From: Bugula neritina
Lineage: Eukaryota > Animalia > Bryozoa
DNA: 64,000 nucleotides
Reading direction: 5' to 3'
Assembly: GCA_964035545.1 (NCBI GenBank)
Contig: CAXIUT010000042.1
Location: forward strand, 2,883-66,882
The notes under the pieces were generated by a model. The model searched no databases. It saw only the letters and a list, made by a program, of their open reading frames with translations, and was not told where the DNA came from. The translations under genes and the position numbers were made by a program. Shown piece after piece: positions 1 to 64,000 of the stretch (positions within the stretch are counted from its first letter, which is position 1; each line of letters starts with the position of its first letter).

Positions 1-198
1 TCCTGTCTAAGTTTGATAATTAACTTATTGAACTGGTTATAGATTTTGTTGTATTTTGATAAAAGTTCTGTTCAGCTAATCTTGCTTTCCAAGATTGAAG
101 TTACTAACGTATCTCATCTAACTTGCAATACACTACAAGGATAGTGATATTTGTATAAAGAAGAATGATAATACTAGGATGATTAATAATCTCTTCAT
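1..198 (-). CDS. Secreted/membrane protein, 5' part (runs off window)
   Basis: ATG at 198; MKRLLIILVLSFFFIQISLS signal-peptide-like start; no TGA down to base 1. Confidence 0.55.
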
Positions 199-310
199 TA
201 GATATTGATATTATTATATATTTTCAAACAAAATTAAGAAAGGTATGATATTTTATGATAAATAAAAAATATTGAATAGCTCAGTATAATCATTAGTAAC
301 TCAATCAAGA

Positions 311-955
311 TCATTTGTTTTGTATTGATTTTCTCATAAGACTAAACTTTTTATTTTAGGCAACAAGAGTCTCATTGTCAGGTTTTTTAAAAGGAAGAAT
401 TTCCTAAAATTGATGTTCAGTATGAATTCCATCACTGAAACAATTTTCACACAAATCATAATCATCACATTCTTTGCAATGATAACATTTGCCTTTAATT
501 GGGTCTTGTGTTATACATTAGTTGCAGAAGTAAGGTTGTCCGATGGTTTAATATTAAGGTTATTTTTGTCTTGAACGTCGAATTTATGACTCTATAACTA
601 CTGTTTTAGATGATGAAGTAGGCATAATATCTCTAGATTTTTTATATGGATCTTCTGAACCAGACATATGGACCATTAATTATCCAAAATCACTTTGATT
701 CACAGAACTATTATTATTTTACGATGTCATGACATTTGTAAGTCTTTTTTAAATAAAATCTTAAGCGAATTGAACCATTGGATGTGATCCTAGAATCCAT
801 CCGTTGCCAGAACATTCAATACAATTAAGTTTATCTTTGGGGTGATCGTAGCAACTGAAACAAGGGAAACGATCAAGAGCTGTAATTTTTCTTAGAGTGT
901 CCAGTCTAACTTGTTAGTTACTTGAATTGACAGGCTGGCTTTTTCGTCCTTGCAT
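311..955 (-). CDS. ZZ-type zinc finger protein
   Basis: 214-aa ORF under UAR=Glu; CNEC..PIKGKCYHCKECDDYDLCENCFSDGIHTEH; N-terminal CxxC..CxxC. Confidence 0.75.
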
Positions 956-1034
956 TTATTATTAGAAATAGCAAAACTATTTTCATTTAATAGTTTATGA
1001 AATATAATGTTGGAATTTAGATGTTTAATCAAGA

Positions 1035-2802
1035 TCAATCACTTTGAGCTTCTTCTAGGAATTCTCTCAGATCTGGAGGACATTCAAGTGTAGAGTCATT
1101 TTCTTTATCAAAAAGGTAGGTCATATAAATGGCTTCAATGGCATCAGAATAAACTGAAATAAAGAAACAACTGATAGTGAAGGCTACAATACCAACAACT
1201 ATTAGAATTAAAGTTGAATCTTCAACACTTTATTTGTAATGTTGAACATTTTTTATCAAAATGTAGATAAATAGAACTGTGAGGAAAGTAATTCCTAGTC
1301 TTACAAGTAAGGTAAAGATCTTTATTAGAAAAGAAGTACTGTTTGGACGATAGAAACAACTACGCTAGTTCCGATATTGGAGAATCTCAATTTGAAAGCT
1401 TCCATTCCAGATGTACAGAAATTGGTTCCTCGAATATTGATAATAGTGAAAGCTCCTGAAGTGAACCATTCAAATAACTTCTGGCAACAGCAGCAGACGC
1501 AATCACAACATCGTCTAATACAAGATTCTGCTTCATTTTATCCTTTGGGAACCAAGATTTCATAGATAATTCTGATGATGCCTAAAAGAGCTAAAAGAAA
1601 TCCTCCTTTAATAACACTTCCAATATGTTTTTTTCTGTATCTTTCGGATGCTTCACTGTAAGGTTAATCGTGATTGAAGTACCAACTAGTAGCAGCTCCT
1701 CCGATAATAAAGCTACTTGTTTCAATGAGAAACATCAAAGTCCAAATCAAGTAAAGAATATGGAATCCAAAAAGAACTTTCATTTAAGTTGTAACTTCGA
1801 AGTGTTGGAAAGGATACTGATGTTTAGCATCAATTGGTTTTCCCATCGAGTAGAATCCTAGAGCCTGAAGGACCCATAAAACCAAAAATGCAATTGTGAC
1901 GACGAAAAGGAAAATGGGTAGTAAGACGATAAGGCAGTTTTCTGAGACGAATTTAGCTGCCACTTTGATGATGATGGCTCCAAGAGCAATTCTATGCCTG
2001 AAGCAGCACACAAGCAATATGATTAAGAATGCTATTATGAAACATATAATTGCACCTATGATACTGCCAGTAGATCCAGTATTTGATCCAGTGACTGGAT
2101 TGGTTGGGGCAACAAGAAGATATACACCCAATGCTACTAGAGTGAATATGGATAAGAAAATAAGAAGGTAGATAAAGCATCCTCCACAGAATCTTATTAT
2201 TACCATAAAAATGATAGCTAATAAGATTGCGATTGGCAAACTGATCAAAATCAAAGAATAGTTTTTGATAAGTGAAGACATGCCAGCAGCAGAAGTACCA
2301 AGGGCTCCACTTATTTGATCCTTAATGGTGTCAGATGTTGGTAAACAAAGAGTGTTAGCAGCTAAATATCAAAACAGTTACTTTCACTAGAATCATATAT
2401 TTCGACAGCTTTGGTGTTATCAGAATCTGCCTTAGCTGCACAGCTAGTTACAACACTATTTGTTTTACATGCAAGAGTAGTATCTCCATTCTTCGGACAT
2501 TTTGAAACACAGACTGTTACCCATAAGGACTATGTAAGAAAGAAGTACATCTGAGTGGGGAGAGGCAAAGTAAATGTAGGGATAATCTTTGTGATCGATT
2601 CCACATCCTTTTCCATCAGGGTCATAGCCAGTGGTAACTTTGGAGAAATTACCTGAAGACCATGCATAGATGCCTATCACTAGGATGGCAAAGACAAGGC
2701 CAAAGAAGATAAAGATGCAACTACAATCAGTGCACTATCGATCATCGACTGAGTCATATTAAATTTACTTGGAACGATTTGGTCTTTATGGTGTTTACTC
2801 AT
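1035..2802 (-). CDS. Choline transporter-like (CTL/SLC44) protein
   Basis: RECTD start motif, GYDPDGKGCG, VCVSKCP, many TM helices, Cys cluster, GTNFCTS; introns 2530-2548, 2362-2381, 1320-1339. Confidence 0.88.
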
Positions 2803-3101
2803 ATTATTTGAATCAATAAAATCAATAAATCTGAATTTTTATCAAACTTATCATACTATTTTAAATTTTTTTCTTATTTATTCGATTTTTTAATAAATGG
2901 TTATTGGTCTTAGCTTTTGAAAAAATCAAATAAAACCAAAACCTTCTTTAAACCATAGAGTTGGAATAAGAAAATAAATGGGATTTCTCTGAGGTGTTAA
3001 TATCTATTGTATTAATTCAGACAGTATTTATTCAGTTTGATTTCATTAGTAAATATTGAAAATATAAGTATGAAAAAAGAATGAGAGGAATCACAGTTGA
3101 A

Positions 3102-4245
<1,144 letters not shown>

Positions 4246-6152
4246 CTAAAAACTATTTTTTATTATTAACCAAAAATTATTAATTCTAATTTTGATGACC
4301 TTTTTATAATATTTGACATTCTATTGATAAATAATTTGAGTTACATATACTTAATGAATATTTTATATTTTAAGATTTAATATATGATATTCTTGAGTAT
4401 AAATTTAATAGTTTATATATTTATGATAAATAATAATAATTTAAAGACTAACTTATGTTTTTTTGATTTCGATTGTTTTCAACCTTTCAATATTGGCAAA
4501 AATTTGAAAATTGAACACTTTTTAATTTAATTTAAGTAAATAGATTTTAAATTTCATCTTAATAACCATAATAGAGGATTTTTAAAATATGCAAAACTGT
4601 TTAAATAACAGAAACTTGCATAAATGGAATCAATAAAAAGACTTTTCTTTTTACAACTGTTTTAAAAGACTTTTTATTTTCAAAAAATAATGATTAAATT
4701 GATAAAAATAGAACTAAAAATACCATTTTGAATAAATATAAATATAGAATAAACTTTTATATAAAAAATTCTTCCTGAAAGCTGATTTTTATTGAAAAAT
4801 ACTACTTTTATAAACAAGAAGGTTCTGTCCTAATATCGAGAATTGAAACCTTTAAATTAAAAAATATTCATAAATAATAGACAAAAGATCAATTTAATAG
4901 GTCAGTTCATTGATTTTCTAAGTTTAACTCTTTTCTAAAATTTTTAAGTTGAACTTATTTATCAATATTTTTTTTTTATGAGGAAGATTTTTGATGTTAA
5001 AGCAAAGTACATTACGCCCTGAATAAAGAATATAAGTCAACTAGAAGTCCTAGTATTTATTGATAAGTGTCTCTCAAGATTATATATCCAAACAAGGATG
5101 ATAGAAGCATTGTTAGCTCCTCCTTTATTATCATAAAGAAAGACTATGAAGCAATATTAAGATTAACATCAAATAGTATGAATTTAAATTTATATCTTTA
5201 GTCTGATAACAACTTTTTTTAGTTGTTTTAAACTCAATTGATATTCGTTCAAAATTTTTAAATTTTAATTTTTTTGCAATTTGCTTTTTTTTATATTTTC
5301 TTGACTATTGATGATCTAAATCGATCATATCTAAGAGATGTGGGTAAATTATATATGTTTTGACTTTATATTAGTGATATTAGTGATGATTTTTTTATAT
5401 AAGTTTTGAATAAAAGCATTTTCTAAGACTTTTTTGAAAGATAGGTTTTATTCTTTTATTGTTTTTAATATCTTTTTTCGTTATTCTTTTGTTTTTAATT
5501 CTATTTTTTTAAATTGACTTCCACAGAGAAAATTAGCTTCTCCTCTAATGTGAACATTCTAATTGAACTTTACTGGCTATTTTACTTCATGAAGATAAAG
5601 AAGATTATTGTTACAATTATTTTTTCCATTCTCTACTTGCAAATTATTTTTCTAACAGTCCATCTTTACAACTATTTTTTATCCAGTACTGTATGAATGA
5701 CTTTTCCAATAGTTCTTTTAAATGATAGAGAATCTATATTTTGATTTATAGAAAGACGAATGATTTTTTTTTGTTGCGATAAAGAAGAAACACAAGTTTG
5801 TTGGAGATTTGAAACACTTGTTTTATTTTTAGCTGTTATAACAATCATAATTGAATCAGTTAAAATTGATAATTCAAATCAAAAGACCACTTAAAGGTAA
5901 AAACTAAAAAATGACGAGTATAATTGTTTCTTTTAGAGCTCCTATCTGCATCTTAGATAGGAAAATTTAATAATCTCTCTCGAGAAGATGAGATGATTTC
6001 AAATCTCAATTTGAAAGTCTTAGAAAAGAAAGGCTAATAGAAATAAGATACTAAGAGGATAAAGTATTTGTAAAGACTTCAACTGGTCTAAATATTCAAA
6101 TTGGAAAGTTTTAGTCTTAAGTCATTGATTTCCATTAATTGATAATAATAAA

Positions 6153-6821
6153 ATGGATCCTTATTATCACTACTATTTATTCAAGTGACCTCTCCTATCA
6201 ATTTTATCAAATTTCTTACACCAATCAAATTGTACAATCAGGATCTACGTCATTATCCTTTCAAAATCAATTACCACAGGATAGAGATTAAAATCATCCA
6301 AATACCTTAAATAACAGCAGCAGAGACTCTCTTCCTCCAACATCCGGGTCCAAAAAGAAAGACAAGAAGAAAGGAAGTATTTCTAAGGTAAAATATGACT
6401 TATTTAGAAAAATGAGGATTAGGAATTTGGATGGAGAAGTCAAAACAAAGACAGGAATATTCTATCCAATATCTTAAAAGCATTTGTGAATTACATTTCT
6501 TAAGGTCAAGGAATGAAAATTTTCATTGAATAAGTCACAAGAAGAGTCGATTTAGAAAATAGCGTTTCAGACTTTTATACTTTCTTTGATAAGCATTTTC
6601 CTATAAATAAGTCGTATTTTAGTGCTAAAGATCTAAAAAAGTTACTCAGGGATCCCAGAAAGCCAGAATCCATGATCTTGATCTTGAAGTTAGTGTTAAG
6701 AAGGTTTTATTTGACTGACTTTCCCCTAATTTTATTGAAATCAACTAAGATAAAGAAACGAAGCAAACTCTAGCAATTAAAACAAGGAAGATAACTACTT
6801 TTTAGGCTCTTCTCGAAATGA
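6153..6821 (+). CDS. Hypothetical protein (1-nt frame break near start)
   Basis: Long frame from about 6180, 20-nt intron 6388-6407, TGA 6819; ATG 6153 is one base out of frame. Confidence 0.5.
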
Positions 6822-7075
6822 TAAATTATAGATTATCATCTAAATATATTTCAGTTAAAGTCAATTTATCTTAAATCATCGATATCAATCAAGTTATCTG
6901 ACTACTCAGACAAGGCCGCAATGTTTGACGTCTATTGACTTTTATAATTAGAAGTAGGAAAAACATTTATTTTAGTGTGAATATTAAAAAGAGTCAATAC
7001 AGATCTTTCAAATAGTTTATTTTACATTCTTAATCAAATCAAGTTGATAAAAATTCATCATTTATAAAATCATCA

Positions 7076-7144
7076 GGGGTTGGGGTTGGGGTTGGGGTTG
7101 GGGTTGGGGTTGGGGTTGGGGTTGGGGTTGGGGTTGGGGTTGGG
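7076..7144 (+). repeat. Telomeric repeat tract (GGGGTT)11GGG
   Basis: Perfect G4T2 array, 69 nt. Confidence 0.97.
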
Positions 7145-7210
7145 ATTAGTTAGAATTGTCATTTTAAATATATATGATAAGATTCATTATAAAGATAGTC
7201 GTTATAAAAG

Positions 7211-8166
7211 ATGAATTTCTCAAATCATCAACCATACGAACTCGAAAGTAGTAACAGCTCTGAAAATGATCTTGATAAGTTGATTAACATTTGTAACTCA
7301 TACGGACTGAATGAGGAGTAAACTACCCAACTCATATCATAATTTAAAAGAGGAGCTCTCTTAAAGTAAGGCTCATCTTTACAAGATAGCCTTAATTAAA
7401 CTATTAGTTAGATGACCTTCAGTTAAAAAAACGAAGCGGAAGAGTATAGCTTCAAATACCAGAAGGGATCTTCATCATAAATGCCCCCTTAATTTCACAA
7501 AAAACAGTGGATTTAGATGCAAAAAAGTGGTCATCAGCTTACTAAAGAGCCAGAAAGGGGATCATTTGAAAATTTATAAAAAGTACTTCAAGAACAACTG
7601 GGAGTATAAAAAGAGTTTGTAGCAAATTTGAAAGAAGAAAATAGACAATTAAAAACTACAATTGATGAAAAGTAAGACAAGATTCAGGCATTGCTTTAGA
7701 TGAAACAACAGGATACTCAGATCATCTTAGGACTTAAAGATATTATCTCGAATTTGACAATGGCTTTACAACAAAAAGAGAATAACTTTCTTGAAATCAA
7801 CGATAAATATGTACTCTCTCATAAATATAGAATAATCTCATCGAAAGTAAAGTCAAGGAGTTGAGTGAAAATAAAGGATCAACTGATATTGAAGATCTAG
7901 CACCTCAAGATATCAGTAATGTTTTCGGACAGCAATCTAGAAATAATATTAATAAAAAAGGAAAATAAGAATAAGAGGGAAGTTAAAGTAGAATTTATAG
8001 AGAAAATAAAACACCTAAAACAACAACTAGAATAGAAAATAAAGTGAATAAGGATAAAGTATCGTATGAGGGAAATGAAATTGGTCTTAAGAAAGGAAGG
8101 CCTAATAGCCGGATTGATATCAAGAAATATAAAGAAATGATTGAAAATATGAGAAATAATTATTGA
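7211..8166 (+). CDS. Hypothetical coiled-coil protein
   Basis: Open under UAR=Glu, one 20-nt intron (gtactctctcataaatatag), E/K/Q-rich. Confidence 0.6.
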
Positions 8167-8192
8167 TTATGAAAAAATATTGACATAAACAA

Positions 8193-10699
8193 TCATTTCT
8201 TTTATTTCCTTAATGATGATAGAACACTATTAAAAAGATTAACAGAATTTTTATCATCAGAGTAAGGAACTTTTTTTCGAATTAAAAATTCATTCATCTT
8301 ACGTTCTGATTTCGTATCATCTTTGGGAAGTCCCTTTAGATAATTATTCTTAAAAATAGGCTCTATTTATTTTTATCTTTCTTCCTTTTCTTTGAACTAA
8401 AAATTTTTATTTAAAACTAACTTTATTGATCCTTTTTATGGCGATTTTACAATTTTTTATGTTTCATAAATGATTTTTCCCATTGATTGATGCCGTTTCT
8501 TGAGTTGTCCACTTGCAATAATATCAATTGGCTAAAATAATTTAGGTTGAATTTATTTTTTCTAAGATTTTTATGCTGGAAACTTGAGAGTTATTTTTTG
8601 TTTATCAAGTTTATCTGTTTTTATAGGCGTTTCATAAAGTTATCTTCTTTTTACTGGAGAGTTAGATTTTGCATTATTGAAGAAGTCTCCTAATTTTAAT
8701 TTATTTGCATCTTTTGATTGAGATTTTCTGCGAATAAGGACATTACTTCTACTAAGACTCATTGTCCCAGGTCTAATATAGCGCATCATAAGGTATTTTT
8801 TTATTACTTTATCCTCAAGAATAATGAGAGATTCTTATTCCTTTTCTGATAACTGTGAATTTTAACTATTAACTCTATCATCAAAATCAGTGTAAAATAA
8901 TTATTAAGATGCATCTCTATCTTCATTTGATTGACCACTTTCAAAAGAACTGTCTTGCTGGTGTGGAAAGTATGATTTTTATTTCATAGCTGCCTCTATA
9001 TTCATATTCTTCATTTTATCTTTGAAATAAATTTGAAGTGCTTCACAAAACTTTTATCCTAGTTCCTAGAAGTGTCGTACAGAAAAGTGGATATTATCAT
9101 GTTCTGGACCACAGAAAGAACTTTCGAGGGCATATATATCACAATGTTTAAACTATTTACTTAAGACTGTTCTACAAGTACCTTCTTCTTCTTCCATATC
9201 CAGAAAACTACAGTCTTTGAAAGAAAAAGATTTAAAGAGTTTACTCATTAATAAAGGAAATTATTTTCCTTCCCTAGGATGATGAACATCATGACAACCA
9301 TAAATAAAAGCATTTTTCTTCATTGAATGACCATGTAAATCGCAGAAAAGTACTACACTCCCTATTTCTTGAAGGTTAAGAATAAGCTTTTTTAGATAAA
9401 ACATCTATGGATGATATATTTTAGAAGGATTATCCCATTTTCGATTGAGATCATAACCAGAAATATTCGATCTATAGTTACCGTGAATCACACCATCTGG
9501 GTTTAACATAGGTATTATTTTAAATATAAAATGTTGTCTTAGCTTTTTTGCCTTTTAGTCATTTGAGATCAGAAATTAAATGATTCCATTACAGACATAA
9601 GAACTGACTGATTCTCCTGGATGAACTCGAGCTGTAATAAGGACATAAGCCTTTTCTATTTCTTGATCTAAATAACTTTAGTTGTACATGGATGACTTTA
9701 AGTAATGGTCATGATATCTACATGATTGCCAGCTGGAGTTTTACAAAGAGGTGAACGTTGACAGATATTACGAGTATGAGTATCACTTTCTATCTTAAAG
9801 AGTAAATTTTCAAGATTACTATAACTATAGGGATAACTATAAGCAAAGTAAACTTCGTCGTCATCATAACTAAATGTAAAATCCCAGCTTAAAGTGTTGA
9901 AGGGTTTATACTCAGTACTACTTTTACTATAACCATTTTAGTAGTACTGAATGTCTTATCCTCCTCGATGCCAACTTACATTCTTTTCTTAGCTTTCTCT
10001 CTTTGAATAAAGAATGATTTTCATGCCCATTTTGTAAAGATTATTGATTTTATATTGATTCAGTATTTTGAATTTGACTGTCTAATTTTTAAATGTATTT
10101 GAAACTTTGAAAAAGAACCATTGAGAATATCCATTTGTATTTATATCATTTTGCAGTAATAAGTTGTACTCAGAATCACTCACCTTAGATGCTAGTGAGA
10201 GGTTTCCACATTAAAATCGTGATTAAAAAACCAAAGTTTTATCATTTTTATTCCTAGGAGTGTAGTATGGTTTGATGGAGCTGTCAGTACTATTTTAGTC
10301 TGCAGACTTTCTTCCATTGATTTTATTGAGATCACAAGCCCAAATATTCCAATTCTCATCTATATTATCTATTTTTTTGTAACTTTCCTCATCATATTTA
10401 CGATAAACAACATTATTAAATGCCTCTCCTATCCAACTGAAGGTATAGTATTTTTAAACATTAAGAGTATTAATGGGTTTATCTAAGGGTTGAAAGTTCG
10501 GTATTATTCCAACAAAGTTCGGAAGAGGTATCATCGGCGTCAGAGATTTTGGTTTATGATTCACTGGCTTCGGTAATAACATGAGAGGAGGAGGAATTAG
10601 ATGTTTAGAAACCAACACGTCAAAAGAATCTTCCAAAGAACCAAGTTAGTTTTATTCAGGTTAAGGAGATGAACTTCTGGGATAAGGTTAAGGCTCCAT
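8193..10699 (-). CDS. Cytosolic carboxypeptidase (CCP/AGBL/Nna1, M14 tubulin deglutamylase family)
   Basis: [52 protein letters not shown]; one 20-nt intron. Confidence 0.9.
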
Positions 10700-10871
10700 T
10701 AGGAAATATATTTTTAATAACTTAACTTATTCTAGATTTTTCAATACAAACTAAAAAGAAAATAATATTTCTTTATTCTCTATATTTTCAACTTTAATTC
10801 TTAGTAATATCCAAAATTCTTAATTTATGATATAAAGCAGAACATAATTTAAATATACAAGACTTTGTTAA

Positions 10872-11574
10872 ATGTCGGTTCTATCAGTAAATTCCGTATA
10901 ATTTAGGGAACACACTATTCAAAAGTTAATCAGGCAATCATTCTTCTAAAATCTCAACTTGATCAACAATCTAAAGAATAAAATAACAAATACTAACTGA
11001 TAAACATCAAACTTAAATTTATAGAGCAACAATCACAAGAATCTAAAATCAGTTTTAATCAATACTGTAATTTTTTATTAAAGAAGAAAGGTAAACTAAT
11101 AATAAATTGACTCTTTTTGAAACTTAAACTAAAACTGCTCTCAAAGATGTATTCAATTTATATCCTAAAAATCAAGGATTAAATGATCTTATGGCAGAGC
11201 TTCATGAATTAGAAAGATGTAGAAATAATCTTGTTAAATCAGATTCCAATAGGAAGAATCTTATGATGGAACAATTAGAAAAATAAATCTAGGAGTTGGG
11301 TCATAAAATTGAATAAAAAGTATTTTAAGATCAAAATGCAATAAAATAAGTTGAAAAAGCATTCAAAAAAGATATTTAATATACTAAGAATAACATGAAA
11401 ATGAAATAATAACTTCAAAAAAATTATCTAGAAAATGAATAGATAGAAGAATTAGGTCAAGAGTTGATGAGATAAATAGGTAATCTTCGAAGTAAAAGAC
11501 TTGAAAGAAGATAGAACTTTTTAAATCTTCTCGAGACAATTTTAGTAAAATGCAAACAAAGTAGTTAAATTTGA
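10872..11574 (+). CDS. Coiled-coil protein, possibly SF-assemblin-like
   Basis: Tiny introns restore frame; C-terminus RRENFLNLLETIL; family call is a guess. Confidence 0.5.
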
Positions 11575-11600
11575 TTACTTATACTATCACTGAGTAACTT

Positions 11601-13530
11601 TCACTGTTGAGGTTATATATACTTTTTTAAATATTGTTTTTTGCGATAAATTACTATTCCAAACATAGTCACCATTGTTACAGTGTAGAGCCACACCCAA
11701 TTACGGATTCTTCTTTTTCCCATTCCTAAAATTCTGAGAATCAACTTGAATTATCCAAAACAAAAATACATTAAAAAAGCTACGAAGATTAATGTTATTT
11801 TGAACTTCTTTGTCTAAATAAATATCATCATACCTCTTCGATTATTTTAGACTCGATCAGTTCACTGATTATTTTACGAATATTTTCAACTTTTTAGAGG
11901 GTAGTTGTGGTTTATTCTTCCGCATTTAAAAAACAAATCACATTTTAAAGATATTTTTATGCTTTTTCTTGTAATTTTTTATATTGTTTGGCAATATCTT
12001 ATGCTGAAACACCAACAATCCTTCCCAATCCGGATGATGATATAGTATCTCCTTCTGATTTAAGGCGATCAATAATAGTCCCATTGGATGTTCTCATTAT
12101 GATTCTATCCCAAATTTATGATAATTATGAACCTATCTCAGCTTTGTGTTTTTATTCCATTAAATTAATAATCTTTTTGATCCTTAAACCATCAAAAACT
12201 AATTATTTTGTCTGTTTGTCTACTTCTTAGTTTAAATTTTTCTCTAGTTCTATCTTAAAAACACTTTCAAGATGTTCAAGATAATTAACATATGTTGATG
12301 TGGCTGTTTGAACTTTATCCATGAACCTTCTAGTCATTTTTGCATGCTACCAAAGTCCTTTCACAATGCTTTTGTACTTCTACTAAACTTCTTCTTTTCT
12401 TTTATTCATATTCTTTTTGAAATAAACTACATTTTCTCCTTTAGCGAGATCGATTTTTTTCTTATATTATTAATTTATTATTTTATCTTATTAGACGGGC
12501 AATAAAAAAGTCATAAAATATTTATTTTGTCGACTATCTAGTACCTTAAAAATTGACTCTATGTGTGGCTATACTTCATTTTATCGAAGATGTTTTGGTT
12601 TAAGTTCCATATAGAATAATCTAGTTTCTCGAATAGCAATTTATTTGAATCTACTATAGGTCCTAATAATTGATAAATCTTCAAGACTATCAAGCCAATT
12701 ATCCATATAGTCGATTGTTTCTTTTTTGATTCTTTAAAGAGCATAATTTCTTAAAGCATCTTCAGCTGTTCTTAGATCTATCTGGCTATCATTAGTGACT
12801 TTGTCCCATAGATTCTTAACATATACCATTCTATCTTCTTCACTATAGTTGCTCAGGTTAGATTTTCTAGTATTAGATAATATCTTTAAGAGATCTTTTG
12901 ATTCTTTCTTAAAATCTTTTTCATTTTCATAATAATGACTCATCATGAAATAGTCAAGAGTAAATCGTGTGTTTTGTTTGCGTGATTCTGCTTTGACAAT
13001 GCCCATCATATGTGAATTAAGTTACTACTTAAGAATAGATCTATCTGCATCATCAGTACAATCCCTAACGACAAAAATAATTTTTCTTTGTTGTTTTGCT
13101 ATCAATCTCTCTGAAGCCTTAATGATAGCCTTTAAAATATGGCTATGACTAGCTTCATATCTACCTATTTCATTCATCCACATATTGATAATAAGAACAT
13201 CAGAAATGGCAAGACAAAAGAGAGCCATTTGTTTTTCAAACATTTTTTCATGAGCTTATCTTTAAGAAGAATCAAACCCTTCTGTATCGATTATATTAAA
13301 TCCATTAATATTTTGGAACCAAACTCCTTTCGTACAACGTTCACGTGTTTTAGTTGTATCAAGAACAGGAAATTGAGTTCCAAAGACCTGATTGAGCAAA
13401 GTACTTTTCCCTGACGACTGGGTGCCAAATATAGCAACATTAGCGTTCGCTGCAGGGAACGATTAAACTTAAGGACTAAGTCAGTAAAAAAGTACTTAAA
13501 CTCACTGTCTTCGCGGATAATATTTATCAT
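11601..13530 (-). CDS. SEY1: Sey1/RHD3 atlastin-type ER fusion GTPase
   Basis: GTQSSGKSTLLNQVFGTQF, TKGVW, DTEG, FEKQMALF, INMW, FVVRD; C-terminal TM hairpin; two 20-nt introns. Confidence 0.88.
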
Positions 13531-13558
13531 AGTAAATAATTTTTAATGAATTCAGCTA

Positions 13559-14275
13559 TCACTGATAATATGATCCGTAGAACAATAAGTTATACGAATA
13601 TGGCATTTATCCAAAAGCCATGGGAAAAGCCATGGCTGTTGTTGGAGAAGCCTATTGTTTTAAAATTGGATCTCTTTATTCAATTTTTACATTTTCTTCA
13701 GCTTGATGATTTGAATATTGAACTTCTGCCTCTTAAACCCTTCTCTCAAGCAATTTTCTTTATTTCTATTATTCTTCTTATTAAATTTCACTTTTTCGTC
13801 TTTTCTATTCAATAAAATCATTCATATCTTACTCAGCAAGGGAGTTATCAATATTTCGAACCTAAATCAGAAAAATGTACTTGAGAGCCGATGATTTCTA
13901 GTTAATAATTTCTTCTGGCCATCCGATCACATAGATCTTCCATCATACAATCTAATTAGTCATTTCTGCAATTGAGTTTTTCTTTGATCAAACTGCTTAA
14001 ATAGAAGTCTACCTGTAAAGTTTCACATGAGAACAGCTTTTAGATAGTCTCTGCTAGAACTGGTGTTGCTCAAACAACACTCGAATGAGTCTTCCCGTTG
14101 AACCGTTATTTTCTTGAGTACCCATAGGTAGATCAATGTATTTTTTTTATTTTTGCATCTTTTTTAATTGTCTCAACATGATTTTGAGGATGAGGCGGAT
14201 CTCATTAGAAGGCATGTAACAAAAGGAACAACTAGGTTCTTTAGATTTCCAGGAAAATTTCTCTGTTTTATCCAT
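13559..14275 (-). CDS. Hypothetical protein with acidic coiled coil
   Basis: Two tiny introns; SEIEEEEEKERK run built from mixed GAA/TAA/TAG. Confidence 0.55.
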
Positions 14276-14451
14276 ATTTTCTTCTAAAGTATAATCCCAG
14301 TAATCATATTTGCTAATAACTTCCCTTCTAAGATTATTAGTAAGGAAAAAAATAATAGATAGGATTAGTTATGTAAAAATAAATGCTTGAGAAATTGATC
14401 TTTTTTCTATTCTGAATTCGATGTGGATAATGATTTATAATTTAAAATTGA

Positions 14452-15601
14452 ATGAGTTACCAGAATGAAAAAATTGGAATGATGGATGATGCCTACTTTG
14501 TGTCTCGAGGAGACATTCTAAAATGGCTTAATGACTTACTACAAGTACATCTATGCTTAAATAGTTAAATCTTACTAAGATTGAGCAGTTAGGATCAGGT
14601 TCTGTTTATTGTCAAGTTATCGATGTTGTTCATCCTGGAAAGATAGCGATCAACAAAGTTAATTGGAAAGCTAAAAATGACTACGAGTTTATCAGCAACT
14701 TCAGACTTCTTCAAGATTCCTTCAAAAAAGTCGGTATTCAACGCTATGTTGAAGTATCATTAGACTAAAGTAGGTTTAAAAATTAGCAAAAGCCAAGTAC
14801 CAGGATAATCTTGAGTTTGCACAGTGGCTCAAAAGATACTATGACTTGAATTGTGGAGATAGAGGAAATAATTATCTTGCCTAAGAAAGAAGAGGAGGAT
14901 ATACACCTAGTTTTGGATTTGCATAAAAAGTTGTTGTCCCTAAAACCTATAACGCTAGTGGAGCAATTATTCCGAAAAAATAATCACCTCCTAAAAAGAA
15001 ATAGGCTGAAATAATACCCAAAAAAACAGCTGTAACAACATCATCTCGACCTTCAACAGAAGTTTCTAGTAAACCAATTAAAAAAATTGAGAAAAAAGAA
15101 GATTATGGAAGTCCTAAAGCTAAAGATAGATAAAAAATAAGATAAGAATTTGGTAATAATAATAGAGTAGTTCAATAAAATCAATAATATAAGGAAAAAG
15201 AGGAAAACAGAGAAAGATAAAAGCTTCTCGAAGATTTAATGAATAAGTAGCGAGACGCTATATAAATGGAAAGAGGTGAATTATAAAAACAGAAAGCTAA
15301 ATTATAAAGACAGAAATAAAAAATATAAATATAAAGATAAAAGATATAAGTTTAGAAACAAATGATTGAGAGATAAAAAATTAAACTAGAGGAGAAAGGA
15401 GGAGAAGAAGAGAGTTACCGATAAAAAAGTGAAGAAAGATAAAAATAGTTATTGAGCAAGATGAAGGATATGGAAGACAAGTTAATGATGGTTGCTGAAA
15501 TAGTTAAATCTGAAGATCATTCCGAACTGAAAGTGCAGATGATATCTGAAGTAATTAAAGTACAGATGAAAGTTGAGGCATAATAAGAGTAAACCTTCTG
15601 A
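14452..15601 (+). CDS. EB1: EB1 microtubule end-binding protein
   Basis: CH domain (YFVSRGDILKWLN, KIEQLGSGSVYCQ, KYQDNLEFAQW); acidic EAEEEETF tail; introns 14545-14564 and about 14754-14773. Confidence 0.92.
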
Positions 15602-15733
15602 TTAAAATAGTTCATATAAATAATCATTAAATATCAAGACCTTCATTTATCAAAAATTTATTCCAAAATAAATTCAAATAATCAAGATAGATAAATCAAG
15701 AATTGTCTTTCAAATGACAGTTATAAGGTTAAA

Positions 15734-16807
15734 ATGAAAAAAGTAACAAATAATTTCCGAAAATGTGCCCATTGTCCGCATCACCGCCTGCTTGAACAAA
15801 AGTGTTGCTGCCAAAGAAGTACCACTGTGACACGAATACGTCCAGTTACTTCTAGGAATAAGAAATAACCCTCTACGATTGACAACTCAGTTGTAAATAC
15901 AACTGTCCCCACTATAATTGCTGAATTTTCTGCTCTACGCACTTAGAATAATCATTTAAAGAGAGAATTACTTAATGTATCTACTTTTCTCAAAGATGAT
16001 ATCCCACAAAGCTCTCCTTCTCCTGATATTTCTCTCAATGAAAAATTATTTTTGTCCAATAAGAATCTCAAAGAAGCTTTACTTGAAATCGATGATCTTT
16101 CAAGAGCAAACAAATAATTATGTGAGAGAAATTCATATCTCATTTAACAAAATGAAGGATTTAAGATTCAGTTGTCTTAAGTCGAAGAATATCTCGATAA
16201 ATATAAGAAAAAGTACAAGAAAATGATTAAATAACAAGAAAAAGAAACTTTTAAAGAAGAAATAGAACATTTATTTCAAAGAAATCTTTAATTAGAAGAT
16301 GAAACTAAAAAATTAAAAGAAGAAGTTAGATGTTTAAAGTACTAGAATAATAATTATAATATGTTAGGAGGATTATCACCCTAATGGGTAGCTCATACTG
16401 GAAATAAAATGAGACAAGAGCAGCATCCTAAAGTTTAATAATAACCTAAATAAGATATAGAAGTTTGGAAAAAAAGTCTTTCAGAGACAATTAACCTTTT
16501 AAAAAATTAAGGAACTCATTTTAACTATTCAATGAATGATCAAAACAGTTTGAATAGATTCCATAATTTGTTATAACAACTACTTTCAAGCTATTCATAG
16601 TCGATTCTTGGATATTATCAACTTGTGATAAAGGAAATCGCTAGAAAAGTGAGTAATTACGAGAAAAAAGTTGATAATTTATTTTCTAAGTTAGAAAATG
16701 TTGTGATATCACTGGGAAATAAGCAACTTAAAAATAAAATGAATCCCATAACTCAAATGAAAACTGAGCGGGTACCTATTCTTGATATTACTAATCGCAT
16801 TATATGA
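15734..16807 (+). CDS. Hypothetical coiled-coil protein with Cys/His N-terminus
   Basis: Single TGA-free frame of 357 aa. Confidence 0.6.
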
Positions 16808-16836
16808 ATTAAAATTTCTTACTTCTTGTAAAGTTA

Positions 16837-18605
16837 ATGAATTATTATTTGGAGGCAAGGCAATGGTTGCGTAACGGAGTCTCTTTCGAAGAGTTTTAAG
16901 ATAAACTACCAGAATCCCTAAAGGAAAAGGGATTGCTTTCACTACTGGTAGGTGCCACGATGTAGCAAGGATTGGAACCCTTCGAAAAATACTTGCAATT
17001 GCTCTTGAGGTAGTCTTTTCTTCAAAAAAGATAGGCAAGGAGCAGACCTTAATTACTGCCAATACCAAAGTAAAACCATCATTAATGGAGTGAAAATGAG
17101 TCTACTTATGTTTGCTTGCAAAAAATCAAAGGCCCTAACAGTCAAAGCTTTCCTGCTCAACTCAGCTATCCAAGTCTATCACCGTGATCAAAATGGCAAA
17201 AATGCTATTCATTATGCTATTTAAAATCAAGAAGAGGAAGAAGGGTAAATGATTGTAAAACAATTAATGGATTAATTTCCGTTGCTGGTAATTATAAGGA
17301 TATCTAGAAAGAAATGGGAAATTATCCCAAAGGAAATTATCTTACTCTAGCCATCAGAGAAGGAAAAATTCAAATTCTTAGTACTCTTATCGAAAAGGAC
17401 CTTGATCCTAATTTTAGATCTTTAGAAGGTAACCGTAACTCAAGTTAGGTTTAGGGGCTTTGCATGAGACTGTAAGAGCACACAGAACTCACAAGAACAA
17501 GGAATTGACTTTAGAAACTCTTAGAATTTTATTAGATTCTGGTTGTAAATAAGAAGAAAAAAATGATGAAGGACAAACATACATGGATTATGCTAAATAA
17601 AAGGGATACTTATTATAGGCTGATATCGATGAGATTTTAGAATAAATGAGTAGTCAAACTCCTAAAGCAACAATTTAGACATCTCCTGAAGATAAACATC
17701 AGGAAAATTTTTCTATTTATTCTTAATAAAACTCAGACGCCTCATCAGAATAAATAATTGATGAATAAACAAATCATTACGAGATATCAACTGAAATGTA
17801 CCAATGGGCTTCATGTATTTAAGAAGAATATAGACGCACTTGGGGTATTCTTTAACCTTTCTATAATTAAATTTTAAAAATAGTTCAAGAAGAAAATGGC
17901 TACATTTAAATAATTGGCTCCTTTGCGAGTAAACTTTGGATTCCTTCGAGTGATATTGATATTTTGCTTATTGTCCCTGATGGAGGAGATCCAGTAGTTT
18001 TTGATAATATTACTTAATACCTCTTCAGTAAGATCACAAAATTAAGATTCCATAGTTCTATTAGACTCGTAAGAACTTATAAGTTACCATTAATAAAGCT
18101 GATTCTCGCAGAGTAATTTTAAAGATTAGATATTGAGTTATTTATATCAAATAAAAAGAACATTGCTTCTAGATATGTAAGTTTTTCAAATGAAGTAATG
18201 AGCTATTATCCGGAAATATCAATTATTTACTATGTTTTAAGACGTCTTCTTTCATTTAGAAGATTGCATGATCATAGAACTGGGGGATTTAAGGCTTATG
18301 CCCTTTTTCTTTTAATCTATTCAATGCGTATTCAGTATCAATATCCCTATGTCTCTCAATTTGTTGAGCATTTCTGTTATTACTACGGTCTTGCTTTCTA
18401 GTATAAATCATAGGTTGATAGGCTCGGAAATCTTAGTTATCATATTAATATCACTGATCCACTTAATAGTTAGAATAATATGGGAGGAAAAAGAACAGAT
18501 ATTTTGGCAATACAAGAAACTTTTAGTAAAATATATTTCGCCATTAATACACACAATAATGGCAGCAAGATGGGCTATATTGAAGAGATATTGAAGTACA
18601 TTTGA
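16837..18605 (+). CDS. Ankyrin-repeat + Trf4/TENT-type non-canonical poly(A) polymerase / terminal nucleotidyltransferase
   Basis: Ankyrins (DQNGKNAIHYAI, GLGALHETV); GSFASKLWIPSSDIDI; LPLIKL; TGGFKAY; ITDPLNSENNMG; two introns. Confidence 0.85.
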
Positions 18606-18811
18606 ATTGATTTTTACTACTTATGATCATTTAATAATAGAAAAAATAAATAAATATATTGATGATTTGTATAAAAAGATTCAATAAATAATAAAATAAA
18701 ACAGGATAGTTTTCATTTTAGAGTTTATTATTTATTTGTTTGTTATCCTAAATAACTGATTAAATTATTAAAGGCATCAACTCATCAGGTTTATTGTAAT
18801 AAATCTTATTG

Positions 18812-19555
18812 ATGATCGGGGACTACTAACTACAACAGTTTATCGACCAAGTTTTCAGCAAATACGATCGAGACCGCAGTGGGACTCTCGATAGTAATGA
18901 ATTGACCAACTTCTTTAATGATGTCTTCTCTCAAATGGGTAATGGAACTAGATTCAATCAGCAACAATCTATGAATGCACTAAAAGCTATTGATCAGAAT
19001 TCTGACGGTAAAGCAAGCAAATCTTAACTCTATCAAGCCTTTAAACAAATCCTAGTGCAACAAGGAAAATTCAAAGGTGGACAAGGAGGACAAGGAGGCT
19101 TCGGACAACAGGGAGGTTACGGTCAACAAGGTGGATATGGTCAACAGGGAGGTTATGGACAACAAGGAGGACAAGGTTATGGTCAACAAGGAGGTTATGG
19201 TCAACAAGGAGGTTATGGTCAACAGGGAGGACAAGGAGGCTACGGTCAACAGGGGGGACAAGGAGGATATGGTCAACAAGGAGGTTATGGACAACAGGGA
19301 GGACAAGGTTATGGGCAACAAGGAGGTCAACAATGGGGCCAGCAAGGCGGTCAACAACAAGGAGGTCAGCAATGGGGACAGCAAGGTGGCCAACAGCAAG
19401 GAGGTCAATGGGGTCAACAGGGAGGTCAACAACAAGGAGGTCAGCAATGGGGACAGCAAGGCGGTCAACAAGGAGGAAGCAAATGGGGTCAACAAGGTGG
19501 TCAACAAGGAGGTCAGAGTGGATGGGGAGGACAACAGCAAGGAGGATGGAAATGA
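18812..19555 (+). CDS. Two-EF-hand protein with Gly/Gln/Tyr/Trp low-complexity tail
   Basis: [12 protein letters not shown] and [12 protein letters not shown] (TAA=E at loop position 12), then GGYGQQ and GGQQWGQQ repeats. Confidence 0.88.
19075..19550 (+). repeat. Coding tandem repeats (GGYGQQ)n then (GGQQWGQQ)n
   Basis: Degenerate 15-27 nt repeats visible in DNA. Confidence 0.9.
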
Positions 19556-19637
19556 TTGCCTTCTTATTTGATTCCAATATCTGTATAAATGAAAATAAAA
19601 ACAAATAATGTTTTAATCATAAACAAGTAATATTATA

Positions 19638-20331
19638 TCAAGTAGATTTTTTATTTCTAAGGTTGATTAGATTTAAATTAGTCAAGGGTCTACCTAAAAG
19701 GACATAGTCTAAAGTTTCCTCGTAGTCAGCTACATTTTTAAATTAATTTTTGTTAAGATTAATCCATATTTTTCCTATTCTAGTCAATTAAAAACGAGTG
19801 AAATCAGCAAACCCAGGAACAGGTTCTTGGAACTCAGATATATTAAAACTTTAACTTTGTGGCTTCTAAGTAGATAAAAAGTAACCCAAAAAGCATTGTA
19901 GAATTCTACATGAATAGTTTCAAAGTCATTCTGGATGTATATTCGATGCACAATTCTTTTGGAGTATATTTGTAAAAAGCTTAACATGAGGTAACCTAGC
20001 CCAGTCACCAAACCAAAAGATATCAGATTTATTTTGCCAAAAACTAAATTTATATTAATTTACTTGGAGTAGATGCTTCTAACCCAAACAATATTCCATT
20101 TATGAAAGTTAGGGTGGTTAAGTATCTTACTAATTTTCTTAATGTATGTTATCCAGTTTTATATTCATAAATTTTACATCTTCCCTCAGGATCAAAAACT
20201 AATTTAGATATTTCAGAAGGTTTGTCAAGTACCTTGTACTTTTTACCTTTTTCAGTTGACAAATAACATCCTAAAGCTGTTTTTCTTAAAGACAAAGATA
20301 AGGTTTTCCAAATATTAACTCGGTTGATCAT
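19638..20331 (-). CDS. Two-TM mitochondrial membrane protein (TMEM70/186-like)
   Basis: Basic presequence-like start, two TM helices, RIVHRIYI..IHVEFYNAF; two 20-nt introns. Confidence 0.55.
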
Positions 20332-20470
20332 CAATTGCTATTATTATTAACTATTTAGTCCTTAAAATTAATTAATTAAAGTAATTTAAGCGAATTTATT
20401 TTAATTCTTATTTTAGTTGAGATGATATATTATTTGCAAGTGATATAATTTGAATATTGTTTAAATCGAA

Positions 20471-21948
20471 ATGGTGCAATTTGCTTTAAAAGTAGGGAAA
20501 TAAAACTTCTAGGTCTAACACACTGCTGAAGAAAATTGGGTTGACTTCCAAGCTAAAGTTTTTGCTATCACTGATATTCCTCCCAAAAATATGAAAATTC
20601 TTTGCAAAGGTAAAATGATTAAGGTACTCTTTTTTTCAAATTAGGACAATCAAGCTCTTCTGGCTTTACCTGGATAAAGTGTTTTAGTAGTGATGGGAAC
20701 AAAAGCAGGAAAGGAACTAAAGGCTACAGGTTAGATAAAGGCTTAGATGGAAATCTAGTAACCAGGAAAGATTCCTCAGAGATATGGTTTAGTTAACGTT
20801 GGAAATACTTGTTATATGAATTCAGCTATCCAACTACTAAGAAGCATTCCATAGCTTAATTTTGAACTTAAAAGATATATGCCAAATGTATTTCATGATT
20901 TACTTTAGGCACATGGAGAGGAGAAAATTCTAACAAAATCTTTGGGCAAAATATTTGCAGCACTTGAATCTCAGGATTTAACTCCTGAATAATTTGTAGC
21001 GATATTTTTGCAGACACATGAAGCTTATCTACCTCTAGGAACTCAGCATGATTCAGATTAGTTCATGCAGGAACTTCTAGCTATTATAACTAAAGCTAGT
21101 CCTGAATTAGACAAAGCTGTGAAATCTTTATTCGAAATTTAGTTTGTAGATGTAACTAAAAACACTTAACTTGAAGAAGAGGCGAAAATATAAATATCTA
21201 CTTCGAATAAAATGTGTTGTAACATTGGAGGTATGGAAAAAGAACTTAAAATAGGCTCTTTAAATGAAGGATTAAAGTTGAGTCTATAAACTAAATTAGA
21301 AAAGATGAGTTAAATTGATAATGCAAATCATATTTATCAAAAAACAACTAGATTTAACAATCTTCCAAACTACTTGCTTCTTCAAATGGTTAGATTCTTT
21401 TGGAAAAAAGCTGATGATCTACCTCATGCTAAACCTACTGCAGCTAAAATATGCAAATCCATTAATTTTAGTCATCAAATTGATATTTTTGATTTCTGTA
21501 CAGAAGCTCTTCAATAAAAATTAAAAGCAGGTAGAGCTGCTCTTTAATAAAGTAAAAATCTAGAAGAGATTGAGTACAAGAAAAAATACGAAGAATATAA
21601 ATAAAGCTTTTAAAGTAATCATGATTTAATTAAGAGAGTAATCGTCCTGAAAAACGAATCATGGAATAATTCAAGGAAAAATGGAAGAGATAACAGAAAA
21701 GAGTCACTTAAGGACTTGAAACAGGATATTATGAACTTGTTGGAACAGTTACTCATTTGGGAAACTCAGTTGAGAGTGGTCACTATATGGCTTGGATCAA
21801 AGAAAACGATGAAGACTGGACTAAGTATGATGACAATACTGTTTATCAACAACCTGGTGACAAAGTTCTTTATTTAAAAGGAGGTCAACCTAACTTGGAG
21901 ATTGCATATGTTTTACTATTCAGAAAAGTATTTGTTAAGCCTATATGA
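20471..21948 (+). CDS. USP14: Proteasome-associated deubiquitinase USP14/Ubp6
   Basis: N-terminal UBL, GLVNVGNTCYMNS, QHDSDE, QMVRFFWK, GHYMAW, YDD; two introns. Confidence 0.9.
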
Positions 21949-22381
21949 TATTCATTTGACAGTGTATCTCACAATATAATTTGTTATTTTATCATCATCT
22001 TGATTCTTTTTCTTTTTTAATGTTTTTTTTTTTTAATTTTCTAGGTCTATCATGACGTTTAGTTTTACAAAATAAAGTTATTTTTAATGACTCAAAATAA
22101 TTTTTTACCGGAAAAAATATTAAATAGAAATGTTTTAACATAAAAATAATTGACTAATGCAATTTTTTCAAACAAAAAAAAAAAGGAATATTTTAATCTT
22201 TTTTAAAAAAAAAACATAAAAAATTCATCACAGGCAGAATAGAATAACTCAATTTTGCTATAAATAAACTTAATATCTCATTTTGATGTCTTGAAAAATA
22301 ATTGAACTTGAGAAACTGAAGGAAGTTCAATATGACTTAAATGTAGTAAATTAACATAAGATTTAATAATATTTCAAACCT

Positions 22382-22669
22382 ATGAAACAATTCAAGCTTG
22401 TTCATGTTAAAGAAGATGAATTCTTTGAAGGAGATTGGGATCTTGTATTACCTCTTTGTCAACAAGAGCATCATGGCAAATTTATTAACCCTAGAGTGCA
22501 TGAAGCTTTCTCCAAACATGAAGGTCATCACGACAGAAAATATTTTGTACATGTTGCCACTGGACCTCATCATGCTTCTGATAACTGGACTGTAAAATTT
22601 GAAGTTAAAGGTCACAAGGCTTAATTGGAAAAAATTGAACCAGGATTCAACTCATACCTGAACGAATGA
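22382..22669 (+). CDS. Small His-rich protein, possibly cystatin-fold
   Basis: 95-aa ORF; TAA at 22622 read as Glu. Confidence 0.65.
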
Positions 22670-22725
22670 TTGTTGTAGAATATAATCTTTTAAAATAATC
22701 AAATTATACTACTAATTCACACTCT

Positions 22726-23415
22726 TCATAAATTAATTAAGGCCTGATTATGATTCTCATTGTTGCAGATAGTATCTAATTGTTCAAGTTATTCTTCATG
22801 ATGTCTTTTATATTTAGTTTTTCGTCTTTGTTAGAATATCATCTTTGTTTTTGTTTGAATGTACTTAACTTTCAATATGATAAGTAATTCTTTGAGGTTT
22901 TAGAAGTATATTTTAACTCTTTCTTTTATCTTTTCCAGACCTAACAAAATGAACGATAATTTACGATTGATCGATAGTAATTTATGTTTTTCATGCTCTA
23001 TTTATTCAGGTTAATTATTTTTAATTTTCAAAATTAATTTTTGATGAAGCAAATGCAAAGAATATTGTTTTTAATTGAGTTAAGCTCGATTTTAATAAAG
23101 TTTGCTTAAAGATATTAGTATTTACTTGATTTACATTTGTTCATACGTACTTGAATAATTCAATAATTTGTCTATTTTAGGTGCTTTTTTTGTCATAGTC
23201 TTGATACAAATATCCTTTTTTAAGTTTTATTTATTTTACTATTGTTTTTTATAGCCTTTATTTATGAGTTTTTTGTTTATTTTTTTCAGTACTTCCAATT
23301 TTAGATTTTCTTTTAGATTCCTAAGTAGACTAATTTTGTCTTGATTTCGAGAAGGACGGTCAAGGATATCTTTTAGAATCGATTTAAAGTAGTTACTGTT
23401 ATTCTGTGGCTACAT
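22726..23415 (-). CDS. Hypothetical protein
   Basis: Long K/E-rich frame from ATG 23415; intron and stop positions uncertain. Confidence 0.35.
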
Positions 23416-23609
23416 AATCTAATAAATATGAAGTAGCAGTTGATTATTGTTTAAGTTAACTTTTAAAAATTAACAATAACAAAGGTATTGTAAATACAAA
23501 ATATTTCGCTCATAAATAAATATTTAATGATGTAAAATAAATGTACAAAATAAAGAAAATAGCCTTTATTTTGATTTAAAGATAATAATAATAAGTTGAT
23601 ATATATCAA

Positions 23610-24244
23610 ATGGACAGCATAATAACTTAGAAACGTAAACTTCATCAAACTCTATTGCAATTTCCTCCTTTTTTTACGTATTAATATCTAGAATTAGACT
23701 TCAAGATCATGAAGAATCACGTCGTAAACAAATAGGATACTGGGGATAACTTATTCATACACATTGTAGATAGTATTAATTCTATTACAGAGGCACAACA
23801 TCATCAATTCTTCAGTTCACTAGATTTGGAACCTACCTCTTCTAGAAGATAGATCTACTTCTATTCATAGTAACCATTTTATCATCAAGAACGATTATCT
23901 AAAGAAGATACACTTGCTGTTCTTAAAGATCTTGAAAGGTTAGGATGTGTTTAGTTTGTCATTGGATCATAAAAAATATTGATTTCACATTTTAGTCCTT
24001 ATGAAATGGCAGATGATATGTATCGTTGGGCCAAAAATAATTATCTTCTTGGAGATGTATAAACATTGCAGTTTATTACCGAAGGAGAGCATACTACCTC
24101 TAAAGAAAGTTGTCTTTTATCTATTTAGAATTCTACAAACAACCAAAAGAAATCATTTTGAAAGTAATAGATGTATTGGAAAAGCAGAATAAAGCAGCAC
24201 GTATTGAAATTGGAAATGATATTGGAGTTAAATTCTTGCAATGA
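23610..24244 (+). CDS. VPS25: ESCRT-II subunit VPS25
   Basis: QFPPFFTLQ, RRKQIGYW, PYEMADDMYRW, C-terminal GVKFL; tiny introns. Confidence 0.88.
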
Positions 24245-24339
24245 TTGATACTCTATTTGATGAAATGGAAGTTGTTATTAACTATTTTTATTCCTCATTT
24301 TTGTTAAATTTGCAAAGACTTATAATATCTTTCAACACT

Positions 24340-24973
24340 ATGATAAAAAAAAGCCTTTGTCTTATTACTGGAAATGTAGATTTAGATTGATCTAGAAAAA
24401 AAAACTTGAAGAATTCGTTCATATTCTAGGAAACTAATTCGATTTCAAGAATGAACCTATTGATCGTAAATCATATCATATTTAGTACCTGAACTTCAAG
24501 GATAACCTGAATAAATTGCAAGCTAGAAAGCAATGATTGCCTTCAAATCAGCTCAAAAGCCAGTATTAGTCTAAGATACTTCTCTTTGTTTTAATGCATA
24601 TAAAGGACTTCCTGGTCCATATGTGAAATGGTTTCTAAAAAATGTAGGACCTGAAGGACTTGCCAAAATGGTAGAACCTTTTCCGGATAAATCTGGATAC
24701 GCGATGTGTATTATCGCTTATATGAGCGGAGATCTAGAAAAACCTAAACTATTTATTGGTAAGACAGATGGAAAGATTGTCTAACCGAAAGGTAGCAGAG
24801 ATTTTGGTTGGGATCCTGTCTTTCAGCCTGATGGATTTGATAAAACCTATGCTGAACTAGATAAAGAAGTTAAAAATAAAATTTCTCATCGTTTTAGAGC
24901 TATTGATTTAATGAGAAAATACTTCAATGAATAAGAATGTAAAGACAAATTAGAAAAGAAAATAAAAGAATGA
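24340..24973 (+). CDS. ITPA: Inosine triphosphate pyrophosphatase (Ham1)
   Basis: [46 protein letters not shown]; two 20-nt introns. Confidence 0.95.
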
Positions 24974-25093
24974 TTTCTATAGTATCTGAAAATCAATTTA
25001 TTCCATTGATAAGAAAAAAAAATCTCATTTTCAGTTAACATATCAAGATAAAAGTTAATTTTATCAATATGAAACATATTAATAATAATAAGA

Positions 25094-26656
25094 ATGACCG
25101 AAATGAATTGGAAAACTTAAGAGTTGATCCAACGCACTTCTTATCGTAAACATCGGGCTCGACTAGCAGGTATTAATCATAACAATACTTCTAAGGATTT
25201 TCATTTACCTCCTAAACCAAGTGATAAGAAGGGATTACTAAATCATCAACTTAAACAATCAGAAATCAAACATTAAAATGATATTCTTCAAGTAAAAATT
25301 CAATCAATCAATAATAGAAATCATCAAGAGGCTAAATTGCTTGCTCTTAATGGACTTATGCATGAATTAAAACCGCCTGGCAATAGATATTCATAGGAAG
25401 ATGGAAAACTGGATCTCAGATCAGATTTGAGTGATGGATAGCCTGTTAGATGCATAGTTCCTCCAACTAGGCATAGAGCTTTTTCTTTTTTGCCGAAAAC
25501 AAAAGCACCTATCAGAGTAGAAACAAATACAAAAAATGTACGTAGATCAAAATATTTGGCTCAACAGTAGACTTTCATAAATTTAAGCAGTAGTCAGCAA
25601 CATAGTAGTCTTGGCAAAAAAGATAAAGACTAATGTTTTTATCTGCCAGAAAGAAATGAAGAAAGATAAGTGCTATATCAGAAAACAATCATTATCTCTA
25701 CAACTGAATCTTGTCTTTATGAGTTGTCTTTATTAGGATAAAGAATGCTTATTACTGCAAGAGTTATGGGGCAGAATAAATAGTGTCTAAAGGAGTTGCT
25801 TTCTGTCAAAAGAAGTAAAATTATCTTGAAAGAATATAATAGTCGATGGTAGGAATTTATTTCAAGACTATCCATTGAAAATAAAAATCGAATTATTATC
25901 AAATAACAAGAGAAATAACTCAAAGAAAGAGTTAGTCCAGAGGAAAGAACAAGAATCAAGAAAAAGCTACAAGATTAATTTATTCATAGAAATTTTTACT
26001 CGATCAAAAAAGATTAATAGCAAATGTCAAATTAAAGTCTAAACAAACCAACCATTTCCACTTCAAAAATGGAGTCTCTTATTTAAAGACTTACTGCATC
26101 TAAAGCTTCAAATAAATATCAGCATATATCTGAGGAGCCACACCCAAATAAAAAAATTATTTCTTTTTATAAAGGTTCAAGTATAAGAAAAAGCCCAGAG
26201 AAACTTTAGTCAAAACAATAATCAAGATGTGAGGAAAAACAATCATCCAAACAATAATCTAGGCATGAATAAATAAAATAAAAAGAAAAAAGTCAAGAAG
26301 AATAATTAAAATCTGAATTCATCAAATAAGATTAAGAACAAGAATAAGAGATGGTATAAGAAGATAACTATGAATAAGAATTTGAGAATGGTTCAGGTAT
26401 TGCTAAAAGTAGTCCTCGACCAAGTTAAAAGAATAGATCATTTCTTTCTCAAAAGAATAAGGATATTAATAAATCTTTAGTAAAAAGTGGAAATAACTCA
26501 AATATTTACTAAGAAGATTATGAGGCATCATTTCAATAGGGTTCTCATTTAGATAGTAGCAAAAGAGAGGATATTAACAAAAATAAAAATTACAACAAAT
26601 CAACTCTTAACCAAGAAAAAGTAGAATAAGAATACCCTTAATAGTATTAAAACTGA
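25094..26656 (+). CDS. CFAP97/Hemingway-like domain protein with low-complexity tail
   Basis: YRKHRARL...EIKHENDILQVKIQSI; 520-aa single frame. Confidence 0.55.
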
Positions 26657-26739
26657 TCTTTTTCTTTAAAGTATATATATACCTTACTATTAAATTAAAA
26701 CTTTATCAAGTCTATTATTTACAAATAATTTTCTTCTAA

Positions 26740-27212
26740 ATGTAAAGTTTCGACTAAAAGAAACAAAAAAGACCATTTACATCTCAACTAGTATTTCTAA
26801 AAATATCCAGGTTAAAAGACAACATTCTCTAAAAGATAAGGAAAATGGATTTATTCTGGACTGCACTAAGTCTTCTCTTTCCCGATTGCCACAATACAAT
26901 CATAATCAGCATCATAAATAAAAACCTTATTTATCCTTCTTTTCAAATCCAACTAGTAAAATAATTGAGAAAGTAAATCTAGGATAAAGAAAAATTAGTA
27001 AATAAAAATTTCAGAACTTCTTGGTTCAAAAGTTTAATTGCCTCAACATGACCTATCTATAAAGTTAGGAGAAAAAAGAACCACAATCATACTTAAAGAC
27101 ATAATATTGTAGTTTGCATAAAGAAAAAACTTCATTTAGAGATAAATAGAATGTATTTTTCTCACGGAAGTTTAAATGTTATGAGAAGAGAATAAAACGG
27201 TAACTACAATGA
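26740..27212 (+). CDS. Hypothetical protein
   Basis: ATG, 20-nt intron gtatttctaaaaatatccag, open frame; 3' end uncertain. Confidence 0.35.
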
Positions 27213-27278
27213 TAATTTAAAATTGATTTAATTTGATATTTTAATCTAGGTAGCAGTCGTAAAGTTAAGTTGTAATGA

Positions 27279-27612
27279 TCAATCCTGTCCATCTTCCTGT
27301 TTAAGATTTTAAAGCTGAATGATAAAAAAAATACTTCCTTTCGACATTGTTCAAGCTCTTTTCTTAATTTACCATTCTCCTACTTCACTCTTTCAAACTC
27401 AGATTTTAATTTAAGAGTGTCCAACTCTACTGGAGCACCTAAGTTCTTTTTTAAATAATCGATTGAGTTATTAGGCTTATCTCCTTCTTCGTAGAGACCA
27501 ACAAGGGATCTTGTAAGATGGTCAATAACGCCAGTTTTTTAGAGATATTTTCTGAATTCTTCCTTTTTGCTTTATGTGGTCTCAATTAGATAAGAATTAC
27601 CTGGTAGCTCAT
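27279..27612 (-). CDS. MYCBP: c-Myc-binding protein (AMY-1) homolog
   Basis: SKKEEFRKYLEKTGVIDHLTRSLVGLYEEGDKPNNSIDYLKKNLG; two 20-nt introns. Confidence 0.9.
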
Positions 27613-27677
27613 GGGAATATAACTTATATGAGTGATTTGAAGTAGAATAGTAGATTAGCAATAATATTTATTTGTAA

Positions 27678-28132
27678 ATGCCCCGCTCAAAGGCCGTCGC
27701 AAAGAAGAGCTCAGAGAAGCCTTCTAAAAAGAATCTTCACTCCCAGAAGATTGCTCGCAAGACAGCACCTGTCACCACAGGAGTTCGCAAGCATCGTTGG
27801 AGACCAGGGACAGTTGCCCTCAGAGAAATAAAAAAATACCAACGTTCAACCGATCTTCTCATCCAAAAAGCACCCTTCCAACGCAAAGGTAATTAAAATT
27901 TTACTCAGTCAGACATATCCTCAAATCTCTTGGAGCTCTTACTGACAAATCATCAGGACAAGTTGTTCATCGTTTTCAAGCATCAGCTCTCCTTGCCCTC
28001 CAGTAGGCATGTGAAGCAGCAGTGATCAACCTTTTGGAAGATGCTTACCTTTGTACATTCCACGCCAAGAGAAGAACTCTCTTCCCAGCTGATGTTGCTC
28101 TTGCCCGCCGAATTCGAGGCGACAAATATTGA
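27678..28132 (+). CDS. Divergent histone H3 variant, CenH3-like
   Basis: [23 protein letters not shown], histone fold, long loop 1, [30 protein letters not shown]; intron 27889-27908. Confidence 0.9.
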
Positions 28133-28180
28133 AAAACACCATGATCCTCTCATTTCATCATAAATACATATCACTTATCT

Positions 28181-29771
28181 TCAACTAACATCACGTCTAA
28201 TAAACTGTGATAGAACTCCGCCTCCTCCGCTGCCTCCCATATTTGAAAATTCCATTCTTTTTTTTTAAGCATCAAACTGTGATTGCCTTGAGAAACGACT
28301 TTCTCCTTAATTTCTGCTTAGTTCTATTGGTTTTTGATTAACTTGAAGATATTGGTAACCTTTCAGTTGGGATTTCTTTTCGTGTTAATTTTATTGATGG
28401 ATAGGATGCCCAATTCTTTCAAAAGCTTCTGAATTTGAAAGATTTGAATATGATGAGTCCTAAAGAAGTGCATTGACGCCATTTTGATGTTCAGGGATAG
28501 TATATTGGCCTAGGTTTCGAATAATATTGCTGTCATGCATGAATTGCTCAAGAACAGGAGTATTTATTGGCATTAAATTAGTTTAAACTAATTTGATAGC
28601 TGATACTTTAGATGAATAAACATTGTTTACTTTTACCTGAGGTTCCAAAGCTCTTTTTGGAGACTCTTTTTCAGTTTAAATATTTCTTTTCTGCTTAATA
28701 TTTTGTAATGAATGTTTGGTGTGATTTTGATTAAACATGTTTATTCCTTCATGCTCACTTGCAACCCTATCATCAGAAATATATCCCTATTCAACTGATC
28801 TTCTAGGACTAAGATCTCGAACTGGTATTTGAGGCATTTGATAAGAATTAGGATGAATGTAGTTCAAAAATGAAGGTTTATTAAAATTTGTCATTAGATC
28901 ATTTTTACTTAGATATTTTTTATCATAGTTAGAATGCATTTTTGTTCGATCTTATTGAAGACTACCTAAGTATGTCTACTTTTTTAGCTATGTTTTTAAA
29001 ATATTTGATTTGAGAGAAGTTGGAAGGAACAGAGAAGAGATAACTTGTTCATTTTACAATTGATACTAAGGTATACGAAGATAAGCAAGTAGATATTTTG
29101 TTTATGTCTCTTTAATCTCATAATCACTATTATAGTCAATGAATTAAAATATTGCTCTTAATTGATTATCTCCTTAAAAACCCAAAATTTATTTTAATTC
29201 CAACTCATTAAGAAGATATTCTTCTAGAAGAGCGGTTTTCATTTCCTAGTGCTAAGCAATACAGATGCAATTCATTAAAAGTATTTCATTAAGTAGCAAA
29301 AGGACTGTCTATTGAGTATCTTTTTTGGGTAAATCCATTTTTTTCGTGATAGTGTCTCTTATCAAAAGATCTTGGCCTAATTCCATTGAAAAGTGAGGTT
29401 TAAGTAGATTAAGATATGCTAGGTATGTCATTTTTGATTGAGTTGTATTGCTTCCGAATCTTATGAAAAGTCTTAGTATATCCTGATCTTGGATACGTTC
29501 GTTTCCTATGAATTATTTGACATCCTAAATAAAAATAGACATACATAGAGGTCAAGATATCCTTTATTTGTAAGATCTAGAGCTTCAAAGACAGCTTCAG
29601 GAGAGAATTCTTGAGATGAAAATCCACATAATTTCTATTTTATTTTTTAAATCTCATTTAATAACCTAATACTTTGTTCGAAATAGTAATAAGGAGTGTG
29701 AGAATAGAAGCTATTTTTTGATTTCTTTCTTTATTCTGACTTTCTAAGTGAAGGCGCCCCTTGCTGTTCAT
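28181..29771 (-). CDS. EF-hand-like protein with low-complexity C-terminus
   Basis: FSPEAVFEALDLTNKGYLDLYD; two 20-nt introns. Confidence 0.6.
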
Positions 29772-29934
29772 TCTTATATTATTATGCGTTAGAACAATCT
29801 CATATTACATTTTTAGATTAAATAAAACTAAAAGTGACCATCATCTTATCAAAATAAAAATTCATTTGAATTTAAAAAAAGGAAACATAGCTTATGAATA
29901 ATAGTATAGTGTTCTAAATAATATTTGATTTAAT

Positions 29935-30578
29935 ATGAACAAAACTTTATCGATTCGTCGCAAGTAAAAAGATATTTTTAAACTACGTTCAGCCGACTAT
30001 GAAGTGACTTAAACTGAAAATCAATCTACATATCATATTTAGTTCACAGGTATGTTTCAAATCATTTAGGTCCAAAAAATACTCCATATTAAAAAGGCAA
30101 GTGGAGAATAAACCTTTATCTACCTGAATAATACCCATATAAAAGTCCTTCTGTAGGCTTCCTTAATAAAATTTTTCATCCTAATATTGACTATGGGTAA
30201 CTAGATTTTAAATCAGATCAGGATCAGTTTGTCTTGATGTAATAAATCAAACCTGGACTCCCATGTATTAATTAGTTAATATTTTTTAAGTATTTCTTTT
30301 ATAACTAGATTTTTCTGCCTCAACTACTAACTTACCCTAATCCTGCTTCACCTTTGAACCATGACGCAGCTGAACTATTTGAAAAAAATGTGGAAGGGTA
30401 TAATAAAAAAGTCAAATAAATAGTCAATAAATATGCTTTGAATAAGTAATTTAAAGAATAAGGAGAAGCTATTGAGATTGAATAATCTAAATAAGAAAAC
30501 AGTTTTGAGGAAGGAAGCTGTTCTCTTTCAGAAGGTAATTCTCCTTTATCATCTGACAATGAGCTCAACTTTTATTGA
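29935..30578 (+). CDS. UBE2H: Ubiquitin-conjugating enzyme E2 H / Ubc8
   Basis: [49 protein letters not shown]; three tiny introns. Confidence 0.92.
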
Positions 30579-30708
30579 TTATTGCTATCTTACTAAATTT
30601 TATTTTATCAATAGAATATCAATGATTTTTAAAGATTGATTCAAAGTTTTAAAGATAGTTTTCTGGTTTATTATTGCTTGACAATATAATAAACTAACTT
30701 ATTTGAAT

Positions 30709-31849
30709 ATGAACTCGGACCAGTTCAACCTTCTTCTTAATAAACTATAAAAACTACAAAAAGAAAGGTAAAAAGAAGATGTAGGACCTCCTCTTAAACA
30801 CTAACCTGAAAGAGCTCATTCGAAATCTAAGCGTAATAACAATCAATCTCGTTATCCCAATGATATACTTAAGTATGATGTAACTGAAACTCTGGGAGCA
30901 GGTACTTTTGGACGAGTTAAGCAGGTAATTGGACCTAATAAATAAGTACTAGCTCTTAAACAAATTTCTAAATCTCATATTATCAATCTCAAACAAGTGG
31001 AACATATTAAATTGTAGAAAAAGATATTAAGTGAGCTAAATCATCCTTTTATTTACTCTTTAAAGACAGCTTTCCAAGATGAGACATTTATTTACATGAT
31101 ATTTTAGTTCTGTTCAGGAGGATAGCTTTTTAATCGATTGAGAAAGGATGGTCGCTTTAGCAATGATGTGGCTATGTTCTATATTTGTGAAATATTGCTT
31201 GCTATTTGCTATATGCATGAGAAAAATATCATTTACAGAGACCTTAAACCTGAAAATCTCCTCATTGATAAAGAAGGACACATGAAAATTGCTGACTTTG
31301 GATTTGCTAAAAAACTGAATAATGATCGTACTTTTACTCTTTGTGGTACTCCAGAGTATCTAGCTCCTTAAATCATTCTTGGTTCTAAATAGGGTTATGG
31401 GAAAAGTGCAGACTGGTGGGCTTTAGGGATACTTGTTTATTAGTTACTAACTGGGTATTTCTTTTATAATTTAGTCATCCACCATTCTACGATATGAAGC
31501 CAATAGGAATTTATCAAAAAATTCTTAAAGGAATAATTTAATTTCCTGCTTTTTTGAGTCTTCGTTCAAAGGACTTGATTCGAAAGCTTTTAAATCCAGA
31601 AGTAAGATATCGAGTTGGAGTAGCTGATGTATAATAATTTATAAATAGAATGGAGTTTCAATTAAAAGTCATAAGTGGTTTCGAGGAGTTGATTGGGAGG
31701 CAGTTCACTAAAGAAGAATTCCTGCTCCTTGGGTGCCATATCTTCGTAGTTAAACAGATATTTGTTGGTTTGATAAGATACCAGATACTCCAAGAAACCA
31801 AAATGATCCAATTACTGAAGAACAACAAGACCTGTTTGCTGATTTTTGA
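30709..31849 (+). CDS. PKA catalytic subunit/PRKX-like AGC kinase
   Basis: [44 protein letters not shown]-terminal FADF; two introns. Confidence 0.93.
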
Positions 31850-31971
31850 CCAGGAATAAAATGATTAATCTTAAGTTATTTAGATTTCTATCTATGTTAT
31901 TTAAAGTTAACTATTACTTTTCAAGTAAAAATATCTCCTGATTAATAATATTTATAAGTGCTAGAAATCAA

Positions 31972-32626
31972 ATGGGAAACATATGCGCAAATAATTTTGA
32001 GAGATAAGAAGAAGAGTAAACCATAGATACCTATAAGAACTAGATCCATTTGTAAGTTCAACTAGGATTATTTTGTTCCATTTCTTTAGTGCTTGGTAAA
32101 AATAACTCTATTAAGGACACTACAGACAACAAGAAAGTGATTCTTTATTAGTATTTACTGAACTAAGGCATATATAAAATTGCGACCCTGTTAGAGAATT
32201 CATTTCTTAGCCTTAAAAGTTGATAGAAACAATCAATAAAATGCGCAGTATTTTCATTCCCACTAAGAAAGCTTTTATATCATTAACATAGCCAAGAATT
32301 CATCATACAAAAAGCTTCTTTTATGCGTTCTTCCTATCTACAGTAGTTAAGAACAAGAAGATTATAAAGTTTAAGTTAGAAATATAATGAGATAAGCTTT
32401 GGAAAGTAGTCCCTAAATAACATTATAAATGCTCAACACAATTGAAGGAGTTCATGGTTTACCAAATCAACTATTATTGAGAGAGTTGCTTCAGTAATTG
32501 ATTAAAATGAATAAAAAAAATCAGATTTATTTGATAACTACATAAAAGAAAATGTTAGATATGTATAGATACGAGATCATCAATACATAAGCATACACTA
32601 TTAAGGATAATCCACATGATTTATGA
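31972..32626 (+). CDS. Putatively acylated (MGNIC) macro-domain-like protein
   Basis: Two 20-nt introns (32096-32115, about 32248-32267) give one frame; ISLVLGHYRQQESDSLLVF resembles macro start. Confidence 0.5.
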
Positions 32627-32720
32627 TTTTTCATTGAAAATCAAAACATAATACAATACTTTAAAAATTACTTTAAATATGAAAAATAGTATAAAAATTG
32701 AACTTAAATTTTGCTTTAAA

Positions 32721-33417
32721 TCAACTTGTAACATCAAAAGCAAGCCTAGCCATAACTTTATCACCGATTCTTGCAAATCCTTCACATTTATCACCATTCT
32801 GAACAGGTGCTACTCCATCAGGAGAACCAGTTAATATTAAATCTCCTTATTAAAATTTAATATATCGGCTCACATAGCTTATCAGTTCATCTATTTTAAA
32901 ATGCATGTTTTTAGGGCTTTCTTTTTGTCTAGTTTGACCATTTACCTAACTATCCTAGTATTTACAATCATCTCAAGTTCAATAGAATAGGGATCAATTT
33001 CTTTATCGATCATATCTGAGACAGGGCAGAAATTGTCCTGACCTTTTGATAATGCCCAAGGCAATCCTTTAGATTTCTCTTCATTTTGAAAAGCTAAATT
33101 AAAAAAAAATTACTTCGATCTGTAAAGTCGATTCCAAGAAAATAACCTCCAATATATGAAAAAGCTTCTTCTTTTGGTATATGACTTCCTGCTTTATTTA
33201 TGAAGATTCCTAATTCTAATTAATGATCAACTCGATGAATTTTTGAAGTGGGTAAATGCACCTTTTAAGGTTGATAACAAATAGAAGACCAGGGTTTAAA
33301 GAAGATGACAGGATCTTTAAGAGGTTCAGCTCCACCCATTTCTTTTATATGTTTGATATAGTTTTTACCAATTCCTATTATCTTAGGATATTTTTTTACT
33401 ATGTTTGCTTGGTACAT
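32721..33417 (-). CDS. FAHD1: Fumarylacetoacetate hydrolase domain protein
   Basis: KIIGIGKNYIKHIKEM, HELELG, GLPWALSKGQDNFCPVS, EEGDLILTGSP. Confidence 0.92.
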
Positions 33418-33487
33418 GATTTATATCAAAATTATTTTATTGATAATAAATTATATCTATTACTGTAAAAGGATCATTTAGATTGTT

Positions 33488-33979
33488 TCAAACAATTGGA
33501 GGTGTTTTATTGGGGAAGCTATTGATTCCATTTTGCATGAATAGATCTTTTAGGTTGCTGCAAGGTAGATAAGTTTATTCAAGCTTCCAATATCCTGTTA
33601 GTTAAATTCTTTAGTTTTTAGTTTATAAAACAACAAAATATGTAGTCTGACAATGAATTTGCCATAAGCATGATTGTTCTTCTAAAGCGATTCCAAAGAT
33701 TTAATTGTAAGCAACAGTATATTATTCAGGACAGCAGCAGTCACATGATCCACGATAAGTCAAAATATGAAGTTATCTTCTGTTGTTATCTAAAGTTAAT
33801 TTTGATTCTCTTAGTTAGAAATAGGCCATCCCACAAGTTAATGGACAAATGTACATCAAAAATTATTCTCTGCAGAGAAGGTCAAATGAAAATACTTGAG
33901 TTTAATTAACCCTTCCAGGCACCATATTGCGTTCAGAAGGGGGACCTTGTTGTTATTTCGGATTTGTCTGATTTATCAT
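33488..33979 (-). CDS. Hypothetical Cys-rich protein
   Basis: 163-aa frame, CPLTCG, GSCDCCCP. Confidence 0.55.
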
Positions 33980-34117
33980 TTTATCAAATTATATTAAAGA
34001 GATCTATCAAGTATTATATATTTAATAATAGTGAATTATATTGAGTCAATTTCTAATTAAATAATTTATCATAATTTTTAATTAAAAATTAGAATTAAAA
34101 TAATTTTATGACTTTAA

Positions 34118-35362
34118 TCAGAAATTATTTTGTTTTTACAAGAGTTCAATTTCGATATTATTCTATTTTTTTTCAGGTACTTGTTAAGAAATAAATTTTA
34201 GAGCTACTTAGCGAAGAATCCATAAGAGAATTGCTCCAAAAGTAAGAGAAAATAATAGCATATTCACATGAATATAATGCATGAGAAGTCCTACAAACAT
34301 AGTAATCACTCCTTAAGATATGACTGCTGCTGTACCAATGTTAGTTGCTTGATGGTCATCAATAGTAAGACCTCCTTCAATTGGAAAGGAAAATATTAAA
34401 GGGAAAATAGATGACATACTTAGTCCGAATAAAATTGAACTTACAAAACAAGTCAATGTAGGAAAACCCATTTATACCAATAGAATTGAGATAATTCCAG
34501 TAAGTATATTTCCTCCAACTAATAATTTCAGTTTGTAGTGACTTTGACCAGGAGCAAAGGCTAAGATGAATCGAAATAGAGTGATTCCAATCCAAAAGAT
34601 ACTTGGGAAAAGTGTTGCACCAGAGCTGTTTGTTACTCCAGTTAGGACAGCAAAAGATGAAATCCAGCCTCCAAAAGTGCACTCTACTCCAACATATAAA
34701 AATATCATAAAAGATAGAATATATTCCAATTTTTGACTAATTGGTAATCCTTTATGTTAATTATCTTTGTGTTCAGTTTATTTTTGATATTTAAATCCAC
34801 TATTTTATGGTGTTTTTTTGCAAAGATAAAATGGAACAAGAATACAAATAATACTACCAAAAACTAGAAAGCTGTTTGTTTAGAAGATGTAGACGAAAAG
34901 AGGTGATAAAAGAGCTCCCACTCCAAAGGCTCCATGACCTATAAGCATCCAATATTCAAGTTATTAGATAGGACTAATCAAAAGAATACACATATTTAAT
35001 AGAACTTAAAATACAGATAATCCAACGCTATTGAAGAACATCCAAGTGCCTAACCAAAATGATGAAAGAGTAAAATTCATTAATACAGAAAAAGTAAATA
35101 TGGTTAAAGCTCCGAATGCTAGAATATTATGATATGCAAATTCTTTTTTTTGTAAAATTTTGATGATAACAGCTCCTAAGAGCATACCTCCAGATCGACA
35201 ACTGAAGAGAAAGGAGTATTATGTTTATATGATTCCTGTTTCTACAGTCAAATAGGGAATCAATGATCCTAGTCCTATTATATTAACTCCATAAAAAGCC
35301 ATACTGAGACAGTAGAGTAAGAAATAACTAAGATGCTAGGGATGTTTTGTAGATTGGGGCAT
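34118..35362 (-). CDS. MFS transporter (MFSD4/FucP-like)
   Basis: About 12 TM helices; GLGSLIPY, HGAFGVGALLSP, YVGVECTFGGW, FWIGITLFR. Confidence 0.88.
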
Positions 35363-35449
35363 TTGCTTTTTATTTATATTAAATCAACTTTCAAATTAAG
35401 ATCTATTATCACTTCAATATACTAATAACTTGGCTAGTATACACTTCAA

Positions 35450-37784
35450 ATGAACACTCATCCCTGTCGACAACAAAATTGTCATGCCAATGAATAGATC
35501 TTTGGAGTATGCCTAGAACAAGCTTGTGAATACCATCCCCAAGTTTGTAGAAACTGTTTAGCTGATCTTCATAAGGGACATCTGGTCATCTCTTTTGAAT
35601 ATCTCCAGAAAACCTTGCCAAATGAAATTCAGGTTGAACAATCAGAGGAGCATTAAAGCTTATTTCTTCAGGAGGAAGGAATGTTGACAAAATTGGTTGA
35701 AAACGTACTTTTTTGCTAGTTTAGTCATGTAGATCCTTGGTTGAAACATCTGAAAAAATGTGTGAAAACATCTATAAAGAAGAAAATCTGCATAAAATGT
35801 TCTATAAATATCTAAAGGGTACAAAAATAACTGAAATGATCAAATAGCTTAAGTATTCAAAATGCCTCCATCCTGAACAATTGAAATCTTATTTGAAAAC
35901 AATCAGAACTTATTATTTTGAAGGAGGTTATTAAAAAAATGAGGTGAAACAGGATGAAGTTGTCCTCCAAAAACATATTGAACAAATATTTGAATAAGCT
36001 TAATATCAAATTAAAGATGTAATTAATAACTTAGACAAAAATATTCACAACTATCTTTCCAGAAGTAGCAATAGTGAACCTATGGTCAAGTAAGAGGAAG
36101 TATAAAGCCCTCCATTTATTTTCAAAGGAGTGAATTAATCTATTAAAATGATAGAAGAAAATCTAACAAAGATTAATGCTCAAATTAGAGTAAAAAAACA
36201 GCGCAAAGAAATGATTCCTGAAGAAGGTTAAAAATAAGAACTTCGTCGATTTAATCTAGTTAGAAATAAAAATTAGGCTGAAGAAAAAGTAATTTTAAGA
36301 GAAACTAGAGAATCAAAAATAGGAATCTTACTTTTTTATATTGATATCGGTCGAATAAAAGAGCTAACTCTAATAAATAATGCTACTCCTTGTCTCATTA
36401 ATGCAAAATTAGCTCAACATATTGGATAAATGGTGAACTTAAGAGTTTTGAGAATCTTTTGGACAAGAGATCTAGAAGAAATAATAGTCTGCAGAATGTT
36501 AAAAAAACTTACAGATCTGGAAGAGCTTTGTCTTTGTGAATTCGATGATTGCAATGAACTTATGGTTGATTCCATTAAAATAAATAATCCTAAACTAAGA
36601 AAGTTATGCTTCAGCTTAGATATTCACCATTTTCTCAGATATTCTGAAGAAAACCTTGAATTTATGCCAGATTGTGCATTCTATTTTCAAAATGAATAAA
36701 TTTCGATTGGCCTTTCAAGTGGTTTGAAGAATTTAGCTACATTAGAACTACATCATCCAGAAAATTAATTTTATTGGATTGGTTATATAAAAAAATATGG
36801 AAATCAACTCTCTTAATTCACTTTATCCAATATAGATCAAACTGATGGTTCAGTCGAATCAAGATGCAACAAAGATTTTGATTATAGTCCATTGATTAAG
36901 GCTTTAGAGAATAGTAAGAGACTTAAATGCCTTCGTTTTGAACGTATTATTAAGTATATTTAGAAGTTCACTTTGAATAAAACTTTCTTTTGAAGGTTAT
37001 TAAGAATAATCCCCAACTTTAAACTTTTATGGCCAATGAATGTTCTTCAATAAAAAGAAATACGTATGAACTTCTGAGTACAAACGCTACTCATCTTGAA
37101 GAATTTTGTGTTCAGATGGATGATAAATTTTCCATTGAAAGTATTGCTCAATTGAAGTCTTTAAAAACTTTGGTTATCAGTATTTATTAATCTATTTAGG
37201 AGGATGTTGGGGAGTTAAAGAAAATAAGTTTATCGAAGTGATTCAACTTTTCAAAAAGATCAAATGTTTGATTTTAGGTATTGATATCTTTATCAAGATC
37301 ATAATAGAGAGTGGTTTACTTTCAAAACATTGAAAGTTTTGGGAAAGCTTTCTGATCTAAAGGTGCTTAATATAAGTAAAAAATATTTGACATAGGTGGC
37401 AATAATCTCAAAAAAAAAGATATTGAATGTCTGAAATCAGTTCCATACCTCAATACTCTGATTTGTCATAGCAATTGCTTCGATTTTACTGACTTAGTAG
37501 ACTTTTCTTTCGCTAAAACTTTGAAAAAGATATCAATTGGAAAGAATATTGATATTTATAAGGAAGGAAATTTCTAAAAGATTCAAATAAAGATATTAGT
37601 GGAAAATTTTCCTTGTCTAACTCATCTGAAATTGAGAGGATTCAAGGGCATAAAGTGCTAATTTTTGGAATTATTGGTGCGTTTGATTTGTTTGACTATT
37701 GTTGAAGGTATAACCTACGATATTTCGATGGCAAAAAAGTTCTGTAAGCAGAAAGGAATCTACTTTAATGAGAACTCTGATTGA
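35450..37784 (+). CDS. B-box-like zinc finger + coiled coil + LRR protein
   Basis: CRQQNCH..CLEQAC..VCRNCLADLHKGH; multiple LxxLxL repeats; five ~20-nt introns. Confidence 0.75.
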
Positions 37785-37849
37785 TTATCATCCATTAAAT
37801 AATAATAATCATGATTAAATATCAAGTTTTATTTATCATGGAAGCCATA

Positions 37850-37924
37850 GGGGTTGGGGTTGGGGTTGGGGTTGGGGTTGGGGTTGGGGTTGGGGTTGGG
37901 GTTGGGGTTGGGGTTGGGGTTGGG
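37850..37924 (+). repeat. Telomeric repeat tract (GGGGTT)12GGG
   Basis: Perfect G4T2 array, 75 nt. Confidence 0.97.
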
Positions 37925-38325
37925 TCTGTAATTGTCTTTTAAAGGAAATTTTACTGTTAAAGATGAATTTAATTGATGACATTTTCTTTAAAATTATTTT
38001 CATAGATTTAAACATTGTATGAGTAGCTGTAATTATTTGCACTTGATTAATATTAAACTTCAGCTATTTCAACAGGCGGTTCAACAATTTCTCTTTATTG
38101 AAAAGAGCTTTATTCATTTATTCTGTCTTAATTGTCTTTTTTATTTTATTTATATTGATTCTTTGCTTATTACGATATTTATTTATGTTCATTTGTTACT
38201 GACTCCTCTTTACAGTTAGGATCTATCTTCTTTTAATTGTTTTTAAGAATTTGAAGTTCTTAAGAATCTGAGGAAATGTCTATGAAAGTTGTGGGAGCTT
38301 TTTTTTTAAGGTAATTTTCCAGCAT
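37925..38325 (-). CDS. Acidic hypothetical protein, 3'-truncated at telomere tract
   Basis: MLENYLKKKAPTTFIDISSDSEE...LEKTITDP runs into the tract with no TGA. Confidence 0.55.
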
Positions 38326-38977
38326 TTTTATTTTATAAATATGGAGGTTAATCTTAGATTTTAAATTAAGGAACTTATTTAAATAAAAGCTAAAATCAAT
38401 TTTTATAATTTTAAAACTAAAAATAGGAAAAAATCATTTGATGCTATATTTAGCAAAATATTTGAAAAAGAGTTTAATTTGTTAAATCTAAAGTTTTTTT
38501 GTTATCCGTACTAAGAGATAAAGTAAAGTAAAAAGATAAGGTGAAGATGGTGTTTTTAAAAGTTATATTTTAACGAAAAAATGGGCCATGATTTCTTTGA
38601 TTTTGAGTTTCAGCAAAGGCAATGATAATTTTCTTGAAATTTTATTTATATTTTTGATTAATTTTGTCTATTCTTGAATTATGGCGGATGTTTTTACTTT
38701 TTTAAAATCTTTAATATCATCTATAACAATCAAAAGGGACTTTTCTTTAAGGTGTTCAATTTAAAAGAGTTTATTTTTATTTTTCTTGTCCAATAAAGTT
38801 TTAATAAAAGTATCTTTCGAGATCTATTTTTTCTATATAAAGTTTGATTTTGAGGATACTTCAGGATAATATATCAATCGATTGTTTTAGTATTAGTGAA
38901 GAAAGATATTTTATTAATTATTTTTCATTCAAGCTGTCTATATTTAAATAATCATAAACAAATATCACTTTTTTATG

Positions 38978-39814
38978 TCATAATTTAGGATTTATTTTAA
39001 AATGATTCGAAAAAGGGTTTAAAAGTTAAATTTTAGCCTAAGGACTTTTAATCAAACTTACTTCTAGTTCTTTATCTGATGATTTTTGGTAGTCTTTTTT
39101 AAGCTTGCAAATTTATTTTATTTAATCGATTCGATTACTAGAACCAGTTGTAATAAATTATTAATCTCCAACTTTTAAAGTCCGCGTTTACTTGGGTTTC
39201 TAATTTTGATATTTCTGATATTTTATCATATTTTGTGCAAAATAAGTGCAGCCATCAGTCAAAGAGCAATCAATAACTGTCCCTTCACCTGTTTGAGAAC
39301 GTTGATGTAAAGCTTTTAAAGCTCCTGTTATTCCAAGAGAAGCTGAAACAAAATCAGCAAGATAATTTGAAGGGAATTCGTACTTTTTAGTTTTATTTAT
39401 TAAGGGTACTATTCCACTGACGGAAATATAGTTTAAATCATGACCTGGTCGAAGTTTATTGGAAGTATTTTGACCATATCCACTAACTCTTAATAAAATG
39501 ATTCTTTTGTTAAGTTAAAATAGTTATTTTGGTCCCAATTTTAACTTTTAAAGAATACCAGGACGATAAGGATCTATTACTATATCTGCAGTTTTTAAAA
39601 GTTCTTTTAAGCTTATCATTTATGATTCTTTTTTAAAGTTCATTTTGATACAAGTTTTATTGCGGTTGAGAATGTTATCTTCGAATGGAATTGCGATAGG
39701 AGCACTTTCAGTACGAGCTACAAATGTTACTTTTGCTCCTTGATCAGCAAAGTATAACCCACAGAAGACACTTGGTGCAAGTCCTTAGAACTCTATCACT
39801 TTCAGTTTGTTCAT
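38978..39814 (-). CDS. CoA-transferase family III (AMACR/CaiB-like), short form
   Basis: KVIEFEGLAP, LNRNK, DPYRPGILEKL, GYGQ, GHDLNYISVSG, NYLADF; ends PKL. Confidence 0.85.
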
Positions 39815-40006
39815 AAATATCTTTATAATTTTAATAAAAACATTGAAAACATCCAAAATAAAAAGATTTTGACCATCTAATCATCTCAAGGATACTTTGA
39901 ACAGTATTTTGATCAAAGATATTGAAAGATTGCTTCAAAGGAAAAGTTGAAGTTCCATTGGGACATTATTGTGCCAAAAATCTAAATTCAAATTTGGTAA
40001 TATTAG

Positions 40007-41367
40007 ATGGCGCATATCCAATAGTTCTTTAAAGGGTACTTACCAACTTACTACTTGAGTGTCCTGAATCTTCGGAAAGGAGAATCTAGTTTCTTGTAAA
40101 GTCAGACAAGCAATAACATATACTAATTGACCGCTGATCTTCTTCTATCCTCACAAAGTTGTATTTAACAATAAACAACTACAATAGCTGTTAATTATCT
40201 TACTAAACACTGGTGGATGAGTTATGAAGATATAAAAAATGTAAATCTTCAGATCAATGATACAGATAATTAGCTTATTCAATGGTTTAAAAAATAGCTC
40301 AAATACGTAAGATTTTTTTGATTTAGGTTTAAGTTCAGTTATTACAAGTGCTAATCAGAATTTTGATGTGTTACTAAGAATCAACCAAAACTAAATATAT
40401 AAATACCTCTCTTAAAACTCATATCTAGGAAATTTGTTCTATATATCCAGCTATGAAAATGGAAATCAGTCTTTTTCAGAATAATATAGATCTATCTTCT
40501 TGGTTTGATATATTACTTCATAAAATTTGTTCTAAAAATACTATAAATTCTCTTTTCAAATAAGTTTTATCAGCTATTTCGGATTCTTGCTAATTTATAG
40601 GACCTATCTAAGCTGTTTTTAATAAATATATTTAAAAGACTAACTAGATTCATTAAATTAATCATTCTAAACCTAATTTAGTAAAAGAAAGTTCAAAGAG
40701 TATCTATACTCCTTGTCAAATTATTGGATAAAAAGTTAATATTGAAAGCAAAGGATCTAATAAATGTTTAAAATAAAATAATTTTGATGATATGATGTTG
40801 TTTAGGAAAAAGAAAAAGTTAATTATGAAGGATAAAAATAAAATAAATGAAAGTTAAATATCTTGTAAAACTCCAATAAGAGAACAGTAAATTTCTTCTT
40901 TTTCTGACTGGACTGATAGGACACATTCAATCAAAATGAAATCTGAAACAAATGAACAAAAAGCATCAAGTTTACTATTGAAAAGAATGCAAAAAAATGC
41001 AAAAAATTGTTCAAGAACTTTATACTATGGCTAAAAAAAACAATTTATTTCTAAAAAATCCAATTATGAAGATTCATAGTTAATTATTTAAAATATGAAT
41101 GCTTCCTTGTTTAAAGAATAATATTCTACTAAATCTTCTTTAAAATAAACTTCAACATGTTATTAAACTAAATCTTTTGGGAAAAGTTCAACTGTATCTT
41201 TTGAAGGAATACCTTAAATAAACCGAAGATATTCAACTAATTTGAATAAAATTGAAAATGAAAGTAATTTTTATGTACCAGAAACTCCTAAACAATCAAA
41301 TAGATTTCAACTTCAGCAAAAGAACAGTATATTTGAAAAAGTGGATATTCCAAAGTTATAACTTTGA
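40007..41367 (+). CDS. Hypothetical protein
   Basis: Long frame with about one tiny intron; S/K/N-rich tail. Confidence 0.55.
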
Positions 41368-41433
41368 TTGTATATTTTGAATACGAAAATATTGAGATAT
41401 AATAGTTAAGATTGATTTTAAATTTAAATTTTA

Positions 41434-42553
41434 ATGAAAAAGAGTTATAAAAGTGTTAACGACTCTCTATTCGATGTTCAGTTTAAAATCCCGTTCTCAA
41501 ATGAAAGTATTGAGGAACATCTCTAAGAAAGTCAAGAGGAAATTAACTTTATTAAGCTTAAACTGACATAAGCTTATCAAAAACTTTAAACTTAAATCTA
41601 AAATAACAACAATCTTGAAGAAGAATATCAATAATTGAAGTCAATAAAAGGATAAATGGAGTAAAAATATCTTTATGAATCAAAATAAAATAAAAAACTG
41701 AAATAAACTCTTGAAGTTATTCTCAAAAATAGAAAGCTACTTCAATAGTAAATAATAGAAATAAAAGATCATCATTCAAAAAAATTAGCTGAAAAAGAAT
41801 AGTAGCTTCATAAGGTATTAAAAGATTTAAAAAATGCTAAGTTGTAATGTAAAAATTTAACTGAGTAACTAAAAGAAAAAGAAATATTGATGAGATAATA
41901 TTAAGATCGAGAAAGAGAAGAGAAAATATGTGGTGGAATAAATAAATAAAGATAGATATCTTTGATGAATAAAATGTAAATATATAAATATAAATAGTCA
42001 AATACTTGAACACGAAATAACTAAAATCACTGAAGAGAAATATATTTAAGTAAATCGGCTTAAACATGAACTCCAACTTTATCAGAATAATGTAAATAAT
42101 TATTCTCCTTCTATTGAACTATAAAAAAGTAAAAATAAAATGAGAAAACGTGATTTTCAAAAAAATGGATCAAAAGTTTAAAGATTTAGTTCAAATGCCT
42201 CAGAAGATACTTATTCAGAATATAATAAATAAAATATGAATATACTTCAAAGCAGTTCAATTAATAATAATCAACATGCATCTGAAGTTACAAATGATTC
42301 CTAAAGAGGGAAGATTTTTTCAAAAAAATAAGTTTAAAGTGATTAAGTATTTTTATCAAATGTTACAGATGATGAACAATTATCTCTTTATCAAGTTTCA
42401 AGGAAGAAAGCTGAAGCATAATTATCAGGTTTATAAAAATTAAAAAGACCTAAACCTGATGAAAGATAGCGAATGGCCAGACTATAAAGATAAATATATC
42501 ATTTAGATAGTGATATTGCAGGACTTAAAAGAAAAATTAGAAAAAGATACTGA
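41434..42553 (+). CDS. Hypothetical coiled-coil protein
   Basis: E/K-rich heptads; intron position not resolved. Confidence 0.5.
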
Positions 42554-42686
42554 TGAATTTTATACTGATAATCTTTTAAAATCAATTTTTTAATAGTTTG
42601 ATAAGATTATTCCTCATCTAAATTATTATTTGGATCTATTTCTTTTGAAAGAATATTTTGATTTCTTATTGACAACAAATATTATA

Positions 42687-44429
42687 ATGCCATAAGCAAC
42701 TTAGGAATAAATATTCGAAGCGATTCAAAGCTTCGATCAAGAAGAGGCAAAATAATTAATCCTTGAGTTTGCTGATCAATTTGATGAATTGTTTGATAGT
42801 TAGAAAGCAACTCTTCTTCACGTCGCTGCAAATTACAATAACTAGTAAATAATGAGTTATCTTCTTGAACTTTATGATAAAAATATGGAATCAATGCCTG
42901 ATACATTTTCTTTTTAACGTAAAAAGAAATGGTTAAATTTAAAAGATAGTGAAGGTTTTAGTTGTATACATTATGCAGTATTCAGAGGAAATGCTAATCT
43001 TGCCTTCATGCTTGAAGAACATGGTATTGATATTTATGCAATCAATAGACAAGGATTAACCGTACTTCATATAGCAGCTCAAGGAGATTCTCCAGTACTA
43101 ATGGTACTTGTAATTTAAAGTAGTACTATTACCTCAATAAGGGAATGAAAATAAGTACTTAAGATTCTAAAGGAAGTACTGCATTACATTGGGCTTGCTA
43201 TTCTGGTCAGGAAAATTCTGCATACGCCTTGATTTCCTGGGGAGCATAAATCGATAAACAAGATTTTACTTTTGGAATGACTCCTCTTCATCTTGCAGTA
43301 ATGAGTGGAAATGGTCGGATAGTTAAAAAACTTCTTGTAAAAGGTTGTGATCGCAATATTCCAAACTACAGTAACAAACTTCCCTTGGATTTGGCTATCT
43401 AGAATGAATATAAGAATATAACCTAAATGATCATCGATAAAAAAGGAATCGAAGAATTTTTTAATGTTAAAACACCTTATAGGCTAATTGGTAAAGTAAC
43501 ATTCCCTTTCTATTTTCTTATTGTAATGTTCTTAACTAACTATATTCTAAACGTTTCTTTTGTTATTTTTGAGCATTTTCCTCAACATGGAGACCTTGCA
43601 TTTTCTTATTTAGTCATGGGAGTAATAGTTATAGCTCTTTTTATCACTGTCTCTGCTAAGAAGCCAGGATATATTTGCGTCGAAGCTGAGCAAAATGACT
43701 TCGAAGTTCTAAGAAGAAATCACCCTTCGAAAATTTGTTTTTAATGCATGGTATTTTTTTCATAACAAAGCTTTTAAAACCAGAACGATCTCGTCACTGT
43801 TAAATATGTCATCGTTGTGTAAGTGTATATGATCATCATTGTCCATGGATAGCTAACTGTGTTGGAGCTAGAAATTATATTTGGTTTTATCTTTTCCTTT
43901 TAAGTATGGTCGTTATAATGATATTTACTATTGTCTTTGAAATCATCAGTAAGTTTTTACTAACTAGGATATCGCAGAAAAAGATTGGAGCAATATTGGG
44001 GCACTTGAAATAATTCGTATTATTAGTGTTATTTTTGGACTTATCTGTAGTCTCTTCTTTATTTTTCCTTTATCGTACACTTTTCTTTACTTAGTTATCT
44101 TTTTTATGTTCAATCAGTCAATTGTTTGACGAATCAGACAACTTTTGAGCGTTTTGGTTTTCATCATAAATCAAATGTAGCTAGTAAAACGAATACTTCA
44201 AAAACTTCAGTAAATATAGATATTAATATAGAGTTTAAGATAAAGTTTAATAATGAAAAAATCAAATATGAATAGTTCAAATTTAAATAGTTCTATTGAT
44301 AGTAAGGATAAAAAAGAGAAATTAAAACGTTTATAAGCTGAAACTTCAGTTGATCCCTTGACTAATTGCTATAAAATGTGTTTCTAAAATTCAAAAAATA
44401 TTACTTACCATATAGGAAAATGTTCTTGA
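42687..44429 (+). CDS. Ankyrin-repeat DHHC palmitoyltransferase (Akr1/ZDHHC13/17-like)
   Basis: Ankyrins ([29 protein letters not shown]), [27 protein letters not shown]. Confidence 0.92.
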
Positions 44430-44628
44430 TATTTATCAAACTATTTGGTTTTAAAGCTCACTTATATTTAAACGAAAATCATAAATATTCATAATCATTA
44501 AATCCTTTGTCAGAAAATTGATTAAATTTTGCTAAGATAGACTAATATAAATCAGAGCTTTTAATTAAGCTCTATATTATAATTTATGGGATAGTATTTA
44601 GAATTTATATTATTAGGAACTAGCAAGA

Positions 44629-45444
44629 ATGCAAAACGTAAAGAACTAAGTCTTAGGAGTTACCATCTAAAAACTTCAAAAAGGTGGATGGAAGAACAAA
44701 ATGCTTGAACTTGGGCACCTTTCCCAATCTATAAAACTTCAAGAAATCCCAGTTGCCCCTCAACTGCTTTAGAACATTTGGCTAAATTTACTTAAGGAAA
44801 ATAACTTAAACGTAGTTCAAAAGACAGTATAAACACTCAAACAATGGGTTGAAGCCTATGGCATCAAAAGCATTCGGATAAGAAAAGAATTAGTGAAAAC
44901 TCTAATTGACTTGGCAAAAATGAGGCGCCTTTAAATTGACTAAAGAGTTGTTTCAATCGTTAAAGCTTTGTTTTTATGTGAAAAAAAAGAAAATTAATCA
45001 AAAGAAAGGTAGCCTCTATCCCTTATTGACCACTAAAGTTTTAACAGTTCTAACCATCCAACATTTTTGGCTTGTGTAGATGATGAAGATGAAAATACTG
45101 AGGATGAGGAACAAGGCGAAAGCTTCAAAGAGACATAAGGTCTAGTGGACAATCTTCCAAACAGCATTATTCTAGGAGCTCTTGTTGAATGCATCAAAAG
45201 TTGCAATAGTCGTTCATTCTCTTTATGTCTCAAAATTTTGATAAGTCTTGGCAAGAGTAAACTTCTACAAAAATCCCAATTTTTTGAAATTCTGAACGAA
45301 GTAAATGAGATCAACACCATAATTCAGAACAAGAGGGCCAATTCATCTCCTGTTATAGAAAGAAAAGACAAATAAATTGTGGAATAAACTTCTTTATTGG
45401 TATCTTAACTTAGATAGTTGAGTTAATCAGGAAAGAATTAATGA
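44629..45444 (+). CDS. HEAT/TOG-like helical protein
   Basis: 271-aa frame; GGWKNKMLEL, LLKENNLNVVQKTVE. Confidence 0.5.
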
Positions 45445-45528
45445 AAAGTGATAGTTTTTTGACTTAATAATGATGAAGCTAATAAATAGATTAAATAATA
45501 AGTGCACAATTTAAAGAATTGAGTTATA

Positions 45529-45615
45529 GGGGTTGGGGTTGGGGTTGGGGTTGGGGTTGGGGTTGGGGTTGGGGTTGGGGTTGGGGTTGGGGTTGGGGTT
45601 GGGGTTGGGGTTGGG
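45529..45615 (+). repeat. Telomeric repeat tract (GGGGTT)14GGG
   Basis: Perfect G4T2 array, 87 nt. Confidence 0.97.
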
Positions 45616-45630
45616 AAAAAAAAATACTAC

Positions 45631-47004
45631 ATGCGACAATCACAATAGCTTAAATAAGGAGATCCACTTTCCACTGATAAAACTGTCAGACATGGTTTTT
45701 TGTATCGGATGCGATAGAATATTCGAGAACTCAATAGATCAATGCATAGTATTGAAAAGATGATTGGATAATCTAGAAAAATAATTCATGATTCTAGATA
45801 GAATAGTCGCAGTAAGATAATAAATCTTTAAAAATCAAGTTAAAGTCCTTATTGTAAACTAGGAAAATAACATTCTCCATAACCTTCTTCAATGATGTCA
45901 ACTACAAAAATGAGATCAAATACACAAAAACTGAATTTCATGTATTAAACTCAACCTGTCACATTGATACATTAAGAATAAAATAATATTGAAAGGAATT
46001 TATTTGAACATCATAATCATCAAGAAAAACATGCATTGAAAAAAGATTCAAAACATTATTATGAAAATTTAATCAAATTTTAACCTTCTAACGTAAGAAA
46101 ATAAATATAATTACAATGTAGTGGTATTAAAAAGAATGATATAACTGAAAGTTAATTTAGTTTTTAAGGTAAATAAAAAGATCTTTCGATTTAAAAAACA
46201 CCTCAAAAACCATAAAAAATAAGCACTCTTAATCGATCTTAGACTTAACCATTTAAGACAAAAATTAAAAACAATAATGCTGTTTATCAATTTACTCCTC
46301 AAAAGACTGCTAACAAATAAAAAATAAAGAAACCTAGTTTATTGAATAGTAAAAGTAATAAAAATAAGATAAAACCTCAGTCATCACAAAAAAACTATAC
46401 TGCTTATTCACCTTTATAAAATAAGAAAGAAACGACAATTAACAAGAAACAAAAGAAAAACGATAATATTAGAATTTAAGATGATAGTTATTAATTATAG
46501 GATTAATAAATCAGTTAAAATATTGATTTAAAACAAGTTCATTGGAGTAAATAAAAATAACGTTTCAAAACATAGTACTAAAGATAAGATAAAGAATAAT
46601 ATTATGAGTACAAAAAAGGATATGAGTCACCTTCGCCTCAGATAAAGAAAATAAATAGTAAAAATAAAGTATATTTGAATCATTTTGATAAAAAGAATTA
46701 GGAATTAGGAAATAGTCGTAAATAAAAGTTAAAAAAAACATTTGAACATGATAATTTTTTAATTAAGACAAATGATGGAAAAAGGAGAAGATAATAGTAT
46801 AGTGATGAAGGTTTAACATATGAAGAATAAAGACGTGCTAAGTTTTTAATGAAAGTTAAAAAATATGGATTTGTTTAAAAGTATTTAAGTGATGTTTAAA
46901 TTTGGGATATCTATAATGAGTTAGTTGGAACTAAAATACCTTAAATGAAATGGCCTATCTGTATAGTTGATGAGGTTTACAAAAAGTTGAAAAGCCTTAA
47001 ATGA
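45631..47004 (+). CDS. Hypothetical low-complexity protein, probably 5'-truncated
   Basis: Frame is open back into the telomere tract; ATG only 15 nt from tract. Confidence 0.55.
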
Positions 47005-47111
47005 TTGATTATGATGATTATTTATTATTAATCTATTTAAAAATATATTATATTATTTTATTATTCTGTTTATTTTTTGATAAGTCAGAAATTATTGATT
47101 ATTAAAATAAA

Positions 47112-47978
47112 ATGTCAAGTTACTTTCCTCTTACAATGATTCGATGGAAGACCCAAAAAAGATTAAATCAATAGACAATACCAACCAATAACAATAAAGA
47201 GTCATCTCGTCATCACTGTTCTGTTGCTATTCATTCTCTTGGTATTGAGAAGAAAGGAAACAAATATGAATTCACAGGTAAAAGTAAAAATAAAAATGAG
47301 AATAGTGGTAGTACAAAATCTCATATGAATACTTCTAGATCATCATGTATGCAAGATCATTTCAAAAAATAACATAAAAAGATTGAAAGAAAGACTGTTT
47401 GTGCTCGAACACAAAGTGCATATCATTCAAGAAAATCACTTAAATCTACATAAAATATTTGTCCTTTGAAGATATAAATATATCCTTCAGCTTATAATAA
47501 AATGAAAGCTCATTATAAAAAAAAGATGCATACACTTGATCGAATGAAAAAGACAGGACTTTCTAACATCCTTTTAATCAGAAGTCAAAGAAAAATTTAA
47601 CCTTAAAATAAATGTGTTGTTGAAGAATAAAACAACTACAACAGATATTAGAATGACTAAAACTAATTTAGTCCTATTAGATCAAGAAGAAATTTATCTT
47701 AATAGAAATACGTGAAAACATATAAAAATCAAACTGACTAATCTAATTAAAAATAAGAATCTTGTCAAATTCAAAAGATAAAATAATCTTTTTTCTTTTC
47801 TATTCGATAAAGTCAACTTCATACTCATCCAGATAAAGAATAAAAAGTGTATAATTCATTGATATCTGGTAGAAAGAAGAAAGTTTAAAGTCAAAGAAAC
47901 AAAATAGATAAAAAACTACAAAGAATTAGAACTCAACAGTTACCAATTACTCCTTGGGATGTACCTAAAGATTAATGA
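47112..47978 (+). CDS. Hypothetical basic low-complexity protein
   Basis: Single frame ending LPITPWDVPKDE. Confidence 0.55.
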
Positions 47979-48087
47979 TTTATTTTATATTGAAATTCTA
48001 ACAGAATTTTTAAAATTAATAATTAAAATTATCAATAACTTAAATTATAAATCATAAATATATTCTTTTACTATTGAGAAATAAGTG

Positions 48088-48987
48088 ATGGAAATTTAGT
48101 AAACTTCTTGCTTTGTTTACTAGATAGATAATAATCAGGTAATTCTGACTTTAAGATAAAATACTTTAAGAATAAGAATTGAGCCTTTAATTCAGCCTAT
48201 TTCACATATTTTGATCAAATAGATTGATTATAATTTCTTTCCAGATAATCTTAGACATAGTCCTCTTAATTCTACTTTTAAAATTAATTATTTTCTTAAA
48301 GAAAATAGCTCTAAAACTAAAGTTTAAGGAACAAATTTCATAATTTATCTTTAAGAAGATATCCCAATTATCATTTAAATGGACAAATTTATTCCTAGTA
48401 ATTATCTTAAAGATAACTAATAAAGAGAAAGAAGTGATTTTTTATAGGAAAAGCGATAGTTTAGTCATTATAAAAAACTATATTTTTGGGATAAATCTAC
48501 TAAAAATGCAATAAAATATATCATGGAAGGATACAGATTGATTAAAAAAGAAGATGGATGGCAACAAATAACAAATTTATTTCCTATTTAAAGAAAAAAA
48601 AAACATTAATTTTGTTTTAAAATATTAAAATTTGGAGGACCATTGAGTATAGGTTTCGGAATAATTCAAAAATCAAGAAAAAATGAGTATTATAGTGGCG
48701 ATTTAGATCAGAAAGGATCAGTAGGAATATGGTCTAAGAAAAAACTGAAATCTTCTTGTATTTGTAATGATGGAATAAAAGTGCATGAATGGGATAAGGA
48801 ACTATATTATTATGAAGGTGATGAGGTAAAGATGTAGGTTGATTTTATGAATTTAAAAATAGGATGGTCAAATGGTCGTAAAAATATAAAAACTAAAATA
48901 AATGAACATTTTTTAAAAGATGAGGTTTTTGTTTATTGTGTGATGCATGATAAAGCAAGTTAAATTTAGTTTCTTTATGAAAAATGA
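48088..48987 (+). CDS. SPRY/B30.2-like domain protein
   Basis: Intronless 299 aa; FCFKILK, LSIGFGII, YEGDEVKMEVDFMNLKIGW, VYCVM. Confidence 0.6.
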
Positions 48988-49070
48988 TTTATTATCAAAT
49001 GTATTTATTATTCAATATCTAATCATATAATAGATGAATGAAATTAATTTTAGGTTTGAATCATTTGATT

Positions 49071-52000
49071 TCAAGATGGAACATTTTATCTTTTTTGAAC
49101 GATTTAATTGATTTATCTATATAATTTTAAATAGTTTTTATACTGAAGTGTTTTGCTTAATATCTTATGATTCTAATGACCTTCAGTATCTTATTCATCT
49201 TGGGAATCGCTAACTATTTTCACTAGTTTTTCAATTGTTTGTGGAATATTTTAACTAAATTGATCAGAAATTAAAAAATATAATCTATCATACTCAGTTG
49301 ATAGTTACTATTCTTGACATTTTAGTTTTTATATTTACTTTATTAATAATTTTTTATTATTTTATAATGATTTATATTATTATTGAAGAAGTTGTATTTA
49401 CTTTTAGTTTTATTATTTGATAGAATATAATTATTGAACCATTTTATATTTATTATTTTATAATATTTTAGCTTTTAGAGGTATATTTTTTTATCTTAAT
49501 CTTGATATTTCTTATTTTTTGTAAATTTAGTTTTTTTAATTTAATTTTTATATTTAGCTATTTTTTTAATTTTTAGCTTTTTAGAGAAGATATATTTAAC
49601 TTTTACAAATACTATTATGAAATTTTAATGTTTGATTTTTAAATAATTTATCAAATATTTACTGTTTTACTATTGCGATATGATCTCTAACTATCTGAAT
49701 TGAATTTTTATGATATTATTTACTAGGAATCAAATAGCTAATTATCAAAGATGGTAATTATTTTTGGAGATTAGTTTTATTAAAATTTTATATAATTGAA
49801 ATTTATATATATTTTCTATTTCTTGCTAATTTTAAACCTTGTAATTAAATATTTTTACTTTGAATTAATATAGTTTATTATCCTTAATTTAAACCTATTT
49901 TTTATATCAAATTTTTAGGATCAAATTATTTAGAACATTATATTCTATGAGTTATTTTTCTTTAAATATTTTGAGTAGAACACATATATATACTTTAATG
50001 ACCAATAACGAATTGTGATACTTTATGAGATTTTTTTATTTTTTTATGATTATTAAAAACAACCTCTTGTGATCTACCCATAATCTTTTTATTATCAAGA
50101 TGATAAATAGCTCCAATCTAATATTATTTTATTATTATGTGATCTTTTTAATACCCATCTGATAACTAATCTATCATTTTAAAATAGGAATCAAGTTATT
50201 ATTTTTATTTTTATATTTATTTCTATTTTATTTGGATTTTTATATTGCATTATTTATCACATTGTATTTTTTATTATATTTTTTTTATCAGTTTTTATTA
50301 TTGGAATTTTAATTATTTTATTCTTTATGAATAATATGGAAGTTATATTTTAGATTAATCAACTTAATATATAAAATTCATCTATTATTAACTAAGTTTG
50401 TTATTCTTTATTCTTTATAGTTCGTTTTTAGCTATAGGTATCCATTTTTTTATTAATAATTTTATTTTCTTTTATAAATCTTCAGTTCTATTTTCATTTA
50501 TTTACTATTTCTAGTTTATTTTATGAATATTCGACTATTTTTATGATATTTATTAAGAAACTGTTTTTATTTTATTCGGGAGAGTGATAAGGTAGGGAGT
50601 GAATATTTGAGTAGTCCAAATTCTTGATAAAATTGATATGATTTCTGAAAAAGATTTTTGATTGTTTGATTTTTTCATTATTGGTTTATACTCTTCTTTT
50701 GGGATTTAATTTAAAGGATCTAATAATTTTTCAAGTATAAATTGTCTTTTTTATTAACTTTAATAATCAATATTGATAATTCTCTAACTTTAGCACATTT
50801 CAATTAAACAATTCATTATTTGCATCTTTTTCTAACATTATATTATTGAAAAAACATTGTCTAACTCACCTGATTCCATAGCTTGTTAGAGTTATTTCTT
50901 TATAGTCTAAAATAAAGTTGAAAGACTACTCATTGATAGATCAGAAGAAGATTTTGTTATTATAATATAAAAATGTTGAAAGACGTTGCCTTAAAAATTC
51001 AATAGATTTGGATATAATTTTTACATAGTTTAGAATAGTTCAATTAGACTATTACCTCTGCCATCTGTTATAGTACTCATAGACATAACAAGAACAATTG
51101 CTTTTAATTTATTGATTTATTCTATAGATCTATCCATGCTAAAATTGATACAAAGTTGATAAGTTTATCCTCTAGTATCTTTAAAACCTGGATAATCACA
51201 AAAAACAGTATTTTCGAATGATTTTTTATCAATATCAATAAAATCAAAGTTATTCTATTTTAAAGGATATCCTTTTGCATGTGTAGTTTATGATAGAATG
51301 AAAGAATGACCAATTTTAGCATAATTATTCTAGTTATTGATATTTTATTTATTTTTTACTTTGAAAACAGTTTGATTTAGATCTATTTTTAAGGATTAAA
51401 GTTTAAATCCGATCATATAATTGGTTACTGTACTTTTTCCAGATCCTGTCTAACCATATAAAGCAATACTTTATTTATTATTCATATTTGAAGCATTTAT
51501 TTATGCATTTTTTAATAATTATATCATTTTTAAATGAATAATTTATGATGATTTTACTAGCATGTTAAAATTAGATTTCTTAAGAATTTATTTTAAGATA
51601 AAATTAAATGTAAATTCATTATTACCTATTAAATTATTTAATCTTAGGATAGTATTTATTTATTATCTATATTATAAATGTAGAATATCATTTTATTTAA
51701 AATTTTAATGATGAATAAGTTTTTTCATAAGAAAATCGTAGTGTTTTTATTTTGAAATTTAGTTTATTAAGATATTGGTTTTAGTTTAAATTGTAGTTTT
51801 TATGTTTTTTATATAATTTGTATTATTTTTATCTAACTTCTTCAGATCAATCAACTACTTGACATTAACATTATCAGAATAATTAAATTTTATAGAAGTT
51901 TAGCTTTCTATTAAATAACTATTGATAAAATCTTCATAAAGAATAAAAGTATCTATTTATTTTGATTTATTGAAACATCTGACTTGATGTATTCTTGAAT

Positions 52001-53036
52001 GTTAAGATATTTATATTTATGCAGTGAAAATGTTCTAAGAATTGGAGCATTATTAAAAAATTATAATTAATTTTTAATTTTAGTTATCAATTTATCTTTT
52101 AATATAATATTTTCCTTCAGGAATTATTGCTTTGTTTCGATAATTTATATTTTAAGACAAATATCTTACTATTTTACATTCTTATTCATTATCTACTGAT
52201 TCTTCAAGTTATTTTCTTAACAAATCAACAACTATTTTAGATTTAACTTCGATACTACGAATAAAAGGATACTAATAATATATTGTAATAGTTTTTTATT
52301 ACTAGTTTTCTATAATAGTTAGCTATAAGTGATTTTATTTCTTTTTAGCTATAGTAATATTTCCTTCAATGAATTCTGTTTTTTATTAATTTTTTATTGA
52401 AATTCTATAACCTTATAACTAATGACATATTAACTATTCTTTTATTATTTTTTATACCAAATTTATTTTCTAATTTTACGGTCTAGTGTTGATTACTTTA
52501 GATACTAAGGATGTAAGACTTGATATTCTGATTCCTTGAAATGTTTTCTATCTTATTTGTATTTCTACTTCTTGTTTATTTATTATTTTTCTTGTACATA
52601 GATCTTTAATATATTGTTTAAAGCATTAGAGATTATCTTCTTTCATTTTTTTTATTAATTATTCACTGTTTTGTCTTTAAAGATATTTTATATTGTCATT
52701 TTGTAGTAATAGTTGTGCTGCTTACCAAAATATATTTGTATCTATTTTGATTTTTCCTATTTATTCCTTTATTTTTATTAACATTTTTTATGTGCTAGCA
52801 TTTTTTAAACTGATTAAAAGTTGTTAAATTGTATTGTTAAAATAGATAGGAAAGTTTTTATTGATTTTATACTCTTTATTTTCATTAAGTATCACCAATA
52901 GATATTCTAACAACTATTTTGCGAGATAAGGATTGGGTTCCTCTGTAATAATTTTACAAATTTAACAAACTAGCTGATCACATGTAGGATTATTAGTCGA
53001 CTAGAAGATGAGTTAGTTTCTAATTGAACTATCCAT
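49071..53036 (-). CDS. Giant intronless P-loop GTPase (TRAFAC; AIG1/MMR_HSR1-like domain) with long helical flanks, 1321 aa
   Basis: No in-frame TGA over 3966 nt (checked line by line); G1 GETGSGKST (about 51429-51455), IGHS..SET, G3 DYPGFKDTRG, IVLV, DGRG. Confidence 0.8.
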
Positions 53037-53191
53037 TAATAAATATGTTGATGATACAATAAATAATTAACAAAAATCTATCTTAGAATAAATTAAATCG
53101 AAAAATGTCAATAAGTATCATCTTGATTCAAATATCATTTCTTTTAGTTATCCTATAAGTTTTTACCAATAAATAAAAATATTATTATCAG

Positions 53192-53803
53192 ATGAATCAG
53201 AAGCGTTCAGTTCTTAGAGAATATCCCAATAGAAATCGATTGGCATTTCCTATATCTGGAGATTTTGGCTATTAAGAACCAGTAGGGCGTAAGAAATACT
53301 CTTTGAAACAATCACCCATCCATCAACTCATATTTAATCACGAGATAGAAACTAAATCTAATCAGTCACAGTTATATCACTATCCAAAGTAATTTAATCC
53401 AGAACTACTTCTTGAAAATAGCCGTCTCTATAAAAGAAATACAAAATCACCCATTACAGGATTACATACTTATCCTTATTAACCAGATTATTATAAAGCT
53501 TCTGAGCTACCTAATCACTCTCAAACGGCTCAAAATCCAGCAATCATGAAAGAATATTCTTAAAAAATATAAAAAAGCCAAGTTCTTAGTCCAACAACAT
53601 CAAAGAAATAAAAGAATAATGACTCAATGATAAACAGATCTTATTCACATTAAATTCGAGACCCAAAAAATGGTCAAGACTCATTGGATCGTTTGATTGG
53701 TCCATCGAATTCCTACGTGTATCATGAAAACAAGTAAAGATCTTTAAACAACATAATAAAGAATAAATTTAGAAATCCAACTTTTATCAATTCTCAAGTA
53801 TGA
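53192..53803 (+). CDS. Hypothetical low-complexity protein
   Basis: Single frame, S/P/N/Q-rich. Confidence 0.55.
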
Positions 53804-53893
53804 TTGATTTTATCATAATTATTTGTAAAATGTTATCATTCGAAGGCTTATTAAGAAATTTAATGTTTTTTAAACATTCTGCCACGAACTATC

Positions 53894-54450
53894 TCATTCT
53901 GCCTGGTGGACATCGTTGAAATTTAGAGTTACATGATTGACATTTTCACTTGAATTCAGGTCTACCTTCTTTATTTAGTCGTATATTTTTCTATTTGTTT
54001 TGGTCTTGCGTATTACTCGAATTAAACTGACAAGTTGCATCACATATCGACTCATTACAATTACTAATATCACAATATCATCTGTCTAGAGTATCTATCT
54101 GTAATCTTTCTTTTATTAAGAACCATAAAATATTAAAAATACTAATGTGGCTGCAAAAATGCATAGGACTCCTAAATCAAAGACATTGCTTTTGCTTTTG
54201 CAAAGACCTCCTTAAGAGATAAGTCTGACTACAAGTCTATGTTTATATATTTTTACAGGTCAAAAGCGAAGAGAAGAAAGAGGATAAGTTATAGAAGAAT
54301 GACAGATGGAGTTCTAAAATGATTGGATGATGTTAAGGCAAGAGGGATGATTATGATTGCAAGGATGAGTTGAGATATAAGGAAAGTCAAGTATGTTTTT
54401 TTGGTTCTAAATGCTGTAAGAGAGTATTTTATTTCTTCGTAATTTACCAT
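53894..54450 (-). CDS. Stand-alone four-TM voltage-sensor-like protein
   Basis: S2 E..FAFDLLVVR, S3 SNVFDL, S4 SRYVMQLVSLIRVIRK; one 20-nt intron; no pore. Confidence 0.65.
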
Positions 54451-54621
54451 TTTTATTTTATTATGTATTATAAGTCAAAATAAAACTTGCTTATCAATCT
54501 ATCAATTAAATATTGATTGTTTTTTATAAATTTAGATGAAAATAAAATTTATTTAAATAATTTAGTATTAATTCAAATATCTTCTGATATTAAATTTCTG
54601 ATAGTATTTGATTTAACCAGA

Positions 54622-57600
54622 ATGACACAAACTGGATAGTCATCACCTAACTTAACTGGAGTTATTGATTCATTAGTCGACAATAGTACTCCTAATAGGC
54701 TATCATTTAAACGTTTTAGTTACTCAAGGCACATAGGAAATCATATAAATAATAATAAACATACTGAATCAACTCCATTTATGGAAATAAGGCCATTTAA
54801 AAATGATAGGTCTGAAGAAAAGAAATTAAAAAATACAAACTTTAAAGAGAAAATATAAAGCTTTAAATATAATTCTAGTGAGGAGAAAATTAAAAAAACT
54901 AATAGAATTAAAGAATTTCGTTCTGCTGTCAATTTAGAACTAGATCCTAAGGATTAAAAAGTATAAATTCCTTTTTAAAGTTTAACATACTCTAGTTTAA
55001 TAAAAAATAACTTTAACTAAAATTGTTTTGAATAATTTTAGAATTAGCTTAGAGATTGGTTAGTTGATGTAATAGAAATAGTAACTTCCATTGGATTCAA
55101 CCATATGAATAAGGGAACTTTAACAGAAAAGCAAACAAAAAGTTTTGTATCAAAAAATATTCTTCATAATATAAAATAAACATTTGAAAAATATAAATAA
55201 ATACCATTAGAAAATCGTTTTAGTTTGATTAAATTTGCAAATAAGTAAATGTATAGCATATTTGAACATGTAGCTATTAAATATCCTCAAACAAGTAGTA
55301 AAGGAGTAAGTAGAAGAATCAAATCAAGAATACCTGTACTTGATAACAGATAAACTGATTAATTTGATTTTCTTTGGAGAAATAATATTCATATCAAATA
55401 TAGAGAAGATGGTGATTATTCAGAAGATATTATGCGAATCATTAACAAACTTGTTAGTTTTTCTAGTGATGTTTTTGATCCCTAAATGGAGTTAGAAGAT
55501 AGCAATTTCTAAGTTTTTTCTGATGTAATGGAGCTAATATTCGATAACGCAAGCAGCCAATCGGCAGATGCTACTGCTAAAGATGTGATTAAGACTCTTT
55601 AAAAGAAAAAAAGGATTTAATAAGAATAAAATTTTTGTTCTAAAGTTAGTTTTAAAGATTTTGATACGCTTTCCATGAACAATAGTAGAAGGTTTATTTC
55701 TGGAAAATAATCTAATAAACAGGTACTTATAGGACAAAAAATACCAGCTTAAGTGCCTACTTTTAGTGAGGAAAATATTCGATCATCTAACTTTAAGACT
55801 TATGGTTCTTCTATTTTAAGGTTGCTTACTAAGTGGGCTTAATAACTCAGATATAAAATAATTAATGCTGAAGAAACTATTCACAGAAGAATATTTAAAT
55901 TCAAAAATAACCGAGGAAGGTTAATAAGTCTTGAACCTACTATGAAGGCCAATCTCTATGAAGCAGCAATGCTGGAGACTTAAAAAATCGAAAGTTATTT
56001 ATAATATTTAAAGGAATAAAATTTTTATTTACAAACTATTTTCTCAGAGTAGGAAAGTCGAGGAAAATACTCAAAAAATGATATGAAAGTTAGTGTTTTT
56101 GCAGCTAAAGTTAATGAAGTTGCAAGTCAGTATATTTTCAAGTCTATTAATCAACTGATACACTCATTGCTTACAATACCGATAGTTGCAGCGTAGAAAG
56201 TTTCAAGTGATTGGTAGAAGGCAGTGATTTCATCTATTGATTTGGTTACTTTCAAGATAGGAGATATGATGAGGTGTAAATGTGCTTGTTCTTAATATGA
56301 GTTCATTAAAATATTTGGTGCACTTGAATCACTTCATACAAACAATCCTGAAATTTTGAAACTTGTTCGTATTAAAAATAGATTATAAACTTTGAATAAT
56401 GATATTTTAATTAATCTATTTTTTGGAAGTAAAGTTGAATGCTAGTTACAACTATCTGTTATGAGTGCAGACAAAAAAGATGAAAAAAATAGTAGTAAAT
56501 TTAGTCATCTTATTTATGAAATTGTAAGGGCATAGCTAGGACCTATATCAGAAATGGCTACAATAATGGTACAATATGATCCACTTGCTTATCACTATTC
56601 GAAAAAATAAGATTATGGACCTGACTTGCTGTAAATCAAATAAAATAAAATATAATAAAGGAAAGAGAATCATCCTAATCCTTGTGAAAGATAGTCTTTT
56701 AGGAAAAAGATGAAACTTGGAAACAATATTGAGTTACCTTTTGTATGTTGTGGTTGTCAAAAATTATCAATAGTTAAGAATCCTTTTTATTATTAAAATA
56801 AAAACAAAAGATATTGTCATAATTGTACTATGAAAACTAATAAAGATGAAGATTGGCAGATAGTTCGAAAGAATGTTGGAAATTATAACTTCAAAGATTA
56901 AAAGGATAGACAATTTTATCATAATCATATATTTTCATGGGATAAATAAAAGTTTATTAATGAAATAAAAATGAAAATAAAGATTCTGTGACTACTATGT
57001 GGTTTCCTTCAAAGGTTATATATTTAAACATCATCAAAAATATCCTAAATTATAACTCTTTTCAAGTTATTTTCAACCTACTTTCTCCTACTAAATATTC
57101 ATTCACGTTAATTAAAATAATTAAGAAAAACTATTGCTTTCAATTAAAGTACATTAAGAAAAACAAAAAAAATTGATAAGTATAAGTAAATAACTGAAAG
57201 ATCTAACTCTGATTTAATTTAAAAATGCTTTATAAATATAATAAAATGGTAAAAAATATTTTATTTGTACCAAACATAATTGTTGTGGAATAAAGTTTTA
57301 CCCAGGAAAACTTATGAACAAAGCATAACTACAGCGACTATCAAGTGATAAAATAATAGAGACCATAATTGGATCCCAAAGAACTCTTTTATATCTAAAC
57401 TATATGTAAAAAAGTTTTGACCATCTTAAAAAATACATGAGTTCAATAAAATAAAAGAGTAAAATAACAAAAATAAGAACAACTGTTCAGGCAATTGAAG
57501 CATTTTAATGTCAATTAACAAACATTCATATTGTTGAGATGTTTACTAAAATATCTGACTTGAACATAGGACAGAATCCTGGTATAAAGTCTCTTAAAGG

Positions 57601-58209
57601 GATATAGAACTGTTTGCAGCTGAAATATTTGAACTGTAATCATTGTGATTTAGAATGTGTAAAAGAATTAAAAGCATTGAAAAAACTATAAACAATAAAT
57701 TTAAGTCATAATAAAAAATTAAATTCAATTGAAAGCCTATCTGATCATACTTAAATACTAGATTTATTTATGAGTAATATTTTTAATTAATATAGAAAAG
57801 ACTTCTATTTCTAGTTTGGCTCCTTTGTCTAAATGTGTTAAGTTATAATCATTGGATATCTAAGGCTGTATCAATATTGAATCAATAGCTGAAGTCAAAT
57901 CTTTAAAACTTTCATATCTGAACATAAGTATTTGTTTTTTAAATAGTTAACTGCAATAAAATAGATTCTTTTGATTTGCCAAGATCTTCATTTTTATCTT
58001 TAAGGACAATCTAAGTGATCAATAAAGAGGAAAGCAAAAGTGAAGAAAATAATTTATTTATGAACTTATTATCAAATTTTGCTCTCAATCTTCCTTCATC
58101 TTCATAAAAAAATCAATAAAAAGAGGAAATAGTAAATTGTTAAACTGTTTAAAAGATAAATAGAATTCTTTTAATGAAAAAAAGTTCAACTAATCCACAA
58201 ATCGTTTGA
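54622..58209 (+). CDS. RelA/SpoT-like nucleotidyltransferase domain + Cys cluster + C-terminal LRRs
   Basis: IGDMMRC, LVRIKNRL, NDILINL, CELQL, SHLIYEIVR; LRR part joined across a frame break at about 56952-56991; two further tiny introns. Confidence 0.7.
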
Positions 58210-58257
58210 TTTATGCTCATTTAAATTATAATTTATCTATTATAAAGATGAACTAAA

Positions 58258-59114
58258 TCACTTTTATACTTTACTTGATCTGATATTTAATCTTGGAGAG
58301 TTGTCTTTATGAGAAAGTTCTTATTATCTGATATATTCTATTTCTTTATTTTATTATTATTTCAAAATTAACTGTTCTGTTAAATTTCTACTGCTACTTT
58401 ATTCTGAAGATTATGACGATTATTCTTTTTGATTCATTAATACTGATTTCATCCGAATTCTTTCATTTTCTGTCATTTTAGATGTCTTCATTTTGTTATT
58501 AAGTCTCTTTGTTTTACAAACAAGGACAGTAATAACAACAATAAAAATTATATAGATAGTAACTGTGATAAAAATAAGTCGAGTTCCTAAGTATTAAATA
58601 ATATACCTAAAATTTGATAACTTGAACTGACTTAGATATCCACATTTATACCCACGTCAACGTTAATAGGCGAGTAACCATATGATCCAGAAGGATAAGG
58701 GAATAGGGTGTTATCAACTATAAAGGAAAAAGCAAAGTTACTTATTTCTTGTATTGATTGATTTATAGTTTGTCTTTATAGAGAATTGATTCTTAGTTGA
58801 GTATTTCTATTCGTCAAAAAAGGACAAGGATATAGATAGCTTTGACTATTTACAGATTTAGTATAGCAGTTAATGTCTTATTCAGTTATGCAATAGAAAT
58901 AGTCAAAATAGCGATTAAAAGATTGAATTGTATTAGATACAGTTGTTTATAAAGATATGTTAATTGGTATTAATTCTGCATTTTAGCGGTTGATGTCTAC
59001 TCGGCAATTATATTGTGAGTCACTAGGGATAAGTATATTTTTTTTGCTTAAAATGAAGTTAATGCTTTGAACTAGAAAAGGAAATAAGGCCAAAAGTACG
59101 AAGAGAATTTTCAT
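58258..59114 (-). CDS. Type I membrane protein
   Basis: Signal peptide MKILFVLLALFPFLVQS, Cys-containing ectodomain, single TM, basic stop-transfer; one 20-nt intron. Confidence 0.65.
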
Positions 59115-59245
59115 TATTATTGATATTATAAATAATAATTTTGAAATTTCAAAGTAATTTTTATTTGAAAAGCAAAATCAACAAACATATAACTAAGTAA
59201 TTTAAATAGTATTTTGAATAAATAAATATTATTTATTATTATCGA

Positions 59246-60265
59246 TCAAATTTTATTGACGTCAAAAGTTATATTTAATAGCTTTTACGAAAGATTCCAA
59301 AGACGGTTACAATTTTAATTAGTGACGAATGGATTAATCCAATCTTTCTTGCACTATGCGTAATATTCTCCGTTTTAAACTGAAGGATCTAAAAGAGCAA
59401 ACATTGTTGTTTGATTTCCTTCTTAGATATTTTTGGTAAAATAAGCATAAATAGGATATACTAGCCAAGAAAGGGCTAATAAAATAGGTCCTATTATTCT
59501 AGAGGAATATATTTAGCTGATAATTTTAGTCCTTACAATACCTGGATGGACACTTACAACTTTTCCTTTAGAATCTTTACTCATTTTATTTCTAAATTAT
59601 TTAGTTGCCATCACTATACATAGCTTAGATCTTGCATATGCTTCATTTGAATTATAGTTTTTTGTTATATTGATGTCTTCAAAATCGATAATTGGCTGTC
59701 CCCACATTGTAAGATTCATTTTTTTATGAGTTATTGAGGCTAGATTTATTACTCTGAACTTCTATGACTTGTTAAGAATCGGCCATAAAAGATAAGTTAG
59801 ATAGAAGTGACCAAGATAGTTTACTCCAAAATCCATCTCGAATCCCTAAGATGTTTTTTTTGCTTCATTGATATTATAAACTCCTGCATTATTTACCAAA
59901 AACTAAAGAGAAGATATTTTGATATTTGAAACAAAGTTTTCTATTGATTTTTTACTTGAAAGATCTAATTAATAAAACTCAATATCTGATAGATGGTAAT
60001 TTTTTCTAACTTTTTTCATAAGTTCTTAAGCTGCAAGGCGATTTCTATCAGCTATGATTACTGAACAGTTTAATTTAGCTAGTTATATTACAGTTTGAGA
60101 TCCTAATCCTGAAGCTCCTCCAGTTACAAGAGCATATTTACCTTTTAAATCAATTTTAGGAATTTTATAGGAAGTTCCTCTCAAGTACTTATAGAAGCAG
60201 TAGAGAAAAGTGAGGATGATGACTATGATAGTTAATTCTAGAGGGTACGAAAGTAAGTTTTACAT
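59246..60265 (-). CDS. Short-chain dehydrogenase/reductase (retinol dehydrogenase/WWOX-like)
   Basis: VTGGASGLG, LVNNAG, FGVNYLGHF, YARSK, VHPGIV, LWNLSE. Confidence 0.92.
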
Positions 60266-60705
60266 TAATTTTAAAAATATATTTAAATTAAAAGGAATAT
60301 ATTATTTTTAATAAAAACAGCTTTAAAATGATTTTTTAAATCATAAAAGAAGTAAAATTTATTCTTCTATATTCTTTTCATTAAATGATAAAGATATTAT
60401 TATGACCTTTTTGACTTATTTATTAGATTTTATGAATTTATTTTTCCACTTAGTATTTTTTTGAATGATTTTGAAAATACATATTTGATTTATTATCTAT
60501 CTTTTACTTCATTTTAAAATAATAGATAATCTTGAGAACTAACCAAAAAATATTTCACTTTAACTTTTAATTAAAATTTAATATTTCAAGAACATTTTTT
60601 CACTTATATCTCGTATATTTAATAAATCTTTAAAAAAAATATTTGAATAAATTAAGATAATTGGATATAGAAAATAATTAATTAAGATAATGGAACTTTA
60701 TAATC

Positions 60706-62445
60706 ATGGAATCATTAAGTAGAAAAGAACTTTCTAATATTCTTCCCTCTCTCTCAAAGGAGGATATTCCTTAAAGTACGAATAATCTACCCTCTTCTTC
60801 CCTTCCCTTAGAAGCTAATACTACATTTTATTCCAATTCTGCCTTTTAGAAGCCATCTAAAATACCTAGACTTCACTCTAAACTAGATAAAAAATCTGAA
60901 AATAAAAATAACAGTAAATCCAACATACTTTTGCCACTTAAAAAGTAAAATAATAATGATGAGTTCAGAGTTAGACCTGTAAAAAATAGTACTGATAGAT
61001 AGTTTGATCTGAATTCAACATCTTTTTCCAAAAAGAATATGGGAAAGTTATTGTTGATAAAGTAGGTTAGCTAAACACCAAAAAATAATATATCTTCTTA
61101 AGTAGTATTGAAGAACACAAATATATTAAAGCTGAAAACATCTAATACAAATCAATATATTCAAAATGACATGAATTCTCTATATAGTTCAAAACCAAAT
61201 CTTCTATAACAATCTAACAACTCATTGAAAACACCATTTGAAATTAAGAAAGGATAATCTTTTCAACAAGTATCCCTTCAAATATCATCACCTCATATTA
61301 ATCTTCTAAATAATAAAAATAAAAATACAGAAAACAATAGTAAAGCTGAATAAGCTAATATTAAAAAAGATGATTCTTTAAAATAGAATAATTTATCTGG
61401 AGATCAGAAATTTTTATGTATTTTTATGTTTAATTTAGAAACTCATTCAATTTTTAAAGAACAGAAAAATAAGTTTTGGAATAAGTCAATTTAAAATAAA
61501 AAATATAAATATAAATATTCTCCTCAAGAAACAGCTTATGATAGTTCTTAAGAATAATAATAATATGAAGTATAAGCTACTCCAGGACCTGGATCTTATA
61601 ATTTATAATCCAATAAGAAGTGTTAGTTTAGATCTAAAAAAGAAGAAATTCAAAAAATATTTTATAGTAATATGAATAGATTCTAATAATCTACAAAATA
61701 AAACTATGATTCATCTTACCTCAAAGAATAGCCTTCTCTCAATTCTTTTATTACACAACAAAAAAATAGTAGTTTCCTTTCGAAATCGCCTAAATTCTAA
61801 AAATGTATCGTTGAAAATACTCCCCCTCCAGGATACTACAATACTCGTCAAACCCTTTAGCATCAACTTGTGAGAAATATTTTAAAGAGTTCTAATTCTC
61901 CTTCTTTTATCAATAGTATGAGTCGTAATCAAGCCAAATGTGAAGTTGAGACTAAGCCAGGTCCAGGTACTTATCAACTTGATTCAATAGTTGATAAAAT
62001 TTTATAATAAAAAGATAAAAATACCTATTGTTTTAAGTCATCTGCTGTTAGAGATAATCAATACTATTCTTAAAATAATTAAATATCGAAAAGTATGTCG
62101 AAATTTCCTTTATACATTGCTAAGTAATATCCAAGTTAAATTATCCATACAAAAGAAGACTCGATAGTTGAATATGACTCTTTACTGGTAAATCCTCCTT
62201 TTCTCAGTAGTTCAAATAGATTTCCTCGTTAAAAACTTGAATTAAAATAAAAGAAGAAACCATAGCCAATTTTTCAAGCTCCTATACAATACTTTAAACC
62301 TGTTTAACCTTTGCCTACTCCTTTCAATTCAACTTCAAAGAGATAAATGATGATCTAGGGAGGTAATGGAGTTGGAGTAGGTCTTTATAATTTATCTAAA
62401 AATGATAATTGGGATAAAAAATCTTTTAATGTGATCTTTAATTGA
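60706..62445 (+). CDS. Sperm-tail PG-rich (SHIPPO/STPG) repeat ciliary protein
   Basis: TPGPGSYN, TPPPGYYN, KPGPGTYQ, GVGVGLYN, C-terminal WDKKSFNV. Confidence 0.75.
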
Positions 62446-62476
62446 TTCATTATTTTTGATATGATCTAATAAAATA

Positions 62477-63594
62477 TCAAATGCTTTTTTATATTATTAA
62501 TTTGTATTATTTGTGAGGTGATAGATATTTTTAAGTACTTAAATATTGTTATTTCTAAAATATTGAAGGTCTTCTTTCCTTGAGATTTTTTAGTTTTTAA
62601 GTATCTTTTTATATGATCTCTTATTTTTGATCTTTTTATATTAAATAATCCTTCATTGGAGTACATCTACGTTTAATTATCGAAAAATGTGGAAGATCTC
62701 CCTTAAAATGCTCCAAACTACAGAATAATTTTGAAGTAATAGTTAATACAGAAGCATAATTTTAAAATTATCCACAGTAATTAGGTGCTGAAAAGATAGT
62801 TAGCAACTTTTTATCATTGAAAAATTAATATCCTTCTTCAACTACCTGATGAGATCGACAGATAAAATCGAATTGATTCTCTTTTAAAAATTGATCAACT
62901 ACTTTTTTGCCATACATGACACTCACTCCTCGGGCGTAATTATCAGCCCAGCCTTCTACAAGGTTGGTTGGATCTGACCATAATAAATCTTAAACAACTT
63001 TATTTCCTTCAGCTTATATCGGTCTTTTTATTTGATTAATATTTGATAAATGTTTTATGAGAGGACTGATTCCTCCGTGAACACAAAAAATTCTTTCTGC
63101 GACTACAGCTGCTACTGGAAGATAGTTGAAGCAATCTGTTATGGTTTTGAAGACTTTAATATTGAATTTTCTTTTGCACTCATCGTAAAACCCATAATAC
63201 TTATTTAACTTGCTAGACTCGTGATTTCCTCTCAATAAAAAGAAAGTATTTGGATAAGCTATTTTGTAAGCCATTAGAAGGCAAATACATTCTAAGGATT
63301 TTTTTCCTCTGTCCACATAATCTCCCAGAAAAAGATAGTTTCTCTTTTATGGAGTTCCGATTTTATCGATAATGTTTATCAAATCTTTAAATTGGCCGTG
63401 AATATCGCCACATACTATCAGAGGTGACTTAAGTTAGAGAAGCATTGGTTGAGTGATTAGATAAGTTTTAAAGCAAGAACAAAGAGTTATTATTTCATTT
63501 TCAGTGATAGGTAAACTATTTTGCGAGTGATTTTGAGATTGTCTGAGTTTTTATATCAAGTCATGTACTTTCAGAATAAAGTTTTTCTTTACAT
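62477..63594 (-). CDS. PP1-like serine/threonine phosphatase
   Basis: GDIHGQ, GDYVDRG, RGNHE, HGG, DLLWSDP, RSHQ, GYEFF, SAPNYC; start codon one base out of frame. Confidence 0.9.
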
Positions 63595-63715
63595 TAGAAT
63601 TCTTTTTTCAAATATATATTTGAAGATTTAACTAAATTGTTTCCATAAGATGTCAGTTAAAAATATTAACTATCGTATAAGGTCGAGTAGCTTATATTGA
63701 TATGATATTATTATT

Positions 63716-63723
63716 AAAAAAAA
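63716..63723 (-). terminator. Pol III oligo-T terminator of tRNA-Gly
   Basis: T8 immediately after the discriminator base. Confidence 0.75.
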
Positions 63724-63794
63724 TACATCAGCCGGGAATCGAACCCGGGTCGACAGCTTGGAAGGCTATAATTTTACCTCTAAACTACTGATGT
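63724..63794 (-). tRNA. tRNA-Gly(TCC)
   Basis: ACATCAG/CTGATGT acceptor stem, ATAGC-CTTCCAA-GCTGT anticodon arm, GGTTCGATTCC T arm. Confidence 0.93.
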
Positions 63795-63924
63795 TTGGTA
63801 TTAATTATATCAATATCGTTCTTAATAATAGCATTTATCACCTTCTTCAAACAACAATTCTTTGCATAAATATCAATCATTACTAATATATAAACTATGA
63901 ATAAACTCTAAAAAATACACCTTA

Positions 63925-64000
63925 GGGGTTGGGGTTGGGGTTGGGGTTGGGGGTTGGGGTTGGGGTTGGGGTTGGGGTTGGGGTTGGGGTTGGGGTTGGG
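63925..64000 (+). repeat. Terminal telomeric repeat tract (GGGGTT)n
   Basis: 76 nt, one G5 unit, runs to window end. Confidence 0.97.

Follow-up and report, generated by a model that had tools for sequence, protein, structure and literature searches.

A predicted divergent RelA/SpoT-like domain joined to a zinc ribbon and leucine-rich repeats in a ciliate gene that reads UAR as Glu

The forward-strand gene at positions 54622–58209 of the window (the whole stretch of DNA that was analyzed, 64,000 nucleotides) raises the question of whether a ciliate that reads UAA and UAG as Glu encodes an alarmone-synthetase-like (RelA/SpoT, RSH) domain joined to a Cys cluster and leucine-rich repeats (LRRs), as a first-pass annotation had claimed. 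The reading that we consider probable is a constrained UAR=Glu ciliate gene whose product would combine an RSH-derived active transferase domain, a zinc ribbon and an LRR control part.

54622–58209, forward strand: whole gene; ATG at 54622, TGA stop at 58207–58209, UAA and UAG read as Glu.

Frame 1 (positions 1 mod 3) begins at ATG 54622. Once two introns were removed and two 1-nt gaps allowed for, the gene comprised ~1180 codons with a single, terminal TGA and none internal, and the gene limits proposed earlier were retained. Residues 91–1051 of the corrected model aligned with the metagenomic relatives L017 and L019 at 52–54% identity. The frame-1 translation contained each of the segments reported previously (IGDMMRCKC, LVRIKNRL, NNDILINLFF, VEC-TAG-LQLSV and SHLIYEIVR), with the Glu of the E-x-Q motif encoded by TAG at 56443–56445. 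UAR codons of the window were found opposite Glu 92 times and Gln 11 times in five metagenomic relatives, and opposite Glu 17 times, Asp 7 times and Gln 2 times in a paralog from the same genome. UAR opposite Glu in homologs, with TGA as stop, is the pattern of the peritrich nuclear code (NCBI table 30), and these counts support the assumed code and the assignment of the gene to a peritrich-code ciliate. Family searches returned five further matches in the same genome and >100 metagenomic relatives, and 29 of the 40 listed differences from the contig of a related strain (run X2) fell at third codon positions of frame 1; the matches, relatives and third-position bias take the gene beyond chance and, as far as comparison of sequences goes, mark the locus as a single genuine gene under selective constraint. 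The locus was not found in any sequencing run recorded as RNA (no contigs came from runs X3 and X4, and run X1 yielded 22–33-nt scraps only).

Between the domain and the LRRs the reading frame is interrupted, and two introns fall within the repeats, as follows.

56966–57011, forward strand: two 1-nt gaps in A-runs, gap 1 after 56966 and gap 2 after 57010.
57774–57795, forward strand: intron 1, 22 nt, GTAA...TAG; frame change 2 to 3, LRR continuity kept.
57928–57946, forward strand: intron 2, 19 nt, GTAT...TAG; excision opens the frame to TGA 58207.

A single frame break had been described here; the break itself was confirmed, but it consists of two gaps, the frame shifting from 1 to 3 after 56966 and from 3 to 2 after 57010, which places TGA 56989–56991 in frame 1. 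Segments homologous to L019 and L017 lie in frames 1, 3 and 2 in turn (..WD.E.FI.., ..WFP.K and G..I...QK.PKLE.F). The contig of the related strain (record 13, run X2; same species label) carries an extra A at both gap sites, so that TGA 56989 is bypassed and the window frame restored. At the site of intron 1, relative L013 contains an additional in-frame stretch that is read through and was taken for an intron; its frame likewise ends directly after the LSYLN motif that it has in common with the window at intron 2. Two other explanations of the break were rejected: a separate LRR gene starting at ATG 56997, just past TGA 56989, because the relatives hold one open frame throughout, and a 27-nt GT..AG intron spanning the TGA, because its removal would stay in frame 1, whereas the homologous frame differs.

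Features of the encoded protein were assigned as listed below.

54892–56118, forward strand: conserved N-terminal region, residues about 91–499, kept in L007, L009, L017, L019 and L056.
55885–55920, forward strand: conserved basic motif RRIFKFKNNRGR, within the N-terminal region.
56119–56607, forward strand: divergent RelA/SpoT-like domain (RSH-type nucleotidyltransferase fold), from the AF2 model, fold searches, Atlas features and conservation.
56263–56265, forward strand: invariant Asp of FKIGD, candidate for the catalytic Asp of RSH enzymes (RelSeq D264).
56443–56451, forward strand: TAG-TTA-CAA, Glu-Leu-Gln of the ExQ strand, candidate equivalent of RSH EhQ (RelSeq E323, Q325).
56746–56826, forward strand: zinc ribbon C-x2-C ... 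C-x2-C, CCGC from 56746 and CHNC ending at 56826.
57245–57325, forward strand: linker Cys motif C-x5-CC preceding the LRRs, kept in L007, L013, L017, L019 and L021.
57509–58020, forward strand: about 8 LRRs of 22–24 residues each, interrupted by the two introns.

No convincing family was found for the N-terminal region by Pfam or ESM Atlas, the Atlas features giving weak CobT/VWA-like leads with low recognition. The Cys cluster noted in the first pass is present; L007, L017, L019, L056 and the paralogs of the same genome keep all four of its Cys, and so does L055, which has extra Cys. Pfam LRR_4 exceeded its cut-off in the orthologous pieces of L019 (1.2e-10), L017 (3.3e-10) and L056 (6.7e-11, with LRR_8 at 1.1e-8), while the 27-residue piece of the window matched weakly (E 0.03). 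One TGA-free frame runs from the N-terminal region through the LRRs in four metagenomic relatives (L013, L017, L019 and L056) and in own-genome paralog C86, and from the RelA/SpoT-like domain to the LRRs in paralog C66. By these comparisons the LRR fusion proposed earlier is real and conserved in both own-genome paralogs and relatives, the latter with domain identity as low as 38%.

Queries for the database, fold and family searches of the domain were stop-free, either window pieces or the ortholog piece L019:3789-4277; identity between L019 and the window protein is 54% overall and 80–90% over aligned domain pieces. The profile comparison with RelA_SpoT (PF04607) that the first pass had called for gave no match by Pfam, PDB hmmsearch or hhalign. 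With Pfam hmmscan, neither the intact ortholog domain nor any of the 102 family members matched RelA_SpoT even at E 1–10, and the stop-free window pieces matched nothing in Pfam; a six-frame PF04607 scan of the same genome gave a sole match, on a 45%-GC bacterial-type contig. PDB profile hmmsearch produced a chance match to Mengo virus VP4 once, then nothing. In hhalign, only the ExQ strand aligned with a single bacterial RelA_SpoT protein, not significantly, and again only that strand (to EvQiRT) with 33 RSH sequences (score 20.6, little more than the maximum of 19.2 in 30 column shuffles and likewise not significant), a negative that carries little weight because the RSH sequences aligned came from a single bacterial phylum. 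A DNA-pattern scan of metagenomes with a 30-residue piece gave 344 pattern matches, 0 confirmed.

The structure was modeled with AF2 on L019:3789-4277 (pLDDT 77.9, core 84–96); an earlier run on a shallow alignment (pLDDT 54) was discarded. The predicted layout is a helix with an invariant N..LIH, a beta-alpha-beta-beta-beta core and a helix with H..YE..R..GP. In Foldseek against the PDB, ranks 1–11 were all small alarmone synthetases (SAS; E 2e-3 to 2e-2, prob 0.84–0.99), and Rel, SpoT, poly(A) polymerase and NF90 were also returned; every E-value was >1e-3 and TM-scores were about 0.3–0.44. VIA aligned the model with SAS2 (Z 6.5, 2.3 Å, 66 residues), CapRel (Z 6.4, 2.2 Å, 67 residues), SpoT (Z 6.3), Rel (Z 6.1) and RelSeq (Z 6.0, 2.2 Å, 63 residues, 18% identity). 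These RSH alignments (Z 6.0–6.5, rmsd 2.2–2.5 Å) were tied with glyoxalase/VOC modules (Z 5.2–7.1), and all lay below 8, the tool's caution line; in the structural check suggested earlier, Foldseek ranked SAS enzymes first, but the VIA scores did not set RSH apart. BFVD returned a phage RelA/SpoT protein (prob 0.99, 2.2 Å over 68 residues) and Tas1. In ESM Atlas, three RelA/SpoT cluster rows were found by shape (TM 0.41–0.44), and by features 66 of 100 named matches belonged to the RelA_SpoT set (scores 0.92–0.93, 183–188 shared features). A RelA/SpoT-type fold is thus the best match to the predicted model, supported at fold level only, on the basis of Foldseek (PDB and BFVD), ESM Atlas, VIA and an Asp and Glu-x-Gln in register.

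In RelSeq (D264/E323) and RelP (D107/E174), the catalytic Asp of Syn2 and the ExQ Glu of Syn4 coordinate Mg2+ (PMC7983052). The candidate pair in the ciliate domain is 60 residues apart, compared with 59 in RelSeq and 67 in RelP (PMC7983052). Across the family, conservation was D 76/76, R 80/80, K 70/70 and N 61/61, followed by E 47/48, Q 52/52, H 49/49, Y 49/49 and R 48/48, and the ExQ Glu is spelled GAR in L017, L019 and L021. A dozen polar residues, two carboxylates among them, are invariant or nearly so in relatives down to 36% identity. Conservation and spacing fit a catalytic Asp and E-x-Q, where residue equivalence is taken from aligned ranges (model residues 47–117 with RelSeq 262–333) and not from a residue-by-residue superposition. 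Of the RSH synthetase motifs, Syn1 and G-Y-x-S-x-H are absent. The Syn1 motif R-x-K-x3-S-x3-K, which binds ATP phosphate, was not found upstream of the Asp; the helix there has only the invariant N..LIH and variable K/R, and some 115 residues separate it from the conserved RRIFKFKNNRGR further upstream, as the first-pass annotation had itself cautioned. Its other caveat, that NN replaces GY, was also correct: where Syn3 (G-[YF]-x-S-x-H) places the guanine-stacking Tyr of the acceptor motif (RelSeq Y308; PMC7983052), the family has [TN]-N-D-I-L-I-N (D 52/61, N 61/61) and no aromatic residue.

Several other readings were weighed against an active, RSH-derived enzyme. The domain might be a generic beta-alpha-beta-beta-beta module, VOC/glyoxalase-like or a lineage-specific fold, non-homologous to RSH and with a metal- or ligand-binding or protein-interaction role; glyoxalase-type Z scores in VIA (3l20 7.1, 5kef 7.0, 2p25 6.2) equal or exceed those of RSH, and sequence profiles found no link to PF04607. 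We regard this as rather unlikely, given that Foldseek (3Di+AA) placed SAS enzymes first in the PDB and RelA/SpoT and Tas1 in BFVD, Atlas features pointed to RelA_SpoT and not to VOC, the RSH alignments were longer and of lower rmsd (2.2–2.5 Å) than those with VOC modules, the invariant D and E-x-Q occupy the positions of the RSH catalytic pair at the same spacing, and nothing in the single module here corresponds to the metal ligands of VOC proteins (paired His/Glu, two modules). Loss of the canonical Syn1 ATP-phosphate and G-Y-x-S-x-H acceptor motifs would also suit a pseudoenzyme, derived from RSH but catalytically dead, with a scaffolding or nucleotide-sensing role within the LRR protein, but near-invariance of a dozen polar residues, both carboxylates included, would be unusual in a dead enzyme, and we judge this improbable. 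An alpha-kinase-like domain was suggested by an F-S-H-x-x-Y-E motif with D-P ~20 residues on and a zinc site after it, a combination that resembles alpha-kinases, and by weak Pfam Alpha_kinase matches to 3 of the 102 family members, the strongest at E 0.009. Those matches are below threshold, none of 10 longer members scanned individually gave one, alpha-kinases are absent from all fold searches, the ciliate family does not conserve their catalytic D-x-Q and is predicted to have another topology; the identity was rejected on the sub-threshold matches and fold searches, is effectively refuted and retains only the slightest probability.

A different doubt concerns the sequenced copy, which could be truly broken by its two frameshifts, either as a pseudogene or with a truncated product that ends at TGA 56989 and has no LRRs, since, compared with the X2 contig and with the reading frame that all relatives keep, the reference is one A short at both gap sites. 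Set against this, both gaps lie within homopolymer runs, the usual site of assembly errors; the LRR frame downstream of them is TGA-free, 52–54% identical to relatives and retains both introns intact; and the X2 contig, which bears the same species label, shows no break. Breakage of this copy is unlikely, though it deserves some weight, and it does not contradict the reading at the level of the family. In this assembly, seeming frame breaks can be 1-nt homopolymer gaps.

Under the preferred reading, of an active RSH-derived transferase under LRR control, the product would be a cytosolic protein of ~1180 residues with the order N-terminal region, divergent RSH-type nucleotidyltransferase, C4 zinc ribbon, Cys linker and C-terminal LRR array. 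The domain would descend from the RSH synthetase fold and may be an active Mg-dependent transferase that uses its invariant Asp and Glu as RelSeq uses D264 and E323. With neither the guanine-stacking Tyr motif nor the Syn1 helix motif present, it probably does not act on GDP or GTP in the classical way; candidate substrates include a different nucleotide, an RNA end and a protein. Control of the enzyme may come from a ligand or partner bound by the LRR/zinc-finger part, in the manner of the CapRel sensor or the fungal NLR repeats. 'Alarmone synthase', 'toxin' and 'defense' are labels that we infer. In a more speculative and quite unlikely extension, such proteins would be ciliate-specific, NOD-less innate sensor-effectors in which ligand binding by the LRR/zinc-finger part switches on the re-tooled RSH enzyme, which makes an unconventional nucleotide messenger or pyrophosphorylates RNA or protein and so arrests the cell or signals infection, a eukaryotic equivalent of CapRel-type immunity, possibly with giant-virus look-alikes.

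Known RelA/SpoT-type synthetases comprise bacterial and plastid alarmone enzymes, bacterial toxins, anti-phage effectors and fungal NLR effector domains. If the fold assignment holds, the RSH fold extends to a free-living, non-photosynthetic protist and to a new combination of an RSH-like domain with a zinc ribbon and LRRs, and retention of the metal-binding pair with replacement of the donor and acceptor motifs points to new chemistry. Such a domain is missed by standard-code or Gln-code annotation, and by Pfam.

Among known systems, VOC/glyoxalase modules (e.g., 3l20, 2p25; VIA Z 5.2–7.1) have the same core connectivity as the ciliate domain; VOC proteins pair two modules round a metal with His/Glu ligands, whereas the ciliate domain is one module with flanking helices and the RSH-typical Asp and Glu-x-Gln. 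Tas1 and phage RelA/SpoT proteins are structural neighbors in BFVD (prob 0.97–0.99, rmsd 2.2–3.6 Å over 68–72 residues) but are bacterial or phage single-domain effectors with undetectable sequence similarity to the ciliate domain. Tas1 is a (p)ppApp synthetase toxin and illustrates acceptor switching within the RSH fold. The best Foldseek matches, the single-domain RSH synthetases RelQ/SAS1 and RelP/SAS2 (PDB 5ded, 6fgk, 6ex0), share with the ciliate domain the beta-alpha-beta-beta-beta core, a helix before and after it, an Asp ahead of the first core strand and an E-x-Q on the last; the R-I-K-N-R-L and N-D-I-L-I-N strands occupy the places of K-D-Y-I and G-Y-R-S-x-H in SAS. Unlike SAS, the ciliate domain has no Pfam match and no R-x-K-x3-S-x3-K helix, carries N-D...N in place of the guanine-stacking Tyr and His, ends in H-x-x-Y-E instead of H-x-x-Y-K, and is embedded in a eukaryotic protein of ~1180 residues with zinc ribbon and LRRs that has no known tetramer context.

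Those fungal NLRs whose N-terminal effector is a RelA_SpoT domain (Dyrka et al., 2014; PMC4986451) resemble the predicted ciliate protein in joining a RelA/SpoT-type domain to a repeat array, a layout read in fungi as effector plus sensor (PMC4986451). Their RelA_SpoT domains match PF04607 and lie N-terminal to a NACHT or NB-ARC NTPase, with WD40, TPR or ANK repeats (PMC4986451); the ciliate protein differs in having LRRs, a domain invisible to Pfam and no NOD module. In the stretch that separates the RelA/SpoT-like domain from the LRRs, Pfam found no P-loop domain in either the window or its relatives, and the place of the central NACHT or NB-ARC NTPase of NLR/STAND proteins is taken by only the zinc ribbon and Cys-containing linker. 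CapRel (PDB 7ztb; PMC9712102) and FaRel2 (PMC11559606) combine an RSH-fold enzyme and a C-terminal sensor/regulatory part in one chain, as is predicted for the ciliate protein, and in CapRel the C-terminal zinc-finger-like domain senses phage capsid protein (PMC9712102). Both come from bacteria or phages, are about 350 residues long and have a pseudo-zinc-finger as sensor where the ciliate protein, as its sequence predicts, has LRRs. As toxSAS, they are also examples of RSH folds that target tRNA ends instead of making ppGpp (PMC9712102, PMC11559606). The layout of the ciliate protein is suggestive of a sensing part linked to an enzyme that transfers nucleotides.

In the frame of ATG 54622, the first TGA falls at 56989 and 43 TAA/TAG codons are in frame. 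The window is C51:2883-66882 of an AT-rich assembly (216 Mb, 321 contigs). All motif strings of the first-pass annotation were recovered in this frame (IGDMMRCKC, LVRIKNRL, NNDILINLFF, VEC-TAG-LQLSV and SHLIYEIVR), the Cys cluster CCGC...CHNC was found in the gene, and the LRR-like repeats were located further downstream in frames other than that of ATG 54622. Its reading of UAR as Glu was supported by protein alignment with five metagenomic relatives, in which E stood opposite window UAR 92 times and Q 11 times. When the closest paralog in the own genome, on contig C231, was aligned with X at every UAR, the counts were E 17, D 7 and Q 2, against a baseline of about 4% standard-coded Glu. NCBI table 30, the nuclear code of peritrichs, likewise assigns UAR to Glu and keeps TGA as stop.

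Since the gene carries in-frame UAR codons, searches were run with stop-free pieces only. A 40-residue piece was used as seed to find metagenomic fragments, then their contigs, then homologous loci with fewer UAR codons. One of these, the ortholog locus L019, contains a 163-residue stop-free piece over the whole domain (L019:3789-4277) that is 80-90% identical to the aligned window pieces. A profile of staggered pieces recovered 118 fragments with identity down to 36% and, on the own genome, six loci, namely the window gene and the following.

Paralogs in the own genome found with the family profile
G000:C231:8028-8582, domain, zinc finger and LRR array
C86:20746-21267, minus strand, domain, zinc finger and LRR array with more than 15 canonical LxxLxLxxN repeats
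C63:63149-63601, ExQ strand apparently disrupted, LRRs not seen in the frames read
C66:60245-60664, domain, zinc finger and LRR array
C66:76956-77306, most divergent copy, no LRRs in the frame read

The Glu of ExQ is TAG in the window (56443) and GAR in six relatives (L015, L017, L019, L021, L055 and L056). It is UAG or UAA in seven copies (window 56443, L007 6407 on C231, L009 1627, L013 1174, and the C86 and C66 paralogs), which come from both AT-rich and GC-rich genomes. The UAR spelling of this near-invariant Glu at a catalytic position is probably due to chance; standard-code gene callers nevertheless cut the domain precisely at the key Glu of C-E-x-Q.

By the test of the Pfam family itself, the window domain is outside PF04607 (RelA_SpoT). 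The profile comparison proposed in the first-pass annotation gave no match in the ciliate family in a six-frame genome scan with stops read through, and hmmscan of the intact domain and all 102 family members did not return RelA_SpoT even at E 1-10. Profile hmmsearch of PDB sequences with the domain family gave no matches. In hhalign against 33 collected RSH sequences, only N..F....CElQLsv was aligned, to H.t.F....EvQiRT, in the register expected at the ExQ strand, with a score of 20.6, barely over the maximum of 19.2 from 30 column shuffles. The only PF04607 match in the own genome was on contig C311 (L003 1048-3170; L008), where a 327-residue RelA_SpoT protein (48 bits) adjoins an NA37 nucleoid-associated protein. 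C311 (27 kb) has 36-48% GC, stop-free bacterial-style ORFs and its nearest relative in a Sulfurovum MAG (36% identity), and therefore is probably a contig of a bacterial contaminant or symbiont in the ciliate assembly.

For fold searches, the L019 piece was modeled with AF2 and a deep alignment (pLDDT 77.9; 84-96 across residues 11-120), giving the topology helix, helix, strand, helix, strand, strand, strand, long helix. The proposed AlphaFold and Foldseek comparison returned small alarmone synthetases at all PDB ranks 1-11 (6fgk, 8vx3, 6ex0, 5ded; E 2e-3 to 2e-2, prob 0.84-0.99); RSH enzymes made up about 30 of the top 50, and three proteins with nucleotidyltransferase folds, poly(A) polymerase, NF90 and Utp22, were also among the matches.

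VIA matches of model residues 45-117
SAS2, Z 6.5, 2.3 Å over 66
CapRel, Z 6.4, 2.2 Å over 67
SpoT, Z 6.3
B. subtilis Rel, Z 6.1, chain 259-334
M. tuberculosis Rel, Z 6.1
RelSeq, Z 6.0, 2.2 Å over 63, 18% identity, chain 262-333

Glyoxalase-type (VOC) modules, which have the same beta-alpha-beta-beta-beta connectivity, reached VIA Z 5.2-7.1, level with the RSH enzymes, and every Z-score in both groups is under the VIA caution line of 8. Named BFVD matches were a phage RelA/SpoT protein (prob 0.99, 2.2 Å over 68) and Tas1. The ESM Atlas gave three RelA/SpoT cluster rows by shape (TM 0.41-0.44) and, by features, the RelA_SpoT set as 66 of 100 named matches with scores of 0.92-0.93 and 183-188 of 256 features shared, a level typical of true family members by the calibration of the tool. 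On the predicted structure and learned features the domain is probably RelA/SpoT-like, and homology to RSH synthetases is considered likely. The ESM Atlas cluster nearest to the L019 piece, by features (0.95) and by shape, consists of 173-residue hypothetical proteins mostly labelled Nucleocytoviricota, and BFVD neighbours include uncharacterised proteins of Mimivirus, Orpheovirus and Klosneuvirus. Such neighbours may be genuine look-alikes from giant viruses, or ciliate fragments under a wrong label.

Conservation across the family (residue numbers of the L019 piece)
D49, in FKIGD, 76/76
R52, 80/80
K86, in R-I-K-N-R-L, 70/70
N99, in N-D-I-L-I-N, 61/61
E109, 47/48
Q111, 52/52
H130, 49/49
Y133, 49/49
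E134, 47/48
R137, 48/48
G141, 47/47

In RSH synthetases, two carboxylates hold Mg2+, an Asp from the loop that leads into one core strand and a Glu from a strand that is rigid (RelSeq D264/E323, RelP D107/E174); RelSeq Y308 stacks on the acceptor guanine, and most contacts to ATP are made by the helix before (PMC7983052). From the aligned ranges (model 47-117, RelSeq 262-333), D49 coincides with D264 or is adjacent to it, and E109 is at most 2 residues from E323; the Asp-Glu distance is 60 residues here and 59 in RelSeq. Of the synthetase motifs, the Asp and E-x-Q are kept with RelSeq-like spacing, whereas two of the five classical ones are missing: R-x-K-x3-S-x3-K was not found in the domain by family comparison, and [TN]-N-D-I-L-I-N occupies the position of G-Y-x-S-x-H, a replacement already noted in the first-pass annotation. 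The modeled domain would probably be an RSH-derived Mg-dependent transferase with rebuilt donor and acceptor contacts. We put the chance that it is catalytically active at about even. Its product need not be (p)ppGpp, and synthesis of a classical alarmone is improbable. Among known RSH enzymes are (p)ppApp synthetases and tRNA 3'-pyrophosphokinases (PMC11559606, PMC9712102).

The locus was absent from every run on record as RNA. A 1497-nt contig from X2, a sequencing run with the same species label, is about 97% identical to and collinear with window 56552-58046 and has two inserted A, behind 56966 and behind 57010, each in a short A-run; the reference lacks one A at both places relative to this contig and all relatives. 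With the two A added, the reading leaves frame 1 for frame 3, stays there for 44 nt and then enters frame 2, so that TGA 56989 is out of frame. Independent support came from comparison with relatives, whose sequence is matched in order by three homologous segments in the window.

Frame 1: ..HIFSWDKEKFINEI
Frame 3: KNENKDSVTTMWFPSK
Frame 2: GYIFKHHQKYPKLELF

In L019 one unbroken frame covers this stretch, ..HLSHWDSEEFIQ-LQRETEESVSAKWFPTKGFMIRLNQKKPKLEIF. The predicted frame break and LRR continuation were therefore borne out, with two 1-nt gaps instead of one break. One TGA-free frame joins the N-terminal region with the LRRs in L013, L017, L019, L056 and the C86 paralog, and the domain with the LRRs in a C66 paralog, which together with the X2 repair upholds the LRR fusion and makes it a conserved trait of the family. 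The gene model includes two introns.

57774-57795, plus strand, intron of 22 nt
57928-57946, plus strand, intron of 19 nt

At the corresponding places L013 has additional sequence that stays in frame and a point where the frame stops, which from sequence can be read as the same two introns. With these introns and the two added A, the gene ends at TGA 58207-58209, as originally proposed, and residues 91-1051 of the product align with L017 and L019 at 52-54% identity. The window and the X2 contig differ by 40 listed substitutions; by manual count these fall at 29 third, 9 first and 2 second positions of frame 1, a signature of constrained coding sequence. The two gaps may be assembly errors or real frameshifts in the sequenced strain; if they are errors, other frame breaks, in-frame TGAs and frameshifts reported for this genome may also be 1-nt homopolymer gaps. 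The C231 paralog (L007 6838-6874) shifts frame between zinc finger and linker, and removal of a 37-nt GTATC...ATTAG segment would regain the homologous frame; because this segment exceeds the roughly 20-nt introns typical here, it may instead mark another 1-nt gap.

Elsewhere in the protein, a C-x2-C...C-x2-C zinc ribbon is conserved, with additional Cys in some paralogs, a C-x5-CC motif lies upstream of the LRRs, and LRR_4 and LRR_8 exceed Pfam cut-offs in orthologs. The N-terminal region (about 400 residues) is conserved across relatives and was assigned to no family. No P-loop/NOD module was found in the protein, and no signal peptide was seen by eye in the product. Nothing about the neighbouring genes points to an operon-like link.

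49071-53117, minus strand, TGA-free frame of about 1350 codons with P-loop GETGSGKST (GxxGxGKS) and a DxPG motif
58488-59177, minus strand, small hydrophobic protein
59246-60340, minus strand, short-chain dehydrogenase/reductase (TGGASGLG), read with UAR as Glu
60475-62445, plus strand, PGPG-Y-repeat-rich protein with PGPGxY repeats, sperm-tail PG-rich-repeat-like, read with UAR as Glu
63724-63794, minus strand, tRNA-Gly (anticodon TCC), the sole tRNA found in the window

The frame at 49071-53117 has a GC content of 20% and contains 151 in-frame UAR; long parts of its product are rich in Glu and Lys and resemble coiled coils. Lying immediately upstream on the other strand, it may encode a large GTPase.

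A literature search found no paper on RSH-like proteins in ciliates. The domain falls outside PF04607 and is without two of the five classical synthetase motifs. By analogy, the protein would work like a candidate sensor fused to an RSH-fold effector, and as such a sensor-effector fusion it resembles CapRel, in which the sensor combined with an RSH domain is zinc-finger-like, and those fungal NLRs that carry a RelA_SpoT domain at the N terminus (PMC4986451).
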